From: Poseidonia sp.
Lineage (GTDB): Archaea > Thermoplasmatota > Poseidoniia > Poseidoniales > Poseidoniaceae
Direction: 5' to 3'
Assembly (NCBI GenBank): GCA_965661285.1
Contig: CBFIDD010000005.1
Span: forward strand, 75,094 to 139,093
Length of the DNA: 64,000 nucleotides
Below, one piece after another: positions 1 through 64,000 of this stretch (its first letter is position 1; the number at the start of each line of letters is the position of its first letter). Made by a program: the position numbers and the translations under genes. The notes under the pieces are model-generated. The model was not told where the DNA came from, did no database searches, and saw only the letters and a program-made list of their open reading frames with translations.

Positions 1-3000
1 GTCCGAACGGTGGCGAAATCTTCCCCCATCGTCCGTCGGTGTATTCAGCCACCACGACACTGTAGTAGTCCGTTCCGTCCTTGAGCGGAACGCCGTTGGC
101 TGTTTCAATGTCGGCTCCTAGACGGCTGTGAAGCGAAATGGCCTTGTCTGGCGTTTGGCCGAGCAGGTCAAGTTCCGTCGGGGCTGTCGCCCACGGACCC
201 TCGTTGAGGAAGACGAGGTAGCGAGCGAAGTCCTCATCGTGAACCAACGACCACGAAGCGCTTAACACGCTTCCACCGTCGTCCGGGCGGTCTTCTAGGC
301 CCACCATGGTGACGGGCGTATCGCTGCGAACGTAATCGTAGGTCAATCGGGCTTCGAGCGAACCGTTTGCAGGTGAAAACAGGCGAAGGGTAACGTGTCG
401 GGTGTTGTTGTACAGCATCCCGTTGTCCACGGCATCTTGGAGGTTGAGCGAGAGTGATGGGTCTTGGCTGAGATTCAGGAGTACATCGTATTCCAACGCC
501 ACCGATTTGGCCCAAACCGCTGCTCCGGTGACCGGGGAGGTCAACACAACCGGGACGTTTTGGAACAAAAGGCCGTGAATTCCCGGCGTTCCTACCGTAT
601 TGTCAAGGCTGTAGGCGCCGTTAGGGTCGGCGAGGTCAAGGGACATGCCAGGATGGGTCATGGCGGTGATGTCCAGACCGCCGTTGTTGAGGGTCCGGAC
701 GGTCAGCGGTGAGGCTCGACGCATTGAGGTGGCGTCCACGGGCGCAAACTGGCCTGTTCGGTCCCACCCCTGAAGACCTTCTTCTGTGATGGCCCAGATG
801 TGGTTAGCCCCCAACGTCCCCATGTCAGCCTCCATGGCGCTGAGGAAGGTCGTGACAGAATGTGCGCTCGAACGAGCCTCGGAGAGCATGATGTTGTTTT
901 GAGAGCCAACGGAAAGGACGTCCTCTCCATCGCTCATCATGTGGATAACAGGATATTGAATTTGGAAGGAAGATGTACCGTCCTCGAAATCACCGCTCGA
1001 AGCGTTCCAGTGGGTCAACGGACCCACATCGGTGGCCATGTGGATACCCCACCAGTCAGCCGCCAGAGCCGTCACGGTGTTCGAAGGCAACTGGTCGAAG
1101 CGATGGGTGGAACTGACCTGGAGAGAGCTGGGGTCGACCAGCGACACACCGGGGCGGTCGGTTGCACTGCGTCCGTCATGTCCGACGATGAGCGTGGAGG
1201 CGCCGAGGTTGTTCGTGGTGACGGCGAGTCCCCATGCCGATTGGCCCATCAAACCGTTCGCTTTGGTCAGCGTTGTACCGCTCTGGGTGGATGGGTCCCA
1301 GACAAAGAGACCCGAAGGCGTTGCCATGTAGACGGTTGAACCGATGACCACAACATCTTCCACGACGTTGGTGGGGAGTCCGTTGGAGGCGGTGATGGAA
1401 TCCATCCAGTCGTTGGTGCTGTAGTTCCAACGTCCCACGCCACCGTCGGTGGCGATGTAGAGCACGCCCGTGCTGTCGGCAAAGCCGTTGACGATGTTTG
1501 ACGGCAGGCCGGCGATGAGGCGTCCGTTCCCGAACTGGTCGGTGTTCGGATTGAACATCTGTACGCCGGGTGGGCTTCCACCATCACCGGCAAGGCCAAT
1601 CACAACTTGACTGTTGTAGGTGTGCATCGTGTCGAATTTTGTATGGAGTGATCCACCGATGCTGGAGATAAGCTTGGTCGTGGTGTCGAGTTTGAGCATG
1701 CCGCCGGGAGAAGAAGCGATGTACAAATCCGTGCCGTGAAGATGAAGGTCGCTGGCCACCGTGTTGCCAGGGAGGGTCCAGCCGTATTGCCATTCAACCG
1801 TTCCGTTGGGCAGGAAGGTCCCCTGGAGCAAGCCGGTTCCGGTGCCGCCAAAGTTTCCTGTGGTGGCCGATGTTCCGGTTGAAACCCACAGGTGCGTGGC
1901 GTTGGCCACCATCGTGGGCACTTGGCCGCTGACCAGTCCCGGTAGGTCGACGACCGTTTGCCGTCCTGAAGACGAAAGGGTGGCGACTTCGCTGTAGCCG
2001 GAAGAGCCACCGGCTCGCCCGATGAGCCACTCGGACGAACCACTGAGCCACTGCAAGGATGTCACAGGGGAACCTGCACCTTGGATTTGCGCTTGGAGGG
2101 CCGTGGCACCGCTGGCCACCAAGGTTGAGTATCCTCCTGCGATGAGGTTTGAGCCCGAGTTTCCAACGGCATGGCCGACGATGAGTTGTGTGCCCGAGTG
2201 TGAGAGGGCGTCGTACCACACGCGGTCGCTGGGAAGGTTGTGGCTTGATGTGGTGAGACTGGAGAGGAAGGCCGACGTTGTGTAGCTGTAGCGGCTGATG
2301 GGTTGGTTGTCGGCGTAGTAGCCGATGTAGAGCGTGTCTTGGTTGTCGCAGGTGACCGAGGCCGGGCCGAACCCGTCAAGTTGACTGCGGTCAAAGCCTG
2401 CATTCACCGTGGCGTTTTGCAGGTCGATGCGGGCAATACCGCCGTTGTTGTTGTACATGGCGATGTTGAGCATGCCGCCGCACATCTCCATGGAAATGGG
2501 GTAGCCGTCGGGGATGTTGTTGTTGGAATCGGCAGGGTAAGCCGTCCACGCACCGGCACCGTTGCGGTGCGAGATGATGCCTTCGTTGAACTGCCCAAAT
2601 CTGTTGAAATCCGCACCGCCAACCACCAAGTGCGTGCCGTCGGTCCACAATTCGTAAAAGATATCGCCGGCGTTGCTGGGCAGCCCGTTTCCGGCCTCCC
2701 ACGTGGTGTTCCACGTGTTGGTGTTCTCGTTGTACCGTTCCACGCCGTCCTCGGTCGCAAAGAGCGTCTCGCCGTTGTGCTCCACGATGCCCCGTATAGG
2801 GAAGCCAAGGTTGGTCCACGAATTCACGAGGTTTTGGCTGCTGTCGTAAAGTTCCAGTTTCAACTCGCCCCACGAAACCCACGTGTTGCCGTTCGTGGAT
2901 TCATACGCCGTAACACGGTCGATGGAACCCGTTGGCAGAATGTTCCCTTCCCACGAGGAGTTGGTGGTGTTCCATCGGGCGATACCGCCAGAACCGTCGC

Positions 3001-6000
3001 TGTTCCACCACTGGCCGGACACCACGCTCACCATGAGCGTATCACCCGACAATTCCATGCTGACGATGTCGCCGCCGTTCTGACCGACCTGGGCGCCGAT
3101 GTCGAGGTTGGTCAAGGCAGTCAGATTGGCCACGTCGAGCCGGCTGACTTCATCGCTCTGGTCGCCCGCATGGTAGTACAGGATGTTGTTGTGAATCATC
3201 ATGTCTCGTGGGGCGCCGTTGGCGTTGTACAGGCTGCTGGAACGCTCGATATCGTAAGCCTCGCCCCCAGTTGTGACATTGATGAGTTGGAACCCATCAT
3301 CACCACCCACCCACAGAAGGTTGGGGCGGATGTCAGCCACCAGTCCGGTGACATCGTCGTTGCCGCCGTCGAGCACACCGTTGTCTTCGGTGAAGGGTGT
3401 GAGCCACTGGTTGTTGGTGATGTCGTAGCGCAAGACGCCGAGGCCCTCGGTGCCGATGTAAGCGATATTACCCATGATTTCGACCACGGCGTTGCCCGTT
3501 TGGGTGCCCTGGCCCCAATTCTCATCGTGTTGGAAATTGGATTTCGTGATGAGACCCACACCCGAATTGGTGCCGCCGTACACGTAGGTGCTGTCGAAGC
3601 CCACGCTGTAGGTGGCCCAGTTGGGCATGCCGTCGTAGACGTTCTGACAGTCGTCAATGCTCATGGTGGCGATGCTGTATTTGCAGACGCCGATGTTGGT
3701 GCCGGCGTAGAGGCTGCCACTTCCAGTACTGAATTCAACAGCGAAGTCGAAGAATTGCTGGGGGCGTGTTTGCCAGGAAGAGCCCTGGCCGAAACCGGTC
3801 ATCTGGTTGCCGTCCCACTTGCGTGCGCCCTGTTGCGTGCCGATGTAGAGGTTGGTCCCGTCGGTGTCCAAGGCGTAAATTTGGTCGGAGGGAAGTTGTC
3901 CACCGCGGTTACTTGCGATCAACGGCGAGAGAATCTCACCGGTGCTGAGGTCCTTTCGCACGACGCCAAAGCCCTGCAGGCCGAGGTGGAGGATGTCGCC
4001 GACCATGGCGACGGGCGCATTGTTGACACCGTTGATGCCGGTGGACCCCCATGGTTCAAGCCAAGTGTCGTTGATGATGTCGTACCGGAGCAGACCTTTG
4101 TCTTCGGTGGCCATGTAGGCGATGTCGTCAAAAAGCGCCACATCACCGACAAAGGAGGTCGGCAGGCCGTTGGTCGAGTCGTAGGCGGTGCAGCCGACGT
4201 TCGCTCGGTCAAAGTGGACGAACACGCCTGTTTCCAGCGACATCACAACGTTGTCATCGTTGACGGCGATGCCGAGAATATCGGCCGATGAGGGATAGCA
4301 CCCTGAGGTTCCGTCGTATGTTTGGATGGTGTTCCCGTTGCCGTCCAGTTCTTCCACAGTCGGGCTCCCTTCCATCGCGACGAACAGCGACGAAGTTCCT
4401 TGTTGCGGGTTTGTTGCGGCAACCAAGTCCACCACGTTGTCGCTCAAACTCCAAGGCGTCAACCACGCAGCATCGCCAATATCGTAGCGAAGTAACTGCA
4501 TCGAATTGTCGCCCGTTCCCACGTAGAGGATGCTGTCCACTTCCACCAGCGCCGTCATGTCGTTGGTCGATGGTGCGCTGGCGAGACGGATGTTTCCTTC
4601 CACAAAGGTCGCTTGATTGGGCGAGAGGTGAATCAAATTGCCGCTCCCATCGTCAACCAAAACGGCGTCAACCGCAGGGGATGCACCGCCGCTGGAGGGC
4701 CACTGCAACAGCGACGCGCCGTCGTTGGCAAGGCCCAGCGTCACAAGGTCGTACGTGGTGGAGAACACCCCGCTGCTGGTGTTGTAGGTGTGGAGCGAAT
4801 CGCCGCTGAGGATGAGCAAGGACGGGCCCACACGAGCCAACCCTGCGATGACATCGCTGGCCAACCAATTCCCAGCGTTCCACGTCGAGAGCCAAAAGCC
4901 GGCGACGTAATCAAAGCGCGCCAGCCCGTTGTCCGGGGACCCAAAGAGGAGTTGATTTCCGGAGGTGGCCATGTGGGTGATGCTGTCGGAATGAAGGTTG
5001 TTCGCCGAGCTCCAGGTGGAGAGTGCGCTTCCGGTGTTGGTGTCGTATCGCAGGACGCCCGCCCCTTCAAACGCAGCGTAGACGATCCCGTTGACTTCAA
5101 TCATGGAGAGAGGTGATGAAGATGTCGAGGCACCGAGGGATGAAACAGCATTCCATGCTGCACCGTCCCACTTTGAAAGGCCCACATCATTCGCTGCGAA
5201 CACTTCGCCACCGCTCGTCATCAGGAAGCGCTCGTGGTCACCATCGGCCAGCGGTGTGACGAAACTGCTGTCGGTGGTCTGGAGGGCGCGGAAGGTGCCG
5301 TCGCCCATCAAGAGGTGAAGGATGTCGGTGCTGTCATCCATGACCATGTCGAGCACGCCGCCCTCGGTGGTGTAGTCGTAGACGTCGATGATGTTCGGGT
5401 CGTTGCTGGCATGGAGGACGAAGAGGTGGTCGTTGACAGCGAGGTAGAGAAGGCCAGAATCCGGGTTGGTAACGTGGTCTCGTATCTCAACATCAAGCGG
5501 CGTGAGGGAGACGATCGGGTCGGCAGGAGCAAGAGCTTCAATGACCATCTTGGTGATTTCAGCGTCGGATGGCAAATCCCAGCCGGCACCTGAATTGCTG
5601 TTGGGGTTGAGCCGCCCCGTGTAGGTGTTGCCGGTGCTGAACGCATTTGCTTCTCCAAGTACGCCCAGCCCGCGCCAGTCAAACAACGATGTTCCAAGTC
5701 CATCAACGACGAGTTGTGGCTCCTGAATGGTCGTACCGTCTTGACCGCTGGCGCGAATTTCTAACGTGATGTTGGATAATTCTGCTCCGGGTGCGAACGC
5801 CAATTCCCAGTCAGCGCTCGCTCGTTGACCGGTTTCAGGAACCGCTCCGACGGCATCGAGGGTGACCCATCCCGTGTCGTTACTTCCTTCCAGTGGCCAT
5901 GTTACGCCGCTTGGTTCGGCGTGTGCAGAAACCATGGGCGTCGTGAGCAGAGGACCCATCGACATGAGCACCATCAGGGCTACCATCGAGAGCGCTCGTT

Positions 6001-6043
6001 GACGATGGGCACCGACCTCGTTGGCATGCGCCCTGTGATTCAT
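1..6043 (-). CDS. Giant secreted beta-propeller repeat protein (Reg_prop/two-component-regulator-propeller-like blades, FN3-like region towards C-terminus); 3' end outside window, >2000 aa
   Basis: Hand translation from ATG at 6043: MNHRAHANEVGAHRQRALSMVALMVLMSMGPLLTTPMVSAHA (signal peptide), then recurring blades such as STWSSANNLHSDSITHM and STWNAGNWLASDVIAGL. The same frame is still open at position 2 (DYYSVVVAEYTDGRWGKISPPFG). Absent from the ORF track because there is no stop in the window. Confidence 0.85.
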   Translation of the reverse strand, partial: MNHRAHANEVGAHRQRALSMVALMVLMSMGPLLTTPMVSAHAEPSGVTWPLEGSNDTGWVTLDAVGAVPETGQRASADWELAFAPGAELSNITLEIRASGQDGTTIQEPQLVVDGLGTSLFDWRGLGVLGEANAFSTGNTYTGRLNPNSNSGAGWDLPSDAEITKMVIEALAPADPIVSLTPLDVEIRDHVTNPDSGLLYLAVNDHLFVLHASNDPNIIDVYDYTTEGGVLDMVMDDSTDILHLLMGDGTFRALQTTDSSFVTPLADGDHERFLMTSGGEVFAANDVGLSKWDGAAWNAVSSLGASTSSSPLSMIEVNGIVYAAFEGAGVLRYDTNTGSALSTWSSANNLHSDSITHMATSGNQLLFGSPDNGLARFDYVAGFWLSTWNAGNWLASDVIAGLARVGPSLLILSGDSLHTYNTSSGVFSTTYDLVTLGLANDGASLLQWPSSGGASPAVDAVLVDDGSGNLIHLSPNQATFVEGNIRLASAPSTNDMTALVEVDSILYVGTGDNSMQLLRYDIGDAAWLTPWSLSDNVVDLVAATNPQQGTSSLFVAMEGSPTVEELDGNGNTIQTYDGTSGCYPSSADILGIAVNDDNVVMSLETGVFVHFDRANVGCTAYDSTNGLPTSFVGDVALFDDIAYMATEDKGLLRYDIINDTWLEPWGSTGINGVNNAPVAMVGDILHLGLQGFGVVRKDLSTGEILSPLIASNRGGQLPSDQIYALDTDGTNLYIGTQQGARKWDGNQMTGFGQGSSWQTRPQQFFDFAVEFSTGSGSLYAGTNIGVCKYSIATMSIDDCQNVYDGMPNWATYSVGFDSTYVYGGTNSGVGLITKSNFQHDENWGQGTQTGNAVVEIMGNIAYIGTEGLGVLRYDITNNQWLTPFTEDNGVLDGGNDDVTGLVADIRPNLLWVGGDDGFQLINVTTGGEAYDIERSSSLYNANGAPRDMMIHNNILYYHAGDQSDEVSRLDVANLTALTNLDIGAQVGQNGGDIVSMELSGDTLMVSVVSGQWWNSDGSGGIARWNTTNSSWEGNILPTGSIDRVTAYESTNGNTWVSWGELKLELYDSSQNLVNSWTNLGFPIRGIVEHNGETLFATEDGVERYNENTNTWNTTWEAGNGLPSNAGDIFYELWTDGTHLVVGGADFNRFGQFNEGIISHRNGAGAWTAYPADSNNNIPDGYPISMEMCGGMLNIAMYNNNGGIARIDLQNATVNAGFDRSQLDGFGPASVTCDNQDTLYIGYYADNQPISRYSYTTSAFLSSLTTSSHNLPSDRVWYDALSHSGTQLIVGHAVGNSGSNLIAGGYSTLVASGATALQAQIQGAGSPVTSLQWLSGSSEWLIGRAGGSSGYSEVATLSSSGRQTVVDLPGLVSGQVPTMVANATHLWVSTGTSATTGNFGGTGTGLLQGTFLPNGTVEWQYGWTLPGNTVASDLHLHGTDLYIASSPGGMLKLDTTTKLISSIGGSLHTKFDTMHTYNSQVVIGLAGDGGSPPGVQMFNPNTDQFGNGRLIAGLPSNIVNGFADSTGVLYIATDGGVGRWNYSTNDWMDSITASNGLPTNVVEDVVVIGSTVYMATPSGLFVWDPSTQSGTTLTKANGLMGQSAWGLAVTTNNLGASTLIVGHDGRSATDRPGVSLVDPSSLQVSSTHRFDQLPSNTVTALAADWWGIHMATDVGPLTHWNASSGDFEDGTSSFQIQYPVIHMMSDGEDVLSVGSQNNIMLSEARSSAHSVTTFLSAMEADMGTLGANHIWAITEEGLQGWDRTGQFAPVDATSMRRASPLTVRTLNNGGLDITAMTHPGMSLDLADPNGAYSLDNTVGTPGIHGLLFQNVPVVLTSPVTGAAVWAKSVALEYDVLLNLSQDPSLSLNLQDAVDNGMLYNNTRHVTLRLFSPANGSLEARLTYDYVRSDTPVTMVGLEDRPDDGGSVLSASWSLVHDEDFARYLVFLNEGPWATAPTELDLLGQTPDKAISLHSRLGADIETANGVPLKDGTDYYSVVVAEYTDGRWGKISPPFG

Positions 6044-6261
6044 AGAAAGCCGTGCTTTTTCACTTATTTGAAGGAAAGCCTTCGCTGTCTGTACAATGCT
6101 CTTGAACAGGGGGGGAGAGGGTTGGCATACCTCGTGCTAATCTGTAATGGTTGAAATCTCACCACGGGGCGGTTTACGAGGCGGTTAAAACACCGTAGAA
6201 CGGGTCATCCTCTCGCACAACAATCAAACCCCGCCTTCTCGCCCTTTTTTTGGGGAAGCCC

Positions 6262-8586
6262 ATGTCCATGAGCCAAAAAGACCGGATGCTGCGCAAGGAA
6301 GCGCTTGAGTATCACGAGGCTGAGCCTCAAGGAAAAATCAAGGTCGTTCCGACCAAACCCCACGCTACGGCTCACGAATTGAGCCTGGCTTATTCCCCGG
6401 GTGTGGCTTACCCCTGTTTGGAAATTGAAAAACGCTCGGAAGACGCATACCGTTACACGTCAAAAGGCAACCTCGTCGCTGTTATTTCCAACGGCACCGC
6501 CGTGCTTGGCTTGGGTAATATCGGGGCCCTCGCCAGTAAACCGGTCATGGAAGGCAAGGGCCTCCTCCTGAAGACCTTCGCCGGTATTGATGTCTTTGAC
6601 ATCGAAGTGGACACCGAAGACCCTGAAGAATTCATCAACACCGTCGTCAACATATCAAAGACGTTTGGCGGCATCAACCTTGAGGATATCAAAGCCCCGG
6701 AATGCTTTGAGATCGAGCGCCGAATCGCGGAAGCCACCGACATTCCGGTCATGCACGACGACCAGCACGGGACGGCCATAATCTCCGCCGCCGCCCTGCT
6801 CAATGCCGCAGAATTGCAGGGCAAAGAACTGGCTGACCTCTCGGTGGTCGTCATCGGTGCTGGTGCATCCGCCATCGCTTGTGCCAATCACTACGTCGCC
6901 GTGGGCGTGAGCATGGGGAACATCACGCTGGTCGACAGTCAAGGCATCATCACCAAGGCTCGGTTGGATGCGGGTGAATTGAACGAGTACAAGGCACCGT
7001 TTGCACAAGACCGTCCCGCTGGAGACCTTGCAGACGCTCTCAAGGGCGCAGACGTCATGTTGGGGCTTTCCAAGGGCGGCTTGGTCACCAAGGACATGGT
7101 TGCCAGCATGGCTCAGAAACCCATCATCTTCGCACTGGCCAACCCGACACCCGAAATCCTACCTGAAGAGGTCCTCAAGGTCCGCGAGGATGCCATCATC
7201 GCAACCGGACGCTCGGACTACCCCAACCAGGTGAACAACGTGCTCGGCTTTCCTTACATCTTCCGAGGTGCCTTGGACGTTCGGGCGCGCGACATCACGC
7301 AGAACATGAAAATGGCCGCCACCCGAGCGCTCGCGGCTCTTGCCAAAGAGCCGGTGCCCGACTACATTTCTGCGGCGTACGACGGCGTGGTCATGCAGTA
7401 CGGCCCTGAGTACATCATTCCCAAACCGTTTGACCGCCGCGTCTTGATTTGGGAGGCTGCTGCCGTTGCCCAGGCTGCCGTCGATGAAGGCATCGCTGCG
7501 GTTTCAGCCGACGATTTTGACGTGAATCGATACAGAGAGGAACTCGAGGCTCGTTTGGGAGAATCCTACTCTGTCATGCGGCAGATGATCAATCAGGTCA
7601 AGGGCAAGGGCAAACGGATCGTGTTCCCTGAAGGCGACAAAGAATCGGTGTTGCGAGCTGCCGCTCAACTTGTGGAGCAAAACATCTGCCACCCCATCCT
7701 TCTCGGCCCCGTCGACCGCATCGACCGCATGGTTGAGGAATTGGGGTTGAACTTTGAATACGAAGCCTACGACCCTCGCTACGACGAACGCCGAAAAACG
7801 AAGTACGCCAACGCCTTCTTCAAGCGAAGACAGCGAAAAGGCACGACCTGGCCGGATGCTGCACGGCTGCTCAAGAGCCGCCCTTACTTCGCAGCGCAGA
7901 TGGTGAAGTCGGGTGATGCCGACGGCTTTGTCGGGGGCGTCAGTCGAAACTACGCCGACGTGCTGAGGCCAACCCTCGAACTTATTGGAAAAGCCGACGA
8001 TGCGCATTGCGTCATCGGTTGCTACATGATGAACATCAAAGGGCGCACCATCTTCCTGGCGGATGCGACGGTCAACGTCTACCCCGACAGTCGAACACTG
8101 GCTGAAATCGCAGTTCAAACCGCCAAAGTCGCACGCAGGTTCGGCGTGGCCCCGCGGGTCGCGATGCTTTCGTTCTCCAACTTTGGCTCGACCCGAGCCC
8201 AGCGGTCTGAACGCATCGAGGACGCCGTTGAGATGGCGCGAACCTTGGACCCGACCCTCATGATCGACGGTCCAATGCAAAGCGATACAGCGCTGAATCC
8301 GACCATCCAAGAGGAATACCCTTTCATGAAACTCGCCGGCCCGGCGAACGTGTTGATCCTGCCAAACCTCGCCTCGGCCAACATTGCCTACAAACTCCTC
8401 GAGGAACTTGGGGATGCAGAAATGACCGGCCCCATCCTCGAGGGCATGGCGCATCCCGTTCAACTCGTGGCTCGCCAAGACGGTGTTCGTCACATCGTCA
8501 ACATGGCCACGATTTGTACCGCCGATGCGATTCGAAAAGACACCTATTGGGCGACGCTCATCGAGGAAGACTCCACGTCATCGTAG
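6262..8586 (+). CDS. maeB: NADP-dependent malic enzyme with C-terminal phosphotransacetylase-like domain
   Basis: [65 protein letters not shown]; C-terminal RIVFPEG...[13 protein letters not shown]-like domain. Confidence 0.96.
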
Positions 8587-9410
8587 CGCAGAATCGGTCG
8601 CCGAGGACGCCAAATCGCTCCGGTGAAGAATCCGGCGCACAACCCCCCAAACAGCAAGTTGACCCAACCTTCCGTCGCATAGTCGCCCATCCCTCTCAGC
8701 ACGGGAATCAGAAAGGAAGGAACGATGCCCAAGAGCGTCGTCCACACCAGTTCTGAGCGCACGTTCTTCCATCGGTCGGTGTGCTCGGGAACACGCTTGG
8801 GATCCTCTTTGCGTACCGGCGTGAGGGCCAACCTGACGACCACGTTGGGCAGCGGGCGGTCAAGCGGTACGCTGGTCATGGCGGTGATGGTGTCGTTGCG
8901 GGGATGAACGGCGATGGCGGCGGTTTGGGCTGACGCAGGGCCAAGGAGTTCGTTGGGCCGAGGACGTCCGTCCATCATCGCACCACGGTTGTTGGAGGTG
9001 GGTGCGTCGGCCAATCGCTCCGTGAGGCCGTTGTCGAGCATCAACACGCCTTGGGTCCGAGCAGCCTGCCACTCGGCTTGGGAAAGGGCTCGCAGTTCCC
9101 ATTCGCCCTCGAGCGGCTGGGTCGCTGAGGTGAACGCTGCGGTCCCCATGATGTGGTCGGCCAACTCGGCGAGTTCGAGGGAGGTGAGTTCTTCGGTCGG
9201 TCGACCGTTCTCGCCACTTTCCTCTTTCACGCCCATGGCGTTGGCGACTTCTCCAGCGGTCAGCGGGGAAGCCATGACGTAGAACATCGGTGTCTTCGCC
9301 TCGTAACAAGGGCGCTGGCTGGCGTAAACCCAACCGCCTTTGGTGGTGCCCATGACGGTGGTGGCTTGGCTGACGGGCGTGAACTCAAGACCGCTGAGGC
9401 TGATGGTCAC
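8544..9410 (-). CDS. Membrane-anchored protein with degenerate FGE-sulfatase (SUMF1)-like N-terminal domain
   Basis: VMGT...[20 protein letters not shown] and [12 protein letters not shown] resemble FGE-family motifs; two C-terminal hydrophobic helices. Confidence 0.55.
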
Positions 9411-9419
9411 GGCAACCCC

Positions 9420-10142
9420 TCAATTCAACGAAGCTTCCATCCGCTTGTACCAAGACATGCCGTTCACATGGTCGGTCAGTTGCTGAAATTGTGGGTAGGG
9501 CGATACCGAGCGCATGTAGCCAAAGGCGGCGAAGTCCACCAAGTCGGGCTCGTCACCTCCGAAGAAGGGTTGACCGTCATGGGCATCGGTGAACTCCGTG
9601 AGCAAATCATGCCAGAGCTGTTTGGGTTTCCGACCATCGTTCTTTACACGCTTTCTGGCGATGATGCCCCACATGATGGGGAAGCCTGCCCAGGCGTAAA
9701 GTCGCTTGGAAATGAAGCCAAAGTTTTCGATTTTGGAGATGCGCGTGGTGGTTTTGAGGGCGGAGCCGAGGCTGCCGTAGAGAATCGGGACGGTGGCTTT
9801 GGACATGTGGGTGTCAACCCAGGTCATCCAGGTATCTTGACGGGTTTTATCCCCACGAGCGGCCAATTTGCCTTCGTTGTATTTCTCGTCGATCGCCCGC
9901 ATGATGGGCGTGGAATCGACATGGTGTTGACCCGCTTCATCGGTAAAGACCGGCACCTTTCCCCAATCGCCTGCGAAGGCGACCTCCTTTTTGATGCGCA
10001 TGCCGTTGACCGGAATGTAATCGGTATCGACCTTGAGATGCTCGAGCACACCGCGCACTTTCCAACAGAAAGGGCACGAGTACAGCAGATGCAGGGCAGG
10101 GGTCTGGCCCATGATTCTCCCTGCGTGCGTGTCCTTCTTCAA
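9420..10142 (-). CDS. Glutathione S-transferase family protein, prostaglandin E synthase 2 (glutaredoxin-GST)-like
   Basis: LYSCPFCWKVR glutaredoxin motif, KVPV, VDSTPI, C-terminal PFFGGDEPDLVDFAAFG. Start may be ATG 10112. Confidence 0.85.
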   Translation of the reverse strand: MKKDTHAGRIMGQTPALHLLYSCPFCWKVRGVLEHLKVDTDYIPVNGMRIKKEVAFAGDWGKVPVFTDEAGQHHVDSTPIMRAIDEKYNEGKLAARGDKTRQDTWMTWVDTHMSKATVPILYGSLGSALKTTTRISKIENFGFISKRLYAWAGFPIMWGIIARKRVKNDGRKPKQLWHDLLTEFTDAHDGQPFFGGDEPDLVDFAAFGYMRSVSPYPQFQQLTDHVNGMSWYKRMEASLN

Positions 10143-10504
10143 GGCTCGTTCTCTTCATCCATGCCGGGTTTCCAGCCTGCTTTCCAAAAGTTGAGGTCGT
10201 CCAGCCACCCTATCCATTCTTTGTCGGTGCAGTTGAGCAAGCGGAAGGCACGCCCTTCGAGTCCCTCGCGAAGCGACGGCGACATGTCGCCTCTGTCCAT
10301 GGCTTCCTTCCATTCAACTTGCATGTGTCTGATTTGACGTCGCGCCTCTTCGGGCTGGTCGAAATTCATCTCGCACGTATCGCGCAGTTCGGCGAGCCAC
10401 GTACGCGTGTCTTTCAAAATGGGGTCGTTGTTGTTGGAGGCCTGTTTTGCCTTTTTCCCAAACGGCCACCAGCCCATGCCCCGTTGTAGGCGGTTTTGGT
10501 TCAT
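10139..10504 (-). CDS. Hypothetical protein (Trp-rich, helical)
   Basis: 121-aa ORF with natural composition; its stop overlaps the GST start; divergent from rlmH. Confidence 0.7.
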   Translation of the reverse strand: MNQNRLQRGMGWWPFGKKAKQASNNNDPILKDTRTWLAELRDTCEMNFDQPEEARRQIRHMQVEWKEAMDRGDMSPSLREGLEGRAFRLLNCTDKEWIGWLDDLNFWKAGWKPGMDEENEP

Positions 10505-10556
10505 GGTCTTGTTTATCCGTCAACGGGTTCAAGTGGCGGCTTCGCAAGAGCGGTTC

Positions 10557-10991
10557 ATGGGCCGTCTGACCGTTCACACGCACGGCGTCCCCAAAGAAAA
10601 GGCGATGAAACATCTCGTTGAGATGTACGCTGAGCGTCTCAAAGGACGCGGGATGTCCGTGCAGCACCATCCTTCCAAATTGGATGCAACCGCCTATGTT
10701 GACCGTCTTCTGGCCATACGAGGGCGCCTCATTTTGCTCGATGAAGATGGTCTGCAAGAATCCTCCACCGCCTTCGCCGCTCGCTGTGAACGATGGCAGT
10801 TGGGCAGCGATGACGTGCATCTTGCGTTGGGGCCTGCTGAGGGATGGCCATCTCGCAGCGACCTGGACGATACGGAGCGGCTTTCCCTCTCGTCAATGAC
10901 CTTTCCTCACGAACTGGCGGCGGTGATGTTGGTTGAGCAACTCTACCGGGCGAGCGAGATAAAACGTGGCTCTGGCTATCACAAAGCATGA
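10557..10991 (+). CDS. rlmH: 23S rRNA (pseudouridine1915-N3)-methyltransferase RlmH (SPOUT)
   Basis: LILLDEDG, LALGPAEG, LSLSSMTFPHELAAVMLVEQLYRASEIKRGSGYHK signature; start refined to ATG 10557. Confidence 0.9.
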   Translation: MGRLTVHTHGVPKEKAMKHLVEMYAERLKGRGMSVQHHPSKLDATAYVDRLLAIRGRLILLDEDGLQESSTAFAARCERWQLGSDDVHLALGPAEGWPSRSDLDDTERLSLSSMTFPHELAAVMLVEQLYRASEIKRGSGYHKA

Positions 10992-11015
10992 TATTACTCG
11001 GCGAGCAGGCCTTGG

Positions 11016-11792
11016 TTGATGGATACGATGTTTCTTGACGAAACCTCGGGAAAATTGCTCGCTATTACCGTCCTCACCGTGGTTTCCGTCTCGCTCATTG
11101 GGGGCAGTCGACATCAACCCTTCCCGGAAATTTCCGGTCGATTCGGCTGGGTGCTCGCCAGCATCACCGCCCTGCTCGCCCTCGGTGAATCAGCTCCACG
11201 CCCAATGTCGCTGACCTTCCTGCTCGTGGTGGTGCTCGGTCTGGGGAGCTATGGCGTGCTGGTCGGTGTTCATCACATGGTGCGAACGCGGCGGGACGTG
11301 TTCATCGCGCCGATGTCGGGCTTTGTGTTTTGTACCGGGGCGGGTGGACTCATGGTCCTGACCTGGCCCGACTTGAACACCCTCGAACAGTGGGCTGGAT
11401 TCCTCTTGCTCGTCCTGCTCGCCGGTGGTCAAACCTGGATGGTCTTCCGTGGCCTGCTCATCGGGCGTCTTCCGCTCGCTTGGAGTCAAGCCGGCATGGT
11501 GGCGTTGCAGCGACGCCAACTCCACGGCCCTCATGGTGCCATCGCCTGCTTTGAGCGTGGATGGGACGCTGACGAAGAGCACCTCAATCCCATGGCCTAC
11601 GTCGCTTTGCATCGCATCCATCTCTTCCTTGAGCAGCCCAAACAAGCGCGTCGGTGGCTGGAGGCGTTCGAAGACGCCGGTGGAGAAGCGGCGGTGGCCC
11701 CCGAATGGATCGATGCCATTCACGCGGCGTTGACCGAGATGGGTGCAGATTTTGCCGCCTTACTTCCCGAATCCATAGTGGAAGAGGGTTGA
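11016..11792 (+). CDS. Multi-pass membrane protein with C-terminal TPR-like helices
   Basis: About five hydrophobic segments, then AWSQAG...AIACFERG...AYVALHRIH helical pair. Confidence 0.7.
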   Translation: MMDTMFLDETSGKLLAITVLTVVSVSLIGGSRHQPFPEISGRFGWVLASITALLALGESAPRPMSLTFLLVVVLGLGSYGVLVGVHHMVRTRRDVFIAPMSGFVFCTGAGGLMVLTWPDLNTLEQWAGFLLLVLLAGGQTWMVFRGLLIGRLPLAWSQAGMVALQRRQLHGPHGAIACFERGWDADEEHLNPMAYVALHRIHLFLEQPKQARRWLEAFEDAGGEAAVAPEWIDAIHAALTEMGADFAALLPESIVEEG

Positions 11793-11864
11793 GATTGCAC
11801 TTTTCCGGGGAAAAATGACACAAAACAAACGAGGACTTATATCCTTCGAGGTCGATATAATACC

Positions 11865-12146
11865 ATGAACCACCTTCAAGAGGCACCCGATGACTGGCCC
11901 CTCGGAAACATCCTCTGGTTTGCCGTCCTCGTTTGGTTCTCCTCAAGCCTCCTCTCCCAATCGGCATACATGGCGATTCATGGCTTGCCCTATGACGCCG
12001 TGTCGATGCTCGAATCGCTCGGCCCGTTCTACTATCTCATCATCGCTCTTGAGGTGGCCATGTGGGGCGGACTCTTGGTGATGGGTTGGCTCAAGTTGAG
12101 TCGGTCGGGAGCCGACGATGCTGCCTCCGTGGGCACGTCTGCATGA
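11865..12146 (+). CDS. Small two-TM membrane protein
   Basis: Two hydrophobic helices; TTATAT 28 nt upstream of ATG. Confidence 0.7.
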   Translation: MNHLQEAPDDWPLGNILWFAVLVWFSSSLLSQSAYMAIHGLPYDAVSMLESLGPFYYLIIALEVAMWGGLLVMGWLKLSRSGADDAASVGTSA

Positions 12147-12240
12147 CGAATCCGTCGGATGTTTGATTTTCATCGATAAAAGCATATTTCCCATCACGGG
12201 CATCCGATGACTACAAGAAGCGTCAAGTCAAGCGCTTACC

Positions 12241-12726
12241 GTGACTGCACCTTCTGACGAACCTCTCTATTCGGGGCTCCCCATGGCGCTGGACGAACTC
12301 TCCTCCGAGGAGATTTTGCCCTACCCGCTTCCCGAAGGGGCGATGGTGGTCACCATTGAGGAGGCCCGGGCATCGCTGCACGAAGCCAGCAACGTGCTGA
12401 TGGTGCTGCAGGCGATGAGCGATGAAGCACACGACCTGACCAATGAACTCGAATTGCTCCTCGACCAATACGCCATGACGCATCCACACGTGATGGAGGT
12501 CGCTGAGCATCTCGGTCAGTTGGTCGGCCAGTGGCAGGCCAGCGTGGCTCGCCTCGAGAGCATCGGTGCACGCATCGTTTCCATGGACCCCGGCCGTCTG
12601 GAATGGTACGGTGTGGTTGACCACCGCATGGCCTTGTTTTCCTGGGCGGTCGGCGAGACTGATATCGAGTGGTATTATCGAATGGAGGAAGGCTTTCCTT
12701 CCCGCAAACCCCTCATAGAGGCATGA
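12241..12726 (+). CDS. DUF2203-like protein
   Basis: TIEEARASL start, coiled coil, then LFSWAVGETDIEWYYRMEEGFPSRKP, matching the family C-terminal motif. Confidence 0.75.
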   Translation: MTAPSDEPLYSGLPMALDELSSEEILPYPLPEGAMVVTIEEARASLHEASNVLMVLQAMSDEAHDLTNELELLLDQYAMTHPHVMEVAEHLGQLVGQWQASVARLESIGARIVSMDPGRLEWYGVVDHRMALFSWAVGETDIEWYYRMEEGFPSRKPLIEA

Positions 12727-12749
12727 GGTCGCAGGGTTGAGGTCGGCCG

Positions 12750-13445
12750 ATGGTCAAGATCAATCGCGTGTATACCGGTGGAGGCGACGAGGGCGAGTCT
12801 TCGCTCGTGGACGGGTCTCGACGTAAGAAATCGGACCCGAGGTTCCATGTGGTTGGCACGTGTGATGAAGCCAACAGTTGGCTTGGTTTGGTGTTGGCCG
12901 AAATCAATCGACTTCCGAACCACGATGACGGTGGCGAGAGGACCAGCGTTCATCGGGTACAAACGGTGCTTAACGAGGCCATCGCCCGCGTGCAGAACGA
13001 ACTGTTTGACCTCGGCGCAGAGCTGGCTTGTCCTCCCGAAACCCTGCCCGAGTACATGGTCCTCCTCTCGCAGGCTCAAACCGATGTGCTGATGGCAGAA
13101 ATGGACGCATGGTTGGCGACCCTTCCCGAATTGACCAGTTTCATCCTTCCCGCAGGCTCACCGCCGGTGGCCTGTATGCAGGTCGCTCGCACCGTCGTAA
13201 GGCGGCTGGAACGCGACATCGTTCAACTGCAAGAACGTGAAGGCGAAGCTTCGGTTCGGCCGCTGGTGAAGGTGTACGTCAATCGCCTCTCGGACTGGTT
13301 GTTCGTTATGGGGCGATGGGTCAGCACAACCCTCAACGAAGAGGAAGCGCTCTGGGTTCCCTTGGGCAAACGACCGGCCGAACAGGGTGTCGCTCATCGC
13401 GTCGAGCAAATGCAAGCGAATGACGATGACTTTTCTGCGCTTTGA
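12750..13445 (+). CDS. ATP:cob(I)alamin adenosyltransferase, PduO/MMAB type
   Basis: RVYTGGGDEGESSL, GTCDEANSWLG, QNELFDLGAELA, FILPAGS, ARTVVRRLER, VNRLSDWLF. Confidence 0.93.
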   Translation: MVKINRVYTGGGDEGESSLVDGSRRKKSDPRFHVVGTCDEANSWLGLVLAEINRLPNHDDGGERTSVHRVQTVLNEAIARVQNELFDLGAELACPPETLPEYMVLLSQAQTDVLMAEMDAWLATLPELTSFILPAGSPPVACMQVARTVVRRLERDIVQLQEREGEASVRPLVKVYVNRLSDWLFVMGRWVSTTLNEEEALWVPLGKRPAEQGVAHRVEQMQANDDDFSAL

Positions 13446-13447
13446 CG

Positions 13448-13858
13448 CTACTGCGACCCGTGAAGTTGAACGAATCGCCGGGCCAGTTGAACCACTCCTC
13501 TGGTCTCATCGTGGGTCAGGGTGTCCAACGCTTGGTCCCAGTCCAGCCAGAGATAACCTCGGTGCTCATGGGAGAGATGAATCTCCATTTCGTCGGTTTC
13601 GGCAACATACCAGTACACCTGTTTTGATGTGCGTTTGCCCTTATGCCGGAAAGTGTACTCGGTGCGTTCTTCAAACCCCTCAAAAATTCGAATGTCCTCA
13701 ATGCCGGTTTCTTCTGCGAGTTCCCTTCGCATCGTCGCATGTCGGTCGTCGTCGTCTGCTTCGACGTGGCCTTTGGGAAGGTCCCAGTGGCCCTGCGGAT
13801 ACTGCAACAGCAGCACGGTTCCGTAATTGACCAGCACCACCCCGCATGAGGTCTCCAT
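13448..13858 (-). CDS. NUDIX hydrolase, asymmetrical Ap4A hydrolase-like
   Basis: GHWDLPKGHVE...RRELAEETG Nudix box; LSHEHRGYLW. Confidence 0.88.
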   Translation of the reverse strand: METSCGVVLVNYGTVLLLQYPQGHWDLPKGHVEADDDDRHATMRRELAEETGIEDIRIFEGFEERTEYTFRHKGKRTSKQVYWYVAETDEMEIHLSHEHRGYLWLDWDQALDTLTHDETRGVVQLARRFVQLHGSQ

Positions 13859-13943
13859 AGCCCCGGCTCGTCACTTCTCATTCATGGTCGTAACGGGTGG
13901 CCGCCACCCAACCTTGATGGACATGAAACCGAGGCACGGATGC

Positions 13944-14933
13944 ATGGGCATCCTTCCACTGCGCGTCGAAGAGGTGCCTGCCTACCGCCGCATCGTCGCC
14001 GACTCGGACATGGACGGGTTGTTTGGCGCCGCAGTCCTCAAGGCGTTCCGCCCAGATGCAGAGGTGGTCTTCTCGCATGCTGCGGCGTTGCGCGCAGGTC
14101 TGGTCGACGACGTTATTGGACGGGACACCGTGCTTGTTGACTTGCCTTTTCATCCCGCATGCGGTTGGTTTGTCGATCACCATTTGACGAATCGCCCAAA
14201 CGAGGCTGAGGCCTCGGCGTTTGCGTCGCAGGGCGGCACACAGCACTGGGAGGCGACGCCGTCGGCTGCCCGTCTTGCTTACGAACTGCTGGCGGACATC
14301 ACGGACATGGACCATCTCGCACCCATGATGCCGGTGGTTGACGCATTGGATTCCGGGGGCATCAGCAAGGAAGACTTCCTTGCCGACGGTCCGCTCTTGC
14401 AACTGTCTCGGACGTGCACGTCTCGCGACCCCGAGTACATGATGCACCTCGTGAACCTTCTCGCCAACGGGGCCTCGTTTGAGGCCTTGCTCGCCGACCC
14501 CGTGGTGAATGCCAGATGCGAACAAGCGGCGAGCGAACGTGCCACGGCTCAACAGCATGTTGAGAAGAACACCACGATCCACGACCGTCTCGCTGTCTGT
14601 CGAATGGACGAAACATCGTTGCGAAGCAACGGGTATTTGGTCACCGCTTGGGTCGGTGACGCCGCCGATGCCTGCTGCATTGTCCACGGCTACGCCGACG
14701 GGAGTTTGGAAACACCTGAACGCCCCCCCCTCGGCGCCAGTTTCTACGCCAACTCGTTCTTGCCCAACGGCCAAGGCCGCTACGACCTTTCTCGGATGGC
14801 GACGTCGCTCGATCCCACCGGTGGTGGTCACGCCAATGCGTGCGGTTGTCGGATTCAGCCGCCCGGGCTGGAGGCCAACATGGAGCATTGGTTGTCGATG
14901 TGGGCTCAGCGCGACGTCGTGCTGAAGCTCTAA
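13944..14933 (+). CDS. DHH/DHHA1 family phosphoesterase
   Basis: DSDMDG, VDLP, VDHH, PSAARL and GGGHANACG motifs; start uncertain (13917-13944). Confidence 0.85.
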   Translation: MGILPLRVEEVPAYRRIVADSDMDGLFGAAVLKAFRPDAEVVFSHAAALRAGLVDDVIGRDTVLVDLPFHPACGWFVDHHLTNRPNEAEASAFASQGGTQHWEATPSAARLAYELLADITDMDHLAPMMPVVDALDSGGISKEDFLADGPLLQLSRTCTSRDPEYMMHLVNLLANGASFEALLADPVVNARCEQAASERATAQQHVEKNTTIHDRLAVCRMDETSLRSNGYLVTAWVGDAADACCIVHGYADGSLETPERPPLGASFYANSFLPNGQGRYDLSRMATSLDPTGGGHANACGCRIQPPGLEANMEHWLSMWAQRDVVLKL

Positions 14934-14934
14934 A

Positions 14935-15171
14935 TCAGAACTTTCGTGTCATCGTGATGTTTGAGGAGTTCTCGATATCGATGTCCTCGTCAACGTCCTC
15001 AACCGGTGCTTCGGCTTGGACAGTCGCCTTCTTCAGGCGTTTGACGGTGGCTTTGAGGACTTCAAACTCGATTTCGAGGTCTTCAAGCGCATCTCGGGTT
15101 TGTTCGATGTGCTTCTCCACGCGGTTCAACACTTTGTTGACTTTCTTGAGGGTGCGTGCCTCTCGGGCCAT
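14935..15171 (-). CDS. Small coiled-coil protein
   Basis: Heptad-rich 78-aa ORF; TTCAAA 29 nt upstream of ATG. Confidence 0.7.
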   Translation of the reverse strand: MAREARTLKKVNKVLNRVEKHIEQTRDALEDLEIEFEVLKATVKRLKKATVQAEAPVEDVDEDIDIENSSNITMTRKF

Positions 15172-15222
15172 GGTGGAGGGTCAGTCCACCTTGATTTGAA
15201 GGTTCTCCACAGGAAAAGGGGG

Positions 15223-17583
15223 TCACTCTTGCTCGGTTTTTGCTGTTCCTTCCGGGGGTGAGATGCCCGAAGCAGCGGCATGGGCCGTTGGTTTGGGGCC
15301 GCGTAGGAAGGCCGGCGCCCACCAGTTCCACTTCCCCATCAGGCGCATCGTCGACGGCACCACCAGTGCTCTGACCAAGGTGGCGTCGATGAGGATGGCC
15401 AGCGCAAGACCGAGACCGATTTGCTTGAGAATGATGACCGAGGACAGGCCAAAGGCACTGAACACGACCACCATGATGGCCGCTGCACCCGTGATGAGTC
15501 CACCGGTTTTCTGCAGACCGTTGGCCACAGCCAGCGTGTTGTCACCGGTCCGTTCCCATTCTTCGTGAATCCTCGAAAGCATCAGTACCTCATAGTCCAT
15601 CGATAGCCCGAACACGATGCAGAACATGATGACGGGGTTGCCTGAATCAATGGGTTGGGGCGTGAAGTTGAGCAGTTCAGATCCATACCCCCACTGGAAC
15701 ACCCAGACAAGCATACCAAAGGAAGCCGAAATCGAGAGGATGTTCATGGCGATGGCTTTCAGCGGAATGACCACGGAACGGACCTGCATGAAGATGAGGA
15801 AGGTGGTGGCGATGAGAATGAACGCCAAGGCTCGAGGCAGGTTGTCGGAGATGGCCTCCAGATTGTCGGCGTTGTACGCGGCAAAGCCCGCAACCAACAG
15901 GCGGTCGTTCTCGCCGGTCAGCTCGTCCAAGAAACCGCCACGTTCGTTGCGAATGTCTTCAACCACTTCGCGAGAGTCGACGTTGGTTTGCGCCCCCTTG
16001 AGTTGCACCGACATCATCGTGGCATCGTCGCCAACAAAGGCACTCCGCAGGCTTTCACGCATGGCGATTTGCTCGGCCGTGAGAAACGCATCGGGTGCGC
16101 TCCAGTACTGCACGACATCGTCAGCACTCATATCCGGTGCTGGCAGACCAACACCAATGCCGCCGGCCACCCTTGAATCGTTGAGCAGTTCCGTGAGGTA
16201 GGCGTGCTGGGCGCGGAGGTTGACCTCGCTGAGCGGGTCAGCACCGTCGGTGTCGATCACGAGGAAAATTGAGTTCGCTGCCTGGTCTGGCCACTGCTCG
16301 TCGATGAGTTCCATGCCCAGCCGCGACTCGTCATCGGGCGGAAGCGCCTTCCACGAGGAGAGCGAGAATTCAGCGTAGGCAAAGGGCAACCCTGCACCGA
16401 TGAGCAGCACCAAGGTTGGAATCAGCACCGCCCAAGGACGGTCCATGACGCGCTTAGCGATGCGTGCCCACATACCGTCGTCCTTTGCGGACATGTCTAG
16501 CGCGTACGGGATTTTCAGGCTGTTCACGCGGTGCCCGAGCCACGCCATGACGGCGGGCAACACGATGGTTGAGTACACCATGGCGATGGTCACGGAAATG
16601 GTGCCGCCGATGCCCAAGGAAGGGAGCGAGGTGTTGGTGAAAAACAGCATACCCATCAAGCCGATGGCCACGGTGATACCGGAGTAAAAGACCGCTTTTC
16701 CGGCGGTGGCACAACTCATGGCCGTAGCGGTTCGAACATCGTGTCCTCGGCCCAACTCCTCGCGGAACCGATTGACCAGGAACAGGGAATAGTCAATGGA
16801 AACACCGATGCCGATCAACGATATGATGTTGGTCGCATAGACCGTCACGTCGGTTACATTGGATAACCAAATGGTCATCCCGATGGCGGCCAGGACGGTT
16901 CCAATGCCCACGCCGACGGGCAACAACGCAGCGATGAGGGAACCGAAGACGAGCCCCAGAATCATCAAGGACAGCGGTCCTGAAACCAATTCGGCTTTGA
17001 TGAGGTCGTTTTTGATGCGGTCGTCAAAGGTCCAATCAACGGCGATGCCGTCGGTCATCCAACCCTCAAAATCATCATCGATATCGACGCTCTCGTGGAG
17101 GTCGTCCATGATGGATTTTGCCTCTTTTCGGTTGGTGTTGAACACCACTTTGTTGATGGCGTACTGGCCGTCGGGATCGCTGGCCACCACGTCTTCTCGG
17201 TCGACTTCGTCAATGTCCCAGGAGAACTCGATGACGACATCGGGATGGTCGCTGAAATCAGCCAGCGCTGCTCGCACGGCGTTTTGCCATACCTCGCTGC
17301 TGTCGTTCAGTTCAGGATGGAAGACGAGGTAGCGAAACGAAGGGCCACTGTTGTCGTCGTCGGTGGAAAACCGTTCGGAAATCAACCGACCAGCGTTCAC
17401 CGATTCAACGTCGTCCTCACCAAAGCCTTCCGCCCAATCGGCCCCCATGGACATGAGCCCCGTCATCAGAATACAGGAGACCAAACCGAACGCCATCATG
17501 GCCTTTTTTCGGTCGTGTATGAACAAACCGAGTTTGTAGAACGCCCTGTCTTTGAGCATCTCCGGGTCGGTGGCACCTTCCAT
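15223..17583 (-). CDS. MMPL/RND family transporter (MmpL3-like)
   Basis: GIGVSIDYSLFLVNRFREE and FGLSMDYEVLMLSRIHEE TM motifs; DATLVRALVVPSTMRLMGKWNWWAP C-terminus. Confidence 0.93.
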   Translation of the reverse strand: MEGATDPEMLKDRAFYKLGLFIHDRKKAMMAFGLVSCILMTGLMSMGADWAEGFGEDDVESVNAGRLISERFSTDDDNSGPSFRYLVFHPELNDSSEVWQNAVRAALADFSDHPDVVIEFSWDIDEVDREDVVASDPDGQYAINKVVFNTNRKEAKSIMDDLHESVDIDDDFEGWMTDGIAVDWTFDDRIKNDLIKAELVSGPLSLMILGLVFGSLIAALLPVGVGIGTVLAAIGMTIWLSNVTDVTVYATNIISLIGIGVSIDYSLFLVNRFREELGRGHDVRTATAMSCATAGKAVFYSGITVAIGLMGMLFFTNTSLPSLGIGGTISVTIAMVYSTIVLPAVMAWLGHRVNSLKIPYALDMSAKDDGMWARIAKRVMDRPWAVLIPTLVLLIGAGLPFAYAEFSLSSWKALPPDDESRLGMELIDEQWPDQAANSIFLVIDTDGADPLSEVNLRAQHAYLTELLNDSRVAGGIGVGLPAPDMSADDVVQYWSAPDAFLTAEQIAMRESLRSAFVGDDATMMSVQLKGAQTNVDSREVVEDIRNERGGFLDELTGENDRLLVAGFAAYNADNLEAISDNLPRALAFILIATTFLIFMQVRSVVIPLKAIAMNILSISASFGMLVWVFQWGYGSELLNFTPQPIDSGNPVIMFCIVFGLSMDYEVLMLSRIHEEWERTGDNTLAVANGLQKTGGLITGAAAIMVVVFSAFGLSSVIILKQIGLGLALAILIDATLVRALVVPSTMRLMGKWNWWAPAFLRGPKPTAHAAASGISPPEGTAKTEQE

Positions 17584-17688
17584 GATTCCTATCCACAAAA
17601 AAGGTGTATTTGAATCGGCGTCTTGTTACCCAACACTGGACGGTGAAGAAATCAGGTGGTGCATCGCGAGGCGAGCACGGCCGGTGCA

Positions 17689-18159
17689 TCACGTCAGCAC
17701 GTCAAACGTGTAAATGAAACCGAGGAAGGCGTGGATGAAGACGAGGTAGATGATGAGGTCCGCTGCACGTCCGTGCTTGAGTTTGGCCGCAGCGAACGAT
17801 TCCCCTGCTTTGCGTTGGGTTCGGGCCTGCTTGCCCAGGCGCGTCATGAACACCATCAAGCCGAAGCCGACGGGGCCCATGAAGCCGTGAAGGGATTGAG
17901 GTATCAGTGATACGGCGATGGCCTCGCCGGCGTACCAACCTTCAACACCTCGGGCAAGGAAGGCGACGAGAATGACGATTCCGGTGGCCCATAGCAGGCG
18001 CTCCCCGTTCGTTTCATGACGAGCGAGGTGAAGGGCTCGCTCTTCACCTTTGAGTTCGTAGGATTTCTTCCGCCAGGCGTACTGCCACCACATCCAGCCC
18101 ACCAAGGCACTCGCGAGCAACGGGTGCAGGAGCAAGACAACGGTGGGCACAAGTTCCAT
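17689..18159 (-). CDS. Four-TM membrane protein (DUF4079 / cytochrome b561-like His pattern)
   Basis: LLHP, RHE, SLHG, KHG and IHAFLG histidines on TM helices. Confidence 0.65.
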   Translation of the reverse strand: MELVPTVVLLLHPLLASALVGWMWWQYAWRKKSYELKGEERALHLARHETNGERLLWATGIVILVAFLARGVEGWYAGEAIAVSLIPQSLHGFMGPVGFGLMVFMTRLGKQARTQRKAGESFAAAKLKHGRAADLIIYLVFIHAFLGFIYTFDVLT

Positions 18160-18363
18160 ACAGACTCATCATCCGGAGGCGTCTTGGGTTCAAGGAGGTA
18201 TGCCTCGAGGCCTTGAATTGAGCAAACCAGCCCATCGGTGGATTGAAAGGGCTCCCGTCGTGGGGAAAAACGAGGGGATGAAGGGTTGGACGAGCAGTAC
18301 ATGGAGACCTGCCTCAAGGCAGCGTTTTCAAAACCCAAGTCGGGGGCTGCTCGCGTTTCCATC

Positions 18364-21300
18364 ATGAACCGCGAATCAGCGTGGAAAATGCTGGACAAAC
18401 CGCTCCGCGCTCATCTCGTCATCGCCGCTCACGAGCAAGAGCCGCCCGCATCCGACGATGACGATGATGCAACGCCTCGTCGGCCGGCGATGAACCGCCC
18501 ACGTGGCCGGATGCGTCGGTCTGGACGCCAAACGGGCCCTTCGCACATGGGCTGGCTTCACAAACCGCAGGAGGTCATCGACGAGTCGCCCTACACGACT
18601 GCGTACCAACTCGCTACCCTGCTGGTTCACAAGCAACTCGATGAAGACGGTTGGGATGAAGCCTGGAACGCCCATGAAAACCTGCTTCGCGAGACCTGCA
18701 TGGTCGAGGGCGTTCACCCCGTCTGGCACACCATCGGTGAAAAGACGCCACTTCTCGGTCAATTTCTTGCTTTCCCCAAGGCCAAGGCGGTCAAGGCGAA
18801 GGCGACCACGACGATGGGGACGGATTTCTTTTGGATTGACCCGCGGGACAAGGACGCCGTGGTCACGGTGTTGAAATTGGCCGGTGCGGGCGTCAACGAT
18901 CCGGACATCAAAGTGGCGTTGCAAAAGGCAACCAACCAAATCTCGGGTGGCCGATCGTTGACGTTGGAGCACCCCTTGGACGCTCTGGACGGTTCCATGT
19001 CGTTCATCACCGTGCTTCTGGCGCTCCATGCGAGTCAAGAGGTTCCTGCATCTGCACGAAAGTCCTGTAAAAAAGCAGATGGCGACCTTGCTGAAGCGCT
19101 CGAGGAGTTCGAACACCTCCTGAACGGAACGGTGAACGATTGGCCGGGGCTCCTGTCGCTCAACCGAGACGATACGCTTTCGGTTGCCCGTCGAACCCTT
19201 GGATGGCAACATGCACCCTCTGAGGCCGAAGCCTGCACCTCAACCGAACTTGAAACAGGCTTGGATTTGCTTGAACAGGCCGGCATTCATGAAGGGCGCG
19301 ACCGACTGACATGGTGGCGCTTGAAGGCGCTGTTGCGAGAGGGCAAACAGGAAGAAGCGGTCGATGTGCTTGAACAACGCCGGCTCGATGCTTCTTCGGC
19401 CGTTGAGGAATTGATACCGCTCGTCGCCTCACTCGCCAGCGAGCGTGCCGATGCTTGGCTCATGCGCTTCATGGACGACGTTGACGAGCACGCTCTGTTC
19501 CACATCGCTCAAGATACGGCTCTCAACCCGCTCCTGCGTCGTAAGGCTGCCCAGCGTCTGTGCGACGAGCAAGGAGCGATGTGGGACGAATGCCGTCCTG
19601 TAGCCTTGACCTTGCTGCTGGAAGACCTCGACGTGAACCGTTTGGCACGCGTCTTTGCCAGCGACGCCATGCTCTCGCTCTCCTATCCTTACATGTCGTT
19701 GCTCGTCAGCCACCTTGCTCCGGCCAACATCGACGCTGAGCTCCGACCGCACATTCATGCCTGCCGAAGCCAAGCCCTGCAGGCCATTCACGGGGCCGAT
19801 GTCCCCGATGTGTTGAGTCCGCTGGCCGAGCATCTTCTTTTCTTGATGGAAGGCATCTACAAGGAAACACCCGAAGTGGTTGATGTTCTCAACGCGAAAG
19901 CCATCAAAGCCTTCTCACCGATCAGCAGGGCGCTGGCCGACAACGGCGTGGTCAACGCCACACAAATTCGCAACATGGAGGCCAGTTTGGACGAGTTGGA
20001 CCTCTCCGCCATCGAACGTCGTTTGTTTGATGTTATGTTGGTCACGCTGACAATGAACCGCCATTTGCAGGCCTACAACATCGGCATGGCGAAGACAGAG
20101 GATGCCAAGGAATTGAACGACCTCTTGGAGAATGAAACCCTTCCACTCCGTTTGATTCAATCCTTTTCGGTGTTGATGGTGGAACATGATTTGGGGCTTG
20201 AAAACTTGGTCGTTTGGTATCAAAAGAACGACCCGTTGTCTCCCTGGGCTCCCCTCGCCCGAGCGGCTCATTTTGCCGCACTGGGAGACGAGTTGAACTC
20301 TGCTCGCGAGTATTCACGAGCGGCCGAACTTTTCACGAAGGAGCGAAAAAGCGGCGGCACATCGACGCAATGGGCATCGGAAAGCGAGGACGACGATTTC
20401 GTTCTCTCGTTGCCGCTGATGCTGTATCGTAAATCGCTCATCCACTACGCGCACGCCACCTCGTGGGCGGAGGCCATCGATTTGCTCGAACGCGTGCCAT
20501 CGCTGAAAACAGCCATTACGGAACGTTTCAAGCTCTATCTGCGCGTGTGTTTCACGGCCAAAACCGATACCAACGCAGCCGCTCGGCTGATCCGAAACCA
20601 CGTTCAGCAACGGAAGACCGTGCTTGAGGAAGACGTTGAAGGCAACATGGTGGAAAAAACAAGGACGTCCTACAACGAGGAAGAACTTGACCTGCTTCGA
20701 AACTATCCCTTTGAACAAGCCCACCTCCTCCCTCCTGAGCCTTTCCTCGGGCGGGTGACGGCCGCTTCGACCCACATCAGTCGCGACCTTCGCCGTTCAC
20801 GAACACAGTTCGAGCACCTCTTCCGACAGGCCATGCAGAGCCCTTCGCCTTCGATGGAGGAGGTCTATGAGATCGCCAAGAACGCCGCTGAGGAAGGGGC
20901 GTTTGAGGGCTTGATGTACCTCGAGCGGGCACAAAATTCCAGTAAATTTTCCATTACCGCCCGCAATCGGCTGGCCGGTGTTGAGCAGTCGCTGTTTTCC
21001 CAATACAAAGACGACATACCAACATCCAAGCGTCGTTTCTTACACAACCTGTCGTTGTCACCGCTGGTGATTGTTGACACCAACGTCCTGGTTGATGCCC
21101 TCGTGGAGCGGATGTATCAGCGCATGGATTTGGTTCTTGATACCAACGTGAACATCATCGCGTCGAATCAATTCCATCGCATCTTGCTTCATCACGCTAA
21201 GTCGAAGCGCTTGGAGCTGATGATTCCCGAAGATGTTCGTGGTGAACTCAAGCAGTTTGCGAAAGACCAGCGTCTCGTCTCTCGATTCAAGGGTGCCATG

Positions 21301-21744
21301 GTCGACACATCCACGCTTGAAGCGACACTCAACGAGGAGGTCATGATGAAACTCGTTGAAGAGGTGCTTTCGGAATACAACACGTGGCGACCCACCGCCG
21401 ATATGCTCGCCGACGTTCCCGAGGCTTCAGACGACCTCAATGCATTCTTGATTCGCCACAGCGATGTGTTTGAGGAACTCTCCGAACTCAAGGGTTACCG
21501 GGGCATCACCTACCGAACCGAACTTGAGGGAAGAGCGATTTATCCGGAATCTACTGACCTTGATGTCTACCGTTTGGCCACCCATCTTGCGTCTTTGCCG
21601 CTGCCCAACATTGGGGCGGTTTTGGTCGCCACCATGGACGGTGATTTCACCTTGGTTGACCGAGCCATCGAAGAGCGATTTGGGTTCAGTGTTGCCAAAA
21701 ATAACCGCTCGCTCAAGCCGTGGTTGAAGCGTCAGACAGCCTGA
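18364..21744 (+). CDS. Large alpha-helical (TPR-like) protein with C-terminal PIN domain
   Basis: C-terminal VIVDTNVLVDA...PEDVRGEL...TDLDVYRLA...LVATMDGDF gives the PIN acidic residue set; start uncertain (18286-18364). Confidence 0.75.
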   Translation: MNRESAWKMLDKPLRAHLVIAAHEQEPPASDDDDDATPRRPAMNRPRGRMRRSGRQTGPSHMGWLHKPQEVIDESPYTTAYQLATLLVHKQLDEDGWDEAWNAHENLLRETCMVEGVHPVWHTIGEKTPLLGQFLAFPKAKAVKAKATTTMGTDFFWIDPRDKDAVVTVLKLAGAGVNDPDIKVALQKATNQISGGRSLTLEHPLDALDGSMSFITVLLALHASQEVPASARKSCKKADGDLAEALEEFEHLLNGTVNDWPGLLSLNRDDTLSVARRTLGWQHAPSEAEACTSTELETGLDLLEQAGIHEGRDRLTWWRLKALLREGKQEEAVDVLEQRRLDASSAVEELIPLVASLASERADAWLMRFMDDVDEHALFHIAQDTALNPLLRRKAAQRLCDEQGAMWDECRPVALTLLLEDLDVNRLARVFASDAMLSLSYPYMSLLVSHLAPANIDAELRPHIHACRSQALQAIHGADVPDVLSPLAEHLLFLMEGIYKETPEVVDVLNAKAIKAFSPISRALADNGVVNATQIRNMEASLDELDLSAIERRLFDVMLVTLTMNRHLQAYNIGMAKTEDAKELNDLLENETLPLRLIQSFSVLMVEHDLGLENLVVWYQKNDPLSPWAPLARAAHFAALGDELNSAREYSRAAELFTKERKSGGTSTQWASESEDDDFVLSLPLMLYRKSLIHYAHATSWAEAIDLLERVPSLKTAITERFKLYLRVCFTAKTDTNAAARLIRNHVQQRKTVLEEDVEGNMVEKTRTSYNEEELDLLRNYPFEQAHLLPPEPFLGRVTAASTHISRDLRRSRTQFEHLFRQAMQSPSPSMEEVYEIAKNAAEEGAFEGLMYLERAQNSSKFSITARNRLAGVEQSLFSQYKDDIPTSKRRFLHNLSLSPLVIVDTNVLVDALVERMYQRMDLVLDTNVNIIASNQFHRILLHHAKSKRLELMIPEDVRGELKQFAKDQRLVSRFKGAMVDTSTLEATLNEEVMMKLVEEVLSEYNTWRPTADMLADVPEASDDLNAFLIRHSDVFEELSELKGYRGITYRTELEGRAIYPESTDLDVYRLATHLASLPLPNIGAVLVATMDGDFTLVDRAIEERFGFSVAKNNRSLKPWLKRQTA

Positions 21745-21769
21745 GCCTCTTCGTTGAGTGTCAACCGAC

Positions 21770-22996
21770 TCACATGTGTTGGATCATGGCCTCGCCGAAA
21801 GCACTGCAGGAAAGCAGCGTGGCATCGTCCATCAACCGCTCAAAGTCATAGGTCACCGTCTTGTTCGAGATGGCGCCTTCCATGCCTTTGACGATGAGGT
21901 CGGCGGCGTCCTTCCAGCCCATATGGCGGAGCATCATCTCAGCGGAGAGAATGAGCGACCCGGGATTGACCTTGTCCTGGCCGGCGTATTTGGGTGCGGT
22001 GCCGTGGGTGGCTTCGAAGATGGAGATGCCGGTGTCGTAGTTGATGTTGGCGCCAGGTGCGATGCCGATACCACCGACCTGCGCTGCAAGAGCGTCAGAG
22101 ATGTAGTCGCCGTTGAGGTTCATGGTGGTCAGCACGCTGTATTCAGCAGGTCGGGTGATGATCTGCTGGAGCATGGCGTCAGCAATGACATCCTTGATGA
22201 CGATCTCGTTTCCGGTGTTCGGGTTGGTGAGCGTGCACCAGGGGCCGCCGTCAAGTTCCTTCGCACCGAATTCTTCCTGAGCGAGGGTGTAGCCCCAGTC
22301 TCGGAATCCGCCTTCGGTGAATTTCATGATGTTCCCTTTGTGGACCAGCGTGACGCTTGGTTGGTCGTTGTCGATGGCGTATTGGATGGCCGCACGGACG
22401 ATACGGGCCGTGCCTTCCTTGGAGACCGGCTTGATACCGATACCGGAGGTGTTGGGGAATCGGATTTTGTCGACGCCCATCACGTTTTGAAGGAAATCGA
22501 TGACCTGTTTGGCGCCGTCGCTTTCAGCTTCCCACTCAATGCCAGCGTAGACGTCTTCGCTGTTTTCTCGAAAGATGACCATGTCCACATCTTGGGGTGC
22601 TCGGACCGGGGAAGGTGTGCCGTCGTACCAGCGGACCGGTCGGACGCACGCATAGAGGTCGAGTTTCTGTCGAAGCGCGACGTTGAGGGAGCGGATGCCG
22701 CCACCGACGGGCGTGGTGAGGGGGCCTTTGATGGAGACCAAACCGGTCTTCATCGCATCAAGTGTGGCTTGAGGCAGCCATTCTCCGGTGGCGTTGAAGG
22801 CCTTCTCGCCGGCGAGCACTTCTGACCAAACGATGGTTTTCTCGCCGCCGTAGGCTTTCTCCACGGCTGCGTCGACCACACGAATCATCACCGGGGTGAT
22901 GTCGACGCCGATACCGTCGCCCTCGATGTAGTGAATCACAGGGTCGTTGGGGACCTTGAGTTGGCCGTTGTCCATGGTTACCGGTGTACCTGTCAT
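21770..22996 (-). CDS. icd: NADP-dependent isocitrate dehydrogenase
   Basis: [63 protein letters not shown]. Confidence 0.97.
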
Positions 22997-23054
22997 GTCT
23001 CTCAGCATCGCCCACATACCTCTCCTTCAAGAATGAACCGCCCCTGCCATGTGC

Positions 23055-23450
23055 ATGCAGGGACGCGTGGAATGGCGAGGTGGCTCATCGGCCGTTGGTT
23101 ATACTTCATCAGGCCAGGAAGTTGCATACGATTGGAACGACGGGCCATCGCCCATGCAAGTGGCGTTGCAAACGGTGGGCTTGTGCACGCTTGTCGATGT
23201 CGTCATCGGCATGAAGGACCGTGCGTTCAGCAAGGCATGGGTCGAACTCGATTCCACTCGGGCCTCCGAGCCGCCCCGGCGTTTTCTTTCCATCAGCATG
23301 GTGTTTCATATCGTCGGTGATGTGCCTGTCAAACTGGTTGAGCGAATCGTTGACAAGACGCTTGAGAAATATTGCAGCGTCGCAAGCTCCCTGAACCCCG
23401 ATATTCCAATCGACTTCAAGGTCGTCGTCCACGAAGACTCAGAGGCTTGA
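23055..23450 (+). CDS. OsmC family protein
   Basis: GPSPMQ...GLCT...EKYCSVASSL two-Cys OsmC pattern. Confidence 0.85.
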   Translation: MQGRVEWRGGSSAVGYTSSGQEVAYDWNDGPSPMQVALQTVGLCTLVDVVIGMKDRAFSKAWVELDSTRASEPPRRFLSISMVFHIVGDVPVKLVERIVDKTLEKYCSVASSLNPDIPIDFKVVVHEDSEA

Positions 23451-23945
23451 GGGCCGACCCTGTTGGGCAAGCGCATCGGTCAGTGCTTTGCAAAGGGAGT
23501 CGTACACAGGCTTCCAGCGAGCATGCAGGCCTTTGGGAGCGGCCATGGGTTTCCATGCGTCTTCGACAGCCAACACGGTGGCGAAGGGCTTGATGTGTTC
23601 ACCGCCCATGTCGACGATGAGTGAGAGATGGTAGGCCTCTCGGTCTCGCTCGACCTTGAGGCTGGCCATGTCCACTTGTCCGCCAGAGAGCGAGGCGACG
23701 AGGCGTTCGTGGTCCAGCAAATCACGAGCCAACGTTGCGAGGAGTGATTCAACGCTCTCGGCGGAGACGCTTGGGCTCGCCATCAACTCGGCCACCGGCT
23801 CTTCGTCGTCCTCCATAAAGGCGGCCAGCGGGTCGTAGGCTTGGACAGCAGGCTGCTCGTTTGAAACAGGCGTGTTGAGGCCGAGGGCTTCGTAAATGTC
23901 GATGTCTTCATTATCGGTCTCGGGAACACCGAACTCCTCAATCAT
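23439..23945 (-). CDS. Hypothetical acidic protein
   Basis: Coding-like 3' part of ORF 23439-24092; start placed at MIEEF, with TTAAG 30 nt upstream. Confidence 0.6.
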   Translation of the reverse strand: MIEEFGVPETDNEDIDIYEALGLNTPVSNEQPAVQAYDPLAAFMEDDEEPVAELMASPSVSAESVESLLATLARDLLDHERLVASLSGGQVDMASLKVERDREAYHLSLIVDMGGEHIKPFATVLAVEDAWKPMAAPKGLHARWKPVYDSLCKALTDALAQQGRPSSL

Positions 23946-24057
23946 AGTATTATATTCGCGCCTCTTCATACTTAATGCATGGTTTCTTTTGTCCCTTGTT
24001 GCATCACGGATTGAGATAAAAAGCAAGCCTCTTACCACCCCCCTTGCTGGAGACGGC

Positions 24058-24669
24058 ATGGTCCGCCCCCGCACCTTGTTCTTGGCGACCATGTTCCTGT
24101 TGCTGTGGGGGAATCAACTGGCGGTCGCCTCGCCGTACGGATTGGGGGACGAAGCCAATGAAGGATGCCTCTGTCACACGCCCGAGGCCGAAACGAAGGT
24201 GCAGCTTACCGGGCTTCCCGATGCGTTTGAATCCAACATCACCTACACGCTAACCCTTGAAGTCATCAGCCCGATTGAAGCCGTCGATAACCGCTCACAG
24301 GGCGGTTTCCGGATGTTGATTTCAGACGGAGAACTGGCCTACGACAACACGAGCGTGCAGGAGCGTGACAACGGATGGACGCAGACCTCAAACGGTTCGT
24401 ATCATCGAGCATGGACCTTTGCATGGACGGCCCCACCCGCTAACGACACCGCCACGACCTTTACCGTTCACGGCAATGCTGTCAACGGAAACAACGCACA
24501 AACAGGTGATGCGTGGTCAACGCTGGAGACCGTTGTTCCCGGTGTTATGTACGAAGGGGACCTTTCGCCCGAGGAGGGCATTGACGGTGTCAGTCAAACC
24601 GACCGGATGCTGCTTGCCGTTGGCCTCCTGCTCATCCTCGCACTGCTTTGGTCGGTTGCCCGGCCGTGA
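24058..24669 (+). CDS. Secreted Reeler/choice-of-anchor-V-like domain protein with C-terminal TM anchor
   Basis: Signal peptide, GCLCH, QGGF, WTFAWTAP, GNAVNGNNAQTGDAW, terminal hydrophobic helix. Confidence 0.75.
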   Translation: MVRPRTLFLATMFLLLWGNQLAVASPYGLGDEANEGCLCHTPEAETKVQLTGLPDAFESNITYTLTLEVISPIEAVDNRSQGGFRMLISDGELAYDNTSVQERDNGWTQTSNGSYHRAWTFAWTAPPANDTATTFTVHGNAVNGNNAQTGDAWSTLETVVPGVMYEGDLSPEEGIDGVSQTDRMLLAVGLLLILALLWSVARP

Positions 24670-25824
24670 TCAGTTGACGAACTCGATTTGCCGATTGCGC
24701 AACGCTCGAAGTTGACGGTTTTCGGTCGAGCCGTGAATTTGGTCGCTTTTCACGCCGGTGAGAACCAACATCACGCGCAACTCGTCATCGCCAAGTTCTT
24801 CGCGTACAGCAGCTCCCCAGATGATTTTAGCATTCGGTGAAATCTGTTCCTTGATGAGTTGGGAGCAACGCTCTGCTTCGCCCAACGTCAGCGTGGTTCC
24901 AGCGACGACGTTGATGAGGGCGCCACGAGCGTCGCTCATGTCCAAATCAAGCAAGGGCGAATGCAACGCTTCCATCGTCGCAGCGTCGGCACGTCCCGGC
25001 CCTTTGGCGCTGCCAAGACCGATCATCGCGACGCCAGCGCCCGAATTGACAATGGATTTCAGATCTTCAAAGTCAAGATTCACCATGCCGTCGGTGGTGA
25101 GCAGTTCGGTCACGCCGGTGATGGAACGGACCAACAATTCGTCCCCAACCCGGAAGGCACTTGCGATCGGGAGGTCTTTGACACCCTCGATTTCCAACAA
25201 GCGCTCGTTGGGAATGACCAAAATGGTGTCGCAGTGTTCTCGCAAGCGCTCAAGACCCCACTCAGCGTTTTGCTTACGAAGGGATCCCTCGGATTTGAAC
25301 GGGTAGGTTACCACGGCGATGGTCATGGCGCCCTGCGCTTTGGCGAGACGTGCGATATGTCCAGCAGCACCGGTCCCGGAACCGCCTCCCATGCCCGCCG
25401 TGATGATGGCGAGTTGGGTGTCGTTCGTGATGCGACGTAGCACACGTTCAGACTCCAACGCTGCTGCCTCGCCCTTGGTCGGGTCGCCTCCGGCCCCTCG
25501 GCCTCGGGCCGTCCGGCCAATCAGGATTTTTTCCTGAATGGGTGATTGGAGGAGGGCCTGTGCATCGGTGTTGATGGCGTACCCTGTCACGTAGGAGGAT
25601 TCGAACAACTTTTCATCGAACAATCGGTTGATAGCGTTGCATCCAGCACCCCCAACACCGTAGACACGGATGCGAGGCTGGAGCGATTCAAGCAGCGCCT
25701 TCAGCTCTTCTTCGGTGCCTTGGTCGGGCACCTCAGCATGTTGGACCACGCGTTGTTCCTCTTCGGAGAGTTCCAGTACACGTTCGATCAAATGGCGCAT
25801 GACCACATTTTCCGTTGTGGACAT
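24670..25824 (-). CDS. ftsZ: Cell division protein FtsZ
   Basis: GVGGAGCNAINR, NTDAQAL, GAGGDP, AGMGGGSGTGAA tubulin signature, VNLDFED. Confidence 0.96.
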   Translation of the reverse strand: MSTTENVVMRHLIERVLELSEEEQRVVQHAEVPDQGTEEELKALLESLQPRIRVYGVGGAGCNAINRLFDEKLFESSYVTGYAINTDAQALLQSPIQEKILIGRTARGRGAGGDPTKGEAAALESERVLRRITNDTQLAIITAGMGGGSGTGAAGHIARLAKAQGAMTIAVVTYPFKSEGSLRKQNAEWGLERLREHCDTILVIPNERLLEIEGVKDLPIASAFRVGDELLVRSITGVTELLTTDGMVNLDFEDLKSIVNSGAGVAMIGLGSAKGPGRADAATMEALHSPLLDLDMSDARGALINVVAGTTLTLGEAERCSQLIKEQISPNAKIIWGAAVREELGDDELRVMLVLTGVKSDQIHGSTENRQLRALRNRQIEFVN

Positions 25825-25889
25825 CTTCAATGTGCCGCCACTGGAAGGGCGCGGGAGACGGGTTTGAGAGGCCGTTTCTCGAAGCCGGT

Positions 25890-26939
25890 TCAGTCGCGCA
25901 GTCCTTCTTCGGTGACCTGATAGACACACTCACCGTCGGGGAGGTTCGGTGAGTCGACCAAACGAGCGATGCGTCGTCCGCCCTTCGCCTTGCGTAAGTA
26001 GAGTCGGAAGGTGCTGGCGTGCGCCAGAATGTGACCGCCAATGGGCTTCGTGGGGTCGCCCCACATGGCGTCGGGCTTGGAGTGAACTTGGTTGGTCACC
26101 AGCACGAGCGCGTTGTTCACATCGGCGAGCTTCTTGAGGTCCTTCAGGTGGCTGTTGAGCTTTTGTTGTCGGCGAGCCAGCATGCCTCGTCCAATGAACT
26201 CAGCACGGAAGTGGCTGGTCAACGAGTCGACGATGATCATTTTCACGTTGAGTCCCTTGCTCATTCGCTTGATTTCGTCAGCCAGAAGCATTTGGTGAGC
26301 GGAGTTGTAGGCTCGGGCGACATGGATACGGGACAGCACGTAGTCGGGGTCCAGTCCATGCCCTCGGGCCATCTGAGTGATGCGCTCGGGTCGGAAGGTG
26401 TCCTCGGTGTCGATGTAGAACACATCACCGTCGAGACCGCCCTGGTCCTCCGGGAGCGTGCAGTTCACGGCGAGTTGGTGCCCAATCTGGGTCTTACCGC
26501 TACCGAATTCACCGTAGACTTCCACGAGTGCTTGGGTTTCGAATCCACCGCCGAGCAGGTCGTCAATGGATTGAACCTTGGAGGAGAGCTTCTGGACTTC
26601 ACGGCGTCGCTCGAGGAGTGCATCACCTGAAACGAAGCCGCCGATGTTGGCCATCTTCTTTGCAGCGGCGATGATCTTGGCCGAGACGGCCTCACCGAGT
26701 TCGGCTTCTTCTGCGAGGTCGGCAGGCGACATCACGGCGAGTCCCAAGAGTTCCTCAAATCCGGCTTCGCGTAGTTTTTCTGCTGTTGCAGGCCCTACAC
26801 CTGGCAGGTCTTCGATGGTCACCTTGACCTCTTCTTCTTCAGCCATTGGTGCGACCTTCTCGTCCACCGGTGCTTCATTCTTTTCAACTTCAATGCTGAC
26901 TTTTTTCTTCGATTTTGTTGGCATGTTCCATCCCTTCAT
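25890..26939 (-). CDS. radA: DNA repair and recombination protein RadA
   Basis: [14 protein letters not shown] Hh[10 protein letters not shown] Walker [33 protein letters not shown]; start 26939 or 26924. Confidence 0.97.
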
Positions 26940-27050
26940 TTTGGCGGTGGCGTGCTTCACTATATGAAGGAGCGAAGGAGGGTGGCCGAACTCGAACGGG
27001 TTGACGACGGAAGATTTGCGATAATATCGTGCGCTCAGTGCATCGTTTTC

Positions 27051-27088
27051 TTCACTTTTAGTTTTGATTTCGTCAAACTGAAAGTGAA
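27051..27088. promoter_or_regulatory. Imperfect inverted repeat upstream of radA (terminator hairpin or operator)
   Basis: TTCACTTTTAGTTTTGA-TTTCG-TCAAACTGAAAGTGAA; directly follows the stop of the upstream lipoprotein gene. Confidence 0.55.
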
Positions 27089-27910
27089 TCATGAGCGCCG
27101 AACGGTCGCCTCTGTTTCCAAGGGGTTCGGCGATGATTCAACCGCCTCATAGGCGATGGTGACGATGTGATGAATATCGATGGAATCGTTTCCTGCGTCA
27201 ATGGAGACATTGAGTGCCCAATCTCCGCCATCAACATTGTATTGGCTGTGCGTCCAAGATGCTTCCTGCCCGTCGCCAATCTGTTCGGTATGGAAGGCCT
27301 GCTCTTCACCCTCCGGGTCAACGAGGTGCCAGGTCACCGTGATTTGGGTTCCGGGAAGGATATCGTTTCGGTTGGTGATGGTGGATTGCACGGCAAGATG
27401 TTCAGGGGTTGGGCACTGGCAGTCAGGGGTGGTGGCGAGCACCATGGAATCGGGGTCGTCGGTGTTGGTTTGAGTCCAATCGATTTCCTTATCGATGCGC
27501 AATACGAGTTCCATTGAGGCTTCGTTGTCGCTTTCATCGGTTGCCGAAAGGACGGCGGTGAACAACCCGTGGGTTTGGTAGGTGTAGGTAATGGTGGCTT
27601 GTTCATTGGCATTCACCGTAATGGCGTTGACCCCGTCGTCGTCGTCGCCAGGGTCAAACGAGAACGTCTTCATCATCCCGGCTTTTGAGGACACCCTTGC
27701 GAAATCAAACGACAATTCAACGCCCGTCGTTGAGATGACCGCTCCATTTTGCACCAGTTCTGCGATGGTGCCCGAAGTGGTGTCGTAGTGGACGTTCATT
27801 GAAATCGGGTTGTTGTCCCCATCCCCGTCGCCGTTGGAGAGACACCCCGTCAGCGTTGCAGCGAGCATGACGGCGAGCACGGCCATCGTCTTGACGCAGT
27901 CGCCTCGCAT
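27089..27910 (-). CDS. Lipoprotein with PKD-like domain
   Basis: Lipobox TLTGC; FSFDPGD...[21 protein letters not shown]-like pattern. Confidence 0.75.
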
Positions 27911-28004
27911 GAATAGGGTAGGTCGTACCACCTCATCAAATCACCCGTTTTCATGATGGGGTCGAGACGGTGGTTTGAAAGCGGTGAACCTTGGCGGACG
28001 GAGT

Positions 28005-28082
28005 AGCGAGGTGGGGTAGTCTGGATATCCCGTCGGGCTCATAACCCGGAGATCGATGGTTCAAATCCATCCCTCGCTACCA
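28005..28082 (+). tRNA. tRNA-Met (CAT), initiator
   Basis: AGCGAGG/CCTCGCT acceptor stem with A1-U72, GGG/CCC anticodon stem around CTCATAA, TTCAAAT T-loop, encoded CCA. Confidence 0.96.
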
Positions 28083-28832
28083 TCAACCGTACTGGTAGTA
28101 ATCGTGCTTTGGCTGCAAACTGTCCAACGCTGTTTGAAGCCGAGCGTTTGCCGCTTGTTCTCCCGCGATGATGGCCGCCTGTTGCCCCTCAAGCCGCGTG
28201 CGCTCCGCTTGAAACCGCTCGGCATGTTTGGGCACCGAGGTTGCGGCATGGTGCAGGGTGGTCAACACGTCGTGGAGCGCCACCGCAGGCGAACCTTTCG
28301 GTTCGAGTTGAAACACACCGTTGGCCTGAATGACGTCGCCTGCCGAAGCGATGGCCCCCAGAAAGCGTTCAGCATGCTGTGGGTTCGGTATCGCGTTCAA
28401 CGCTGCTTGAGCTGCTGCCAAATGACCTGGCATCAACTTCTCACACACACTGAAGGCTTTGGCCGCCTTGCGAGACTTTCCCGCCGCAGCCCAAAGAAGG
28501 CCTGCACGGAGGTGGTCTTCGTGTTCGGGTTGCATTGAGGCGAGCATCTGGGGCGCATGTTTCCGCAGCACCTTGACCAGCGCCTTGCGTTCGCCGTGCA
28601 TGCGTTTGATCGTGGCCATGCTCTGGTCGGCTTTGCCTCGCAACAGGTAGATGTCGCACATCAAGCGAAGCCCTTTGAGCAGGAAGATTTGGTCTTGAGG
28701 CTCCCGCTTTTTCTTGGCGAGCATCATGTCGCAAAACTGGGTTGCCATCACTTCGGAGAGTTCCAACCGTCCCTCCTGAACATATCGTTCAATTTGATGC
28801 AAGGTCTGTGAGGGGTCTTGCATCCCGAACAT
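28083..28832 (-). CDS. Hypothetical helical (TPR-like) protein
   Basis: Coding-like from MFGMQDPSQ; the upstream part of the track ORF is antisense to the kinase gene. Confidence 0.7.
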   Translation of the reverse strand: MFGMQDPSQTLHQIERYVQEGRLELSEVMATQFCDMMLAKKKREPQDQIFLLKGLRLMCDIYLLRGKADQSMATIKRMHGERKALVKVLRKHAPQMLASMQPEHEDHLRAGLLWAAAGKSRKAAKAFSVCEKLMPGHLAAAQAALNAIPNPQHAERFLGAIASAGDVIQANGVFQLEPKGSPAVALHDVLTTLHHAATSVPKHAERFQAERTRLEGQQAAIIAGEQAANARLQTALDSLQPKHDYYQYG

Positions 28833-28934
28833 GCTACCAATCCACCTGAGGGCCTCCGAGGCTATGGAGCCTTTGCTGCCGTGGTTCGCATTCTGCCTTC
28901 TGCGTTTATCAACCACCGCCAGCGAGAATGCCGT

Positions 28935-29483
28935 ATGGACCCCTGCGTTTTGGCCGTCTCCGGTACGCCGGGCGTGGGCAAGACCCACCTCTGCACCACG
29001 CTCGAATCCCGAGGTTGGGCGGTCCTCTCGCTGGGTGACGTGGCCGAAGAACACGGCTGCTTGGGCGAGGTTGATACCACCGACGGCGCCGCTCCTATCG
29101 ACATTCACCGTCTTGCTGAGGCATGGAAACCCCCGACATCGGGTTGCTGGTTGGTCGATGGGCATCTGGCCCATCTGCTGGAGGTCGATGGATTGGTTCT
29201 TCTACGCTGCCGACCTTCATCGCTCGCGCAGCGGCTTGAAACTCGAGGGTACAATGCAGACAAAGTTCGTGCCAATGTCGAATGGGAAATGACGGCAGGC
29301 CACTGGGCGGAACTGCTGGAATTTGAGGTCGACCTTCCGCTCTTGGAATTGGATGCTGGACAGCATGCGTCCTCTGAACTCGCCGACGAGGTCGAGGCGT
29401 GGTACCGCAAAGGATTGCCGAGCGAGCCGCTGTCGGCCATGGCTGACGGGGCGTTGGATTGGCTGAGCGAATCCATGGGTTGA
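28935..29483 (+). CDS. Archaeal adenylate kinase (AK6/Fap7 type)
   Basis: SGTPGVGKT Walker A, VDGHLAH, LRC, RLETRGYNADKVRANVE. Confidence 0.9.
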   Translation: MDPCVLAVSGTPGVGKTHLCTTLESRGWAVLSLGDVAEEHGCLGEVDTTDGAAPIDIHRLAEAWKPPTSGCWLVDGHLAHLLEVDGLVLLRCRPSSLAQRLETRGYNADKVRANVEWEMTAGHWAELLEFEVDLPLLELDAGQHASSELADEVEAWYRKGLPSEPLSAMADGALDWLSESMG

Positions 29484-29532
29484 CCCGCTCGGCTTCCATA
29501 AACCATAACACCCCCTTGGAGGTGGTGCTTCC

Positions 29533-30243
29533 ATGGCCCTTGAGAAAATGCGTCGTCGTTGGGAAGCGTGGCTCCAGCCTTTGTTGACGACCTTCTACAA
29601 AATGTCGCCCAACACCGTGACATGGCTGGCCCTTCCCTTCGGTGTCGTCGGCGGTTTGTTGGCGATGTACGCCCCCGACGACTCGACCGGCGGGGGATGG
29701 TTGCTCAGTGCTGCACTCATGATTGGGCTTGCGATGATCATCGACGGCCTTGACGGGTCTTTGGCCCGAGCCAAAGGTGAAGTCACCCGGTGGGGCGACT
29801 ACCTCGACCACACGATTGACCGCATCTTGGACGGCACGTGGGTGGTCTGCATCAGCGCCTCGGTGTTTGTTGGCGATACGACCCTCGGGTTTGCCGCCGC
29901 CTTCCTGACCTTGTTGGGCTCCTACATGGGCACACAGGCCCAAGCCGTTGCCGGTTCGAGGAACTACCGTGGATTTTCAAGAGCGGACCGGACGGTCTTG
30001 ACACTTCTCTCACTGGTCGTGATGGGCGTGATGGTGCTGGCGGGTTGGAGCATTGACGCCATGTACCCCGGCATGTTTGACCACATCGAGGTCAATCCGT
30101 TGAGCCTCATCGTGTTCATTTCCGGTATCGGCGGCTTGTGGACCTTCACCGTACGCTTTGTTCAAGCCAAAGGGGAAATTCAGGCGCTTGATGCGGCCGA
30201 CCCGTTGCCCCAACCCGGCATTGAAAACGAGTCGGATTCGTGA
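29533..30243 (+). CDS. CDP-alcohol phosphatidyltransferase (archaetidylinositol-phosphate synthase-like)
   Basis: SPNTVT; DGLDGSLARAKGEVTRWGDYLDHTIDR signature. Confidence 0.92.
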   Translation: MALEKMRRRWEAWLQPLLTTFYKMSPNTVTWLALPFGVVGGLLAMYAPDDSTGGGWLLSAALMIGLAMIIDGLDGSLARAKGEVTRWGDYLDHTIDRILDGTWVVCISASVFVGDTTLGFAAAFLTLLGSYMGTQAQAVAGSRNYRGFSRADRTVLTLLSLVVMGVMVLAGWSIDAMYPGMFDHIEVNPLSLIVFISGIGGLWTFTVRFVQAKGEIQALDAADPLPQPGIENESDS

Positions 30244-30332
30244 AGGATTGGCAGGCTCAAAACGGTCCCTTGATGGGCTGATTTGTCCTTTTTGAAGCGA
30301 CATAGTGATAACGGACCAAGGCGACATGGTAG

Positions 30333-33300
30333 ATGATGGGTAGCCCAACGGCTGAACGAAACGGTGGTCTGCGCGCCGTCATCTTGACCGCAGTCATGCT
30401 TCTTGCACTCGCTCCATTGAGCCCTGTTCACGCCAACGATAGCGAGGGTGAACCCACCAATTTGCAGGCTCAAAACATTCAGGCGGTCTTTGACAACGCT
30501 TCGGAAACCACGGTCATCACGTGGGAGAACATCGCCACAGGCGGGTCCGAACTGACCGGCTTGTTCAGTGCAACGTACATGCTCTATCGACACACATCAC
30601 CCATCGATGCGGTCAATTTGGGCGATTTGGACCACTTTGCGGAAGTCGATGCCTGTGATGCAGGTGAGACCGGAGGCAACCCGTTCAACTGCCAAGGGGG
30701 CATCCACTCGGGACACAGCGTGACCTTCCCCGTAGCGCCCGGAACCAACGGGACGTTTTACTACGCCATCACCACCATGCTTTCCAACGGCACCGAAGCA
30801 GCCGAATTGCTGTTCAACGGCTCGCAAATCTACGAACCCGTTGAAGAAATCACACGGTCGGTGTACACGCCCTTCCTCATCTCGGTCCAGTTTGACGCCG
30901 CCAGCAGTCAAACGACCCTCAACTGGCTGAACTACAACCAAATCAACAGCATCCTTCCCGAAACGGGGCCCGATGCCTTGCAAATTCGGGTCTGGCGAAC
31001 GGATTACCAAATCACCCGGGAGCTGGGTTCGTACCTCGTCTCGCAGGAGACGCCCATCGCAGTGCTCAACGCCACGGACACCACCTACACGGTTGATATC
31101 CCCCCGAACACGGAGCGAAGCAGCTACTATTCGCTGACCTATTATCTTCCAAACTACACCGAGAACGGCGATGATTACGAAGACATCCGCTTTGTTGGCG
31201 ACAACACCATGACTGACCCGGTGCTTGAGGACAACCGCCCCCCCAGCCAACCCATCTTGCTTTCAGCAGAATTCACCTCCAACACCGACGGAACCGGCAC
31301 CACCAGCATTTCGTGGGGCGATGTCGCCGCTGAAACCGGAGAGACCTACCGTGTTTACCGTTCCGACCAACCCTTTGCAACCATCCTGCGGGACGATGTT
31401 TCACTCGTTGTTGAGGGGATCCTTGAGGGCATTAACGCCTACGCCATTGAAGTCCCGCAGGGCTTCCTTGGCTACTCGTACTATTGTGTGGTCACCGTCG
31501 ACGCCACGGGCGTCATTAACACGGACACCACCGGCGATGCGTGTACCAACGCCATCGAGGAGAACGCCTTCTACGGTTGGGTGGCCGAGCCGACCAACGT
31601 CCATGCTGAGTTCATCGGCGACCGAACCACTCGGGTCACCTGGAGCGACCAACTCGGCATTGAAGGCGAAATCTACCACATTTGGCACACCACCTACCGC
31701 GTCAGTGGAGCACAATTCGTTGAGAACGAGACCATGACGTATCTTGGAACGGTGGGCGACGGTATCGGCTCCTTTGATGTCGAAGTGCCCGACGATGAAT
31801 ACCGCACCAACTCGTTCTATTTCGTCACCTCAGAGGCGCTTTACGGCAATGTCAACGGCACCTATCACTACACGGGTTTGGTTCAAAATTACTTCCAGGT
31901 GCCCTTTGAGGACACCCGTGCACCCAACCCGCCGCGCATCAAGAACGCCTTCTCTATTGGTTCTCTCAACCTCGTCAGCCTTGAATGGTTCAACGAGGAC
32001 GAGAACAACGAGTCCTACTCCATCTGGCGCCATTACGGTGAACCCTTCGGCGAGGACGAGAACGATGTCTCCACCATCGAGACCGACGGCTGGGAGCCCG
32101 TTCTCATGGACATCGACGCCACCACCGTGGTCAGCGACACGCTCACCCGTGAGTTTACCATTCCTGCCGATGTTGACCGAAACGTCTGGTACGCCGTGAC
32201 CATCACCGATGAATTTGGAAACTTCAATGGCGAAATCTTCGCCGGTTTCGGTGGAAACGCGTTCAAGGTTGCCGAAGACACGCTGCTGCCCAATGCGACT
32301 CTTTCCGTGTTCGACGATAACGGTGAACTCTACGACAGCACCACCCTCGTCGCGGGCCAATACACCATTCGGGTGCAGGTTAACGAGGACCTTGGGACCA
32401 CGCCGACCATTTACATCACCACTTCTAACGGCGGCGTGCTGACGGGAACGGACGAGCCCCTGGCCTTGCTGAATGACAATCGAAACAATCCCAATCTCGG
32501 CCCGCTCTTCACGTACGACTTCAGCATTCTTTCAAGTTCAGAAGCTGGTGATATGACCGTGTATGTGGTGATGGAGGACGAATCGAACAACGTGGTGAAT
32601 CAGAGTTGGGGCCACCTCTCCATCGACGCTCAACTCCCGTCCATCAGCATCTATTCACCCACCCCCTCAAGCGACGGGTCAAAGTATCTTTACGGCAACA
32701 AAATCAATGTCCTTGCAGGCGTTGAGGACGATGTTGTGGTGACCACCTTCCAGTACCGGTTCACCTACCACTATGGCGGAACGACGGGCGTCTCCCTTTC
32801 CACACCGTGGTCGGACATGACGGGATTGACCTACCACGACGAAAACAACCGTGAAATCACCGGTGACATGGAAATCTCGGCCGGTAATTTCGAGCCCGGC
32901 ATTCACCGGCTGAGCGTTCGTGCGACCGACGCTGCCGGAAATGAAGTCTCCAAGAACGTTGAGTTCATCGTTGATTATTGTCGAAACCGTTTGGACGGCA
33001 CGACCGTATGTTCGTACGAAGAAGCGCTCAAACCCCCGGTTGAGCCCGAAACCATCACGCCATCCTACACCGACCCGCCCTACGTGTTGGTGTGGATCAT
33101 CGGTGTTGTGAACGTCCTGGCCATCGTGGTCTCGCTGTTGATCGTCCGTACGAGCATGTCCGGGCCGAAAAAGAAGAAGCGTGGCGAAGAAGAGGACGAC
33201 GACTCGTGGATGGCCGAATTCATGGGCACCAGTCAAGACCTCGACATGGACGCCGTGACCGGCACCGGGGCAGCCTCGACCCCTGAAGAGGAAAAGAAGG

Positions 33301-33590
33301 AAGAATCCCAAACCGCCGCTGCTCCCGAAGACGATGATGACGACCCGTTCGCCATCAACATCGTCCAACGCAAGTCGCGCCGTCGAAAGAAGAAGCCTGA
33401 GTCCATCGAGATCAGTGACGGTGATGACGACGACGATGACGACGACGAAGATGATGACGATGATGACGAGGACGACGACGAGGACGAGAAGCCCAGGAAG
33501 CGACCCGCCCGAAAAGTCGGCCGCCGTGCAGCACCTCGCAAGGCGCCCGTGAAGCGTCGTGCCGTGAAGCGGAAATCCGATGACGACTGA
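30333..33590 (+). CDS. Large membrane-anchored surface protein with FN3/Ig-like domains and acidic-basic cytoplasmic tail
   Basis: Signal peptide; repeated PTN/PP...W...YxxYR/YHIW...YYAIT modules; late TM helix; poly-D/E then K/R-rich tail. Confidence 0.8.
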   Translation: MMGSPTAERNGGLRAVILTAVMLLALAPLSPVHANDSEGEPTNLQAQNIQAVFDNASETTVITWENIATGGSELTGLFSATYMLYRHTSPIDAVNLGDLDHFAEVDACDAGETGGNPFNCQGGIHSGHSVTFPVAPGTNGTFYYAITTMLSNGTEAAELLFNGSQIYEPVEEITRSVYTPFLISVQFDAASSQTTLNWLNYNQINSILPETGPDALQIRVWRTDYQITRELGSYLVSQETPIAVLNATDTTYTVDIPPNTERSSYYSLTYYLPNYTENGDDYEDIRFVGDNTMTDPVLEDNRPPSQPILLSAEFTSNTDGTGTTSISWGDVAAETGETYRVYRSDQPFATILRDDVSLVVEGILEGINAYAIEVPQGFLGYSYYCVVTVDATGVINTDTTGDACTNAIEENAFYGWVAEPTNVHAEFIGDRTTRVTWSDQLGIEGEIYHIWHTTYRVSGAQFVENETMTYLGTVGDGIGSFDVEVPDDEYRTNSFYFVTSEALYGNVNGTYHYTGLVQNYFQVPFEDTRAPNPPRIKNAFSIGSLNLVSLEWFNEDENNESYSIWRHYGEPFGEDENDVSTIETDGWEPVLMDIDATTVVSDTLTREFTIPADVDRNVWYAVTITDEFGNFNGEIFAGFGGNAFKVAEDTLLPNATLSVFDDNGELYDSTTLVAGQYTIRVQVNEDLGTTPTIYITTSNGGVLTGTDEPLALLNDNRNNPNLGPLFTYDFSILSSSEAGDMTVYVVMEDESNNVVNQSWGHLSIDAQLPSISIYSPTPSSDGSKYLYGNKINVLAGVEDDVVVTTFQYRFTYHYGGTTGVSLSTPWSDMTGLTYHDENNREITGDMEISAGNFEPGIHRLSVRATDAAGNEVSKNVEFIVDYCRNRLDGTTVCSYEEALKPPVEPETITPSYTDPPYVLVWIIGVVNVLAIVVSLLIVRTSMSGPKKKKRGEEEDDDSWMAEFMGTSQDLDMDAVTGTGAASTPEEEKKEESQTAAAPEDDDDDPFAINIVQRKSRRRKKKPESIEISDGDDDDDDDDEDDDDDDEDDDEDEKPRKRPARKVGRRAAPRKAPVKRRAVKRKSDDD

Positions 33591-33625
33591 TGCCTCGCTG
33601 TCGAGGCGCATGAGGTGGGCCCATC

Positions 33626-34162
33626 ATGAGAACGCAAGAGAAGATTGGCTACGGCTTGGTCGCTCTTGCCGTTGTTTTGGGGCTCGTCGGCTCCATTGGC
33701 TTTGTTCTTGAAGGCGAGGTCAACGACATCCCGACACCCAACGTTCCCGAGCGGACGTTTTTCAGTGATGAACCGCTTCCGGAAAACGGTTTGAGCACGT
33801 TCATATCGGCCAGTCTGACCTTGACATGGGACCGGGATGATATCTACGTGGTCATCGTCGACGACGACGAGAAGAAGACCTGTGAAGCCAATCCGCCGGG
33901 TCTGTTCAACGAGGGTTCCACCACAGCGTGCACGCCCTACGATGCGGATGTTCTTGCCGCCGGTACTGACGGTAGCAAAGGGCTGACCTGGGACGTCGCG
34001 CCCGGCGTTCACTTCGCTGGTATCGGAACGGTGGGCGAAACCCTGCCGGCTGGAGCCGAGGTCAACATGAACTACGAAGTCCACCTCCAAGCGGGCTTTG
34101 TTGCCTACTTCTTGTTCGCCTTACTGGGCGTGGCGGGACTGGCGTACTCACGGGTTGAGTGA
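33626..34162 (+). CDS. Hypothetical membrane protein (N- and C-terminal TM)
   Basis: Hydrophobic termini flanking a beta-rich domain with two Cys. Confidence 0.7.
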   Translation: MRTQEKIGYGLVALAVVLGLVGSIGFVLEGEVNDIPTPNVPERTFFSDEPLPENGLSTFISASLTLTWDRDDIYVVIVDDDEKKTCEANPPGLFNEGSTTACTPYDADVLAAGTDGSKGLTWDVAPGVHFAGIGTVGETLPAGAEVNMNYEVHLQAGFVAYFLFALLGVAGLAYSRVE

Positions 34163-34164
34163 GC

Positions 34165-35421
34165 TCATTCAACGCCGTCGTAATAGGTCGCAACCGCAGC
34201 GTCGATTTCGTCAAGCACGGCCGTCTCATCAACCGTGAGTGTGGTGCCGTCCCTGCGCAGCGCCTTTCCGTTCACCCACAAATCCATGCAGTCGGCTCCG
34301 TTGAAGATGAGATTGGCCAGATGCCGGTTGTCCGAGCGCCCTCGAGGGCGCATGCGCACATCCTCAAGATTCCATACGGCCCAGTCTCGACTTCCTTTGG
34401 TGGCCAAGTCCATGGCCTCAACGGCTGGCAGAAGGGTCGAATCCCAATGGTCGTGGCGCTGCACGAGCGAGGCCAAGCGAGCCTCCGCCTGCATGTTGAG
34501 GCCGTTACCTGAGGAGGCCGCACCGTCGGTTCCCAACCGCACATCGACGCCTGCGTCCATGTAGGCCGGCAGCGACAGCGTACCCCCGCAAGCGAGTTTC
34601 ATGTTGGAGGAAGGGCAGTGAATGGCGGTGGCCTCGTGCCGCTTCAGCATGCGAATCTCGTTCTTCTTCACCCAGGAGGCGTGGGCGCACAACGTACCGG
34701 GCTGGAAGAAGTCAATGCTGTTGAGGTATTCCACCGGGTAGAGGCCCGTTTTGGCGTGGCAGTCGGCGACCTCTTTGCGCGTCTCGCTGACGTGAATGTG
34801 GAGTCGAGCGCTTCGCTTTTCGGCCAGTTCCGATGCCCGTCGCAACGTGTCTTCGCTGCACAGGTACACCGAATGGGTGGCGATGGCGTACTGAACCAAC
34901 GCCTCATCGCTGTTCGAGGCGAGCAACCCGTCAAGCTCCTCGAGCGCAGAGGCTGCGTCCGGGTGGCTTGGAAGGGCGGCATCGCTGACCGGTCCACCAA
35001 CGAGTCCACGCAAGCCCGCTTCGGTCAACACCTCGCCAGTGACGCTGGGATAGAAGTACATGTCCGCCGCAAAACTGCTCCCGGTGCGTATCATTTCGGC
35101 TGCAGCGCAGCGGCTTCCCATGCGAACATACTCGGGCGTGATGCGGGCTTCGGTGGGAAAGATGGCTTCCTCAAGCCAGCGATGAAGCGGAAAGCCGTCG
35201 CTGAAGTCGCGTGCGTTCAACTGCATTGCCAAATGCGTGTGCCAGTTTTGGAAACTGCGGGTGATCAGCCGCTTTGAGCCGTCAATGTCCTCAACGACGT
35301 CCTCGTCGCCGTTGGAAGCCGTCCACGAGCCGTCGGCGTGGAGCAAGACATCGCCCACGGTCTTCTGTCCGCCGCGGTCGTACAGGACCGTGTTGCGGTA
35401 GCGGACGGGAGCATCGCTCAT
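34165..35421 (-). CDS. Amidohydrolase, 5'-methylthioadenosine/S-adenosylhomocysteine deaminase-like
   Basis: NWHTH, FAADMYF, HSVYLCS, HIHVSET, AHASW, HCPSSNMKLACG, LGTDGAAS; start refined to MSDAP. Confidence 0.88.
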   Translation of the reverse strand: MSDAPVRYRNTVLYDRGGQKTVGDVLLHADGSWTASNGDEDVVEDIDGSKRLITRSFQNWHTHLAMQLNARDFSDGFPLHRWLEEAIFPTEARITPEYVRMGSRCAAAEMIRTGSSFAADMYFYPSVTGEVLTEAGLRGLVGGPVSDAALPSHPDAASALEELDGLLASNSDEALVQYAIATHSVYLCSEDTLRRASELAEKRSARLHIHVSETRKEVADCHAKTGLYPVEYLNSIDFFQPGTLCAHASWVKKNEIRMLKRHEATAIHCPSSNMKLACGGTLSLPAYMDAGVDVRLGTDGAASSGNGLNMQAEARLASLVQRHDHWDSTLLPAVEAMDLATKGSRDWAVWNLEDVRMRPRGRSDNRHLANLIFNGADCMDLWVNGKALRRDGTTLTVDETAVLDEIDAAVATYYDGVE

Positions 35422-35505
35422 GGGAGGGCCTGCTCGCCATGATTCATGAACGCTGAGGTTCGCACCGTGGGGCTTATGTTTGATTGAGACAGCGGCAGGC
35501 TTGCC

Positions 35506-35578
35506 GCCACTGTGGCTTAGTTGGTAGAGCGTCTGATTCGTAATCAGAAGGTCGGGAGTTCGAGTCTCCCCTGTGGCT
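35506..35578 (+). tRNA. tRNA-Thr (CGT)
   Basis: GCCACTG/CTGTGGC acceptor stem (one T-T mismatch), TCTGA-TTCGTAA-TCAGA anticodon arm, GGGAG-TTCGAGT-CTCCC T arm; no encoded CCA. Confidence 0.94.
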
Positions 35579-35581
35579 CCT

Positions 35582-36841
35582 TTACGCCTTGGTTTCAGCC
35601 GAGCTGATGTCGATGCCAAACGCTACGGCGCTCTGCTCAAGACTGACCACGGCTGGCAGCGGGCGTCCGGCGATGTAATCCAAACAGGCGCCGCCACCGG
35701 TAGAGACGTGCCCCATCTTCCCGGCCAGGCCTCGCTGTGCGACGAGCGTGGCGGTGTGACCACCGCCCATCACGGCGTAGCCGTCGGACTCGGCGCACGC
35801 GTTGAGCATCTCGATGGTACCCAAGGCAAAATCGGGGTTCTCAAACACGCCGGCAGGTCCGTTGAGGATGATGGTTCCAGCCGCTCGGATGGCCGCTGAG
35901 AGGTGGAACACGGAGGTGATGCCGATGTCCCAAAACTGCGCTTCGATGGGGAACTTGTCCAGCGGGATGTCCACGCGGTTGCCTTCGATGTTGGCAGCAA
36001 GGTCCACGGGGAGATGAATGGCGTTGCCGTAGTCCTCGATCAGCGCTTTCGCTTGCCGGATGGTGGCACCCCAGTTCTTCCCGAGTTCTTTCTTGAGGAA
36101 GGCGCGGTTGGGCTCGCCGATGTCGTAGCCGGCCAAATCCAGCAGGAGGTTGGCCACCCCTCCGGTGGGCCAGAGGGCGTCGGCGATGTTGTTGCGCAGC
36201 ATGTTGTCGGCGACCTGAATGGAATCGTCGACCTTCACGCCACCGAGGACGGCAAGACACGGGCGTTCGGGCGTCTCAAGGGCGTGGTCGAGTTTCTGAA
36301 TTTCGTTGCCCATCAGTTCACCTGCTACGCAGGGCAGCAAACCGGTGAAGCCGATGATGGACGGTGTCGCTCTGTGGGCGCAAGCAAAGGCATCGTTGAC
36401 GAAGAGGTCCGCCACGCTGGCGAGCCGCTGAACGAAACGAGTCTCGGCCATGGCCACTATGTCCTTGACCGTGGTTTCCTCCTCATCCATGCGGACGTTG
36501 TTGAGCATCAGCAGTTGTCCGGCCTGGAGTTCTTCGATAGCCTTCATGGCCTTGGGGCCGTGAATGTCGTCCACCCACTTCACCTGACGACCGAGCAGAC
36601 GCCCAAGTTCACGAGCATGACCGAGGGTGCTGGTAAAGTCGTCTTTTCCGGGACGGGACTGGTGGGCCATGATGATGACCTTGGCCTTCACCAGCCGCTG
36701 GATGGTTGGCAGAATGGCGCGGATACGGGTGTCGTCGAGAAAGGCCTTCGTGGCCGGGTCCAACGGGCTGTTGATGTCCACGCGGAGCAGGACGGTCTTT
36801 CCGTCCACGTTGACGTCGTCCAAGGTCAGGACCTTTGCCAT
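35582..36841 (-). CDS. pgk: Phosphoglycerate kinase (archaeal type)
   Basis: LRVDINSP, AHQSRPG, NDAFACAHR, LGGVKVDD, NGPAGVFE, GGGHT, HVSTGGGA. Confidence 0.96.
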   Translation of the reverse strand: MAKVLTLDDVNVDGKTVLLRVDINSPLDPATKAFLDDTRIRAILPTIQRLVKAKVIIMAHQSRPGKDDFTSTLGHARELGRLLGRQVKWVDDIHGPKAMKAIEELQAGQLLMLNNVRMDEEETTVKDIVAMAETRFVQRLASVADLFVNDAFACAHRATPSIIGFTGLLPCVAGELMGNEIQKLDHALETPERPCLAVLGGVKVDDSIQVADNMLRNNIADALWPTGGVANLLLDLAGYDIGEPNRAFLKKELGKNWGATIRQAKALIEDYGNAIHLPVDLAANIEGNRVDIPLDKFPIEAQFWDIGITSVFHLSAAIRAAGTIILNGPAGVFENPDFALGTIEMLNACAESDGYAVMGGGHTATLVAQRGLAGKMGHVSTGGGACLDYIAGRPLPAVVSLEQSAVAFGIDISSAETKA

Positions 36842-36898
36842 CAAATCCACCCAAGGGCCTTCGGTTTTTCATCCCTCGCCCGCCGCTCAGGGCGAACA

Positions 36899-37618
36899 TC
36901 AGGATAGGTCGATGGTGATGGTACCTGAGTCGCCTTCCTGGTTGTTTCCACCGTAGGTCTGCCCGTCGACGATGAATCCGATGTCGCTTTCGTAGAACGT
37001 GTACGTCATCGTCCAAACATGCCCTTCTTCGAGGGTCACGTACTTCCTGTTGCTTGAGAAACTGGAGAGGGCAACGCCCTCACGGGCATCTGTTGTGAAT
37101 TCAACCTCACCGTCCCAACAACAGAAAGTGAAGGCGCTCAGGTCAAAGAATTCCACGTGGTTCTCCTCTGAACCACAATCGGCGAGCGTAACGCCTCCGA
37201 TTTCCTCAACGGTGCTGTCCTCGACTTGGCTGCCAAGACGCGTTAGCACCAACTCAACGGTACCGGAATCGCCTTCCTGGTTGTACCCTCCGTACACGAT
37301 GCCGTTGGCCATGAAACCAATATCGTCCTCGTAAAACGTGTATTCCATGGACCACGTCATGGATTCGTCCAAGAAGACGTACTTTTTCTCACTGGAAAAG
37401 TCAGCGATTTGTTCTTCCGTGCCGTCTGAGCTGACAAAGGTGACCTCTCCGCCCCACTCGTCAAACTCGTCGTTTGAGTTGTCAAAGAACTCGACGTGGT
37501 ACACCGCGGTGCAGTCCGAACTCGAGATGTAGGATACGGGCGACTCGCCTTCGCCAAGGCACCCCGCAAGGGAACTGCTCATCAGGATAACAACAAGAAC
37601 GGCCATGGCCTTTTCCAT
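36899..37618 (-). CDS. Lipoprotein with two copies of a ~90-aa domain
   Basis: Lipobox LAGC; repeat HVEFFD...W.GEV.F...FSS..KYV.L.E...W.M.YTFYE.DIGF...G..YGG.NQEGDSGT occurs twice. Confidence 0.8.
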   Translation of the reverse strand: MEKAMAVLVVILMSSSLAGCLGEGESPVSYISSSDCTAVYHVEFFDNSNDEFDEWGGEVTFVSSDGTEEQIADFSSEKKYVFLDESMTWSMEYTFYEDDIGFMANGIVYGGYNQEGDSGTVELVLTRLGSQVEDSTVEEIGGVTLADCGSEENHVEFFDLSAFTFCCWDGEVEFTTDAREGVALSSFSSNRKYVTLEEGHVWTMTYTFYESDIGFIVDGQTYGGNNQEGDSGTITIDLS

Positions 37619-37744
37619 GGGAACCGGTTATGTCTTGTTCTTGGACATACATAAGCAACACCCCGACACTCGGAGCCGTGTTGGCGTTGGGGGCGGGAGA
37701 AGAAGCATTTTTTGACGCAGCGACCGGACGCTGGCTTGAGGCTC

Positions 37745-38074
37745 ATGAAGAACGAGAACCTGCTGTTCACCTGGGCTGGGTTGCAGCAACTCCTGCGTCC
37801 GCACGTCGACGAATTGGTGTGCACAACCGACGAGCCGGGTGATTGGCGCGTTGAGACGCCGGCTGGCCGGCCCTTTCTCACGCTGCGCATCCAAAAGCAC
37901 CATGTGGGGCTCTATCTTTTGCCGATGTACTACCACCCTGAGGTCCGTCCTGCCGCGCTCAATCGCTACCTTTCGGGCAAGAGCACCTTTCGGTTCAAGG
38001 CCCATCACGAGCCGCCAGAGGAAGCACTCGGAACCATGGTCGAGGCCTGCAAAGCCTTCATCGGGTTGTACTGA
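37745..38074 (+). CDS. DUF1801-like small protein
   Basis: QKHHVGLYLLPMY...LSGKSTFRF resembles the DUF1801-related motif. Confidence 0.55.
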   Translation: MKNENLLFTWAGLQQLLRPHVDELVCTTDEPGDWRVETPAGRPFLTLRIQKHHVGLYLLPMYYHPEVRPAALNRYLSGKSTFRFKAHHEPPEEALGTMVEACKAFIGLY

Positions 38075-38148
38075 AGGGTCGCAAGACGCGCGTGCCACCC
38101 TTGCTTTGGGCGCGAAAGGTGATAAGTCCCGCGACGCCCTTGCCCTCC

Positions 38149-39105
38149 ATGGCCGATAAAGCGCTGGAGGACAGCACACCCTTGGAGGGTGCTCGTCGTC
38201 GCGCCTCCACCGCCACCTCGTCCTTCGGCGTGTCCCGCCGTGAGGGCCATGACGCCAGCGTCTACTACACGAGCCGTCTCAACGAGGGCCTCGTCAGTTC
38301 ACGAGACGTCGGCGCCGCCCAGGTTTTACCCGAAGAGCACGCCAACACCGTGCTGTGCGGCGATTCACGCACCTTGCCGCTGCCCGATAACTGCGTGCAT
38401 TTGGTGGTGACCTCACCTCCCTACAACGCCTCCAAGGATTACGACGAGGACCTCTCGCTGAAGGAATACCTGACGCTGCTTCACGACGTGTTTGCCGAGT
38501 GCTACCGCGTCCTCACCCCCGGGGGCCGGATGGTGGTCAACGTGGCGAATTTGGGGCGAAAACCGTACATTCCGCTTTCCTCCCACATCAACATCATCAT
38601 GGCTGAAATCGGCTTCTTAATGCGCGGTGAGATCATCTGGGACAAATCCGCCAGCGCCGGTTCCTCCTGCGCCTGGGGCTCCTTCCAGTCGGCGTCCAAC
38701 CCTTGCCTGCGAGACGTCCACGAGTACCTGCTCGTGTTTTCCAAGGGCGACTACAAACTTCCCCGCAGCAAAACAGAGCGAGCGGACGGGCGACTCGATA
38801 CGATTCCTCGCAACGATTTCATCCAGCACACGAAGTCCATCTGGTCCTTCGCCACCGAGCGTGCTTCCCGTGTCAACCACCCTGCACCCTTCCCGGTTGA
38901 ACTCCCCAAGCGCTGCATTGAGATGTACTCCTTTACCGGTGACGTCGTCCTCGACCCGTTCAACGGTTCGGGCACCACCTGCGTCGCTGCCAAGATGCAC
39001 GGTCGTCGCTACCTCGGTGTTGACCTGTCGGAGGATTACTGCTCCATCGCCCAAGAGCGACTCAGCCAAACGAAGGCCTTGGACCCCGACGACATCGTTG
39101 TCTAA
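38149..39105 (+). CDS. Site-specific DNA methyltransferase, N4/N6 beta class (SPPY, probably m4C); no adjacent nuclease
   Basis: VVTSPPYN, IIWDK, HEYLLVF, HPAPFPVELP, VLDPFNGSGTT. Confidence 0.92.
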   Translation: MADKALEDSTPLEGARRRASTATSSFGVSRREGHDASVYYTSRLNEGLVSSRDVGAAQVLPEEHANTVLCGDSRTLPLPDNCVHLVVTSPPYNASKDYDEDLSLKEYLTLLHDVFAECYRVLTPGGRMVVNVANLGRKPYIPLSSHINIIMAEIGFLMRGEIIWDKSASAGSSCAWGSFQSASNPCLRDVHEYLLVFSKGDYKLPRSKTERADGRLDTIPRNDFIQHTKSIWSFATERASRVNHPAPFPVELPKRCIEMYSFTGDVVLDPFNGSGTTCVAAKMHGRRYLGVDLSEDYCSIAQERLSQTKALDPDDIVV

Positions 39106-39806
39106 TCGTCCTTGATGCCACCCCAAAACGCACCGGTACTCCCGACCTCCTTGTCGAGGCTATCTTCGGTGGGCGTTTGTTTGGTGGGTGCATGTTCGGA
39201 AGAGGGTGCTTGTTCTGGCTGGTGGCCGAATTGCTCGAAGTACGGTGTGCTGGCCACCGTCAGACTGGTGAACGTTGAGCCGACCGTGACCTGGTGTTCT
39301 GCTTTGTTCGACATGGCGATGCCACGGCCGACGAAGACGTGGAGCAGGATGCTGATGCAGCACATGCCCGAGCCGAGGTCAGCGATGGCATTTCCCGTGG
39401 CGTAATCCTCCATGAAGTCGTCAAGGTTGCCCTTCACGGCCATGATGCTGACCGAATCGCTTGCGCTGAAGCCATAGCTTCCTTCGGTGAGGTTGTTCAG
39501 TCGATACTGATAGCTATCGGAGGACGACCAGTTTTTGCAATCCGTTTTTTCAACCGGAATGAAGCCGAAGTTTCCGTCACGGAGGTCAACGCTGAAGCCG
39601 AAGTTTTCGCAATTTCCATCAACCTCGTCCGTGATCACGATGATGGATGCATCTACGTTTGAGGCATCGATGACAAATCCACCGTTCGTGCCGTAGGCGA
39701 TTTCATCAGCGCCGGGTTCGGTGAGAGAAGCGCCGATGGCGATGAGCAGCAAGCCGAGCGCTACGAGGGTGAAGACGACGGGTTTGTACCACGACTTCGC
39801 GCCCAT
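39102..39806 (-). CDS. Hypothetical membrane protein
   Basis: N-terminal TM, extracellular domain, second TM (GMCCISILLHVFVG), low-complexity tail. Confidence 0.7.
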   Translation of the reverse strand: MGAKSWYKPVVFTLVALGLLLIAIGASLTEPGADEIAYGTNGGFVIDASNVDASIIVITDEVDGNCENFGFSVDLRDGNFGFIPVEKTDCKNWSSSDSYQYRLNNLTEGSYGFSASDSVSIMAVKGNLDDFMEDYATGNAIADLGSGMCCISILLHVFVGRGIAMSNKAEHQVTVGSTFTSLTVASTPYFEQFGHQPEQAPSSEHAPTKQTPTEDSLDKEVGSTGAFWGGIKDD

Positions 39807-39892
39807 GTGGGGGCATACTCCCTCTCAGTTTCTAATTTCCTGTCCTCGGTTGTTCCGATTGGGTTTTGAACGGGTGGCGTTCACCCTCTACC

Positions 39893-41173
39893 ATGACCTC
39901 ATGGTCCACCTCGGACATCGTCGGCCCGGACGGCGAAGACTGGCGCGTGCCGGTCTCGGAACTTGAGGCTCGCCAGAACCGTCTGGCCGAGATGCTTGCG
40001 GAAGCAGACCTGCCCGGCGCCCTCATCCAGCATCCCGTTGACCTCTACTACTACGCAGGCGGTCGACAAGACGGGTCGCTCTTCGTTCCAGCCAAGGGCG
40101 CCGGTGGTAGCGAAGAGGCCGGCGGCGACGGCCCTGTGGCCTTTGTTCGCCGTTCGCTTAAGCGAGCCGTTTGGGAAGCCGGTGGCGATGATGCGCCGCA
40201 CCGCATCGAAGCCTTTCCACGACTTTCGCAGTTTGCCGACCACCTCCGCTCGATGGGTGTCACGGGTGCCCCGGCCCTTCAATTCGGTGAGGCTCCCGGC
40301 ACGTTCACCGCCCGCTTTGCTTCTGCTTTGTCGTCCTTGGGCGAGTGCGGCGACGCCACGGGTGTGATTCACCGCCAGCGCGAGGTGAAATCAGCATGGG
40401 AGCTTGAGCAGATGGACATCGGAGCCTCGGTGCAGATACGGATGTTCGAAGCGGTTCAAGCCGTGGGTGGTGAAGGCATGAGCGAGCTCGACATGGTCGC
40501 AGCGGCTGAAGCCATCAGCCGAAGCGAGGGCTTTGGCGGCAACGTGCAGATGCGTCGCTATCCGCTGCAGTGCGACCGCGGCGTCATCGTGGCCGGGCGC
40601 GCCGGCGGCATTCCTTCCTTCTTCGACTCCGCCGTTGGCGGTACCGGTCCTCACCCGCTCAGCGGCATGGGCTCAGGCTTCAACCGTGTTGAGAAGGGCG
40701 ACCCGGTGTTGGTGGACTTGGTTCACGCCCACCGTGGCTACATGGTGGACGCCACCCGTATGTTTGTTTCGGGCCAGCTCAGTGCTGCGTGGCAACAGCG
40801 GCTTGACGACATGATCGCCGTCAAGGAGGAAGTCGTCGACGTGCTCGATCAGGGCCTCCATTGCAGTCAGGCTTGGGAGGCCGGTCTTGCCTTGGCTACC
40901 GAACTGGGTTACGTCGACCACTTGATGGGCACCACGCCCGACCAGAGTCGCTTTTTGGGGCATTCCATCGGTTTGCAACTCGACGAATCGCCTGTTGTAG
41001 CGGCCGGCTTCGACCGCCCGCTGCCCGTGGGTGGAACGATGGCTATCGAGCCCAAAGCGGTGTATGCCGAGGGCAGCGTGGGAAGCGAAGACACGTGGGT
41101 TCGAGACGAGGAAGGCATGCGGCCCATCACGGCCGACGGCGCGCTTCCTTGGGTGATGGAGTGGGATGCATGA
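39893..41173 (+). CDS. Xaa-Pro peptidase (M24 family)
   Basis: DLYYYAG, REVKSAWE, VLVD...GYMVDATR, GHSIGLQLDE, AIEPK, GSEDT metal ligands. Confidence 0.92.
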   Translation: MTSWSTSDIVGPDGEDWRVPVSELEARQNRLAEMLAEADLPGALIQHPVDLYYYAGGRQDGSLFVPAKGAGGSEEAGGDGPVAFVRRSLKRAVWEAGGDDAPHRIEAFPRLSQFADHLRSMGVTGAPALQFGEAPGTFTARFASALSSLGECGDATGVIHRQREVKSAWELEQMDIGASVQIRMFEAVQAVGGEGMSELDMVAAAEAISRSEGFGGNVQMRRYPLQCDRGVIVAGRAGGIPSFFDSAVGGTGPHPLSGMGSGFNRVEKGDPVLVDLVHAHRGYMVDATRMFVSGQLSAAWQQRLDDMIAVKEEVVDVLDQGLHCSQAWEAGLALATELGYVDHLMGTTPDQSRFLGHSIGLQLDESPVVAAGFDRPLPVGGTMAIEPKAVYAEGSVGSEDTWVRDEEGMRPITADGALPWVMEWDA

Positions 41174-41433
41174 CACAAGAGCACGATGGAGAAGAGGTCT
41201 GTGAAAAGACCGAAGATTGGGACGAAGCCGACGTCGGCAAGCGCATCGTGAAGCGTGTCACGCCCAACGGGACGTACTTCAACGAACTCATCGTGAACGT
41301 GTTTTGCGCCATGTGCGGGGCTTCGTTCATCGGCCCCTCTCGCGAAGCCGGCGGCTTTCTGGGCGGGCACGAATGCTTGCATGCGTGGGAGTTTGGTCAA
41401 GTGATGGGTCGCAGTGACGGCGTGACCGAATGA
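41170..41433 (+). CDS. Small C2H2-like zinc-binding protein
   Basis: MTQEHDG..., ATGA overlap with the peptidase stop; CAMCGASF...FLGGHECLH. Confidence 0.65.
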   Translation: MTQEHDGEEVCEKTEDWDEADVGKRIVKRVTPNGTYFNELIVNVFCAMCGASFIGPSREAGGFLGGHECLHAWEFGQVMGRSDGVTE

Positions 41434-41485
41434 GCCAACCAAGGGCACCACATCATTCAAGGGTCGCACGACCACGAGACTCCTT

Positions 41486-42286
41486 ATGGTCGCCAAGCCC
41501 TACTCCAGCAGCCACATCGCCGCGGTCTCGTCCCATTTTACCACGATGCGGCTGTCGGGTGATGTGAAGCAACGCCTCGTCGACCTTCTGTGCGAGGAAC
41601 TCGACCGTCTGGTCCCCCGGATGGAGGAGGAAACCCTTTCTCAGGACCCCGAGCGAAAAACACTGGACGACCCTCGTCGAAGCCGGCTGAACTACAATCG
41701 CACCCGTGAATTGATGATCGACCGCATCAAGAACATCGACTCCGTTGGTTCCGCAGCCGTTCAAGCGGGCATTGACCACCTCGAACAACATCTTGCACAG
41801 GTGCTTCGTCACGCTGCAGAGGCTGCCGAACGCGACCGCGTGGCGACCATCAAACCCCGTCACCTCGACCGGGCTCTTCTCAACATGAAGCCCGTAGAAG
41901 GCGAAGAAGAAGGCGAAGGGGTTGCAGAAGTGGGGGCTGCAGAAGAATTCGTCGCCGGTCAAGCCGGCGGCCTCATCACGGCCACGGGCCTGCTTTCGAT
42001 GGCCAAAAGCATCGCCAAGATGGGCGTCACAAAAGACGCACTGGACGAGTTGCTCTACCTCTACGCCGAGGTGCTCGAAGATTTGGAAGAGGACATCCGC
42101 AACCACGCTCAACTCGGCAGCAACCCGGTTCAGTTCATCGAATCCATCAATGCCATGCGCGGGATGATGACACTCGGATGGATACGAGCCCGGCTCACGC
42201 GAGCAGCGGAGCACGCCAAAGGCCGGGGTGCCAAGGTGATTGAACTCCAGGACATCATCGACAGCCAATCCTACGCCTTGGAGTGA
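41486..42286 (+). CDS. Multi-histone-fold protein
   Basis: AAEAAERDRVATIKPRHL and AAEHAKGRGAKVIELQDI are histone alpha2-L2-alpha3 motifs; RLSGDVKQRL, SVGSAAVQAG and GVTKDALDEL are L1-alpha2 starts. Confidence 0.75.
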   Translation: MVAKPYSSSHIAAVSSHFTTMRLSGDVKQRLVDLLCEELDRLVPRMEEETLSQDPERKTLDDPRRSRLNYNRTRELMIDRIKNIDSVGSAAVQAGIDHLEQHLAQVLRHAAEAAERDRVATIKPRHLDRALLNMKPVEGEEEGEGVAEVGAAEEFVAGQAGGLITATGLLSMAKSIAKMGVTKDALDELLYLYAEVLEDLEEDIRNHAQLGSNPVQFIESINAMRGMMTLGWIRARLTRAAEHAKGRGAKVIELQDIIDSQSYALE

Positions 42287-42290
42287 TGGC

Positions 42291-42614
42291 ATGGACATCA
42301 CCGCGTTGACCGACGCGAAACGGGTGCTCGGTGCCTCCCAGCCCACCCTTCTCATCCTGGGTCGACCAACCTGCGATGACTGCCAGGCTTTCTATGCGGC
42401 GCTGGCCGGTTGGAAGCCCACACGTCCGCTCGAGGTGATGACGCTGAATTTGAGAGCGCCCGAAGGCGATGCGTTCCGCTTCGCCAATCCGTGGGTGGCC
42501 GCCATTGATTTCGTGCCGTACAACGTGCTCTATGTTGCTGGTGAACCGGTGGACAACTGGACCGGTGGCGATCTTGGCCGCCTTGAGACCGCCTTGGCTG
42601 CGCTGGAGGGGTGA
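42291..42614 (+). CDS. Thioredoxin-fold protein
   Basis: GRPTCDDC CxxC; FVP cis-Pro; YVAGEPV. Confidence 0.75.
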   Translation: MDITALTDAKRVLGASQPTLLILGRPTCDDCQAFYAALAGWKPTRPLEVMTLNLRAPEGDAFRFANPWVAAIDFVPYNVLYVAGEPVDNWTGGDLGRLETALAALEG

Positions 42615-43444
42615 GCGTGGAGTGGACTTCGGTGTTGCTCTCCGCCGTGTTTGCCGGCATCGTGGCGACGGCGGTCACGGTAGCCATTGAGAAATGGGGC
42701 GGTTTGGTCGGCGGTTTGCTTGGAACGGTCCCCTCAACCATCGTGCCTGCAGGCATTGGCATGTACGTGGCTGGGGGCGAGGATGTGCTGGTGATGTCGA
42801 TGTCCGTGGTGCCACTTGGCATGTTGCTCAACGCGTTGTTTTTGGGCGCCTGGGTGGTGATTCCTCGGTGGTTCCCCAACGCTCCCTACCTGCTCTTGTT
42901 GACGGCGGTCGGCGCTTTGGCCTTCTGGAGTTTCCTTGGCATGGTGTTCTTGGTTGTGGTTGACGAACTGACGACCTACCTTGAGCTCACTCAACTCGCA
43001 GCGCTCGGTCTGGTCTTGCTGGTGGTCACCGCCATCGTGTTCAACCGTCGACCTCGGCCCGCACCCAAAGGCACGAACCGCGTGTCAACCCTCGTCCTGG
43101 TGGCACGGGGCGTGATGGCGGCCACCGCCATCGGCATCGCTGTGTTGTTCTCGGGCCTTGGTTTTCCAACGCTGGCCGGTTTGGCCAGCGTGTTTCCGGC
43201 CATCTTCCTCACGAGCATGGTGGCGTTGTGGTTGGCTCAGGGGCCCACCGTTCCACAGGGTGCGGCCGGCCCGATGATGCTTGGCGGGGCCAGCGTGGCC
43301 GTGTACGCCAACATCGCCATGTGGTCGCTGCCAGCTCACGGGGTTCTCGTTGGTTCGCTCATCGCCTGGATAGGGTCGGTGGTGGGTTGGTCGCTACCGG
43401 CCTTCATGCTGTTGCGTCGCCACCACGCCTCGGTCAACGGTTGA
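42611..43444 (+). CDS. Multi-pass membrane protein with internal two-fold repeat (DUF3147-like)
   Basis: About eight TM; GGLVGGLLGTVP and PTLAGLASVFP halves. Confidence 0.7.
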   Translation: MSVEWTSVLLSAVFAGIVATAVTVAIEKWGGLVGGLLGTVPSTIVPAGIGMYVAGGEDVLVMSMSVVPLGMLLNALFLGAWVVIPRWFPNAPYLLLLTAVGALAFWSFLGMVFLVVVDELTTYLELTQLAALGLVLLVVTAIVFNRRPRPAPKGTNRVSTLVLVARGVMAATAIGIAVLFSGLGFPTLAGLASVFPAIFLTSMVALWLAQGPTVPQGAAGPMMLGGASVAVYANIAMWSLPAHGVLVGSLIAWIGSVVGWSLPAFMLLRRHHASVNG

Positions 43445-43730
43445 GGGCTCGGGTCCACCTCGGCGCAGCGGGAATGTCAACCACATGAAGCTGCACAAAG
43501 GTCACACCCTTCACTTCGGTCAGTCGCTTGCGCAGGGCATCGAGGTCGAGCAGACAGCACGGGCAGTGCGGTCGTGCAGGCTTGACCGTCAGATTCACCT
43601 CGCCGTCTTCCGCGATATCGACGTGCTGGACGATGTCGAGTTCGGGATAGGGTTTGGTGTCGTGGGGGTCGGTCCACGAGGACAGCACGCGAGCGACCCG
43701 CCGCTGAAGGGCCACGTGCTTACGTCCCAT
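43434..43730 (-). CDS. Fe-S cluster assembly protein (DUF59/MIP18-like)
   Basis: TDP...ELDIVQHV...PARPHCP...VKGV...PRWT. Confidence 0.75.
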   Translation of the reverse strand: MGRKHVALQRRVARVLSSWTDPHDTKPYPELDIVQHVDIAEDGEVNLTVKPARPHCPCCLLDLDALRKRLTEVKGVTFVQLHVVDIPAAPRWTRALNR

Positions 43731-43739
43731 GCCAAGGCC

Positions 43740-43961
43740 TCACGCGTCGTCCTTGACCAAGGCTTCGGCTTCATCGAGTCGGAGTTCAGCCAACCGGCCT
43801 TCAACTTCACCAAGTTCGGCTTGGCAGCGCTTCAACAAGGCCGTGCCTTCCTCAAACATGGCCAGCGTCTCATCGAGGTTTTTCCCACCGCGTTCGAGTT
43901 GGCTCACCAGGTCTTCCAGTCGTCGCAAGGCTTCGTCGTACGTCATCGTCTCTTCGGTCAT
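43740..43961 (-). CDS. xseB: Exodeoxyribonuclease VII small subunit
   Basis: TYDEALRRLEDLVSQLERG...LDETLAMFEEGTALLKRC; coupled to xseA. Confidence 0.93.
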   Translation of the reverse strand: MTEETMTYDEALRRLEDLVSQLERGGKNLDETLAMFEEGTALLKRCQAELGEVEGRLAELRLDEAEALVKDDA

Positions 43962-45286
43962 GGTTCGTCCTCCAGGGATTCAATCGTGTGCACGTCGGCG
44001 GCCGCCTGGCCGTCGGCGAATTGGAGTTGGATGGTCTGCCCTTCTTTTAGCGTCGCGACGTCCGAGATGACGCCCCCCGTTTCGTCCTGTACCATCGAAT
44101 ATCCACGCTCCAAGACGCGTTTGGGGTGGGCTGCGTTTAGGGTGGCGCCGAGTTGAACGAGGCGTTGTCGCTGGTCGGCCACCGCCATATCCATCGTGCG
44201 CTGCATGACGTGAGCCAGTCGGTTCAGGCGTTGATGATGGTCGCCCACGGTGGCGGTGACGGTGCGCTGCAGGCGATGGTCGAAACGGCTCAAACGCTCC
44301 TTGGCCGCAAAGATGCCTCGGCCGGGTGCGTGGCGCAGTTGATTGGCCAGGAGGGCGAGATGTTGCCGCCATTCGCTCACCCGACGGCTCATCGCCCCCT
44401 CGAGGCGGACATCGAATTCGTCGAGCAGTTGAACCACGGCTTGATGCTCAGGAACGAGGCGTTCGATGGCGTTGGAGGGCGTTGAAGCGCGCACATCCGC
44501 GACCAGGTCAGAAACGAGGTGGTCCTGTTCGTGGCCAACGGCGGAAACGATGGGCACGGGGCTGGCCATGATGGCTCGGACGACCGGTTCGAGGTTGAAG
44601 GCCCACAAGTCTTCGGGCGAGCCACCGCCTCGCCCCACAATAACGGCATCCACGGGTGGCAGGCCAAGACGCTGCGCCACATTCGGGCGTGCGAGGGCCC
44701 GAGTGACCGCCAATCCGCGTACGATCTCCTTGGCAGCGTGTTCGCCCTGAACAAGCACCTCGATGACGGTGGTTCGCAGGCCCGGCCAGCGGTCGGCCAT
44801 GAGTTGGCGCATGTCGGAGAGCGCTGCTGAATCGGCGCCCGTGACGATGGCCACGTGCTTGGGCAGGGCGGGAAGACGGCGTGAGGGGACGTCAAGCGCC
44901 CCTTCAGCCCGCAAGGTTTCGATGAGGCGGCGTTTCGCTTCTTCCATCGCGCCCAAGGTCTGAACGGGCTGGATGCGGGCGACGACGATTTGCAAGCGCC
45001 CTCGTTTGGGCCAAACATCCACGCTGCCGATGATGATGACCTCGCTGCCGACCTTGATGGAAGGGCTCATGGTGAGGCGAGCGCTGCGCCAAATCACGCA
45101 GTCCATCTGGCCGTCATCGTCTCGCAGCGTGAAGTAGATGTTGCCGTTGTGAACGTTCCACGACGACACCTCGCCCACAAGCGCTTGGTGTTGAAACAAC
45201 GGGTCGCTCTTCACGGTCTGTTGAACCAGCCGAGCGAATTGACCGATGGGCAGCGGGCCCGTCGTCGTTTCATGGCCCGCTGACAT
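43958..45286 (-). CDS. xseA: Exodeoxyribonuclease VII large subunit
   Basis: GEVSS...YFTLRD OB fold, VQG, GRGGGSPEDLWAFN, SAVGHEQD, ADVRASTPS, VLERGYS. Confidence 0.95.
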   Translation of the reverse strand: MSAGHETTTGPLPIGQFARLVQQTVKSDPLFQHQALVGEVSSWNVHNGNIYFTLRDDDGQMDCVIWRSARLTMSPSIKVGSEVIIIGSVDVWPKRGRLQIVVARIQPVQTLGAMEEAKRRLIETLRAEGALDVPSRRLPALPKHVAIVTGADSAALSDMRQLMADRWPGLRTTVIEVLVQGEHAAKEIVRGLAVTRALARPNVAQRLGLPPVDAVIVGRGGGSPEDLWAFNLEPVVRAIMASPVPIVSAVGHEQDHLVSDLVADVRASTPSNAIERLVPEHQAVVQLLDEFDVRLEGAMSRRVSEWRQHLALLANQLRHAPGRGIFAAKERLSRFDHRLQRTVTATVGDHHQRLNRLAHVMQRTMDMAVADQRQRLVQLGATLNAAHPKRVLERGYSMVQDETGGVISDVATLKEGQTIQLQFADGQAAADVHTIESLEDEP

Positions 45287-45336
45287 GGTTCGGATGGGTC
45301 GTCAAGGGTTCTTGAAGCATCGGGCTTCGTCGTTTG

Positions 45337-45537
45337 TCATGGACCCTCTTCGCGATTGGACGACGCCTCATCCTCCCTTTGCTCTCGCTTGCGCATCAAG
45401 CGTTCGTGCGCCTGACGGGCTTCCACTTCCTTGAGTTTGAGTTGGATGCGGGATTTGAGGAACATGATGACGATGACGATGGCGATGAGGTCCACGACCA
45501 AAATCAGCCAGGTGCCGGCCGTCCAATCCTCGAACAT
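45337..45537 (-). CDS. Small single-TM protein
   Basis: One TM followed by a charged helix; fills the gap in a minus-strand gene run. Confidence 0.6.
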   Translation of the reverse strand: MFEDWTAGTWLILVVDLIAIVIVIMFLKSRIQLKLKEVEARQAHERLMRKREQREDEASSNREEGP

Positions 45538-45546
45538 GGTGCTTCC

Positions 45547-45894
45547 TCAAATCGGTGGACGGATATCGATGTCGACATCGCCTCGGGGTTTGCCGATGCA
45601 GCCGAGGCGGGCACCTTCTTCCACCAACCAGTCATCAAGGCCGGGAGGGAGTACCTCGGGAAGCGGGACTTCTCCGAGAATGAGGCTGACCATGCAGGTG
45701 CCGCAGGTGCCGGATGTGCAGTTGGTGGGCAAGGTGATGCCGCAGGCTTCGGCGTGGTCGACGATGGTCTCCCCGGGATTCACGGCGCACTGACCCAGCA
45801 GGTGCGGGCCTTTGAGAAATCGAATCACGGGCGCGGGCGGGACGGTGGCAGGCGGGGTCGCATCGGCGGTCAGGGAGGCCGGACTTGCGGACAT
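45547..45894 (-). CDS. 2Fe-2S ferredoxin
   Basis: CTSGTCGTC...RLGC. Confidence 0.88.
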   Translation of the reverse strand: MSASPASLTADATPPATVPPAPVIRFLKGPHLLGQCAVNPGETIVDHAEACGITLPTNCTSGTCGTCMVSLILGEVPLPEVLPPGLDDWLVEEGARLGCIGKPRGDVDIDIRPPI

Positions 45895-45903
45895 AGCAAC
45901 GCC

Positions 45904-46989
45904 TCAACGTGCTTTTTCTCGGGTCCATCGGCCCGTTTGCTTGTTGAAGAACAGGCCGGCCTTCTTCATCCACTTGTTGAACTTGGTCGCACCTGCGCCG
46001 GTCCGCAGAATGAAGTCCTCTCGGTCTTCTTGGGCTTGGATGTAATCCTTGGCAGCGAGGGTTTGGTCAATCCAGTCGTTGATGTCCATCAAGCCGCCCG
46101 CCACCATGCTTTCTTCGACCACGCGGGTCATTTCATCAGCGGTCGCACCGGTTTGCTCGAGGTCCTTGCGGATGAGGTCGGAAACCGAGGAGTAGTCCAT
46201 GCTCGCTGGCTTTGGAGGCACGGGGTTTCGTGGCGGCTTGTCGGGGTCGATGACGATGCGCGTCTCGTCGAGGACGGACTCCACGTGGGTGGCAAGGGTG
46301 GGCGTGAAGCTGGTTTCGCACTCCCAGCAGATGAACGCCCAAGCCTCGGGCTGGTCCGGGTCGCGGGACTGACGGGGGTCGAGTTCGTCGCCGCATTCAG
46401 GACAAGCGTGGAAAATGAGGCCGGGGACGTGCAGGCGACGGAAATCAACGATGTCTTGGGGTGTGCCTTCCAGTTCCAACATTTCGTGGTCGCGAGCAGC
46501 CTCGAGGCCGCGGGTTTCAAGTTGGTCTCGAATCTTGACCTTCTGGTCGTCTTTGCCCTCGTCGTGAAGGTTATTCTCGAGTTTGACGATGAGTTCCACC
46601 GTCTTGCCCAAACGGTTCATGATGAGCTTCTGCGCTCGGAAGGCTTCGACCTTGGCGATCTTCAGCCGTTCCTTTTGCTCGGCGAGCTCGGTGAGCACGT
46701 CCTTCTGCTTTCGCTGGAATTTCATTTCCTCAATGCGGGACTCTTGTTTCTTTTCGGGAGCGAGAACCTTGGAGAGGAACCTTTCTTTGCCGTGCGACTG
46801 CGGGCCGGCGGTGATGATTTCGATGACGCCTTGGGCGATGGCTTCCTTGAGGCCGTAGTTCTCGACCAGCATGTCCTTGTCGATTTTCTTCAAATCGCCA
46901 ATTTTCAAGCCGGCATCCGCGAGTTGGTTGGCCGTGGTATCGTCAATACCGCGGCGAAGCAGTGCAAGATAGGTGTCCTTCTTTGCCAT
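45904..46989 (-). CDS. Hypothetical protein: HhH-like N-terminus, coiled coil, zinc ribbon
   Basis: MAKKDTYLALLRRGIDDTTANQLADAG; CPEC...CWEC. Confidence 0.7.
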   Translation of the reverse strand: MAKKDTYLALLRRGIDDTTANQLADAGLKIGDLKKIDKDMLVENYGLKEAIAQGVIEIITAGPQSHGKERFLSKVLAPEKKQESRIEEMKFQRKQKDVLTELAEQKERLKIAKVEAFRAQKLIMNRLGKTVELIVKLENNLHDEGKDDQKVKIRDQLETRGLEAARDHEMLELEGTPQDIVDFRRLHVPGLIFHACPECGDELDPRQSRDPDQPEAWAFICWECETSFTPTLATHVESVLDETRIVIDPDKPPRNPVPPKPASMDYSSVSDLIRKDLEQTGATADEMTRVVEESMVAGGLMDINDWIDQTLAAKDYIQAQEDREDFILRTGAGATKFNKWMKKAGLFFNKQTGRWTREKAR

Positions 46990-47077
46990 CCAAGTCCCCC
47001 GACAAGTTGAGGCGAGCAGACACTCCTAAGAAAAGTCTCTCCCCAATGCGTTCATTCGTGCGACCCGATTTGAAGAC

Positions 47078-47953
47078 TCACGCCTCTTCTTCACACGACG
47101 CAAAATCAGCTCCCAATTCGGCCCACTCGTCCAACTCCAACGTCTCCGGACGACGCTGAAGCCTCGGGTCGTGTTCCATGGCTGCGTAGGCACGCTTCCA
47201 GCGGGTGGCGTGCCATCCGGGGATTCGCCCAAGGCGGCGGGGTGGTTTGCGAAGGGTTCGCTTGAGTTTCTTTCGGCGCTGCTCAAACGTTGTTCGAATC
47301 ATCTGCACGAGCAGGCGCCGGTCGCAGGGCCATTCCTCCTCGTGCGGTGTCATGCGAAGCAACCTCGAGTGGACTTTGGGCATTGGCGAGAAGGCGTGTG
47401 GACCGACGCGCTCGCCCATATCGGCATCAAAGTCCAGCGCCACGACCATGCCGAGGGAACCAACATCGCTGACGTATTCCATGACGACGCGTTCAGCGAA
47501 TTCCTCCTGCACCAGCATCACGATGTCCTGGAGCGGGGTTGTTCGTGGGTTTCGGTGGTAGCGGGTGATGACGTCGATGAGCGGTGAGGAAATTTGGTAC
47601 GGAATGTTGGCCACCACGCGTGTCAGGTCGCCGGGCCACGCGACCTGAAGCGCATCGCCTTCCAACAGCGTGAGTTGTTCTTCTTGAAGCGCATCGGCAA
47701 AGACCGAGCGGAGGTGCTCGCACGCACCGCTGTCCAGTTCAATGGCGGTGACTTTGCAGCCTTTGGACAGGAGGACTTCGGTCAAGGTGCCGGGGCCCGG
47801 TCCGATTTCGAGCACGTGGTCTTCCACATCCACCTCGGCCCACGCTACGGTGCGCTCAAGCACGTCATCGTGAACGAGAAAATGCTGGCCTAGGGCCTTG
47901 TTGAACGGCTGTTTGGCGCGCAGTGCATCGACGAGGCGTCGAGCACCCTTCAT
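47078..47953 (-). CDS. rsmA: 16S rRNA adenine dimethyltransferase RsmA/KsgA
   Basis: LGQHFL, VLEIGPGPGTLT, ANIPYQISS, QEEFAER, FEQRRKKL. Confidence 0.95.
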   Translation of the reverse strand: MKGARRLVDALRAKQPFNKALGQHFLVHDDVLERTVAWAEVDVEDHVLEIGPGPGTLTEVLLSKGCKVTAIELDSGACEHLRSVFADALQEEQLTLLEGDALQVAWPGDLTRVVANIPYQISSPLIDVITRYHRNPRTTPLQDIVMLVQEEFAERVVMEYVSDVGSLGMVVALDFDADMGERVGPHAFSPMPKVHSRLLRMTPHEEEWPCDRRLLVQMIRTTFEQRRKKLKRTLRKPPRRLGRIPGWHATRWKRAYAAMEHDPRLQRRPETLELDEWAELGADFASCEEEA

Positions 47954-48801
47954 GCTTCCACCGGGAGAAGAAGTTCGCAGAGCCGTGGGACGAGCGTCTT
48001 GTCTTCAATCTCTTCAACGAAACGCTGGGCAAGGAGTTCGGCGCCCTTGATCTTGGCCAACGCGTTGAGTTCGTCCATGGAAGCGAACACGCCCACCTGG
48101 TCTCGTGCTTTCACCATGTTGCGGGCCTTGACGGGGCCCACGTCGGGTAGCAATTCGTAGGAGTGCTGCTTGAGCGACATGGGGCCTGCTTTGTTGTAGA
48201 ATTCGTCCACGAAATATTGGCCGTGCTCTTCGATGAACAGTTGGATAAGGTTGGGCATGTCCTGTCGAGCCATGTTGGACATCTTGTCCAAATGAGCCAT
48301 GCCGAGGATGGCGGCGACTTCGGTGCGCTTGGACGCATCCTTACCGATGTAGAGGCGGTGATTGAGGGCTTTGACCTCGTTGCCCTTGAGTTTCAATCGG
48401 CAAAATGCGAGGCTCTTTTCGGCCATGGCCGTGGCGATACCGGTTCCAGCATCGTGCTCGAGAATACGGGCGTGGGTTTCGCTCTTCAGCGCCTCGGGTT
48501 CGGGGCGCGGTTGGTCTCGACGGCCTTGTCCACGGCCGCCTTGGCGTCCACCACGCGGCCCGCCCCGCTGCCCGCCGCCTTGCCGGCGTTGTTGGCCACC
48601 GCGTTGACCGCCTTGCTGGCCGCTGCGACGCTGGCCACCTTGCTGACGTTGCTTGGAGGGGTCGGGTTTCGGCTGGGGTTTGGGGACTTCTTGACGTCCC
48701 GTCGCCGTCTTCAATTTGTACTTGGACGGGTCGGGCCCAGCGGCTTTTTTCTTTGGACCCGCGGGGGTCTTGATGTTGCGCCTTCGCCGTGGGTCTACCA
48801 T
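47950..48801 (-). CDS. DUF655 family nucleic-acid-binding protein with Q/G/R-rich N-terminal extension
   Basis: RLYIGKD, FYNKAGPMSLKQHSYELLPDVG; conserved position between rpo4 and rsmA. Confidence 0.82.
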   Translation of the reverse strand: MVDPRRRRNIKTPAGPKKKAAGPDPSKYKLKTATGRQEVPKPQPKPDPSKQRQQGGQRRSGQQGGQRGGQQRRQGGGQRGGPRGGRQGGRGQGRRDQPRPEPEALKSETHARILEHDAGTGIATAMAEKSLAFCRLKLKGNEVKALNHRLYIGKDASKRTEVAAILGMAHLDKMSNMARQDMPNLIQLFIEEHGQYFVDEFYNKAGPMSLKQHSYELLPDVGPVKARNMVKARDQVGVFASMDELNALAKIKGAELLAQRFVEEIEDKTLVPRLCELLLPVEA

Positions 48802-48833
48802 CGAACATCACCTGTGGAGGGATGCGGAACGCA

Positions 48834-49187
48834 TCAAATGACTTGGCGCACGATGTCGAGGACAGCGTCAATTTCACTGTCTTCAATCACGATGCGCTTG
48901 GAGCCGAATACCGCTTTCACGTCTTCTGGTGCAGCGGGCATGAGTTCGGCGAGCTTGGCAGCGAGGTCGGGGTGCTTGGCCAAGGTCTCAACTTCGAGGA
49001 GTTTGGTTCGGAGTTCTTCGAACACTTCGGGCTGCGTCGATACACCGTTGCGGGCTTCACTGGCGGCCCACTCGGCGTGCTGAAGCGCCCACTTTTGTTC
49101 GTACTTTAGCGCACCACGGCGCTCTTGAGCGTCGTAAAGCATCTCACGGACGGTGGCGAAATCCAAGAATCTGTCTTCTTCGGTCAT
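48834..49187 (-). CDS. rpo4: DNA-directed RNA polymerase subunit F (Rpo4)
   Basis: LKYEQKWALQHA, AAKLAELMP...EDVKAVF...IDAVLDIV; follows rpl21e. Confidence 0.88.
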   Translation of the reverse strand: MTEEDRFLDFATVREMLYDAQERRGALKYEQKWALQHAEWAASEARNGVSTQPEVFEELRTKLLEVETLAKHPDLAAKLAELMPAAPEDVKAVFGSKRIVIEDSEIDAVLDIVRQVI

Positions 49188-49197
49188 GATGTATCCC

Positions 49198-49488
49198 TCA
49201 CTCGAGTGGTCGGAGGTGCTCTGGACGAGCGATGACGGTCTTCTGCATGTTGCCGTCTTTGACAGCGACGACCCATGCAACACCTTGGCGCTTCTTGATG
49301 AAGCCGGTGCGTCCGTTGAAGCGGCGGTGGGGCATGCCACCTTGTTGACCACCGTCGAGAACGATGGCGACGCGGTCGCCTTCCTCGTACTGGTGCATCA
49401 CGCGGCGGATGTTCAAGCGGCTGCGTTCGTTCTTTCGTCGTCGCAAAACACTGCGTGTGCCGACTCGCTGACCCTTTGAGCGCTTCAT
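49198..49488 (-). CDS. rpl21e: 50S ribosomal protein L21e
   Basis: MKRSKG...GDRV...GMPHRRFNGRTG...KDGNMQKTVIARPEHL. Confidence 0.95.
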   Translation of the reverse strand: MKRSKGQRVGTRSVLRRRKNERSRLNIRRVMHQYEEGDRVAIVLDGGQQGGMPHRRFNGRTGFIKKRQGVAWVVAVKDGNMQKTVIARPEHLRPLE

Positions 49489-49601
49489 GTTCTTCGCCTC
49501 CAATCGCTCCAATTCAGCGCAAGCGCCTCTTCGGAGCAATCTGCCGACCCACCATCCCCATATAAGCACCGCGACGGGAAGGGGCGCCCTCAAACAGGGG
49601 C

Positions 49602-51338
49602 TCAGTCGGCGTGAATGTCGCCCACGTCCAACCAAATCACGTTGCACTTGGCTTTGATGAGGGCGGCCACGGAGGGTTGGGTGCGACCGCTATCGCCGTG
49701 AATGGTCTCCTTGACGTAGGTGCCGGACTCGCATCGCAGCGTGAACTCGATCTCTCGCTGACCGTCCTCGTTGACTTCGATGAACGGGGTGTGGGCTTCA
49801 AACACCGTTCGTTTCCGGATAAGGTCAGAGCGTCGATGGGCGACACGTTCGGGTGTTCGCTGTGCCAGTTTGATGCCGTTCAACCCCTCAACGACCTTCA
49901 GAATCGTCTCGTCGTCGGGCAGGTCAAACACCGCAGGTGCGGGTGGAAGTGCGGCCAGAATGCGCTCGATGAGTTCGTCCTTCTTCCCCGACTTCGCAAG
50001 GCCGTGTTGTTCAGCCAGCGCCACCAGCTCGGCCTTTTTCATCGCCTTGAGTTCCTTTTCGCTGGGTCCGGAGGTCGGCACCTCGATGGTGGCTTCAAGC
50101 GGCTTGGTGCGGTCGGCTCTTTTGTCGCCTCGGCGTTGCCGTCGTCGCTTCTTGCTCCTGTTCTGAACGTCCTCTTTGGTCATGTCCACCGGTGCGGTCA
50201 ACACCGCGTATTCGGCCTCGTTCATCGCCTCGAGCGTGAAGCGAATGGTGTAGGATTTCTCAGCCGGCGTGTCCTTGATGCGCACGACTTCGCTGCGCGA
50301 GGAAGGACGAATGGACGAGACCTCAACCGAACCCTCGGCGGCTTCGTTAATGATTTCAGCCAATTTCTCAGCGTTGAAACTGCGCTTCTTTGGTTCTTTG
50401 ACCTCCAGCACAAAGGGCCGCCCTCGGCCCAAACATCGCACGTCGATGTCCTCTCGTCCCATGCCGTGGAACGAATGTTCCGTGCCTTGGAATATCTCCA
50501 GCATTGGGTTGCCAACGAGGTCCTGGACGCTCTTCTCGTATTGCAGGCCGGTGTGGTTGCAACGTTTGCAGCCCCGTCCTTTGCAGGCTCGGCACGGCCA
50601 ACGTGTTTGGGGAATGCCTCGCTCGAGTTTCCGGTAGCGCCCGTAGACATAGACAGCACGAACATCGAGTTCAACCGTCAACGTGAGCACGTCGATGAGC
50701 GCCAACACGTCGGGTTTGTCGCTGACCATGGTGATGCCGTCCAAGCGAGCCTGAAGGCGCTTGCCGATCTCGCCGACCAGCGAGGACTTGAGGGGGTCAG
50801 AACCGCCCGCACCGAGGCGCTTACGCAGTTTTTCTTCCGCTTCCATGTGGTCTTTGGGAAAGCGTGCACCGAGTTGCAAACGACTGATGTCGTAGGGTTC
50901 AATGGCGTCAAAGATGATGTCAGCGAGGAGGTCCACTTCTTCAAACAGGTTCTCACAAAACGGGCAGAGTGGCTCGTCTTCTCGGATATTGGCCAAATGG
51001 CTGTCCTGTTCCACCACCGAATCCCGCACACCTTTTCCGGCTTCTTCCAGCGTTTGACCGTACACCCGCTTGCCACCAACACGACCCAAACAGGCATCGC
51101 ATGTGCCCTGGCGGACCAGATGCTTGAGTCCGGCTGGGCGGGGCGCTCGAGGGATTTCCTCGACGTGGGTGCCCAGTTGCATGGCGACTTCGACCTTGTG
51201 ATCTTCGTCTTCCTCCACCGGCTCAACGTCGTCCCAGAGCGAATAATCGGTTTCACCGAACCCGGCGTTGGCGTACTTCATCCAGTCGTCGTCATCGTCG
51301 TCGATGTCCTCGGCCTTGTTGGGTTCGTTGCCTGTCAT
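49602..51338 (-). CDS. pus10: tRNA pseudouridine(54/55) synthase Pus10 with SAP-like insertion
   Basis: CDACLGR, GRYRKLERGIPQTRWPC, FHGMGREDIDVRCLGRGRPF, QRTPERVAHRR, GTYVKETIHGDSGRTQPS. Confidence 0.93.
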   Translation of the reverse strand: MTGNEPNKAEDIDDDDDDWMKYANAGFGETDYSLWDDVEPVEEDEDHKVEVAMQLGTHVEEIPRAPRPAGLKHLVRQGTCDACLGRVGGKRVYGQTLEEAGKGVRDSVVEQDSHLANIREDEPLCPFCENLFEEVDLLADIIFDAIEPYDISRLQLGARFPKDHMEAEEKLRKRLGAGGSDPLKSSLVGEIGKRLQARLDGITMVSDKPDVLALIDVLTLTVELDVRAVYVYGRYRKLERGIPQTRWPCRACKGRGCKRCNHTGLQYEKSVQDLVGNPMLEIFQGTEHSFHGMGREDIDVRCLGRGRPFVLEVKEPKKRSFNAEKLAEIINEAAEGSVEVSSIRPSSRSEVVRIKDTPAEKSYTIRFTLEAMNEAEYAVLTAPVDMTKEDVQNRSKKRRRQRRGDKRADRTKPLEATIEVPTSGPSEKELKAMKKAELVALAEQHGLAKSGKKDELIERILAALPPAPAVFDLPDDETILKVVEGLNGIKLAQRTPERVAHRRSDLIRKRTVFEAHTPFIEVNEDGQREIEFTLRCESGTYVKETIHGDSGRTQPSVAALIKAKCNVIWLDVGDIHAD

Positions 51339-51421
51339 GTCGCCACCACCTTCCCGGGGTCAACCCCAAGGACGGCAAGATGAGCGCAGGCTCAATCCTT
51401 GATGAAGTAACCGATGAAGGT

Positions 51422-52438
51422 TCATTTCCGGTCGAGGAAGGCCAACACGCCGGCCACAATGCCGAGCACACCGCCCAGCACCGTCAGCCACACGCCCATG
51501 CCGGCACTCGTATCGGTGTCCGTGTCGGGCAGCAAAAGCCACCACACCAACACGGCCAGAAGCATCAGGACGCCAGCGGCCATGCCGGCCCACTTGCCGT
51601 GCTTTTCGGCGTTGGCTGGAAGGGTGCGGCCGATGGATCCCGAAGCGAGCATGACGGTGCCCAGCAAAGCACCGATGGAACCGAGCCAGAGGACGAGGCC
51701 GCCGGTTGAACCAGCGGCGGGCGTCTCGAGGCAGGTGTCCCGAGATTCGGCGAGGTCCGCCATCAGTTCCTCATTACCCGGGCCAAATACCGCACCGATT
51801 TTGTAGACGTTTTCGCAAACATCCTCGATGTCCCCCACGATGACATCGTCGATGTCGTCGGCCGTGAGGTTCTCAGCGGAGGCCTCTTCTATGTCTTCGG
51901 CATAAAGTGTGTACGCCGCCACCTTGCATTGGTCCACCGCAGCCTCCTTTGATACGTTGAGGCTCAAGTCGCCTTCTACCATGCTGCAGTCCACGCGAAC
52001 CGTCGTGAGGCCGAAACTGCTGCCCTCGTCTTCGTTGTTGACGATCCACGCATGACTGAACTGCCCCGCCATCGACAGGAGCAGCGCGAACACGATGCAC
52101 GCCACAGCGCCCCACATCATCGGCGTCGTGCCGCCCCCGGGAAGCGGGGTGGCGGTCATGGGTGCATAGGCGCTGGGTGCTGCAGCGGCAGGTGCTGCGA
52201 CAGCCGGAGCTGCGGCGACGGGAGCAGCGGCCACGGGAGCGGCCGCCACGGCGGGTTGGACCTCGGGTTGAACCGCAGGAACGGCTTGCTGGGAGACGGG
52301 CGCCGCCACGGGCGCGGCGAGTGGCTCGGCAACACCGGGGATGAAATCAGGGTAGTGTTGACGGGTGTAAGCGAGAGCGTTTTCAGGCGTATGGCCCATA
52401 CCGAGGACTTGGTTGTAGTAGTCTTGAGCGGCTGACAT
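51422..52438 (-). CDS. Four-TM membrane protein with claudin/PMP22-like layout and Ala/Pro-rich N-terminal linker
   Basis: Start MSAAQDYYNQ; TM1-W...FGL...Cys-containing loop, TM2, TM3, GMGVWLTVLGGVLGIVAGVL TM4. Confidence 0.65.
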   Translation of the reverse strand: MSAAQDYYNQVLGMGHTPENALAYTRQHYPDFIPGVAEPLAAPVAAPVSQQAVPAVQPEVQPAVAAAPVAAAPVAAAPAVAAPAAAAPSAYAPMTATPLPGGGTTPMMWGAVACIVFALLLSMAGQFSHAWIVNNEDEGSSFGLTTVRVDCSMVEGDLSLNVSKEAAVDQCKVAAYTLYAEDIEEASAENLTADDIDDVIVGDIEDVCENVYKIGAVFGPGNEELMADLAESRDTCLETPAAGSTGGLVLWLGSIGALLGTVMLASGSIGRTLPANAEKHGKWAGMAAGVLMLLAVLVWWLLLPDTDTDTSAGMGVWLTVLGGVLGIVAGVLAFLDRK

Positions 52439-52482
52439 CGGCGATGTCTTGGCTCGGGTGCTTGATGATGTTTTCTCCGATT

Positions 52483-55400
52483 TTAGGCCTCTTCGTCCGC
52501 TGAAGTGGCCGGAGTGCCCGCTGCATGAACAGCGGTGGCCGAGGCGAGGTCGGGAGCGGTGATGTTGTCGGCCGGCGTGCTGATGAGGCCGAGGGCGGCG
52601 GTGGTCAGCACGAGGCTGGCGAACAGGGAAAGGGCGATCATCGCCGCCGAGAAGATGCCGAAGTTGGCAAAGAGTCCCATCGGCGAGAGGGCGATGACGA
52701 GGAAGCCGGCAATGTCCGAGGTGGCCGAACCGAGCAGCGCCAAACCGCACGCACCGCCCACGGCAGCGAGCGCGTCGTTGTGGGTCTCACCGTTTTCTCT
52801 TCCTTCGCGATACCGTTCAGTGACGTGAATACAGTAGTCGATGCCCACGCCCAGCGAGATGGTCGCGATGGTGACGGTGACGATGTTGAGCGACGCCCCG
52901 GCGACGTACATCAGGCCGTAGAGCCACACGACGACGAGGAAAATCGGGACGAAGGTGACGACCGCTTGTTTGGGGGAGCGGAAACCGATGGTCAGGGAGC
53001 CGAGCACGAACACCGAACCGAGCACCAGCGAGGATTGCATCTCGTCTTGCATGGCCGTGGAGGCCGTGAATCGGGTGATGGGCCGACCGGTCAACATGAC
53101 CCACGTCAGCGGTTTGTCGTCTTCCTTCTCGCCTTCTGCTTCGTAGGTGCCGCTGGAGAGGTTGGTGAAGACCTCCAAGTCTCGCCACACTTCAGCCACG
53201 CCACCCTGCATGCCGGGGAAGTCTTCGGGCTGGGTCATGCCAAAGCGAATCTGCATCATGCCGTAGGCCGCATCCTCGCCGTTCACATCCAGCCACGGGC
53301 GGTCGGGGTCGAGGTCAACCACGGGCATGATGTAGAGCTGGACGATGCTGGCGGGAATGTCGGGAATCGGCCCGACGCCGGGCACGCCGTAAAGCGACAG
53401 GAAACCGTAGAAGAACGCCAAGCATTCACGGTCGGTCGTGTCCACCAACGGGCCGTTGCCGGCCAGTGAGCAGTTCATGCCAAAGCCGTCCACGTCGGGC
53501 TGCCAGCCGGCCGCTTCGAACGGCGTGCTGTCGAGCACGAGGCTGCCTTGGGCGGCGAACACCATCTCGTCGAGGGCGAGGATGTCAATCGTGCCGTCGG
53601 GCTGTCGGGTGATCTTGTCGGGCACGCCTTCGGGCAGGGCGTCCATGTCCTGGCGGAACTCGTCGATGGCAGCAAACACCCTCGGGTCGAGCACGTCGCC
53701 CAGAATCAGCAGGTTCGCCGGCTCGCCTTCGTCGGCGAATCGCTCGGCGATTTCGTCCACGCCGATGGCGAAGTCCGAACGCTCGTCGAGGAAATCTTCC
53801 ACGGCGAAGTCGCCTTCCAGACTGGCCATGCCCATGGCGGCGGGCACGGTCACCAGCACGGCGATGAGGGCGATGAGGGCCGCAGGTTTTCGTTGGCCCG
53901 AGCCGTAGGTTACCTGCTTGAGCCAGTCGGGGTTGACCAGCGATTTGATTTCACCCTGCTCTTTTTTGTTCTGGCGTGCTTCCAACCAGTCGTCCACACT
54001 GACCCGAATCAGCGGCGCCCACAATCCGGTGAGGATGAAAGCTGCCAGGACGCCAAGCGCCGCTTCAATGCCGAAGGAGCGCAGGGCGGCGATGTCGCTG
54101 AACAGGTTGGCGGCAAAGGCCGACATGGTCGTCAGTGACGTGAGGGTGATGGCCCGGCCGACACGGGACACGGTGATGCTGCCTGCCTCCTCCGAAGTCT
54201 TGCCGTTGGCGCGCTCTTCCTTGTAGCGATGCAGCGCGTGCAAGGAGTCGTCAATGCCCAGCGCCAGCACGAGGATGGGCAATAAATTCGAGAATTGTGA
54301 ACGGGCGATCAGGCTCAAGCCAAACCATCCGGTGATGTTGGCGAAATGACCGATGAGGCCCTGCATCCACAGCAGCGCAGCGCCCAGAGCGAACATGACG
54401 ATGGCCACGTCCGACCAGCGGCGCAGACTGACGTAGAGGAGCACGACGATGGCCAGCCCCATCATGGCGATGAGACCCGCACTGGACTGCAGTTCCCGAT
54501 TCACTTCCACGTTCACGCCTTGGCCCAACAGCAGGGTGACGGTGGTGCGGTCGTGGGAGCGCAAGTGGCCTTCGAGGTCCATGTAGGTCCATTCGGTGGC
54601 GCAACCGGCCCCTTCGGCCTGAAGTTCCAGGCATGCCTCTTCGGTGTATTGCGGAGGATGGAGCACCAACTGTCCGTCCGCCAGACGGTAGCCGCCGACT
54701 CGGAAACCTTCGTCGGTGAACTGAATCTCTTTTTCTTGGTGCGCGTCCTTCCAAACGACTTCCCAACCCATCTCTTCCAACTTCGTGCTGTCGAGTTGCA
54801 CCAGCAGCCAGGTGGAGGAACCGGTCCAGCGACCCTTGCCCCACAGGGCCCCTTCCCACGTCCCGTTGGAAAGCAACTTCCCGTAAATCGGGCCTTCTTG
54901 GTGGGCGGTGTAGTCGGCTTTGAAGCCGCGGTCAAGGGAGAGCCAGCGCAGGAAATTATTGTCCGAGGCTTCGGCCATGCGGGCCGCCGCCATGTCGATG
55001 TGAGCCTGGGTGATGTTGGCGTCGTCAAATTCCAAACAGTCGAGCGGGAAACAATCCGTCCAGTTGGTCGGAGGCTCGGTGACGACGCCCAGCGGCGTGA
55101 GGCCGGGCTGGGTGAGGATGGACGTGTTGTTCATGAAGCCGCGGAAGTGGTCGGAAAGCGAGATGGCACCGTTGGACTGATGGCCGGTCACGTCGTTCAC
55201 GAGCGGCTTGAGTGCGGGCGCCAGCGGATGTTCGAGCACGAGGTTGAGTTTCGTGTCCAACTCCTGGAGCACGGTCAGGTTGAGAATGCCACCCGTCGGG
55301 GCGTCAACCCCCGCCCACGGTTCGCCGGCCGGGGCCATTTCGGAAGGATGGGGCAGCGAAGCGTAGTCGGGCGAACCGTCGGCCATGCGGGGCACGGGTT

Positions 55401-55665
55401 GCCAGTCGTCTACGGCGGGCACGCGGTCGGGGTCGCGCGTCGAGACGAGGAACCCGAGGATGATTTCGGAGTTCGGGAACTCCTCGTTCACGATGGTTTG
55501 CGCCGTCAATTCGGGCGATTCCATCTCGTAGGATTCCATGTCGATGGGCTGGAGGGCCATCATGGCGCCTGGAATCATCAGCAGCGTGAGCAGCACGACG
55601 GCGACGTGGGCGCCTCGCTTGCGAGGCAAGAGCCACGCAGCGATACGGTCGTAGCGACGGCTCAT
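52483..55665 (-). CDS. MMPL/RND family transporter
   Basis: LALGIDDSLHALHRYKEE and LGVGIDYCIHVTERYREG; two 6-TM halves with large extracellular loops. Confidence 0.92.
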   Translation of the reverse strand: MSRRYDRIAAWLLPRKRGAHVAVVLLTLLMIPGAMMALQPIDMESYEMESPELTAQTIVNEEFPNSEIILGFLVSTRDPDRVPAVDDWQPVPRMADGSPDYASLPHPSEMAPAGEPWAGVDAPTGGILNLTVLQELDTKLNLVLEHPLAPALKPLVNDVTGHQSNGAISLSDHFRGFMNNTSILTQPGLTPLGVVTEPPTNWTDCFPLDCLEFDDANITQAHIDMAAARMAEASDNNFLRWLSLDRGFKADYTAHQEGPIYGKLLSNGTWEGALWGKGRWTGSSTWLLVQLDSTKLEEMGWEVVWKDAHQEKEIQFTDEGFRVGGYRLADGQLVLHPPQYTEEACLELQAEGAGCATEWTYMDLEGHLRSHDRTTVTLLLGQGVNVEVNRELQSSAGLIAMMGLAIVVLLYVSLRRWSDVAIVMFALGAALLWMQGLIGHFANITGWFGLSLIARSQFSNLLPILVLALGIDDSLHALHRYKEERANGKTSEEAGSITVSRVGRAITLTSLTTMSAFAANLFSDIAALRSFGIEAALGVLAAFILTGLWAPLIRVSVDDWLEARQNKKEQGEIKSLVNPDWLKQVTYGSGQRKPAALIALIAVLVTVPAAMGMASLEGDFAVEDFLDERSDFAIGVDEIAERFADEGEPANLLILGDVLDPRVFAAIDEFRQDMDALPEGVPDKITRQPDGTIDILALDEMVFAAQGSLVLDSTPFEAAGWQPDVDGFGMNCSLAGNGPLVDTTDRECLAFFYGFLSLYGVPGVGPIPDIPASIVQLYIMPVVDLDPDRPWLDVNGEDAAYGMMQIRFGMTQPEDFPGMQGGVAEVWRDLEVFTNLSSGTYEAEGEKEDDKPLTWVMLTGRPITRFTASTAMQDEMQSSLVLGSVFVLGSLTIGFRSPKQAVVTFVPIFLVVVWLYGLMYVAGASLNIVTVTIATISLGVGIDYCIHVTERYREGRENGETHNDALAAVGGACGLALLGSATSDIAGFLVIALSPMGLFANFGIFSAAMIALSLFASLVLTTAALGLISTPADNITAPDLASATAVHAAGTPATSADEEA

Positions 55666-55825
55666 GCTCCCCACCCTGAGCCACCGCCTTTTGAAGGAAT
55701 GTTTCCCTCTCTTTTCCTTTCACAGACCAAGAGAATCTCCTCTGTTGAGGCGTCGCTGTGTTCGCGAATATCGGCGAACCGCTTATGAACATGAGATTTG
55801 AGCCCTTGCTAGGGAAGGATGTGTT

Positions 55826-57127
55826 TTGACCATCATCGAAGACATCATCGACCAGGCCAACGGACTGGACACGTGGGCGCAGTATGCGCTTGGTCTTGGT
55901 CTCACGGCGCTCTCCTTACTCATCGTTCGCTTCTTGATGCAAAAGGTCATTCTCGACTTCGTCAAAGCGACCTCGTTCAAGTGGGACGACGCCCTCTACC
56001 GTCCGGCCACGCAGCGCCTCTACACCTTCATTCTCCTCGTCGGTGTCCAGCTCACTTTGCTGTGGATTCGCGGCGATGAGGACGACCTCAACGTCGCCCT
56101 TGACCCGCTGTTTAGCGCAGCCTACATCCTGCTGACGACATCGTTGGCCAGCGTGGCCGTCAAGGTCATGATTCCCGTCATCATCGAACGCTTCTCCAAC
56201 CCGTCTTCGGTCACCGTTTCGGGAAGCAATTCGCTGGTCATCTTCCTTCTGCGAGCCGCTATTTGGTTCGGCGGTCTTTACCTCGCACTGGACGAACTCG
56301 GCTTCGAGTTGGTCGGACTTCTTGCCTCTCTCGCAGTCTTCTCGCTCATCATCGGATTGGCGATGCAACAAACACTCGGGAACATTGTGAATTCCTTCAT
56401 GCTCGCCCTTGACCAACCCTTTGAAGTCGGAGATCGCATTGAGGTCGATGGCCATCTTGGGTCGGTCGTCTCTGTTGGCATTCTCTCGACAAAAGTGCTG
56501 ACCATCGGCGAGAACCTTGTCGTCATCCCGAACAACAACCTCGTGAACTCGACCGTCATCAACCACGCCCGTGGCGGTGGCGACGGTCAGGGCCGCCGCA
56601 TCTCGCTCGTGCTTGACATCGGCGTGGAATACGATGAGGACATCTCCCACGTCAAGTACACCGTGCTACAGCTGATGCGAGAATGCCCTTACATTATTGA
56701 TGTACCCGAACCACGCGTTCTGCTCAATGAACTTGGGGACTTTGCGAAAATCTTCCGAATGTATGGATGGGTTGAGGACTATTCAGACGAGTTCGTGGCC
56801 AAGGATTGGCTCTACAAAAACATCGCAGAATCCTTTGCGAAGGAAGGTATTGGAATACCATTCCCAACCGCAGTGGAAATCGCATCAGACCATCGAGAAT
56901 CCTACAACAAGCAGCGCAAGGCCACGAATGTGCGCCGCGCACGCTTGCAGATGATCAAGGAAGACAAAGCCTTGGAACGAGAGAGGGCCGAAGCCAAGTG
57001 GGAGATTGAAGCCATTACTGAGCGCCTCAAAGACCCAGAGCTTGAACGCAAGGAAAAGGCTGCTCTTGAAGACTCTCTGAGGGAACTTAACCGTGTTTTG
57101 AGCATGTTTGAAGCTGGAGACAATTGA
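55826..57127 (+). CDS. Small-conductance mechanosensitive channel (MscS family)
   Basis: IGLAMQQTLGN, PFEVGDRIEV, VVIPNNNL, IGVEYD, GIGIPFP; C-terminal coiled coil. Confidence 0.92.
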   Translation: MTIIEDIIDQANGLDTWAQYALGLGLTALSLLIVRFLMQKVILDFVKATSFKWDDALYRPATQRLYTFILLVGVQLTLLWIRGDEDDLNVALDPLFSAAYILLTTSLASVAVKVMIPVIIERFSNPSSVTVSGSNSLVIFLLRAAIWFGGLYLALDELGFELVGLLASLAVFSLIIGLAMQQTLGNIVNSFMLALDQPFEVGDRIEVDGHLGSVVSVGILSTKVLTIGENLVVIPNNNLVNSTVINHARGGGDGQGRRISLVLDIGVEYDEDISHVKYTVLQLMRECPYIIDVPEPRVLLNELGDFAKIFRMYGWVEDYSDEFVAKDWLYKNIAESFAKEGIGIPFPTAVEIASDHRESYNKQRKATNVRRARLQMIKEDKALERERAEAKWEIEAITERLKDPELERKEKAALEDSLRELNRVLSMFEAGDN

Positions 57128-57156
57128 GCCTTTGCGCTCACAGGATTTACATAGAA

Positions 57157-57174
57157 CAAACCGTTCATGATAGG
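57157..57174. repeat. Left arm of 18-bp inverted repeat flanking the HTH gene
   Basis: CAAACCGTTCATGATAGG; 17/18 identical to the reverse complement of 57832-57849. Confidence 0.8.
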
Positions 57175-57176
57175 TC

Positions 57177-57824
57177 ATGGGCGCCGTTGATTTACGCTAT
57201 ATGCAAGTGACACTTACTCTTGAGGAAGGTGCTCACCTTCCAGGTATTAGCTTGACTAACGACTTCCTGAAGGTTGAATACTTGACCAAAATAGGTTATG
57301 ATGGTAAAGGGATGCATGCTATCATTCAACTGGAATATGAAGATCCCAAGGTTCTCAATAAGCCACAGGGAGCCTATGAGATCATACGCATTCTTGAACA
57401 ATCATCAACTGCTGCACTTTGTGAAATCATTGCCACAGGTCCCCTAGCGAAGGCCTTTTCTACACTCGAACATGCTTGGTGGGTTCCACCGACGTATGTT
57501 CATCAAACTGGGATGTTGATTACCATTTGTGGGACCAAGGATGCGCTCAAAAATGCTCGTAGGGTCCTATCCGAGATTGTTGGAGACAACTTCAAAATGA
57601 AATTGGGGGGGGAATCACTATACAATCCCGAGTTCATCGACTTGCTACCAAAACGTCAACGATTGGTATTGGATAAAGCAATTGAATTGGGCTATTACGA
57701 TCGCCCAAGAGGGTGTACGCAACGCCAAATAGCCGACTCACTTGATATCAAACAGGCTACGGTCAGCGAGCATTTACAGTCTGCAGAAGCGACCATCATC
57801 CGCGCCTTCACAACCGAAGTTTGA
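57177..57824 (+). CDS. HTH-10 (bacterio-opsin activator-type) transcriptional regulator
   Basis: LPKRQRLVLDKAIELGYYDRPRGCTQRQIADSLDIKQATVSEHLQSAE. Confidence 0.9.
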   Translation: MGAVDLRYMQVTLTLEEGAHLPGISLTNDFLKVEYLTKIGYDGKGMHAIIQLEYEDPKVLNKPQGAYEIIRILEQSSTAALCEIIATGPLAKAFSTLEHAWWVPPTYVHQTGMLITICGTKDALKNARRVLSEIVGDNFKMKLGGESLYNPEFIDLLPKRQRLVLDKAIELGYYDRPRGCTQRQIADSLDIKQATVSEHLQSAEATIIRAFTTEV

Positions 57825-57831
57825 ACCACAC

Positions 57832-57849
57832 CCTATCATAAACGGTTTG
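57832..57849. repeat. Right arm of 18-bp inverted repeat flanking the HTH gene
   Basis: CCTATCATAAACGGTTTG (reverse complement CAAACCGTTTATGATAGG). Confidence 0.8.
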
Positions 57850-57881
57850 ACCCATTAACACCTAAACTCCTATGCCGTAGC

Positions 57882-60800
57882 ATGTCCAGCGGACGCCATG
57901 CGAATTTTAACCGAGCCGTCGTTTTATCGCTCTTGATGATGCTGATGACCCAAGTCGGGTATCTCGATTCAATGAATCCGTGGACAAACGGGGAAGAAAC
58001 GCTCGACTCGGACGAAGTGATTTCACATACGTCTGCTGCAACGTCCGTGATGTATGGGAACAATTCGTTGTGGGCTCCTGACGGTAGTCAAATATGGAAT
58101 GTTGGCGATGAAATGATGGCCGTTACATCCGATGTTGTGTTTTATATCGGAGCCACTAATCAAAACCCTCAAGACTTTGAGAAATGTTTGGCTGCATACA
58201 ACTCCTCCAACATGACGAGATGGATTCCAAACATTGCAGGTCGATCAAATACCTGCTCGAGTAGTGCCCAAGTAGGCCAGTCGACGGCTGAATTCAACTT
58301 CATTACTCAAGTTGATGGACTCACATTTTTTGTCATGAAGGCCTCCTCAGGCAAGCAACAGATTCATGCCTACAATCCTGCAAACGACACGGTGTATCTT
58401 CACGACACCTCCCGTACTGGAAAAACTATTCTTGATAGTGTTGCAATTGGCAGAACAATATACTCACTGCAATATAGCCCCTGGATCATGACAGCATACA
58501 ACATTGACAATGGTTCTTCATGGGATATCTCAACTACAAACCAATATTATAATGATTTAAACGCCGTAGGAGGCAAAATTCTAGCTTTCAACAACAATAC
58601 ACAACAACCAGTTCAATCAAATCCGAATAATTGCAACAACACAGATTCATGTTATGAGCCATGGATTTACGATCCAGCCAACAACACATGGTTCAGGCCA
58701 ACAAGAGGAAACGAAATCATCAACTATTCCATTTCGACAACTGTGAACAAAGCCCTTGTCACCAATGGACAGATGTTTTGGGCTGACTCTAACTCCATCT
58801 ACGGAATGGGTGCGTGGGTGTTTGATTCATCCAACAACACATATTGGATGCTTGATGCAAATGCGTCAACAGGGATGTCAACTATCACAACTGGACGATC
58901 TCCAGCAATTCGTTCTGGAACATCAATTTTCTATCTTACCAGTCCTGAGTATTCGGTTTCCGGGCAAACCTTGTATGGCCTCGATCTTTGGGGTTACAGC
59001 ACTGTCAATTCGTCGAGTTGGCGTCTATCGAACATCACGGAATTGCACCAACCTGATGCTCAATATGGATGTTCACCACAGCTTGCCGGACTCGCCAATG
59101 GCGATTTTGTGATGTCCTTCGGGCGGGGTTTCGGTTGCAGCACGGTAGAAGTCGTATTTTATTCTTTAACCAACGACACGGCATGGCAAGTTTCTGGACT
59201 CGACTCTCCAAGCGATACCTCAAAGGTTTATTCTTTTCAGGGTCCTAGACTAATGGGGGTTTATGGGAACACTGTTTATTTGAAGGGTAAAACTGCATAC
59301 CCTTCCTATGATCATGGACTCATTGCTTATGACGCTACGAATGGTTCATCGTATTCAACAACGGTTACGGGAGGATTCATCTCTGGTATTTCCAGTAACC
59401 AGCCCGTACTCGGAAACGGGGGTCAATTCGTTTTCACGATGGGAAGTTATACCTGTAGCTGTAACCCTTCTTGGGCAGATAGCTCCAGATATTCGTTTGC
59501 AGTCTGGACACCAACCGCTATCACCGTTAGCGATGCATGGAATCTCACACCTGGTCAGCGTATCGATGGACCGATTACAGGAGGTTTGGGCGGCGCATCG
59601 GATTCGGGTGTAGGCGTTCAAAATCTAACCGCCAGCGCCGAAGGTGCGGAACTCACCGTCGGTGTGCCAATGACCAACATCACCTTCCAGTACAATGCCA
59701 GTGCAGCAAGTGGCTCAGGCAGCGGCTCAGGCACCACAACCAACGGCAACGGAACAACATGGGAGGTGGCTGATATCCGCAGCGGAGCAACCGGCAGCTA
59801 CCCCGGACAATACATGGAGATACTCGTCGGTGATACGCTCTATTTCAGTGCGGGTGATACAAGCGGCGGCACAGAACTGTGGGCTCATGATACCTCAAGC
59901 GCCTCAACGTGGCGGGTGGCTGATATCCGCATCGGAGCATTCGGCAGCAACCCTGGACAATACATGGTGATACTCGTCGGTGATACGCTCTACTTCAGTG
60001 CGGGTGATACAAGCGGCGGCACAGAACTGTGGGCTCATGATACCTCAAACGCCTCAACGTGGCGGGTGGCTGATATCAACAGCGGAGCAAGCGGCAGCAA
60101 CCCCGGAGATCACATGGCGATACTCGTCGGTGATACGCTCTACTTCGATGCGACTGATGGAAGCAGCGGCGACGAACTCTGGGCTCATGATACCTCAAAC
60201 GCCTCAACGTGGCGGGTGGCTGATATCCGCAGCGGATCAAGCAGCAGTAGCCCCGGACAATACATGGCGATACCCGTCGGTGATACGCTCTACTTCAGTG
60301 CGAATGGTGGTAACGGCCACGAACTGTGGGCTCATGATACCTCAAACGCCTCAACGTGGCAGGTGGCTGATATTCACAGCGGAGGGAGCAGCAGCACCCC
60401 CGGAATTTACATGGCGATACTCGTCGGTGATACGCTCTACTTCAGTGCGCATAGTCCAAGCAGCGGCTACGAACTGTGGGCTCATGATACCTCAAACGCC
60501 TCAACGTGGCAGGTGGCTGATATCCGCAGCGGAGCAACCGGCAGCAACCCCGGATATTACATGGCGATACTCGTCGGTGATACGCTCTACTTCGATGCGG
60601 ATGATGGAAGCGGCGGCATAGAACTGTGGGCTCATGATACCTCAAACGCCTCAACGTGGCAGGTGGCTGATATCCGCAGCGGAGCAAGCGGCAGCAACCC
60701 CGGAGATCACATGGCGATACTCGTCGGTGATACGCTCTACTTCGATGCGTATGATGGAAACAGCGGCCAAGAACTGTGGGCTCATGATACCTCAAACGCC

Positions 60801-63800
60801 TCAACCTGGCAGGTGACTGATATCCGCAGCGGAGCAAGCGACAGCGACCCCGGACAATACATGGCGATACTCGTCGGTGATACGCTCTACTTCAGTGCGA
60901 TTGATGGAAGCAACGGCCACGAACTGTGGGCTCATGATACCTCAAACGCCTCAACGTGGCAGGTGGCTGATATTTACAGCGGAGGAAGCCACAGCAACCC
61001 TGGACAATACATGGTGATACTCGTCGGTGATACGCTCTACTTCAGTGCGCAGGGAAGCAGCGGCCGCGAACTGTGGGCGCACCAACCATCCGAGATTACC
61101 TCACTTGGAGGCGGCTCAGGCAGCGGCTCCGGTAGCGGCTCTGGCAGCGGCTCAGGCACCACAACCAACGGCAACGGAACAACATGGCGGGTGGCTGATA
61201 TTCACGGCGGAACTGGCAGCAGCACCCCCGGAAGTTACATGGAGATACTCGTCGGTGATACGCTCTACTTCAATGCGAATGGTGGTAACGGCCACGAACT
61301 GTGGGCTCATGATACCTCAAACGCCTCAACGTGGCGGGTGGCTGATTTTAACAGCGGTTCATCAGCCAGTTACCCCGGAAATACCTTCGCGATGCTCGTC
61401 GGCGATACGCTCTACTTCAATGCGCATGATGCAAGCAGCGGCCACGAACTGTGGGCTCATGATACCTCAAACACCTCAATGTGGCAGGTGGCTGATATTT
61501 ACAGCGGAACTAGCAGCAGTAGCTCCGGACTATCCATGGAGATACTCGTCGGTGATACAATCTACTTCGATGCGTCTGATGGAAGCAGCGGCCGCGAACT
61601 GTGGGCGCATGATACCTCAAACGCCTCAACGTGGCAGGTGACTGATATCGACAGCGGATCAAGCAGCAACCCCGGAGATAACATGGCGATACTCGTCGGT
61701 GATACGCTCTACTTCAGTGCGGATGATGGTACCACCAGCACAGAACTGTGGGCTCATGATACCTCAAACGCCTCAACGTGGCAGGTGGCTGATATTAACA
61801 GCGGAGGAAGCGCCGGCAACCCCGGATATTTCATGGACATACTCGTCGGTGATACGCTCTACTTCAGTGCGACTGATGGAAACAGCGGCCACGAACTGTG
61901 GGCTCATGATACCTCAAACGCCTCAACGTGGCAGGTGGCTGATATTAACAGCGGAACATTCGGCAGCAACCCCGGAACTACCATGACGATACTCGTCGGT
62001 GATACGTTCTACTTCAATGCGAATGATGGAAGCAGCGGCTACGAACTGTGGGCTCATGATACCTCAAACGCCTCAACGTGGCAGGTGGCTGATATCCGCA
62101 GCGGAGCAAGCGACAGCAGCCCCGGACAATACACGGAGATACTCGTCGGTGATACGCTCTACTTCGATGCGAATGATGGAACCAGCAGCCACGAACTGTG
62201 GGCTCATGATACCTCAAACGCCTCAACGTGGCAGGTGGCTGATATTTTCAGCGGAACGCTCACCAGTGGAACCGGATATTACATGATGATACTCGTCGGT
62301 GATACGCTCTACTTCGATGCGGATGATGGAAGCGGCGGCATAGAACTGTGGGCTCATGATACCTCAAACGCCTCAACGTGGCGGGTGGCTAATATCCGTA
62401 GCGATTCAGCCTCCAGTACCCCCGGACAATACATGGGGATACTCGTCGGTGATACAATCTACTTCGATGCGAATGATGGAAACAGCGGCACCGAACTGTG
62501 GGCTCACCAACCAGGTGAAATCACCTCACTGAGCAGCGGCTCAAGCAGCGGCTCAGGCAGCGGCTCAGGCAGCGGCTCGGGCAGCGGCATGACCAACGTC
62601 ACCGGTGCAACCTGCAGCGTTTCACCTTCTCTTCCAACCGGCCTATCCATCGACAGCAGCACGTGCACCATCAGCGGTACACCAACGGTTGCGACGAGCA
62701 ACACGACCTACACGGTCACCGCCGTCATCAGTGGAACGACCTTCCAGACGGCCGTTTGGTTGTCCACGTCTCCGTACGGCACCATCACCTCAGCGGTGGA
62801 AGGTGCGGCGCTCAACTTGGGTGAAGCAATGACGCCGATTTCGCTCAACTACACTTCACAGGCGCCTGCAGGGTCATTTTACAGCGGAAACGGATCGTAT
62901 TGGATGACCAAAGACATCAGACCCCAACCATCCAGTTCTACTCCCATAAACCAGAAATCAAGTATGAGCACCCAAAATAATGCTCTTGTTTCAATGGGAG
63001 ACTTTGCCTATTTCGCAGCAACAAACGGAACAGTTAACGGTTTGTGGAAGAGCGATGGCACGGAATCTGGAACAGTTCTGGTCAAAGAACATCTTTGGCC
63101 AAGTTGGATGGTGAGCGATGGAAATTCCCTGTACTTCCATAATGGTTCGATGGAATTGTGGATGAGCGATGGAACAACTTCCGGTACAGTGTTGCTCAAG
63201 GAATTTAATCAAACAAACACGAGTGGTAGCTCTATTCTAACCAGTGCCCTAGGTGTCTTTGCAAACGGTCTTATGTTCTTCGTTGCCGATGATGACAATG
63301 GAAGGGAATTATGGTCGACTGATGGCACCACTTCTGGAACTCAAATGGTAAAAGACATCCGTCCTGGATATCCTTCTACTCAGACTTACAACCCGTATGA
63401 TGGTTTGTCAAGCCAATACCTCACCGTGCTTGGAAATCATGTGTATTTCGGAGCCAACGACGGAACCAACGGAAGCGAGTTGTGGAAGAGCGACGGAACG
63501 GAATCCGGTACAGTGATGGTCAACGACATAAACAGTGGAAGTGGCGACAGCTTCCAGTCTGTTTGTGCTAACTGCATGGCTGTTCTAGACAACAATATCT
63601 ACTTCTCAGCCTATACCGCAGCCAACGGTATTGAATTGTGGAAGAGTGACGGAACGGCCTCAGGCACATTGATGGTCAAAGACATCAATACGGGCACTCA
63701 GACTAGCCTTTCCCAGTTCCAGATCGTTGCTACAGAAGAGAAAATCCTCTTTATAGCGAATGATGGAATACATGGAGATGAATTGTGGAAGAGTGACGGG

Positions 63801-64000
63801 ACTGCAGCAGGAACAGCATTGTTGTCGGAATTGACTCCAACAGCTGCAGGCTCAACAATCTCACACATGACATCAATGGGTGAATTGGTATTTTTCCACG
63901 TCTATGTAAATGGTGGTGGAATATCGTACAGGGCCGCGTTTGTTTCTGATGGGACCCCAGAAGGAACATTTGCGGTTGTAAATTCGTCAAGCCTCGGCTC
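57882..64000 (+). CDS. Giant secreted surface protein with ELWxxDGT-type beta-propeller repeats and putative Ig (He_PIG-like) domains; 3' end outside window, >2000 aa
   Basis: MSSGRHANFNRAVVLSLLMMLMTQVGYLDS signal. The frame checked at start, repeats and end is the same (...FVSDGTPEGTFAVVNSSSLG). ELWAHDTSN/ELWAHQP blades x18, SPSLPTGLSIDSSTCTISGTP, ELW(K/M)SDGT and ELWSTDGT repeats. Confidence 0.9.
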   Translation, partial: MSSGRHANFNRAVVLSLLMMLMTQVGYLDSMNPWTNGEETLDSDEVISHTSAATSVMYGNNSLWAPDGSQIWNVGDEMMAVTSDVVFYIGATNQNPQDFEKCLAAYNSSNMTRWIPNIAGRSNTCSSSAQVGQSTAEFNFITQVDGLTFFVMKASSGKQQIHAYNPANDTVYLHDTSRTGKTILDSVAIGRTIYSLQYSPWIMTAYNIDNGSSWDISTTNQYYNDLNAVGGKILAFNNNTQQPVQSNPNNCNNTDSCYEPWIYDPANNTWFRPTRGNEIINYSISTTVNKALVTNGQMFWADSNSIYGMGAWVFDSSNNTYWMLDANASTGMSTITTGRSPAIRSGTSIFYLTSPEYSVSGQTLYGLDLWGYSTVNSSSWRLSNITELHQPDAQYGCSPQLAGLANGDFVMSFGRGFGCSTVEVVFYSLTNDTAWQVSGLDSPSDTSKVYSFQGPRLMGVYGNTVYLKGKTAYPSYDHGLIAYDATNGSSYSTTVTGGFISGISSNQPVLGNGGQFVFTMGSYTCSCNPSWADSSRYSFAVWTPTAITVSDAWNLTPGQRIDGPITGGLGGASDSGVGVQNLTASAEGAELTVGVPMTNITFQYNASAASGSGSGSGTTTNGNGTTWEVADIRSGATGSYPGQYMEILVGDTLYFSAGDTSGGTELWAHDTSSASTWRVADIRIGAFGSNPGQYMVILVGDTLYFSAGDTSGGTELWAHDTSNASTWRVADINSGASGSNPGDHMAILVGDTLYFDATDGSSGDELWAHDTSNASTWRVADIRSGSSSSSPGQYMAIPVGDTLYFSANGGNGHELWAHDTSNASTWQVADIHSGGSSSTPGIYMAILVGDTLYFSAHSPSSGYELWAHDTSNASTWQVADIRSGATGSNPGYYMAILVGDTLYFDADDGSGGIELWAHDTSNASTWQVADIRSGASGSNPGDHMAILVGDTLYFDAYDGNSGQELWAHDTSNASTWQVTDIRSGASDSDPGQYMAILVGDTLYFSAIDGSNGHELWAHDTSNASTWQVADIYSGGSHSNPGQYMVILVGDTLYFSAQGSSGRELWAHQPSEITSLGGGSGSGSGSGSGSGSGTTTNGNGTTWRVADIHGGTGSSTPGSYMEILVGDTLYFNANGGNGHELWAHDTSNASTWRVADFNSGSSASYPGNTFAMLVGDTLYFNAHDASSGHELWAHDTSNTSMWQVADIYSGTSSSSSGLSMEILVGDTIYFDASDGSSGRELWAHDTSNASTWQVTDIDSGSSSNPGDNMAILVGDTLYFSADDGTTSTELWAHDTSNASTWQVADINSGGSAGNPGYFMDILVGDTLYFSATDGNSGHELWAHDTSNASTWQVADINSGTFGSNPGTTMTILVGDTFYFNANDGSSGYELWAHDTSNASTWQVADIRSGASDSSPGQYTEILVGDTLYFDANDGTSSHELWAHDTSNASTWQVADIFSGTLTSGTGYYMMILVGDTLYFDADDGSGGIELWAHDTSNASTWRVANIRSDSASSTPGQYMGILVGDTIYFDANDGNSGTELWAHQPGEITSLSSGSSSGSGSGSGSGSGSGMTNVTGATCSVSPSLPTGLSIDSSTCTISGTPTVATSNTTYTVTAVISGTTFQTAVWLSTSPYGTITSAVEGAALNLGEAMTPISLNYTSQAPAGSFYSGNGSYWMTKDIRPQPSSSTPINQKSSMSTQNNALVSMGDFAYFAATNGTVNGLWKSDGTESGTVLVKEHLWPSWMVSDGNSLYFHNGSMELWMSDGTTSGTVLLKEFNQTNTSGSSILTSALGVFANGLMFFVADDDNGRELWSTDGTTSGTQMVKDIRPGYPSTQTYNPYDGLSSQYLTVLGNHVYFGANDGTNGSELWKSDGTESGTVMVNDINSGSGDSFQSVCANCMAVLDNNIYFSAYTAANGIELWKSDGTASGTLMVKDINTGTQTSLSQFQIVATEEKILFIANDGIHGDELWKSDGTAAGTALLSELTPTAAGSTISHMTSMGELVFFHVYVNGGGISYRAAFVSDGTPEGTFAVVNSSSLG
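59760..61104 (+). repeat. Intragenic tandem repeat block 1: nine 147-150 bp units
   Basis: Unit starts 59760, 59910, 60060, 60210, 60357, 60507, 60657, 60807, 60957; consensus WxVADIxSGxxxSxPGxxMxILVGDTLYFxAxDGxxGxELWAHDTSNAST. Confidence 0.93.
61185..62529 (+). repeat. Intragenic tandem repeat block 2: nine 147-150 bp units
   Basis: Unit starts 61185, 61332, 61482, 61632, 61779, 61929, 62079, 62229, 62379; same consensus, ends HQPGEITSL plus a GS linker as in block 1. Confidence 0.93.

Follow-up and report, generated by a model that had tools for sequence, protein, structure and literature searches.

The closest described systems to the locus presented here are WD40 repeat proteins of fungi and prokaryotes. 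In Podospora anserina, the blades of the HET-D, HET-E, and NWD WD40 repeats evolve in concert, and a few positively selected codons lie on one interaction surface (Paoletti et al. 2007, PMC1805685). Fungal NLRs contain repeats termed "highly internally conserved" (HIC), for which Dyrka et al. 2014 (PMC4986451) give a criterion of about 85% or more residue identity. Among prokaryotes, Highly-Repetitive (HR) WD40 proteins have an internal identity of at least 0.7 and mostly conserved sites but diverse predicted interaction hotspots, and Hu et al. 2017 (PMC5587647) read this pattern as young duplication. The evolutionary mode considered here is already described for the WD40 repeats of fungal immune receptors (NLRs) and has been noted for prokaryotic WD40 proteins. 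The window, which is the whole 64,000-nucleotide stretch of DNA that was analyzed, carries two arrays of another repeat. The reading favored here, with a probability of roughly 70%, is that they form two nine-bladed ELWxxDGT propellers whose blades are in concerted evolution and whose recognition face is under diversifying selection, which would widen the reach of this mode to archaea, an extracellular protein, and the very large ELWxxDGT family.

Marine Group II archaea, an abundant and uncultured group, include the Poseidoniaceae, to which the related genomes compared here belong. The protein that hosts the arrays is a giant type I, membrane-anchored surface protein of about 4000 residues in a Poseidoniaceae-like marine archaeon, and the propellers are placed in its ectodomain (Table 1). 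The gene has 3976 codons, 32 of which read as X owing to a run of N that follows closely on the window; its open frame leaves the window and ends at G000:C5:144905, continuity of the frame across the N gap being assumed. From the N terminus, a signal or anchor helix is followed by a region without a family match, the two nine-unit ELW arrays, He_PIG Ig domains, a divergent ELWKSDGT repeat region, TSP3-type Ca-binding repeats, a hydrophobic stretch near aa 3345-3370, and a Lys/Ala/Glu-rich tail with HhH-type repeats. The ELWKSDGT region, scanned as 62547-63998, matches TIGR04534 with 312.6 bits in 6 stretches and also matches DUF5050, and it is not homogenized internally. Pfam matches on the surface protein are DUF5050, He_PIG, TSP3_bac, HhH-type, and otherwise weak ones only, and the scan found no NACHT/NB-ARC NTPase domain outside the N-gap stretch. 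The locus resembles the fungal HET/NWD WD40 proteins in its concerted blades, diversifying selection on few codons, and segments shuffled between units (PMC1805685, PMC4986451). It differs from them in having an ELWxxDGT rather than a WD40 repeat, in an archaeon rather than a fungus, and in being extracellular within a giant membrane protein rather than the sensor of an intracellular NACHT/NB-ARC NTPase, and no RIP-type mutagenesis is available here.

Table 1. Features of the surface-protein locus, in window positions
Feature	Position	Strand	Basis or remark
Upstream neighbor, HTH_10 (archaeal Bat-type) DNA-binding protein, 215 aa	57177..57824	+	Context only
5' part of giant surface-protein gene	57882..64000	+	
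Gly/Ser/Thr-rich linker (GSGSGSGTTTNGNGTT), runs into array A	59718..59759	+	
Array A, nine ELWxxDGT-type units	59760..61106	+	Tandem Repeats Finder, TIGR04534, AlphaFold2 model
Gly-Ser linker, period 12, joins the two predicted propellers	61111..61158	+	Tandem Repeats Finder
Array B, nine more units	61185..62528	+	
Second Gly-Ser linker, period 12	62533..62588	+	Tandem Repeats Finder
He_PIG Ig-like domain, aa 1573-1619	62598..62738	+	Pfam
Divergent ELWKSDGT repeat region	62739..63998	+	TIGR04534, DUF5050

Tandem Repeats Finder placed array A at 59755-61078 (period 150, 8.9 copies, 88% matches) and array B at 61180-62506 (period 150, 8.9 copies, 82% matches), and counting in frame gives 18 units of 49-50 codons each, in agreement with the two 9-unit arrays of about 150-bp units reported in a preliminary description of this DNA. 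The units start at 59760, 59910, 60060, 60210, 60357, 60507, 60657, 60807, and 60957 in array A and at 61185, 61332, 61482, 61632, 61779, 61929, 62079, 62229, and 62379 in array B; the last unit of array A has a diverged tail (ELWAHQPSEITSL), as does that of array B (ELWAHQPGEITS). A scaffold 21-mer is present in 16 of the 18 units (13 exact copies and 3 with one mismatch) and a scaffold 39-mer also in 16 (11 exact, 4 with one mismatch, and 1 with two), the two array-terminal units lacking the 39-mer, and 0 of 100 shuffled sequences had any match to either. Mean pairwise identity is 0.83 for nucleotides and 0.71 for residues over all 18 units, and 0.86 and 0.74, respectively, over the 16 non-terminal units. 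The residue identity of 71-74% lies below the 85% criterion of Dyrka et al. 2014 (PMC4986451) for fungal HIC repeats and reaches the 0.7 threshold for HR WD40 proteins, which are likewise prokaryotic propellers but of another family, and for which concerted evolution or conversion tracts are not shown in the available text of Hu et al. 2017 (PMC5587647).

Array A scored 368.2 bits (cut-off, 65) against ELWxxDGT_rpt (TIGR04534), with 8 stretches of the 47-position model, and the units are on this sequence match assigned to the ELWxxDGT repeat family (NCBIfam TIGR04534) as direct members, together with the DUF5050 beta-propeller (PF16472). The family numbers 30,928 cluster representatives at an E of 0.001 or better, and a search of one literature library for the word "ELWxxDGT" found no paper containing it. 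An AlphaFold2 model of array A (pLDDT 80.5, pTM 0.83) has 36 strands, or 9 x 4, and predicts a closed nine-bladed beta-propeller, in which the last residues of the linker GSGSGSGTTTNGNGTT form the predicted first strand (model residues 13-19). In a Foldseek search of this model against the PDB, the matches listed (ranks 1-50) had TM 0.4-0.5, and their titles (tricorn, Tako8, Fbw7, BamB, sortilin) are those of proteins that we take to be beta-propellers; a sequence search up to E 1 found no solved relative.

Thirteen codon columns per unit are hypervariable, that is, about 13 per 50 residues, compared with 4 per 42 in the fungal NWD repeats. All five codon series quoted in the preliminary description are present, along with further codons that it had not listed: CGC/AAC/CAC/TAC/GAC/TTC plus CGT in column 7, GGC/AGC/GAC/GCC/CAC/ACC/TCC in column 12, AAC/AGC/ACC/TAC/GAC plus GGA in column 14, GCG/GAG/GTG/ACG/ATG/GGG plus GAC in column 20, and AAT/GAT/GGT/ACT/CAT/TAT/ATT/TCT plus CAG in column 32. 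Its statement that the loops mostly keep the third base also holds, with retention in 205 of the 233 cells of the variable columns against 121 +/- 6.4 expected from genome codon usage for the same residues (0 of 5000 simulations reached 205). The fraction of non-consensus cells is 0.339 at position 1, 0.330 at position 2, and 0.120 at position 3, positions 1 and 2 having diverged about 2.8 times more than position 3. Such retention, far beyond codon bias, is what a dN well above dS produces, and the NNC/NNT look is what many non-synonymous changes ordinarily leave behind where the synonymous background is young, not a mutational signature; NNY-looking codon spectra can arise without a retroelement. 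In the model, the strands of each blade occupy columns 49-4, 20-23, 26-32, and 38-44; the loops at columns 5-19 and 33-37, with the positions adjoining them, hold all 13 variable columns, and the turns at columns 24-25 and 45-48 contain none. All variable columns are accordingly placed on one predicted propeller face, the outcome that the preliminary description had put forward for a structural check, an assignment made from predicted secondary structure and standard meander topology, not from measured distances. The opposite face is predicted to carry an invariant GD turn and a conserved N-x-S sequon.

Substitution rates separate the variable columns from the scaffold. In the window, the 13 variable columns have a dN of 0.69, a dS of 0.22, and an omega of 3.1 by NG86, and the scaffold columns have a dN of 0.08, a dS of 0.146, and an omega of 0.54, so that values above 1 are confined to the loops, as had been anticipated; pairwise NG86 is crude when applied to recombining paralogues, and the within-loop dS comes from only about 8 synonymous sites. 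The scaffold, which had been called frozen and near-identical even at synonymous sites, is conserved but not frozen, with a synonymous divergence of pS 0.12-0.13 and dS 0.13-0.15 (0.10-0.15 at its widest). To control for circularity, a second set of variable columns was picked using 63 units of other genomes, and 11 of its 13 columns were the same as those defined in the window. With the re-chosen set, the 16 non-terminal window units gave a dN of 0.693 and a dS of 0.183, the remaining columns a dN of 0.051 and a dS of 0.091, and the bootstrapped ratio of dN in the variable columns to dS over all columns was 6.2 (range, 3.7-11.6). In the orthologue pair G009/G012, the window-defined variable columns have Nd 33.8, Sd 5.2, and omega 2.1, versus Nd 14, Sd 13, and omega 0.29 in the scaffold (Fisher p = 0.002). 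Among 31 related arrays, 10 are internally homogeneous (scaffold dS 0.10-0.20) and have a dN(variable)/dS(scaffold) of 2.4-6.2, a ratio that overstates omega if conversion tracts avoid loops; these 10 include kin (e.g., L019/L024 and L020/L022) and are not 10 independent replicates. The other 21 arrays are old and diverged, with a high or saturated dS, and omega >1 cannot be demonstrated in them; the window arrays differ from this majority of the ELWxxDGT arrays examined in belonging to the homogenized subset. These results support diversifying selection that drives the loops of one face apart, and, as in fungal NWD-type repeats, the few codons with dN/dS >1 lie on one propeller surface, here a predicted one.

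The blades also carry signs of exchange. In a unit tree, arrays A and B do not separate, their units being mixed; all 18 window units cluster as a single clade when units from six other arrays are compared with them, and in a tree of 88 units, a clade exclusive to the window takes in 14 of its 16 non-terminal units and leaves 2 outside, both trees being read without support values. At two sites the window has synonymous states of its own, AGC at column 13 in 11 of 16 units (AGT is the majority in all seven other arrays) and ACG, carried by 14 of 16 units, at column 50 (ACT in other arrays). Grouping of units by genome and spread of new synonymous states, again with trees read without support values, are found here as in the fungal NWD-type repeats. 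Between the related genomes G009 and G012, a loop tract of 48 nt has changed blades: columns 1-16 of G009 unit 3 have 2 differences to G012 unit 6 and 10 to their positional partner, and columns 17-50 match G012 unit 3. Window units 6 and 17 have identical loop-3 DNA and are 13 nt apart in loop 1, the loops thus being mosaic. The shared lineage-specific synonymous changes and the moved tract together show concerted evolution by short-tract gene conversion. They bear out the homogenization that the preliminary description had proposed, and its combined reading of strong selection with repeat homogenization held in every test run. Exactly nine units are present in 25 of the 31 arrays, and some of the 6 arrays with 7-8 units lie at contig ends; repeat-number polymorphism of the fungal kind was not found among these 31 arrays, in contrast to the polymorphic blade number of fungal NWD.

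Under the favored reading, short-tract gene conversion between units would keep the four-strand scaffold alike, synonymous sites included, and would also carry loop segments from blade to blade, the blade number staying at nine. Positive diversifying selection would act on about 13 residues per blade, located in the long strand 1-2 loop (columns 5-19), in the strand 3-4 loop (columns 33-37), and at the flanking strand ends. The variable face may bind a partner that is diverse or changes fast, for example a virus, another cell, or a particle ligand, and it may serve as an adhesin, in antigenic variation, or in virus evasion. One face of a recurring nine-blade module would in this way stand out as the part of the cell surface that evolves fastest and under positive selection, and it offers a defined target both to binding studies and to searches for co-variation with Poseidoniales viruses. 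A wider and rather doubtful proposal is that Poseidoniaceae run a combinatorial surface-variation system, in which loop segments are shuffled among homogenized blades by short-tract gene conversion and diversity is kept by virus or grazer pressure; besides ELWxxDGT arrays, the system would apparently include RCC1-like arrays of giant proteins of this class. If true, one of the most abundant uncultured lineages of the ocean would possess, in archaeal and extracellular form, an equivalent of the NLR repeat repertoire of fungi or of the cassette-based antigenic variation of bacteria.

It is unlikely that the loops were instead diversified once, after a recent amplification, towards one stable ligand, giving an asymmetric fixed binding site with no continuing arms race or between-strain variation. 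An asymmetric ligand needs unlike blades on a nine-blade face. Exact copies of many array pieces turn up in the Logan contigs of four runs, each from a separate study, with 149 of 223, 127 of 221, 101 of 155, and 75 of 117 aligned contigs per run at least 99% alike, a recurrence that argues against rapid turnover. However, the loop columns of G009/G012 still have the elevated omega given above although the pair is close (array dS ~0.065), and a loop tract has moved between their blades; units 7 and 8 of G011 and G022 differ throughout while the other units match, and the listed within-array variants of other samples are non-synonymous loop changes in 12 of 12 cases, some of which may be misplaced paralogues.

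Recent amplification with relaxed constraint, in which unconstrained loops drift neutrally on a scaffold under purifying selection, is very unlikely. The same columns are the most variable in the old, non-homogeneous arrays (dN 0.8-1.7 versus 0.2-0.4 in the scaffold), and the loops therefore tolerate change in general. But drift cannot exceed an omega of 1, and the loop codons reach 3.1-3.8 when scaled to the dS of these same codons; with the all-column dS, the bootstrap range goes no lower than 3.7, and the excess at positions 1 and 2 over position 3 arises within the same codons. Nor does a single amplification explain the window-specific synonymous states in 11 and 14 of 16 units or the post-divergence conversion tract in G009/G012.

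Rewriting of the loops by a diversity-generating retroelement (DGR) or another targeted hypermutation system, which the preliminary description had entertained as a DGR-like or unrecognized mechanism, is extremely improbable, and the DGR reading is close to refuted. The likeness lies in NNC/NNT spectra superficially resembling AAY-to-NNY output and in variation that falls mainly on the first two codon positions of a putative ligand-binding surface, and a reverse transcriptase could sit in the missing part of the genome, which is 93.23% complete. The searches that had been suggested for a reverse transcriptase and a template copy found neither: the genome has no match to RVT_1 (PF00078), for which 3 of 14 control genomes were positive in the same search, and blastn (E up to 1e-3) of array A against all 8 contigs matched the arrays themselves only (C5:134848-137623), with no second DNA copy of the unit in the assembly. 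The non-consensus fraction at positions 1 and 2 is 0.325 for A, 0.433 for C, and 0.298 for G, indicating no adenine bias, and A is kept in at least 16 of 18 units at 24 sites and in 18 of 18 at 10 of them. A position-blind hypermutator would raise loop third positions, which are not hypermutated (0.120 versus 0.33 at positions 1 and 2). The arrays present 18 dispersed target segments, unlike the one C-terminal variable region of DGRs, and lack a reverse transcriptase, a template repeat, and adenine specificity; their predicted fold is a propeller, whereas known DGR targets are C-type lectin or Ig folds, and the same loop sequences recur in samples of four studies.

That the arrays are a chimeric or collapsed short-read assembly of repeats is equally hard to credit, since, against an N gap that this gene has shortly beyond the window, Logan contigs that break into ~80-150 nt pieces across the arrays with none spanning them, and one contig joint in X2 and X3 that skips 949 nt with a shorter side of only 26 letters, there is no exact internal repeat as long as 101 nt, the nine-unit count recurs in independently assembled genomes, several relatives have two arrays per gene as in the window (L021, L022, L023, and L028), nine blades give a confident closed fold in the predicted model, and the frame is open throughout the arrays.

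The two arrays of the window consist of 18 units in two sets of nine, as the preliminary description had stated. Tandem Repeats Finder detected two arrays with a period of 150 and 8.9 copies each (matches of 88% and 82%), and an in-frame count across both gave 18 units, whose mean identity to each other is 83% at the nucleotide level and 71% at the residue level. The near identity claimed for the scaffold holds in part: the two scaffold strings quoted for it occur in 16 of the 18 units with at most one and at most two mismatches, respectively (none of 100 shuffles gave a match), but the scaffold is not frozen, with dS ranging from 0.13 to 0.15. Rare codons are uniform in the scaffold, such as ATA (Ile), which accounts for 4% of the genomic Ile codons and occupies column 21 (codon position within the unit) in 17 of the 18 units. 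The units belong to the ELWxxDGT family (TIGR04534), which comprises 30,928 cluster representatives at an E value of ≤0.001 and 10,614 at ≤1e-30. The public genomes with related loci are entitled, for example, Candidatus Poseidoniaceae or Poseidoniales archaeon, and the best array identity is 74 to 76%, which makes it most likely that the organism belongs to Marine Group II. The same repeat family is also found at 32 to 35% identity in genomes of Planctomycetes and Bacteroidetes (loci L050, L051, L052, and L054, from Stieleria, Rhodopirellula, and Bacteroidetes records), and the ELWxxDGT module is common to marine bacteria and these archaea.

Thirteen of the 50 columns (7, 10, 11, 12, 14, 17, 18, 20, 32, 34, 35, 36, and 38) are hypervariable, each with at least four residues, and every codon series quoted earlier is present. 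That the loops mostly keep their third base was borne out, with the majority third base retained in 205 of the 233 cells of these columns compared with 121 ± 6.4 expected when codons for the same residues are drawn from the genome codon usage; none of 5,000 simulations reached 205. The fractions of non-consensus cells in the variable codons are 0.339, 0.330, and 0.120 at positions 1, 2, and 3, respectively. Third-position changes in NNC and NNT codons are mostly synonymous, and the rest lead to Lys, Glu, Gln, Arg, Leu, Met, or a stop. A retained third base is thus the appearance that a young background takes on once it has accepted many non-synonymous changes.

By the Nei-Gojobori method, the 153 unit pairs of the window give a dN of 0.69, a dS of 0.22, and an omega of 3.1 in the 13 variable columns, compared with 0.08, 0.146, and 0.54, respectively, in the scaffold. 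Since choosing columns by their own variability is circular, the columns were re-chosen using 63 non-terminal units taken from other genomes (the terminal unit being the last of each array), and 11 of the resulting top 13 coincide with the window-defined set. In the 16 non-terminal window units, the columns picked from other genomes show an omega of 3.8 (dN, 0.693; dS, 0.183), and the other 37 columns show an omega of 0.56 (dN, 0.051; dS, 0.091), so the dN/dS above 1 proposed for the loops is found with either choice. The ratio of dN in the variable columns to dS in all columns was 6.2 in a column bootstrap, with a range of 3.7 to 11.6. An independent test was provided by G009 and G012, two related genomes of the same genus with 3,900-residue orthologues that have few differences. 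In one nine-unit array of this pair, the window-defined variable columns have an Nd of 33.8, an Sd of 5.2, and an omega of 2.1, versus 14, 13, and 0.29 in the scaffold (Fisher P = 0.002). Related genomes supplied 31 arrays of at least seven units. Internal homogeneity (scaffold dS, 0.10 to 0.20) is seen in 10 of these, and dN(variable)/dS(scaffold) ranges from 2.4 to 6.2 in all 10, several of which are mutually orthologous and hence not independent cases. The dS of the other 21 is high or saturated, which makes them uninformative on omega.

The units of the window have evolved in concert. A tree that included the units of six other arrays placed all 18 units of the window in one clade with short branches, in which array A and array B units are interspersed, and in a tree of 88 units from 10 homogeneous arrays, a window-only clade held 14 of the 16 non-terminal window units; both trees were read without support values. 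Terminal units from different genomes clustered together in the 88-unit tree, as would be the case if homogenisation did not reach the array ends. The window also has its own synonymous states: column 13 is AGC in 11 of 16 units, with AGT being the majority in all other arrays, and column 50 is ACG in 14 of 16 units, compared with ACT in other arrays. Over its first 48 nt, G009 unit 3 shows 2 differences from unit 6 of G012 versus 10 from the positional partner, G012 unit 3, and the remaining 102 nt fit G012 unit 3, with 0 and 2 differences in two segments. Similar switches are seen in the matrices of this pair for units 7/8 and 4/2. Within the window, units 6 and 17 have identical loop-3 DNA but 13 nt differences between their loop-1 sequences, and units 4 and 10 show the same mosaic behaviour. 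The presence of nine blades in 25 of the 31 related arrays indicates that homogenisation leaves the number of units unchanged, and gene conversion is therefore a better candidate for the homogeniser than unequal crossing-over. The dN/dS contrast, the window-specific synonymous states, and the conversion tract between G009 and G012 together uphold the earlier proposal of a variable surface shaped by strong selection and repeat homogenisation. In the nine-unit arrays of two other related genomes, G011 (L015) and G022 (L016), units 1 to 6 and 9 are near identical, but units 7 and 8 show differences along their whole length, as though both blades had been exchanged.

The alternative that the loops are diversified by a mechanism like that of a diversity-generating retroelement (DGR) is rejected, as no reverse transcriptase, template copy, or adenine bias was found. 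The absence of a reverse transcriptase noted for the window extends to the whole genome (93% complete), in which RVT_1 had no matches, and control genomes did respond to the same search. A blastn search of array A against all contigs of the genome matched the arrays alone. The non-consensus fractions at variable positions are 0.325, 0.433, and 0.298 for consensus A, C, and G, respectively, so that C and G positions are no less variable overall than A positions, and A is retained at 24 sites in at least 16 of the 18 units. The letter-for-letter recurrence of many array pieces in contigs from four separate studies (one run each) also counts against a DGR. The article of Kaur et al. 2020 (PMC7159879), consulted for hypervariable repeats, deals in its accessible part with DGR-linked FGS domains and has no bearing on the present arrays. 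If a hypermutator acted without regard to codon position, the third positions of the loops would be raised as well, and they are not.

Population variation was assessed in Logan contigs, which break into pieces of 80 to 150 nt within the arrays, none of which spans an array; two alternative placements were possible for 75, 84, 59, and 46 of the mapped contigs of the four runs, respectively. Among the listed variants, all 12 inside the arrays are non-synonymous loop changes and 9 of 11 in the flanks are synonymous, a contrast that is a hint rather than evidence, as paralogous units or arrays of related strains placed on the wrong unit may contribute partly. A contig joint from 60979 to 61929 in two of the runs (X2 and X3) skips 949 nt; with only 26 letters on the shorter side, it is not taken for a real deletion.

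An AlphaFold2 model based on an eight-sequence alignment of the arrays contains 36 strands (pLDDT, 80.5; pTM, 0.83), with lower confidence in the long loop (block means of 63 to 74). No PDB chain matched by sequence at E values up to 1. The listed Foldseek matches in the PDB have TM scores of 0.4 to 0.5, and from their titles we take them to be beta-propellers. The predicted strands of each unit cover columns 49-4, 20-23, 26-32, and 38-44. Consecutive strand connections of an antiparallel meander fall on opposite ends of the sheet, so loops 5-19 and 33-37 would lie on one face, and the turns at columns 24-25 (GD) and 45-48 (TSNA(S), an N-x-S sequon in most units) would lie on the opposite face. 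All 13 variable columns are located in or directly beside the two loops, and none is in the two turns. This agrees with the earlier proposal of a variable surface, the predicted placement on one propeller face being a topology derived from predicted strands rather than measured geometry. An N-A-S sequon at columns 47-49 is conserved in 15 of the 18 units (59760-62528) and is predicted to lie on the face opposite the variable loops.

The same mode is known from the WD40 repeats of Podospora het-d/het-e and of the NWD family, which, according to the accessible parts of the reports, evolve in concert, are shuffled, and have four positively selected codons per repeat on the interaction surface (PMC1805685; PMC4986451). 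A catalogue also exists, according to its accessible text, of highly repetitive WD40 proteins from prokaryotes in which the hotspot sites are diverse (PMC5587647). Compared with those parts of the fungal reports, the ELWxxDGT arrays share the evolutionary mode, but they belong to a different repeat family and domain of life, are extracellular in a giant membrane protein without an NTPase domain, and have a larger number of variable positions in each blade, a constant number of blades, and lower internal identity. In the searchable literature, from which subscription journals and supplementary files are excluded, no mention of the ELWxxDGT repeat was found, and none of the papers listed connected Marine Group II to giant surface proteins, propellers, or adhesins. 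The arrays are a known mode in a new setting, with concerted evolution and diversifying selection acting on one predicted propeller face of archaeal surface proteins, and many Poseidoniaceae genomes show it. Candidate functions of the variable face include those of a virus-exposed surface, an adhesin, and a recognition module.

The assembly of the window's own genome comprises 1.98 Mb in 8 contigs, with a G+C content of 57%. The open frame holding the arrays starts at 57882 and extends past the window end to position 144905 of the contig (C5), giving 3,976 codons, a count that includes 32 X from an N run just past the window (after C5 139093), the true length of which is not fixed by the assembly. 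The N run interrupts the gene inside the diverged ELWKSDGT region, and a single frame across it is assumed. The ectodomain is strongly acidic (329 D and 115 E versus 22 K and 43 R) and has 78 N-x-S/T sequons; the 944 residues of the arrays include 17 such sequons and not one lysine.

Organization of the giant protein and the genes upstream of it
Feature	Location	Strand	Size or content
MMPL/RND-type transporter	within 52483-57824, upstream of giant gene	minus	1063 aa
MscS-type mechanosensitive channel	within 52483-57824, upstream of giant gene		433 aa
HTH_10 regulator	within 52483-57824, directly before giant gene		215 aa
Giant protein, part 1	N-terminal		hydrophobic helix
Giant protein, part 2			~600 residues without family match
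Giant protein, part 3	A, 59760-61106; B, 61185-62528	plus	two arrays of nine 50-residue units, Gly-Ser linkers before and after each
Giant protein, part 4			He_PIG Ig domains
Giant protein, part 5			ELWKSDGT repeat region, diverged
Giant protein, part 6			TSP3-type calcium-binding repeats
Giant protein, part 7	near residue 3350		hydrophobic stretch
Giant protein, part 8			Lys/Ala/Glu-rich tail with helix-hairpin-helix-type repeats

The tail of the giant gene (codons ~3540-3976; C5, locus L056) contains three copies of a ~60-residue repeat (..KGIGPFIEEKLNALGIYT..), which match the Cdd1 and IMS_HHH helix-hairpin-helix models and have an Ala/Glu/Lys-rich low-complexity region between them. This tail is presumed to be cytoplasmic and is an odd appendage on a surface protein.

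Along the G009/G012 orthologues (L013, minus strand; L014, plus strand), dS varies between 0 and 0.96, a spread suggestive of mosaic recombination among lineages. Their RCC1-like region (residues ~1201-1350) has 16 non-synonymous changes versus 1 synonymous change (omega, 5.5), and the changes cluster beside the repeated 'H.C' and 'CWG' motifs. Locus L022 (CASIAI010000002.1 region; ORF offset 1395) also holds six ~50-residue units in an RCC1-like array (RTAVAVSAG..HTCAILDNGDLKCWG....GQLGDGGSNTNTNAPSSTA), which is internally homogeneous, with a few positions differing from unit to unit. The RCC1-like repeats may be a second propeller family of these giant proteins under the same evolutionary mode.
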